From an uncultured bacterium (GTDB lineage: Bacteria; Hydrogenedentota; Hydrogenedentia; Hydrogenedentales; JAEUWI01), in NCBI GenBank assembly GCA_963977445.1, contig CAXBPH010000164.1:1-15492 (forward strand): a stretch of DNA of 15,492 nt, in the 5' to 3' direction. Shown here in pieces: positions 1 to 15,492 of this stretch. The position numbers and the translations under genes are program-made. Numbering within the stretch: the stretch's first letter is position 1; each line of letters begins with the position of its first letter. Under the pieces are notes generated by a model. It had not been told where the DNA came from, searched no databases, and saw only the letters and a program-made list of their open reading frames with translations.

Positions 1-439
<439 letters not shown>

Positions 440-441
440 TC

Positions 442-861
442 GTGGCAACGGCAACCCTCAGTCTGGAACTTTGCGCTCCGGAGAAGCCCCACACCGAGCT
501 GGACGTGACCGACGTAACTATCCCCGGCACGGCCGGCGTCTTTGCGGTTCATCCCGATCACACCCCCCTGCTCTCGACACTCATACCCGGTGTGCTTATC
601 GCCAATACGGTGGATGGCCAGGAACGCCACTTTGCCGTCCACGGGGGATTCGCCGAGATAAAACAGAATAAGGTCATTATTCTGGCAACCTTCTATGAAC
701 CCGGCGACGATATTGATGCCACCCGTGCACAAACGGCCGAAGAACGAGCCCTGGCACGCCTTCAGAAGCCACCAGAAGATATGGACTGGGATCGGGCCGA
801 ACACGCCTTGGCCCGGGCGGTGGCACGTCTCCGCGCCAGCAAAAAACAGAGCTACGTTTAA
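442..861 (+). CDS. atpC: F1Fo ATP synthase subunit epsilon
   Basis: Directly follows atpD (GTG start). Contains the IPGTAGVFAVHPDHTPLLSTL and FAVHGGFAEI epsilon motifs and a C-terminal helical hairpin (IDATRAQTAEERA...RAEHALARAVARL). 139 aa. Confidence 0.96.
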   Translation: MATATLSLELCAPEKPHTELDVTDVTIPGTAGVFAVHPDHTPLLSTLIPGVLIANTVDGQERHFAVHGGFAEIKQNKVIILATFYEPGDDIDATRAQTAEERALARLQKPPEDMDWDRAEHALARAVARLRASKKQSYV

Positions 862-1020
862 TTTACGTTGCCGGATTGACCTGAATTTGGGGTCAGCACA
901 GGCCGAAGACGCGCTGTAGCGGGTGTCCATATAATCCTTTAAATGGGGCGCGGGTACCAATATCCTGGCGTGCCGACCGAGTTTCTCCTGGACGGCATAT
1001 CCGAGTAAGGAGAAAGCTAC

Positions 1021-2556
1021 GTGGCAACCATCCCGGAACCGCAGCGGTACGATCAAACGGGTCTTTCCAAAAACCGGGGATTGATGCACGAGTTGTGGCT
1101 CCCCATGCTCCTCTTCGCCAGCGCGGGCGCGGTCACGTGGGCCATTCGGGGCACCACAGGCTGGGGGGGCATCGACGGCACCATCGTTCCCGGCCTGACT
1201 TGGGGCGTCCTCTGGTATTACCTGTGCTGGCTAAAGGGTATTGATTCGCGTGGCATCGTCTTCTGGCTGGGTATGGGCCTCTCCCTGGGCGGCGAATTGG
1301 GCTATGGCATCTATGTCTCCTGGATACAGGGCAACTTTCATCTCGGTGACCAGGTTATGCCTGTTTCCCCATGGTTCGGCTACCTCTGGTTCGCAATATG
1401 CGGTATCGGGTGGGCGGCACCGGGTGCAATTTTTCTCGGATGGGCCCTGTCGGCCCCGGCAACCAAGCCCACATGGGCCCTGCGCACCCTCCTGGTCGCC
1501 CTCCTGATTATGATTGTCCTCAACCGGGGAGCCTCACTGCTTGGTGTAGGCGTGGTCGAATGGGTCGGGACCTGGATTGCCGCACATCACCCCGGACTCC
1601 TCTATCCCAATGCCTACCTCGGTATCTATGACGGCGCACTGCGCGACCCGCAGTTGCGCATCATCTACACCAACACCCAGAATTTTCTGGTGCTGCTCTG
1701 GTGGCTCACTGCCACCCTTGTCGCCGTGATGCAGCGGGACCGCATGACCCGGATAGCGTCATTGGTCATTGGCGGCGGTTTCGGTATCGGCTTTCCCATT
1801 TCGGCCTTGTGGTGCCTGGGCTACAGCCACGCGCCCGACGCTGTGGACTGGTGGAAGGTGTGGGAACTCCACTCCGGTTTCAACCTCGGTATCGGGTACG
1901 CCATCTACTACTATTGGTACCTCCGGAAACGGAAAAACCCACCCACCGATCCCCCCCGGACCATGGCTTCATTCTTCACCGTGCAACAGTCGGGCGTGCT
2001 TTTGGCCCTGGCCGGGTTCGTGCTCATCTTCGTATCCGGCTACGAATATTTCTTCTGGACCGGACTCGCTGTCGCTGTGTTCTTCGTCCTCACCCTCCTC
2101 TATGCCACCTTCGCATCCGGTACGGACGACGCCAAAACAATCGCGCACCGCCAACGGGACGGGCTGCTGATCTTCAGTGTCTTTTTCCTCCTCTTCATGC
2201 TCTGCCACGGGGTGACCTCCCGTGCAGGGGTGGTGCTGGGCATCTATGGAGACAACGAAATTGGACAATACCGCTGGCCTATGGGTCGAATTGCCCTCTT
2301 TGTCCCCCTGGCCCTCGCACTCGTCGCGGGCACGCTGGTCGCACTGGCCCGCTCTTTTCGCGTCTCCCCCGATACCTGCGCTCCTGGTGCGCCATCGACA
2401 AGCCCCTGGCCACTGCGTATGTTTGACCTCCTTACCTTTATCGGTGTCGTGGGTGCTGCCTCCATCTGGCCCGCAAAAATCGGTGTGCTCTATGCCCTCT
2501 TCACGGGACTGGCCATCTTTGCCCTCGCACGCATCAATCGTCACTTCGGCGTCTGA
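1021..2556 (+). CDS. Uncharacterised polytopic integral membrane protein (511 aa, roughly a dozen or more TM segments by eye)
   Basis: Long ORF with many Gly/Trp/Phe-rich hydrophobic segments; AAGGAG RBS at 1007-1012, 8 nt before GTG 1021 (alternative ATG at 1084). No transporter family motif recognised. Confidence 0.8.
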   Translation: MATIPEPQRYDQTGLSKNRGLMHELWLPMLLFASAGAVTWAIRGTTGWGGIDGTIVPGLTWGVLWYYLCWLKGIDSRGIVFWLGMGLSLGGELGYGIYVSWIQGNFHLGDQVMPVSPWFGYLWFAICGIGWAAPGAIFLGWALSAPATKPTWALRTLLVALLIMIVLNRGASLLGVGVVEWVGTWIAAHHPGLLYPNAYLGIYDGALRDPQLRIIYTNTQNFLVLLWWLTATLVAVMQRDRMTRIASLVIGGGFGIGFPISALWCLGYSHAPDAVDWWKVWELHSGFNLGIGYAIYYYWYLRKRKNPPTDPPRTMASFFTVQQSGVLLALAGFVLIFVSGYEYFFWTGLAVAVFFVLTLLYATFASGTDDAKTIAHRQRDGLLIFSVFFLLFMLCHGVTSRAGVVLGIYGDNEIGQYRWPMGRIALFVPLALALVAGTLVALARSFRVSPDTCAPGAPSTSPWPLRMFDLLTFIGVVGAASIWPAKIGVLYALFTGLAIFALARINRHFGV

Positions 2557-2759
2557 TGGGATATCCCACCGGTTTATGATTGGGCAAACACGCCCGGTGC
2601 CCGAAAGCTCAGGTTAAACCGACCGTACCGGCTCGACACCACCTTCCTCCCCACGCACGAACCGGAGTACCGGATCGCGCGGCACGTTCGTTCCGACGAA
2701 GACCACCGGTTTAAAAATTCGACAGGGGTGTCCCGTTTTGAGGCCTGACGATACCCCCA

Positions 2760-2768
2760 TGTTATGAT
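2760..2768 (+). promoter_or_regulatory. Possible extended -10 promoter element (TGtTATGAT) for the oxidoreductase gene
   Basis: TG-n-TATGAT 26 nt upstream of ATG 2795, with a GGAG RBS at 2784-2787. Confidence 0.4.
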
Positions 2769-2794
2769 TGCGAATAGCCCTACGGAGATACTTC

Positions 2795-4912
2795 ATGCGA
2801 CGTCCCCTATACCGTTCCTGCCAGTTTCTTGCTCTTTCCTTGCTCGTACTTGTTTTTTCCCAGACCACTTCAGCGGCACCGATTGACGCTGACGTTTGCG
2901 TCTACGGCGGCACCTCGGGGGGCGTCATCGCCGCCGTGCAGGCCGCACGCATGGGAAAACGTGTGGTCCTCGTCGAACCGGGGGGCCATCTCGGTGGCAT
3001 GACCTCAGGAGGCCTCAGCGCAGTCGATATCGGCGATCCCCGCAGTGTGGGTGGCCTGACCCGGGAATATTTCACGCGCCTCGTCGCGGGCTATGGCAAA
3101 GAACTGGATTGGGACCGAAAAATGGGCCACGGCACGGGCGGTGCCTATTCCATTGAACCCCATGTGGCGGAAAACATCTTTGATGACATGGTCGCGGAAG
3201 CCGGCGTCAAGGTGCTCCGCAATGCGCCGCTGGCCTCGCTGGAACAGACAGGCAACCGAATATCCGAGCTACACACACAAGATGGCCGCACCATCCGTGC
3301 ACGGGTATTCATCGATGGGACCTACGAAGGCGACCTGATGGCCGCAGCGGCGGTTCCCTATACGGTGACCCGCGAGGGGAATGCGGCCTACGGCGAGCAG
3401 TACAACGGCATCTACTACACAGACGCCTATCGGCCCCGCCTCCTCCACAAGCAACCCGGCGAGAATGGCCGCGTTACCGGAGGCCAGGGCGTGTGGGACC
3501 GGGACTTTCCCCTGGACCCCTATATCGTCAAGGGCGACCCCACCAGTGGATTGCTCCCCCTCATCAACGACGGAGAACCGGGTGTACCGGGAGAGGCGGT
3601 GCCCGGCATTCAAGCCTATTGCTTCCGGCTCTGTCTCACCACGGCAGCAGACCGCCTCCCCATCGCTCCCCCCGAGGACTATGACCCAGCGCGCTATGAA
3701 TTGGTAGCCCGTTTCATCGAAGCCTGCCTCGAAAACGGAGACGACATGGACCTACGGTGGTTCAGCAAACACGACGCTCTGCCCAATGATAAGTGGGACT
3801 TCAACACCGCCACCTTCGGCGGGAACCTGCCCGGTTTGAGTTGGGCCTGGCCCGAAGCGAGCTATGATGAACGACGGGTCCTCGCAAAAACTCTGGAAGA
3901 CTACCATCGCGGTCTCTTTCATTTCCTTCGAACGGATCCACGGGTCCCGGTAAAGGTGAAAAAAGACGTACTTCGTTTTGGGCTGCCCCGCGATGAATTC
4001 AAGGACACGGGCGGCTGGCCCCACCAGGTTTACATTCGCGAAGGTCGGCGCATGGTCGGTGAGCTCGTCATGACGGAGCACCACACCTTTGGCCGTGAGA
4101 TTGCCCCCCGCGCCATGGGGCTCGGCTCCTATGGCACCGACACCCACTAAATACGTCGCATCGTGAAAGACGGCGTGGTGACCCGCGAAGGCAAGACGGC
4201 CGGTGGACGGGGCGGAGCAGGCCCCTACCCCATTGGCTACGGAGCCCTCGTTCCGAAGAAGGAAGATTGCGACAACCTCTTCGTGACCTTCGCCCTCTCT
4301 GCCAGCCACACCGCCTTCAGCAGCCTCCGCATGGAGCCCGTGTTTATGGTGACCAGCCAATCGGCCGCAACCGCCGCGTGTATGGCTATCGATAGTGACA
4401 TCCCTGTGCAAGAGGTGGCCTATGGCGCCTTGCGCGAACGACTCCTCGCCGATGGCCAAATCCTCGAATGGCCGCCCGGGCCCGAGCTGCTCGGTATCGT
4501 GCTCGATGACACCGAAGCCCAATACACGGGGAAATGGCTCACAAGCAATGCCGCCTCCAGCAACATCGGTGGGAGCTATCGCCATGATGGCGGTCGAGAT
4601 CGGGGCCAGAAAACGGCCACATTCACGATGGATATCCCGGCGGATGGCGACTATGGGGTCCGCTTTTACTACACACCCCACGCCAATCGTTCTACAAAAA
4701 CGGCCGTCACCATTCACCACGCCGACGGCGATACCACCGTCCTGGTGAATCAGCGAGAACCGGCACGTGTCGATGGCGTAGCCCCAACCTTGGGCCAATT
4801 CCGATTCGCCACCGACCAGAAAGCCTTGGTGACGATTACCAACGAAGGGGCCGACGGGTATGTCGTCGTCGATGGTATCCAGCTACTCGAAGCCAGCACA
4901 TCGAGTCGTTAG
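2795..4912 (+). pseudogene. Secreted FAD-dependent oxidoreductase (FAD_oxidored type, often annotated 'xanthan lyase') with a C-terminal golvesin/Xly CBM-like domain; interrupted by an in-frame TAA at 4148-4150
   Basis: ORFs 2768..4150 and 4163..4912 share a frame. N-terminal signal peptide (MRRPLYR...TTSA); Rossmann motif DVCVYGGTSGGVIAAVQAARMGK; HLGGMTSGGL; FIDGTYEGDLMAAA; YIREGRRMVG; after the stop, PYPIGYGALVPKKEDCDNLFV...SASHTAFSSLRMEPVFM; C-terminal VLDDTEAQYTGKW...ITNEGADGYVVVDGIQL. Could be a real nonsense allele or a sequencing error. Confidence 0.85.
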
Positions 4913-4969
4913 CACCCCGTAATCCTGGCCGAGATCCCCAATCCACCCCGCTCCCCCATCGGACCCTGC

Positions 4970-4998
4970 TTGATCGATGTCGATTAACGGGGTATGAT
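4970..4998 (+). promoter_or_regulatory. sigma70-type promoter TTGATC-N17-TATGAT with overlapping inverted repeats
   Basis: -35 TTGATC at 4970-4975, 17-bp spacer, -10 TATGAT at 4993-4998. Dyad TTGATCGA-tg-TCGATTAA (4970-4987, 7/8 match) and GGTAT-gatca-ATACC (4991-5005). Confidence 0.65.
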
Positions 4999-5005
4999 CA
5001 ATACC

Positions 5006-5449
5006 ATGTCTGGATTCCACACCTACAGAAATGGCCCCGTGCGGGCTGTTTGCCTGCTGCTGATTACCTTGGCGATTCTTTCGGGAAGCGTGCGGGGAAT
5101 TGCGCTGGATTTCTGTTTTTGTGCCGAAAACGACGAAGCTTCTACTACTGCGGACCCCTGCTGCCCCCAAGTTCACAGCGATGGGGAAGCTCTGGACCAA
5201 AACGGCCCTGGCCTCCTGCGCGCCGACAGCCAAGATGCTATTCCCTGTATAGAACTGCGCCTTGCCAGTGATTCAGGATGGGCACGGCTCGCCCTGTCCG
5301 GCTCTCTCGGATACAAGCATCTGGAGGCCGCTGCCTTCATCGCTTCTATTCATCAGGAAGACGTACTGCCCCCAAAATTCCCCTGCCCATCCAACACGGC
5401 AGCAACCCCCTACCCGAATATCCTTTCTGACGTCCGTCTTCAGGTCTGA
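5006..5449 (+). CDS. Small Cys-rich protein with an N-terminal hydrophobic/signal segment, upstream of the metal efflux genes (CzcI-like position)
   Basis: 147 aa from ATG 5006 (in-frame ATG 4994 lies inside the -10 box). Hydrophobic stretch AVCLLLITLAILSGSV; CxC (FCFC), CC and further Cys; Pro-rich C-terminal part ending ILSDVRLQV. Confidence 0.65.
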   Translation: MSGFHTYRNGPVRAVCLLLITLAILSGSVRGIALDFCFCAENDEASTTADPCCPQVHSDGEALDQNGPGLLRADSQDAIPCIELRLASDSGWARLALSGSLGYKHLEAAAFIASIHQEDVLPPKFPCPSNTAATPYPNILSDVRLQV

Positions 5450-5572
5450 TCCGCCACGGATCCCCACCCCCGAACGCCTTCTGAAGCCCAAGAGCGATCT
5501 TCGATCCAACACGGTTTCTACGGGCACATCACCTCCCATCCTACTATCCACGACTTTTCAGGAGTTTCGCAT

Positions 5573-7447
5573 ATGCGATCCGCTTCCCATTGGTATGGAC
5601 TCAGCGCCATTACCGCGACCATTGTAATTCTGACGACGTTCTCGTCCTGCTCACCAACGCCCCCCAATGTGGCTACCCCACCCGCCGCCGCAGTCGAGCG
5701 GGACCCAAATCGCCTCTGGTGTAATGAACACGGCCTTTACGAAGATGAATGTCTGATTTGCCATCCCGAACTCGCCAACAAGGTCGAAGACCATGACGGA
5801 CACGATCATGACCACGCTTCCGAAGTAAAAGAGCGGGACCCAAATCGACTCTGGTGCAATGAACACGGCCTTTACGAAGATGAATGCCTGATTTGCCATC
5901 CCGAACTCGCCAGTAAGGTCGAAGACCATACCGGCCACGACCACGCTTCGGAAGAGAAAGAGCGTGACCCGAACCGGCTCTGGTGCAATGAACACGGCCT
6001 ATACGAAGATGAGTGCCTGATTTGCCATCCCGAACTCGCCAATAAGGTGGAAGACCATGACGGGCACGACCATGCCGAAGTAACCGAAAAACGTGACCCC
6101 AATCGCCTGTGGTGTAACGAGCATTCCGTCTATGAAGACGAGTGCCTGATATGTCACCCCGAGCTGGAAAAAAAGTCGGAAGCCAACGCGGAGCGGGACC
6201 CAAACCGCCTCTGGTGCAATGAGCATTCCATCTATGAGGATGAGTGCCTGCTTTGTCACCCGGAACTGGCGAAAAAGCCGGTTGCCATGGTCGGTGGACT
6301 TCAGTGTCTGGAACACGATGTACTTGAACGAGAGTGTGGCATTTGCCATCCCGAACTGCTCGCCCAAATGGTTCCCGGACAGGGCCTGAAGGTACGTTTC
6401 GAATCCCTCGCGTCGGCGGAGAAGGCCGGGGTGCAGACGGGCTTTCCGGTCTATGCCGACCGTGCCGCTGAGGGCAACGTACTCGGCGAAATGACCTATA
6501 ACATGAATGAACTGGCGTACATCACGCCCGCGCTGGACGGCGTCATAAAGCGGGTTCTCGTGGATGCGGGCGACGTGGTGGAGGCCGGTCAACTGCTGGC
6601 CGAAATCGCCGCACCCGGCCTCGCCAGCGAGCGCAGTGCCTATGCCAAGGCCGTCGCAAACAGGACACTCCACCGTGAAGCCGTCGCACGGGAACAGAAA
6701 CTCGTGGCGGAGAAAATTTCCGCCCGGCAAGACCTTGAGCAAGCCCAGGCCCGCCTCGCCGAAGCCGAAGCCGAAATCGACATGGCCATACAGCGCCTCC
6801 ACGATATGGGGCTCTCAGCAGAGGAAATTACGACCAAGACGGACACTGCGACATCGGCATTCCCGGTACGCGCGCCCTTTGCAGGCACGATCACCGAACG
6901 AAATGCGGTCGCGGGCGCAGCGGTAAGCACCGGCACCTCCCTCTTTCAAGTGGCGAATCTTTCTTCCATGTGGATGGATGTCTCCGTACCGGAGGCGCAG
7001 GTCCTGCTACTCGAAAAAGGCATGCCCATACAGGCCCAACTCGATGCCGCTCCTGGTCTCCTCTTTCCAGGAAAACTGACGTGGCTCTCCACCAGTGTGG
7101 ACGAAACGACCCGCATGGTCCGAGGCCGCGCGGAAATCCCCAATCCCGATGGACTGTTACGCAATGCCATGTTTGGCAGCATCTCCTTCACCAACACCAA
7201 CACGACGCCGACACTGGCACTCCCAGAGACAGCCATTCAGTATGTAGATGGCCTGCCTATCGTGTTTGCAAAATTGGAGCCCGGCCTCTTTGAAACCCGC
7301 CTGATACGGGCCGGTGCGGCCGTCGGTACTATGACACCCATCCTGGAGGGCCTGTCCGAAAACGATGAAATCGTTCTGGGACAGAGCTATGTTCTGAAGT
7401 CTGAACTCCTGAAGGCCCGACTCGGCGCGGGCTGCGTACACGACTAG
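5573..7447 (+). CDS. Heavy-metal RND efflux periplasmic adaptor (CzcB/CusB-like membrane fusion protein), predicted lipoprotein, with an N-terminal Cys/His repeat array
   Basis: AGGAG RBS at 5560-5564; lipobox FSS-C26; MFP core with lipoyl halves ITPALDGVIKRVLVDAGDVVEAGQLLAEI and VRAPFAGTITERNAVAGAAV, alpha-helical hairpin, beta-barrel VDETTRMVRGRAEIPNPDGLLR, and GLSENDEIV; upstream of a CzcA-type pump. Confidence 0.93.
   Translation: MRSASHWYGLSAITATIVILTTFSSCSPTPPNVATPPAAAVERDPNRLWCNEHGLYEDECLICHPELANKVEDHDGHDHDHASEVKERDPNRLWCNEHGLYEDECLICHPELASKVEDHTGHDHASEEKERDPNRLWCNEHGLYEDECLICHPELANKVEDHDGHDHAEVTEKRDPNRLWCNEHSVYEDECLICHPELEKKSEANAERDPNRLWCNEHSIYEDECLLCHPELAKKPVAMVGGLQCLEHDVLERECGICHPELLAQMVPGQGLKVRFESLASAEKAGVQTGFPVYADRAAEGNVLGEMTYNMNELAYITPALDGVIKRVLVDAGDVVEAGQLLAEIAAPGLASERSAYAKAVANRTLHREAVAREQKLVAEKISARQDLEQAQARLAEAEAEIDMAIQRLHDMGLSAEEITTKTDTATSAFPVRAPFAGTITERNAVAGAAVSTGTSLFQVANLSSMWMDVSVPEAQVLLLEKGMPIQAQLDAAPGLLFPGKLTWLSTSVDETTRMVRGRAEIPNPDGLLRNAMFGSISFTNTNTTPTLALPETAIQYVDGLPIVFAKLEPGLFETRLIRAGAAVGTMTPILEGLSENDEIVLGQSYVLKSELLKARLGAGCVHD
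5696..6358 (+). repeat. In-frame tandem repeat: 5 near-identical (E/K)RDPNRLWCNEHxxYEDECLxCHPEL units plus 1 divergent CLEHDVLERECGICHPEL unit
   Basis: Unit starts at about 5696, 5831, 5960, 6089 and 6191 (periods 135, 129, 129, 102 bp); divergent sixth unit at 6305-6358. His-rich linkers DHDGHDHDH / DHTGHDH / DHDGHDH follow units 1-3. Confidence 0.97.
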
Positions 7448-7629
7448 CAGCCCCTTTCAATAGACGCGCGAAGGCGAGAATGAATATTCTTGGCCGCATT
7501 CAAGGCGCGCTACCGCCGGAAATACCGGTATTCTCAAGGGTTCGCAACGCGGGGCTCGGTCGAGAAGACCATTCCCAGCCCCCTTTGCGTTTTGCAACGG
7601 GCTCCCCACAGCCCGCTGAGGAAAATCAT

Positions 7630-10600
7630 ATGCTGAATTATCTTGTGGCTTTTGCCCTCCAGAACCGGGCGCTCATGGTGCTGCTCTTTATCGCTGCCGC
7701 TGGCTTTGGTGGCTGGCGACTGGCAAACTTGCCCATCGATGCCTTTCCCGATACCACGCCCGTTCAGGTGCAGATTAACACGACGGCCCCCGCGCTGGGG
7801 CCCGAAGACATTGAACAACAGATCACATTACCCGTCGAACTCGCGGTCTCAGGCCTGCCGGGCCTCGACGAAGTGCGGTCTATCTCTAAGTTTGGCTTTT
7901 CCCAGGTGGTGGCCACCTTTACGGATGAAACCAGCGTCTATGATGCCCGCCAGTTCATTACGGAACGGCTGAACACCATCGCGCTCCCCGAGGGCATTGA
8001 ACAGCCCCAGCTTGGCCCAATCGCCACGGGCCTCGGGGAAGTCTTCCACTACATGCTCCACTCCGACAATCCAGACCGGAGTTTGACGGAGCTGCGAACC
8101 CTCCACGACTGGATTGTGAAGCCCGAGCTCCTGAAGACCTCCGGGGTAGCAGAAGTGAACAGTTGGGGTGGCTTCGAGAAACAATACCACGTCATCATTC
8201 GTCCGGATGCCCTCATCAAACATGGACTCCTTCTCCGCGACGTACACGACGCCTTGGCGCGAAACAACGCCAACGTGGGTGGGGGCCAGCTTACCCGCGC
8301 GGGTGAATCCATGCTGGTTCATGGTTTGGGGCGTGTATCCAATGCGACAGACATCGAAAACATCGTCGTTCTGGCCCACGAAGGCACGCCGGTCCGGGTG
8401 CGGGATGTGGCGGAGGTGCGTATTGACCACGAAATCCGTCGGGGCGCCGTCACCTTTCAGGGCGAAGGGGAAGCCGTGCTGGGCCTGGGCTTCATGCTCA
8501 TGGGCGAAAACAGTCAGGCCGTCACCCGGGAGCTCCGGGAGCGATTGGAGACGGCCAAAAGCGCGCTTCCCGACGACGTGGAGCTCACTATCGTTTACGA
8601 CCGGACCGAACTGGTCTCCAACGTAATCGAAACCGTCCAGCACAACCTGCTGGCCGGTGCACTCCTGGTTGTCGTCGTACTCTTTCTCCTCCTGGGCAAT
8701 ATACGTGCGGGCCTTCTCGTCGCGGCAACCATACCGCTGGCCTTACTCTTCGCCGTCATTGGCATGCACGAGATGGCTATCGCCGCGAGCCTGCTCAGTC
8801 TGGGTGCCATGGATTTCGGCATTATCGTCGATGGCTCCGTGGTGATGACCGAAAGTAATCTCCGAAGACTGCGGGAAGAACAGGAGCGGCTCGGAAGAAA
8901 ACTGAACCGTGCCGAACGCCTTGGCTGCGTTATCCGCTCCAGCCAGGAGGTGGCGCGACCGGTGGCTTTTGGTATGGGAATCATTGCCGTTGTATTTTTC
9001 CCCGTCTTGGCGCTCCAGGGCATCGAGTCTAAACTCTTTTCCCCCATGGCGTGGACCTTTATCTTCGCCCTCTTCGGCGCCCTGGCAGTCGCTCTCCTCT
9101 TGTCCCCGGTGCTCTCCTATTACCTGCTCCCCCGCAACGCAACACCGGAGCGTCATGGCCTGGGTTCGCTCCTGGTCGTTGTGTACCGTGTTTTACTCCG
9201 TGGCGCACTCCGATTCCGCTGGCTTGTCGTTGCCACGTCAATCCTCTTGCTCGCCGCGACGTCACTCCTCGCGACCCGCCTCGGTGGTGAGTTCCTCCCG
9301 CGCCTGAGTGAAGGGGCAACCGTCTGCAACGTCATCCGCCTGGCAGGTGTTTCGATTGAAAGCTCGGTGGAATACAATTCCCGTATCGAGCGATTGTTGC
9401 TGAAGGCCTTTCCCGATGAAGTCCGATTCGTCTGGAGCCGCATCGGGTCGGCGGAAGTCGCTACGGACCCCATGGGCACGGAACTGACGGACATATTTAT
9501 TGCCCTCCATCCCCGGGGCCAGTGGAGCAAGGCAAAAACTCAGGGCGAACTCGTAGCCGCCATGGAAACGGAATTGGGCGATCTACCGGGGCTGAATATC
9601 GCCTACACCCAACCCATTGAGATGCGGATGAACGAAATGGTCTCCGGTATCCGCTCTGATCTTGGCATCAAGGTATTCGGAGATGATTTTGATACCCTCG
9701 TGCGCATTTCCGATGATATCCAACGGGTCTTACTCGAAATGGAGGGTGCCACCGATATTTCTGCCGATCAGATTACGGGGCAACCTGCCCTGCAGATTCA
9801 GGTGGACCAGGAGAAGATCGCACGGTACGGCGTACCCACGGCGGATGTCCTGGATTTTGTAGCGGCCATGGGTGGTTTGGATGCCGGCCTGGTCTATGAA
9901 GGGCAACGCGTCTTCCCACTCGTATTGCGCCTGCCCGACGATTACCGAAGCGACCCCGCGCGTATCGAGCACGCCATCATTCCAACCTTAGACGGACCAC
10001 TCCTTGAAGTGGGACAACTCGCCTCCGTGCTGGAAACGACGACGCCCGCCACCATCAACCGCGAATGGGGACGACGACTTATCCGGGTCCAGGCCAACGT
10101 GCGTGATCGCGATGTGGCGTCCTTCGTTGCCGAAGCAAAGGACAAGGTCGCTGCCCAGATTACCTTGCCCGAAGGCTACCTCCTCGAATGGGGTGGCCAA
10201 TTCAAGAATCTAGAGCGGGCGCGACTGCGGCTATCCATTGTCGTGCCTTTGACGCTGATCCTTATCTTCTTCCTGCTTTATTTCAGCCTGAATCGCTTCC
10301 GCGATGTACTTATCATCTACACGGGAATTCCCTTCGCAGCAATTGGCGGTGTCATTGCCTTGTACCTCCGTGACATGCCCTTCAGTGTCAGCGCTGCCGT
10401 TGGATTTATTGCACTCTGTGGCATTGCCGTTCTGAATGGACAGGTCCTTGTCACCGCCATCCACCGTTTTCGCGAGGAGGGCACGGACCTCGCGGAGGCC
10501 GTTCGAGAAGCGGCCATACAACGATTACGCCCGGTGCTGGCGACGGGCATCACGGACGCCGTTGGATTTCTGCCCATGGCCATGTCCACGGGCGTCGGTG

Positions 10601-10740
10601 CCGAAGTACAGCGCCCCCTGGCTACCGTAGTGGTTGGCGGCATACTCTCGGCCACCCTGCTCACCCTGCTCGTCTTACCGGCCCTCTATTTAATTGCAAA
10701 CGGGCGAAGGAAGAAAAGTGGCACCGCAGACGAACGCTAA
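7630..10740 (+). CDS. czcA: CzcA-type heavy-metal efflux RND transporter (HME family), 1036 aa
   Basis: GAGG RBS at 7618-7621 before ATG 7630; N-terminal LPIDAFPDTTPVQVQINT; TM4 LGAMDFGIIVDGSVVMTE (the DFG...DG...E pattern of CzcA-like divalent-cation pumps rather than CusA); GGEFLPRLSEG; RLRPVLAT; GAEVQRPLATVVVGG. Confidence 0.92.
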   Translation: MLNYLVAFALQNRALMVLLFIAAAGFGGWRLANLPIDAFPDTTPVQVQINTTAPALGPEDIEQQITLPVELAVSGLPGLDEVRSISKFGFSQVVATFTDETSVYDARQFITERLNTIALPEGIEQPQLGPIATGLGEVFHYMLHSDNPDRSLTELRTLHDWIVKPELLKTSGVAEVNSWGGFEKQYHVIIRPDALIKHGLLLRDVHDALARNNANVGGGQLTRAGESMLVHGLGRVSNATDIENIVVLAHEGTPVRVRDVAEVRIDHEIRRGAVTFQGEGEAVLGLGFMLMGENSQAVTRELRERLETAKSALPDDVELTIVYDRTELVSNVIETVQHNLLAGALLVVVVLFLLLGNIRAGLLVAATIPLALLFAVIGMHEMAIAASLLSLGAMDFGIIVDGSVVMTESNLRRLREEQERLGRKLNRAERLGCVIRSSQEVARPVAFGMGIIAVVFFPVLALQGIESKLFSPMAWTFIFALFGALAVALLLSPVLSYYLLPRNATPERHGLGSLLVVVYRVLLRGALRFRWLVVATSILLLAATSLLATRLGGEFLPRLSEGATVCNVIRLAGVSIESSVEYNSRIERLLLKAFPDEVRFVWSRIGSAEVATDPMGTELTDIFIALHPRGQWSKAKTQGELVAAMETELGDLPGLNIAYTQPIEMRMNEMVSGIRSDLGIKVFGDDFDTLVRISDDIQRVLLEMEGATDISADQITGQPALQIQVDQEKIARYGVPTADVLDFVAAMGGLDAGLVYEGQRVFPLVLRLPDDYRSDPARIEHAIIPTLDGPLLEVGQLASVLETTTPATINREWGRRLIRVQANVRDRDVASFVAEAKDKVAAQITLPEGYLLEWGGQFKNLERARLRLSIVVPLTLILIFFLLYFSLNRFRDVLIIYTGIPFAAIGGVIALYLRDMPFSVSAAVGFIALCGIAVLNGQVLVTAIHRFREEGTDLAEAVREAAIQRLRPVLATGITDAVGFLPMAMSTGVGAEVQRPLATVVVGGILSATLLTLLVLPALYLIANGRRKKSGTADER

Positions 10741-10834
10741 CCGAGATCGAGCATCGACGTCTGCTTCAAATTGCCCGTAGCCCCTTCTTCTGTCCAAAGA
10801 GGATTGGGTTAAATTCGTAGTGCAAGCATAGACC

Positions 10835-10885
10835 AAAATAAAACCGCCGCCCCGCGAAGTCACGGAGACTTCGACGGGGCGGCGG
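10835..10885 (-). terminator. Intrinsic terminator for the minus-strand collagen/M6 genes (stem could also act on convergent czcA transcripts)
   Basis: Stem CCGCCGCCCCG-CGAAGTC (10844-10861), loop ACGGA, GACTTCG-a-CGGGGCGGCGG (10867-10885): 18 bp with a 1-nt bulge. AAAATAAAA at 10835-10843 gives a U-tract on the minus strand; the stem begins 18 nt after the M6 stop. Confidence 0.9.
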
Positions 10886-10903
10886 CACATTGCTTTCTAT
10901 GAA

Positions 10904-13798
10904 TTATCGTCTTCGCGGACGGGCACCATCCGTAGAAACGGTGGGCAGTTGCAGGGCAGAGTTATCTCGAATTGGCCGTCTTCCGCGACCCCGAGCGGGG
11001 GCAACTTCTTCAACAGGCAATTCATATCGCTTGAAGAATGGGCGACCTGGGTTCGCTGTCGCGACGGGAACATCAACACCATCCGTTTGTTCAACCACGG
11101 ATAGAACACCGCTCTGACCAATCGTTGCCGTTGAACCAGACACTTCGATGTTAACTCCTTGTGCAATATCGAGGGTCTCCGGCGAGAAACCGCCGCCAGC
11201 AATCGTGACCGTGCCATCGGTCTGAACCGCAGCGAGACCTTCCGCCAGGGTATTGTAGGGATTGAGCGACGACCCGAGCTCTACGCCAGGGTAGCCAAAG
11301 TTTACATATACCTGGTTTTGCAGGCCGACCAGCAATCCGACCGGGAGGGTCAGCGGATTCTCATCCAAATCGTTCGATGAGATGGTCAGTCCACCCTGGT
11401 AGGTACCCGGGGCAAAACCATTGGCGTTGGCCGTCACCGTAATGGTCTGCATTCCTTGTGGGCCAATAGTGCCCGTGCTGGCGTCTACGGAAAGCCACGC
11501 CAAAGGACCAATCGTCAGCAGCTGATGATAGGTATTTGGGTCTGCACCGAGGGCCGTGCTGAAACTATCGGGGAGTGGAAAGGCCATGGAATGTCCCCGA
11601 TTCACACGTCCAAAACTGGTCTCTGGAGGACTCCCACCACTGTTCTCAAAATAAACTTCCGTGGGTGTTACGCCCCAAAGGGCCGAAATGATATAGAACT
11701 TACCCGCCTGAAGGGGCACTTCAATACCGTTGACACCGTAGAAACCCGCGCCCTGGCCGACAAAGTCCACCACGTACGCGTAAATCGCTACCTTTTCGAA
11801 ACCTTCGCCCACGCCATCCATCTCATAGACGACGAATCCAAATTGATTGGTACCGGTAAAACGAACCGCTGCGGATATCGCTCGTAGTTGGGTGCTCCGA
11901 TCAACCTCATACACATTTCCATAGGAAAAAAGGGAGGTGGGTGCCGTGGGTACCGGTCCCGGATCGCCAACATACTCCGAGCCACCTTCTCCTTCAAGGG
12001 AGATGTCGATAGTGTAATCGAGATCCTGTCCGCCGGTGTCTGCCGTGTTGGATACGGTCAACGTTTTATCCAGCGATACGGCGGTAGGGGTGAAATAGCT
12101 CAAGGAGGTATCAGAGACGGAAATATCTGCGAGGGCATTGACCACCTCGGTGCTATAGGTAAAGGCCATATTTTCGCCCGTCTTCTTAATATTGAAGAGC
12201 GTGTGGCCCGTGGGCAGTACCACGCCTCCCTGATAGGTGTCGGTGCTGGGAACGGTGCTCGGGCCGAAAATGCTTGCGCCATTTTCCCGAAACACATCGC
12301 CACCATCGCCCCGATTAGTTCCCTTTTCCAAATGGTAGGCACCGTCTGCTTGTAACACGGCGACGCGATAGTGCTTCCCGTTGGTGGGCCAGCCGGCCTG
12401 CCCGGGATAGCCCTGCGTATTGTAGGGGGCGTTCTCGTCAATATGGAGGACCAGTAAACCGCCTTGGGGCATATCCGCTTCGAAACCAAAAGGCTGTCTA
12501 TTCTCGATGAGCAAATACTCGCCCGGAGGAAAGTTCTCGTCTATCCGAATTACGGAGGGCGTGTAGCCAATGGGGCCCAGGGCATAATTCCCCGGTCCGT
12601 CCAAGACAATCGGAGGGGCCATCCAACCCAACTGAATCCTACTCCAGGAGCTGAAGTGGGGTGGATAGTGCTGGCTGTTATCAAAGCCCCAGGAGTTTGC
12701 CATTAGACCCCAGGAGCCGATGCCATTGCCGTTGTCAGGGGACGGGTCGGTGTCGTAGAGATCGGGCAGGCCAAAAAAGTGGCCCGTTTCATGACAGATT
12801 ACCCCGATGCGGCCAATGGCGCTACCTTGGTAGTGCCACACGCCGGGGCTGATATGATAGTTGCTTACCGCCACCCCTTCTGCAGAAACCCATCCCGGAA
12901 AACCGAGGGAGGACTTGTGCGACCAGATTCGGTTTGACGAAGGCGTGCCATATTGATCCGTCGCGCCCCATTCCGCACCATAGCCCGAGTGTATGAAGGC
13001 AATTGCGTCAATTTTACCATCACTGTCCGAGTCGAAATCGTTGAAATTGACGGACCCATCGATCGCATTCAAGGCATATCGCAGGGCTTCTGAAACTTTG
13101 CTGCCACCAAGCCCCGAAACGCCATTGGCGTAGTAGGCCTCCGTCTGAGGCAGCGTTACCCACACGGTCACGGTGGACTCCAGGGTAAACTGAGTGTAGG
13201 ATACCTCGCGATAGTACGCCTTCACGCTGCCCGTGGGCGCGAGCGTGGGATCAGGCGAATTCGCATTAAACAAGACATTCATATCCGATTGGCTGGGAAG
13301 GGTACGGCCCGTGTGGTCCGAAAACTCCATCAGCACCACCAGATTGCGTTTTACACCCAACACGGGTGTCGCAAGTTCAAAGCCAGGCGCTGACCCACTC
13401 CCAGAACCATCCTCCAATTGAGGTTCGACGAGACCCATCTGGCGCCGAATACCTTCGGAAGGCATGATGCCACGGACAAGTCCGGACCGTCTGGGATCGC
13501 CCCGTCCAACCCGTACGCCCGACGAAACAACACGACCTTGCCCATTGCGACGGCCATAATTGAATTCGCCCGCCCGCGTTCGAACTACCGTGTACCCTTT
13601 TTCATCTTCCATCCAATTGAAGTGCTCGTCTCCGCGGACGCGCAACTTCACAACCGAACCGTCCGGCTGCGTTTCTTCAAAGGCAAGGGGACTCGCCTGG
13701 ATTGCCCTGGCAACCGGGGCTAACGTACAGGTCAGCCCCAATGCTACCACCATGGAAAGCATCGAGTGACACGCTATATGCTTTATTGACTCGCTCAT
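10904..13798 (-). CDS. Secreted M6-family (immune inhibitor A-like) zinc metalloprotease with C-terminal beta-sandwich/BACON-like and DUF1565-like modules, 964 aa
   Basis: Signal peptide ending ARA; propeptide QPDG...RGDEHFNW...GY; GSVKAYYREVSY; DFDSDSDGKID; IHSGYGAE; IWSHK; zinc motif IGVICHETGHFFGLPDLY (HExxH at 12779-12793); GSWGLMA; EYLLIENRQ; BACON-like WLSVDASTGTI...GTYQGGLTISSND. AAGGT RBS 7 nt upstream of the start. Confidence 0.92.
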   Translation of the reverse strand: MSESIKHIACHSMLSMVVALGLTCTLAPVARAIQASPLAFEETQPDGSVVKLRVRGDEHFNWMEDEKGYTVVRTRAGEFNYGRRNGQGRVVSSGVRVGRGDPRRSGLVRGIMPSEGIRRQMGLVEPQLEDGSGSGSAPGFELATPVLGVKRNLVVLMEFSDHTGRTLPSQSDMNVLFNANSPDPTLAPTGSVKAYYREVSYTQFTLESTVTVWVTLPQTEAYYANGVSGLGGSKVSEALRYALNAIDGSVNFNDFDSDSDGKIDAIAFIHSGYGAEWGATDQYGTPSSNRIWSHKSSLGFPGWVSAEGVAVSNYHISPGVWHYQGSAIGRIGVICHETGHFFGLPDLYDTDPSPDNGNGIGSWGLMANSWGFDNSQHYPPHFSSWSRIQLGWMAPPIVLDGPGNYALGPIGYTPSVIRIDENFPPGEYLLIENRQPFGFEADMPQGGLLVLHIDENAPYNTQGYPGQAGWPTNGKHYRVAVLQADGAYHLEKGTNRGDGGDVFRENGASIFGPSTVPSTDTYQGGVVLPTGHTLFNIKKTGENMAFTYSTEVVNALADISVSDTSLSYFTPTAVSLDKTLTVSNTADTGGQDLDYTIDISLEGEGGSEYVGDPGPVPTAPTSLFSYGNVYEVDRSTQLRAISAAVRFTGTNQFGFVVYEMDGVGEGFEKVAIYAYVVDFVGQGAGFYGVNGIEVPLQAGKFYIISALWGVTPTEVYFENSGGSPPETSFGRVNRGHSMAFPLPDSFSTALGADPNTYHQLLTIGPLAWLSVDASTGTIGPQGMQTITVTANANGFAPGTYQGGLTISSNDLDENPLTLPVGLLVGLQNQVYVNFGYPGVELGSSLNPYNTLAEGLAAVQTDGTVTIAGGGFSPETLDIAQGVNIEVSGSTATIGQSGVLSVVEQTDGVDVPVATANPGRPFFKRYELPVEEVAPARGRGRRPIRDNSALQLPTVSTDGARPRRR

Positions 13799-13831
13799 AT
13801 CTTGGACCTTTTCTGGTGCTCGTGCTTTCGA

Positions 13832-15492
13832 CTACTGCAAACTCACAAGTACCAATACCAGGCCACGGCCTTCCTTCAGCCCCGTCATCGCCTTACCAAG
13901 GACGGCGCCTGTAGCTTTCCCGTGATCCACCACCTTGGCGGCGTGACCAGCGGTCGACGACGTAGTCAACAAGTCACCCGGCTCAATCGCGCCGAAGCTC
14001 GCATCGACGTAGCAGTAAACGCGGCCGGTCAGCGCAACGGGATGTTCACCATCGGCCTCCGTTCCAACCTGCGACATGATCATGCCCGGAAGCACATTCC
14101 CCGCTCCGCTGATAATACCTGCGACGCGACGATCATGGGCTTCGGTACTGACCATCAATTTTCCGGGATTCTCAGGATCGATACTGACCACCATGCCGGG
14201 CAGTATTTCGCCCTCCAGCGTGGCCACGTCAAAGCCTTCAGCGAGATCGGCACCGCCGGTAATCTTGAGTACTTTCGTGCGGGTGGTTCCGTTAACATCC
14301 AGCTCAAAGTTTGGATCCATTCCGATGCCAACCTGGCCACCTTCGGTTATCGTCATGTGGGTGATGCCATCGGTTCCGAGCTTCAGGGACGATCCGAAAT
14401 CGTCACCATTGTTGTCGGCTCCAATAAACAGCATATTCTCATCGGTAGTACCACCGCCGTCCGCGCCAGCAGGACCTTGCGGCCCTTCTGGACCCTGGGG
14501 ACCTACTGCACCGGCAGGACCCATCGGTCCTACGGGACCATCTGCGCCATCCGCACCGGCGGGACCAACTTCACCTTGAGGACCGTCCGCACCGTCAATA
14601 CCGTCTGCACCCATCGGACCTTCGGGGCCAACGGCACCATCAATGCCAGCAGGACCCTGAGGACCGATGGCACCATCACTACCATTTGCGCCAGCTGGGC
14701 CGGCAGGACCAACAGCACCCTGAGGACCAACGGCACCATCAATGCCAGCAGGGCCAGCAGGGCCCATTGGACCTTCGGCACCAGGGGTTCCAGCGGGACC
14801 GACCGCGCCATCAATGCCGTCCGCGCCCATTGGGCCTTCGGGACCAGGTGCACCTTCGGCACCAGCAGGACCAGTCTCACCCTGGGGGCCAATCGCACCA
14901 TCAATTCCATTTACGCCCGCAGGACCGGTTTCACCCTGAGGACCAACCGAACCATCAATTCCATTTTCGCCTGCAGGACCCATCGGACCTTCAGGTCCGG
15001 CTGCACCTTCGGCACCAGCAGGACCAGTCTCACCCTGGGGGCCAATCGCACCATCAATTCCATTTACGCCCGCAGGACCGGTTTCACCCTGAGGACCGAC
15101 CGCACCATCAATACCATCCGCACCCGCAGGACCCACATCCCCATTGGGACCAGGTGCACCTTCGGCACCAGCGGGACCCGTTTCACCCTGAGGACCTACC
15201 GCGCCATCAATGCCGTCCGAGCCCATTGGGCCTTCGGGACCAGATGCACCCGTGGGGCCAGCGGGGCCCGTTTCACCCTGAGGACCAACCGAACCATCAA
15301 TGCCATTGGCACCAGCAGGACCCACATCCCCTTTGGGGCCGGGCGCACCTTCTGGACCAGCGGGACCAGCAGGGCCCGTTTCACCCTGAGGACCAACCGA
15401 ACCATCAATGCCATTGGCACCAGCAGGACCCATGGGACCTTCAGGTCCGGCGGCACCTTCGGTACCCGCAGGACCGGTCTCACCTTGGGGAC
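13832..15492 (-). CDS. Collagen-like protein with a C-terminal Peptidase_G2/intramolecular-chaperone-like domain (5'-truncated by window)
   Basis: The frame stays open past ATG 15433 to the window edge (..[20 protein letters not shown]). Uninterrupted Gly-X-Y from the edge to about 14459, then [47 protein letters not shown]...[10 protein letters not shown]...[11 protein letters not shown] stop at 13832-13834. Confidence 0.9.
14459..15492 (-). repeat. Collagen triple-helix repeat, about 115 Gly-X-Y triplets visible, with exact internal DNA duplications
   Basis: 9-bp periodicity; recurring [16 protein letters not shown] block; exact 96-bp duplicate (14849-14944 = 15002-15097) and exact 61-bp duplicate (15264-15324 = 15372-15432). 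Confidence 0.97.

Follow-up and report, generated by a model that had tools for sequence, protein, structure and literature searches.

An array of six Cys-His-Cys-Cys modules fused to a CzcB-related efflux adaptor, a probable metal-binding mini-domain of the periplasm

The window that we analysed, a whole stretch of 15,492 nucleotides of DNA (contig CAXBPH010000164.1, from an uncultured bacterium of the Hydrogenedentota), contains a gene whose product joins an RND efflux adaptor to six copies of a small Cys-His-Cys-Cys module. Judging from comparisons of sequence, what this adaptor-borne mini-domain binds is most likely metal ions rather than heme, and it appears to be undescribed: our literature searches found neither a description of the module family nor its ligand spacing, C-x2-H-x6-C-x2-C, in print, and they found no functional characterisation of the module, as an earlier note on this DNA had supposed. 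Our main reading, to which we would give a probability of about 55%, is that the modules form a tethered periplasmic metal-binding array that would catch or buffer metal for the pump, in the lipid-anchored adaptor of a two-gene HME-RND pump. Metal binding, the identity of the metal, and its transfer or the activation of the pump are what we infer from these comparisons.

The gene is an ATG-initiated open reading frame on the forward strand (5573..7447), with AGGAG 8 nt ahead of the ATG, and its 624-residue product consists, in order, of a lipobox, a Pro-rich linker, six modules, the first three each followed by a His/Asp linker, and finally an adaptor body of the ZneB/CzcB type (Table 1). Translation bore out the earlier note on the length of the protein, on its lipobox and Pro-rich linker, on the W or Q that precedes the motif (W in modules 1-5, Q in module 6) and on the His/Asp-rich linkers that follow modules 1-3. 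The module pattern that it gave, C-x2-H-x6-C-x2-C followed by H-P-E-L, has six matches (aa 50-67, 95-112, 138-155, 181-198, 215-232 and 245-262), which span 5720 to 6358 in the DNA, 6358 belonging to the last residue of the module 6 motif; the extent of the module had been drawn too short, however, as an alignment of the window modules gave a conserved unit of ~30 residues, xERDPNRLWCNEHGLYEDECLICHPELAxK. When the same 624 residues were shuffled 20,000 times the motif occurred a mean of 0.0 times against the six observed, which excludes a chance origin. A six-frame scan found no further in-frame modules in the window, the sole extra motif match (at 2454) lying out of frame within another gene. 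Tandem Repeats Finder reported a period of 129 (2.8-3.5 copies, 83-88% matches) and a period of 102 (1.8 copies). Module 2 is identical to module 1 at 82 of 90 nucleotides, and modules 1-5 differ mostly by synonymous codon changes (nine synonymous and one non-synonymous between modules 1 and 3; 15 and six, respectively, between modules 1 and 4), from which we conclude that every module copy in the window is under purifying selection.

The signal peptide lacks a twin-arginine motif, so we take export to be via Sec, and export of this Sec/lipoprotein type fits a cofactor gained in the periplasm. On the same ground an Fe-S cluster in the modules would be ruled out. The adaptor is probably lipid-anchored in the inner membrane, to judge from its N-terminal sequence; a lipobox-like motif was present in 71 of 162 family adaptors. 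The array (aa 27-268) contains 58 D+E against 21 K+R, with 22 His, 18 Cys, 2 Met and a pI of 4.74.

Table 1. Features of the adaptor gene and the adjoining pump gene (positions in the window).
Feature	Position	Strand	Evidence
Signal peptide with lipobox-like F-S-S-C26	5573..5650	+	translation; residues 3-24 modelled as helix
Pro/Ala-rich flexible linker, aa 27-40	5651..5692	+	pLDDT <50 for residues 25-39
Module 1, aa 41-70, putative ligands C50, H53, C60, C63	5693..5782	+	pLDDT blocks 84-92
His/Asp-rich linker 1, aa 71-85, VEDHDGHDHDHASEV	5783..5827	+	pLDDT <50, residues 75-86
Module 2, aa 86-115, putative ligands C95, H98, C105, C108	5828..5917	+	motif, alignment
His/Asp-rich linker 2, aa 116-128	5918..5956	+	pLDDT <50, residues 119-129
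Module 3, aa 129-158, putative ligands C138, H141, C148, C151	5957..6046	+	motif, alignment
His/Asp-rich linker 3, aa 159-171	6047..6085	+	pLDDT <50, residues 160-171
Module 4, aa 172-201, putative ligands C181, H184, C191, C194	6086..6175	+	modelled beta-hairpin and helix
Module 5, aa 206-235, putative ligands C215, H218, C225, C228	6188..6277	+	motif, alignment, model
Module 6, distinct 'Z' type adjoining adaptor body, aa 236-265, putative ligands C245, H248, C255, C258	6278..6367	+	
ZneB/CzcB-type adaptor body (MP, beta-barrel, lipoyl and hairpin domains)	6377..7399	+	Pfam, TIGRFAM, PDB, Foldseek
C-terminal tail L-G-A-G-C621-V-H-D, candidate terminal metal site	7421..7444	+	conservation
CzcA/ZneA-like HME-RND pump gene	7480..10740	+	TIGR00914

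The earlier claim that an RND efflux adaptor is fused to the six Cys modules held up in both family and structure searches. The protein matched Pfam HlyD_D23 (151.8 bits, cut-off 30, E-value 2.1e-44) and TIGR01730 RND_mfp (155.1 bits, cut-off 94.9), and it scored 139.6 bits with the CzcB/NccB model TIGR00999, for which the cut-off is 319.3; by sequence score the adaptor is thus related to that subfamily, yet outside its membership. The best match to the adaptor in a PDB sequence search was ZneB (3lnn, 104.4 bits), with CusB at about 40 bits. AlphaFold2 modelled the adaptor body with a pLDDT mostly of 95-98, and Foldseek returned 3lnn_A at the top (E-value 6.6e-24), the best matches being ZneB, AcrA, MexA, MacA and CusB (E-values from 6.6e-24 to 1e-15). 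As modelled, the 624-residue protein matches the adaptor fold with its four domains (named in Table 1). The pump gene adjoins the adaptor gene downstream and its product scored 1138.5 bits with TIGR00914 (cut-off 701.45). Since this match begins at residue 51, the true start of the pump is probably M51, at 7630. Against the PDB the pump scored 669.6 bits with ZneA and 581.7 bits with CusA, and its TM4 stretch reads MDFGIIVDGSVVMTES; the ZneA-like and ZneB-like scores support a divalent-cation pump type for pump and adaptor together. A CusA/CzcA-family pump was the next gene in both of the two loci with readable context. Those ORFs of the window that were scanned included no gene for an outer-membrane factor, and small Cys-rich ORFs upstream, compared between the window and a Planctomyces plasmid, had no mutual similarity.

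AlphaFold2 predicted every module as two short strands, forming a beta-hairpin knuckle, and a short helix that begins at P-E-L, with a module pLDDT of 70-84 from a 90-row alignment and of 84-97 in the full-length model. The His-rich linkers were predicted to be disordered (pLDDT <50), and module 6 (pLDDT 87-97) to run unbroken into the adaptor body. By sequence we found no relatives of the array in Pfam, NCBIfam or the PDB, the PDB search giving a chance match only (E-value 1.1), and a Foldseek search of the PDB with a three-module model gave nothing better than an E-value of 7.7. Neither single modules nor the array matched the Pfam zinc-finger, HMBD or YHS families at E-values up to 10, in a search in which HMMER filters remove most matches above an E-value of ~0.1. 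For clusters of stand-alone proteins (see below) the Pfam 38.1 entry reads 'none common'. The Atlas model had zinc-finger arrays and double zinc ribbons as its structural neighbours, but the TM values did not exceed 0.25, which makes them a lead only. Matches of the array to Pfam TCL1_MTCP1, DnaG_DnaB_bind, MAGI_u5, Kazal and cytochrome families were rejected as summed weak matches to the repeated Cys/His/acidic motif.

The module is not unique to this adaptor, as the earlier note had suspected; it mentioned shorter arrays of similar modules in some planctomycete-type adaptors, and the family is far larger than that. We identified at least 1322 adaptor-length and at least 301 shorter relatives of the array, and the module family falls into 280 clusters at 50% identity. 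Named relatives include ones from Candidatus Scalindua, Planctomycetota, Myxococcales, Marinimicrobia and Hydrogenedentes, and further ones from Verrucomicrobia, Victivallales, Fibrobacterota, Krumholzibacteria and a Planctomyces plasmid; tblastn of plasmids with the array and a stand-alone protein as queries gave one matching record only. On copy number and fusion partners, which the earlier note had proposed to record, the adaptors examined carry 1-11 modules and every fused partner seen was a CzcB-type adaptor. Among the matches listed, PF25973 (BSH_CzcB) was present in 120 of 120 relatives. HlyD_D23 adaptors made up 55 of 109 further representatives, the remainder being short, and no other credible fusion partner family was found among these 109. 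The series of module types runs from CZ to CCCCCCZ across adaptors, and the array ends with a 'Z'-type module in 116 of 162. Stand-alone proteins of 119-140 residues, encoded on contigs that are 10-365 kb long, consist of a signal peptide and three modules, and an 'oBC' unit is common to them and to oBCZ adaptors. The family is confined to metal-pump adaptors and small secreted stand-alone proteins. Of 399 candidates for longer fused forms none gave a score, which is weak evidence. One repeat protein (P0343) proved to be unrelated, with a longer unit of the form C-x-E-H...C-P-x-C, and was excluded from all module counts.

The His-rich linkers are scarce (15 of 162 family adaptors), which places them outside the core mechanism. 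A scan of genome contigs with patterns taken from the adaptor body and a His linker gave 231 candidate stretches, two of which were confirmed, as distant module-less adaptors (L001 and L002); in L001 each terminus carries a His-rich tail instead. The His/Asp-rich N-terminal stretch of the window adaptor resembles the tails of module-less adaptors, and the peptide EDHDGHDH of linker 1 recurs in the N-terminal tail of one of them.

Besides a metal-finger array, the earlier note had offered a multiheme adaptor, in which Ccm or Ccs would put up to six c-type hemes on the CxxCH motifs and make the protein redox-active, and it had named the invariance of the His after CxxC as the check. Like multiheme c-type cytochromes, the window adaptor is exported and has repeated CxxCH motifs, six of them in a Sec-exported protein, and every module is of the CxxCH form in 51 of 162 family adaptors. 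The array also gave weak, sub-threshold Pfam matches to Cytochrome_C7 (13.8 bits against 24.8) and Cytochrome_CBB3 (17.3 against 27), and cytochrome c maturation systems accept very short CxxCH peptides, so that adventitious heme attachment is possible. The conserved residues, however, are others. In alignments A2 and A4 the Cys, His, Cys and Cys columns were invariant or at least 90% conserved; the C-x2-H histidine was kept in 591 of 599 modules, as was the six-residue spacer, and Pro followed in 559. After CxxC, His was found in 412 of the 599 modules, the other 187 having D, Q, N, R, T or K there, while among 1207 unique modules it accounted for 62% (D 13%, Q 9%, N 8%, R 3%) and was replaced in 38%. 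Since the C-x2-H histidine is near-invariant and the one after CxxC variable, the conserved ligand set is, by alignment, Cys-His-Cys-Cys, without the CxxCH His. In module 6 of 120 aligned adaptors, C245, H248, E252, C255 and C258 were invariant, and H259 was not among them. The heme reading, furthermore, would leave the first Cys and the C-x2-H histidine, which have no heme-attachment role, with higher conservation than the His that the heme needs. In homologues the residue between CxxC and P is often D, Q, N or R, which is the outcome that the earlier note had named as refuting the heme model; CxxCH and non-His modules are mixed in 104 of 162 adaptors, and 7 of 162 have no CxxCH at all. No cytochrome family reached its cut-off on the array, none of the 109 further representatives matched the cytochrome family models, and the modelled 25-residue units of hairpin and helix would be too small and too regular for hemes. 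We therefore regard a multiheme adaptor as highly improbable. Some module subtypes do keep the His that follows CxxC, at a level of 90% or more (H24 in A2, H195 in A4), which points to some role for it outside our proposed model.

The idea of a Cys3His metal-finger array, put forward in the same note, is strengthened by the comparative data (invariant ligands, association with metal pumps and the knuckles predicted by AlphaFold2), with metal binding itself still deduced from them. Two readings would give the same conserved residues another use. The modules could be purely structural, that is, Zn- or disulfide-stabilised beads making a spacer or tether to position the adaptor, with no handling of transported metal. 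A structural role is typical of Cys3His sites, the models show the modules as rigid beads between flexible linkers, copy number varies freely, and module 6, the most conserved module, is modelled as continuous with the adaptor body; yet a spacer would leave unexplained the stand-alone secreted three-module proteins, the exclusive partnership with CzcB-type metal-pump adaptors among the fusions seen, the strongly acidic, His-rich composition and the co-occurring C-terminal Cys tail, and we consider this reading unlikely, although it is the strongest competitor that does without metal handling. Considerably less probable, in our view, are redox modules, in which the CxxC would cycle between dithiol and disulfide as a periplasmic thiol sensor or reductant, with the other Cys and the His as accessories. 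Their periplasmic location would suit such a role, as would the modelled placement of CxxC right before a helix, as in thiol-disulfide oxidoreductases; three Cys and an invariant His at fixed spacing point instead to a four-ligand metal site, there is neither a thioredoxin-like fold nor a family match, and the association is specifically with metal pumps.

In the tethered-array reading, each Cys-His-Cys-Cys set would bind one metal ion, which would hold its mini-domain together, and the array would act as a tethered antenna for thiophilic divalent cations (of the Zn, Cd or Co class). The N- and C-termini of adaptors are both situated in the membrane-proximal domain. The array would capture or buffer metal beside the pump entrance and then either pass it on or switch the pump on; the three His/Asp linkers and the G-A-G-C-V-H-D tail are likely to add sites of greater lability to this relay. 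The tail has the sequence G[AS]GC within the last 14 residues of 147 of 163 adaptors of 450 residues or more, with GEGC or GVGC in 12 more of the 163, and among 120 aligned adaptors conservation reaches 90% or more at G618, G620 and C621; we take the conserved G-A-G-C-x-[DH] tail to be one more candidate site for metal, which puts motifs of a metal type at both ends of the adaptor. As a rule, tetrahedral Cys3His sites serve structure and are slow to exchange their metal, which fits a scaffold better than a shuttle and so argues against an antenna. In an oxidising periplasm the CxxC pairs of the modules could also be disulfides, which would tell against the antenna as well. More tentatively, fused arrays and free proteins of three modules could together make up an undescribed family of periplasmic Cys3His metallochaperones for Zn/Cd/Co HME-RND pumps, with the part that CusF and the CusB N-terminus play in Cu/Ag pumps, and the array could work as a metal-triggered folding switch. 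The mini-domains would then fold only with metal bound, which would make the switch cooperative and shorten the tether, and the metal would be presented to the C-terminal Cys tail and the pump entrance, activating efflux.

Small four-ligand Cys/His domains built from a knuckle and the start of a helix, often as beads on a string, are known from small zinc fingers and from HMBD (PF19335), YHS and TRASH, the last three being small Cys/His domains fused to metal transporters; classical zinc fingers differ from the window module, which is periplasmic. Among HME-RND systems a close likeness is with CusB of E. coli CusCFBA, where a metal site lies in an N-terminal extension of the adaptor, beside the membrane-proximal domain; we propose this position and role for the array too. 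According to the review PMC4446572, the periplasmic metal route of Cu/Ag pumps, from CusF to the CusB N-terminus and on to CusA, has been worked out, and residues 1-61 of CusB bind metal, take it from CusF and activate CusA. CusB has one methionine site for Cu(I)/Ag(I), whereas the window array has Cys-His-Cys-Cys ligands in six folded modules and 2 Met; the partner of CusB is CusA, whereas the window pump scores higher with ZneA than with CusA; and CusB matches only residues 406-611 of the window adaptor, with no sequence match to the CusB N-terminus. The same source describes SilB as an HME adaptor with a fused CusF-like domain and CusF as free in the periplasm, and the three-module oBC unit resembles this pair in being found both fused and free, which argues for the autonomy of the module unit, in parallel to CusF and SilB. 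By this analogy it is plausible that the array replaces a CusF-type shuttle. CusF and the C-terminal domain of SilB are beta-barrels (OB-like) with Met/His/Trp ligands, at a C-terminal position in SilB, unlike the window modules, which are modelled as hairpin and helix with Cys3His ligands, are N-terminal and occur in 1-11 copies in the family; we found no beta-barrel or Pfam match of the CusF/SilB-C type in the window modules. ZneB and CzcB share with the window protein a homologous adaptor body, and the pump is ZneA-like. Of the window adaptor, only residues 311-609 are matched by the 359-aa ZneB chain of the PDB, and nothing in ZneB corresponds to the array; ZneB itself binds Zn2+, as stated in PMC4446572.

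In the papers searched and read we found no comparable periplasmic carrier, fused or free, described for ZneA/CzcA-like pumps, and the module family would be a candidate for one. If this is true, it would also be unusual in having Cys sites of a zinc-finger-like kind at work in a compartment as oxidising as the periplasm. For annotation, precomputed Pfam labels already give these adaptors spurious TCL1_MTCP1 and cytochrome names, and counting CxxCH motifs would wrongly score them as multiheme cytochromes.

Translation of the adaptor ORF, whose product we refer to as P0001, confirmed the earlier note's description of an RND efflux adaptor fused to six tandem modules; P0001 contains six matches to the strict module pattern, whereas 20,000 shuffles of its residues gave a mean of 0.0. 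The adaptor body matched Pfam HlyD_D23 (2.1e-44), and the adaptor scored 155.1 bits with TIGR01730 (cut-off 94.9) and 139.6 bits with the curated CzcB/NccB model, which is under that model's cut-off of 319.3. Its nearest solved relative by sequence was ZneB (3lnn; 104.4 bits), with CusB at ~40 bits, and a Foldseek search with the full-length adaptor model also placed ZneB at the top (E 6.6e-24), followed by AcrA, MexA, MacA, and CusB. The repeat unit of the array is ~30 residues long (consensus xERDPNRLWCNEHGLYEDECLICHPELAxK in alignment A1), and at the DNA level Tandem Repeats Finder reported repeats with a period of 129 (2.8-3.5 copies, 83-88% matches) and of 102 (1.8 copies). Modules 1-5 diverge chiefly at synonymous sites, e.g., modules 1 and 4 differ by 15 synonymous and 6 non-synonymous changes, which argues that each copy is kept by selection. 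The array is strongly acidic and rich in His (58 Asp plus Glu, 22 His, and 18 Cys; pI 4.74).

Features of the adaptor gene and its surroundings (nucleotides of the window, or residues, aa, of P0001)
Feature	Position	Strand	Details
Adaptor ORF (P0001)	5573-7447	+	624 aa; AGGAG 8 nt 5' of ATG
Signal peptide	ends F-S-S-C26		lipobox-like; from sequence
Pro/Ala-rich linker	aa 27-40		from sequence
Six modules, C-x2-H-x6-C-x2-C-H-P-E-L	aa 50-67, 95-112, 138-155, 181-198, 215-232, 245-262		DNA 5720-6358
His/Asp-rich linkers after modules 1-3	aa 71-85, 116-128, 159-171
RND adaptor body	aa ~300-610		HlyD_D23, TIGR01730
CusA/CzcA-family pump gene	7480-10740	+	next after adaptor; TIGR00914 1138.5 bits
ORF directly 5' of adaptor gene	4994-5449	+	151 aa; hydrophobic N-terminus; Cys clusters C-F-C and C-C-P; no Pfam or NCBIfam match
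FAD_oxidored ORF, first part	2768-4150	+	profile 1-326
FAD_oxidored ORF, second part	4163-4912	+	profile 341-416; Golvesin_C
M6-family metalloprotease domain protein	10904-13798	-	964 aa; TIGR03296 177.9 bits
Collagen-triple-helix repeat protein	13832-15433	-	533 aa; adjoins metalloprotease gene; Pfam Collagen 2.3e-49
ORF with many hydrophobic stretches, judged by eye	1021-2556	+	511 aa; no Pfam or NCBIfam match

In a word-indexed search, residues 40-262 retrieved 1322 relatives (E ≤0.001) among adaptor-length candidates, 301 among shorter proteins, and none among 399 longer candidates, the last of these being weak evidence; PF25973 (BSH_CzcB) was present on all 120 adaptor-length relatives among the matches listed. 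When a profile of the six window modules was run against 1.84 billion cluster representatives there were 280 matches at E ≤0.001, 112 at ≤1e-10, and 17 at ≤1e-30. A Pfam scan of 109 of these representatives found 55 HlyD_D23 adaptors, the remainder being short, and no other credible fusion partner, cytochrome family, or heavy-metal mini-domain family. We had excluded from this set P0343, a 511-residue protein in which a longer unit (C-x-E-H-G-x-F-E ... G-C-P-x-C) recurs about ten times; it matched the profile (8.4e-08) via the first knuckle only and probably belongs to an unrelated zinc-ribbon repeat family. A search of genome contigs with P0001 returned two loci, both distant. Small stand-alone proteins (92-126 residues) form ESM Atlas clusters, most commonly from Myxococcota and Planctomycetota, for which Pfam 38.1 gives no family in common. 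Searches of Pfam, NCBIfam, and PDB sequences left the array itself unmatched; it is built from a domain family for which we found no published account. The Pfam labels that did fall on 5693-6373 were spurious: DnaG_DnaB_bind, cytochrome models below their cut-offs, and TCL1_MTCP1, whose summed 56.8-62.8 bits we rejected as built up from weak hits on the repeat. The same accessions, PF01840, PF13442, and PF14522, are also precomputed on many module-bearing relatives. Because such labels fall on the repeated motif, module-bearing adaptors are at risk of being mis-annotated or scored as multiheme proteins.

Residue conservation, the check for which the earlier note had called, spoke directly to whether the modules could be heme sites, as one alternative in that note, up to six c-type hemes, had proposed. 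Using a loose pattern we collected 599 modules from 120 listed adaptors, in which the fourth residue of C-x2-H was His in 591, the spacer to CxxC was six residues in 591, and the Pro after CxxC-x was kept in 559. The residue directly after CxxC was variable (H 412, D 64, Q 60, N 26, R 20, T 7, K 5, E 3, A 1, S 1), and 1207 unique strict modules from 349 fetched family proteins gave a similar picture (H 62%, D 13%, Q 9%, N 8%, R 3%), with other positions well kept (E +2 80%, E +7 86%, P +15 90%, L +17 74%, and an aromatic residue ahead of the first Cys). CxxCH was found in all modules of 51 of 162 adaptors of at least 450 residues, in some modules of 104, and in none of 7, and within some subtypes this His is ≥90% conserved (H24 in alignment A2; H195 in A4, the 120-adaptor alignment). 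In the last module C245, H248, E252, C255, and C258 are invariant in A4, and H259 is not among the residues listed. Since the His following CxxC is often replaced while C-x2-H and the Cys are kept, the conserved ligand set suggested by sequence is Cys-His-Cys-Cys, with the "heme" His dispensable. The position is nonetheless not random. Its substitutes D, Q, and N are polar and of similar size, and it lies just before a helix; this pattern fits a residue that caps the helix, lies in the second shell, or belongs to a second weak metal site, and is at odds with axial ligation of heme. The comparative data thus effectively refute the six-heme alternative, and we consider c-type heme attachment very improbable; redox activity of the CxxC motifs seems to us just as remote.

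Each module was modelled as a pair of short strands (around W-C and x-Y), a CxxC loop, and a helix starting from P-E-L, a predicted layout resembling that of a small knuckle-plus-helix metal finger. Mean pLDDT was 72.3 for residues 172-268 (90-row alignment) and 86.2 for the full-length AlphaFold2 model (A4), in which the modules reached 84-97, the His/Asp linkers fell below 50 (residues 75-86, 119-129, and 160-171), and the last module merged into the adaptor body with no dip. Foldseek found no solved relative of a three-module model (best E 7.7).

Module number is plastic across the family: among proteins of at least 400 residues, those with 1 to 11 modules numbered 2, 5, 37, 55, 31, 17, 12, 2, 2, 2, and 1, respectively. 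When we set module subtypes by simple patterns, 116 of 162 adaptors had a "Z" type next to the body, and two series emerged, one (CZ 3, CCZ 7, CCCZ 12, CCCCZ 5, CCCCCZ 4, CCCCCCZ 1) including the window adaptor among its CCCCCZ members and the other built of "oBC" triplet repeats (oBCZ 17, BCBCZ 11, oBCoBCZ 8). The oBC triplet also occurs as free proteins of 119-140 residues, each with a signal peptide of its own and a C-terminus a few residues past the third module, several of them encoded on long contigs (P0163, 154 kb; P0219, 365 kb; P0227, 43 kb). Seventy-eight proteins of ≤200 residues start with M and carry at least three modules, and some of these proteins may be fragments.

Family models and solved homologues of the pump all begin 50 residues into its ORF; since the TIGR00914 match begins at residue 51, translation probably starts from the Met at 7630, and ~180 nt would then separate the adaptor and pump genes. 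The pump is nearer ZneA (669.6 bits) than CusA (581.7 bits), and its TM4 stretch reads MDFGIIVDGSVVMTES; in Nies's classification the aspartate-bearing D-F-G form reportedly goes with divalent-cation pumps. None of the window ORFs scanned was recognized as an outer-membrane factor gene. One further locus, on plasmid pPL62-1 of Planctomyces sp. SH-PL62, encodes a three-module adaptor with GAGCCE at its C-terminus; a CusA/CzcA-family gene comes next, again with no outer-membrane factor gene near the pair, and 5' of the adaptor lies a small hypothetical gene. The latter is Cys-rich, as is the window ORF 4994-5449 at the same position, with no similarity between the two; the window ORF has an Atlas feature score of 0.96 to clusters of 140-147-residue hypothetical proteins, most commonly from Planctomycetota. 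Just 3' of the plasmid pump our module pattern scan picked up a small annotated hypothetical gene (14299-14535, minus strand) with a Cys/His-dense motif (C-x2-C-x2-H-x6-C-x2-C-x-C), which we rejected as a window-type module on its unrelated spacing. Elsewhere in the window, a single TAA (4148-4150) cuts a FAD_oxidored domain (2768-4912) into two same-frame ORFs, which is a nonsense mutation, pseudogene, or sequencing error.

The adaptor ends in L-G-A-G-C-V-H-D, a conserved feature beyond those described in the earlier note, and G618, G620, and C621 are each ≥90% conserved; G[AS]GC lies in the last 14 residues of 147 of 163 adaptors of at least 450 residues, and GEGC or GVGC in 12 of the other 16. 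A distant module-less adaptor from another phylum (locus L001, 7737-8930) instead carries a His-rich tail at each terminus. A passage in PMC4446572 places both adaptor termini in the membrane-proximal domain, so that both sets of terminal motifs would lie close to the pump's periplasmic entrance.

The most economical reading, to which we give a probability of roughly 0.55, is that the array captures metal or activates the pump. Each module would bind one metal ion through Cys3His, and the array, tethered in the periplasm, would serve the pump as a metal binder. We favor substrate handling over pure scaffolding because every fused form seen is a metal-pump adaptor, secreted forms also occur free, module number varies while purifying selection acts on each copy, the array is strongly acidic with abundant His, and a terminal Cys tail accompanies the modules. 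Counting against metal capture, the periplasm is oxidizing and most Cys3His sites are structural and inert; the latter point favors an array with a structural role only, which we regard as unlikely given the free forms, metal-pump partners, array composition, and Cys tail. A compromise is also conceivable, in which the Cys3His core is structural and exchange takes place on the acidic/His surface that it displays. The metal-finger alternative of the earlier note gains support from conservation, modelling, and the metal-pump partners but is unproven, and metal binding by the modules is a prediction.

PMC4446572 describes precedents for such a role: the CusB N-terminus, a metal-binding N-terminal region of a heavy-metal adaptor, receives metal from CusF and activates CusA, and SilB carries a fused CusF-like domain while CusF is also free, as the oBC triplet is here both fused and free. 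That heavy-metal adaptors carry accessory metal-binding domains is a known principle, and what we have not found described elsewhere is the module family; the finding would matter more if its free and fused forms prove to be a periplasmic carrier for ZneA/CzcA-like pumps.
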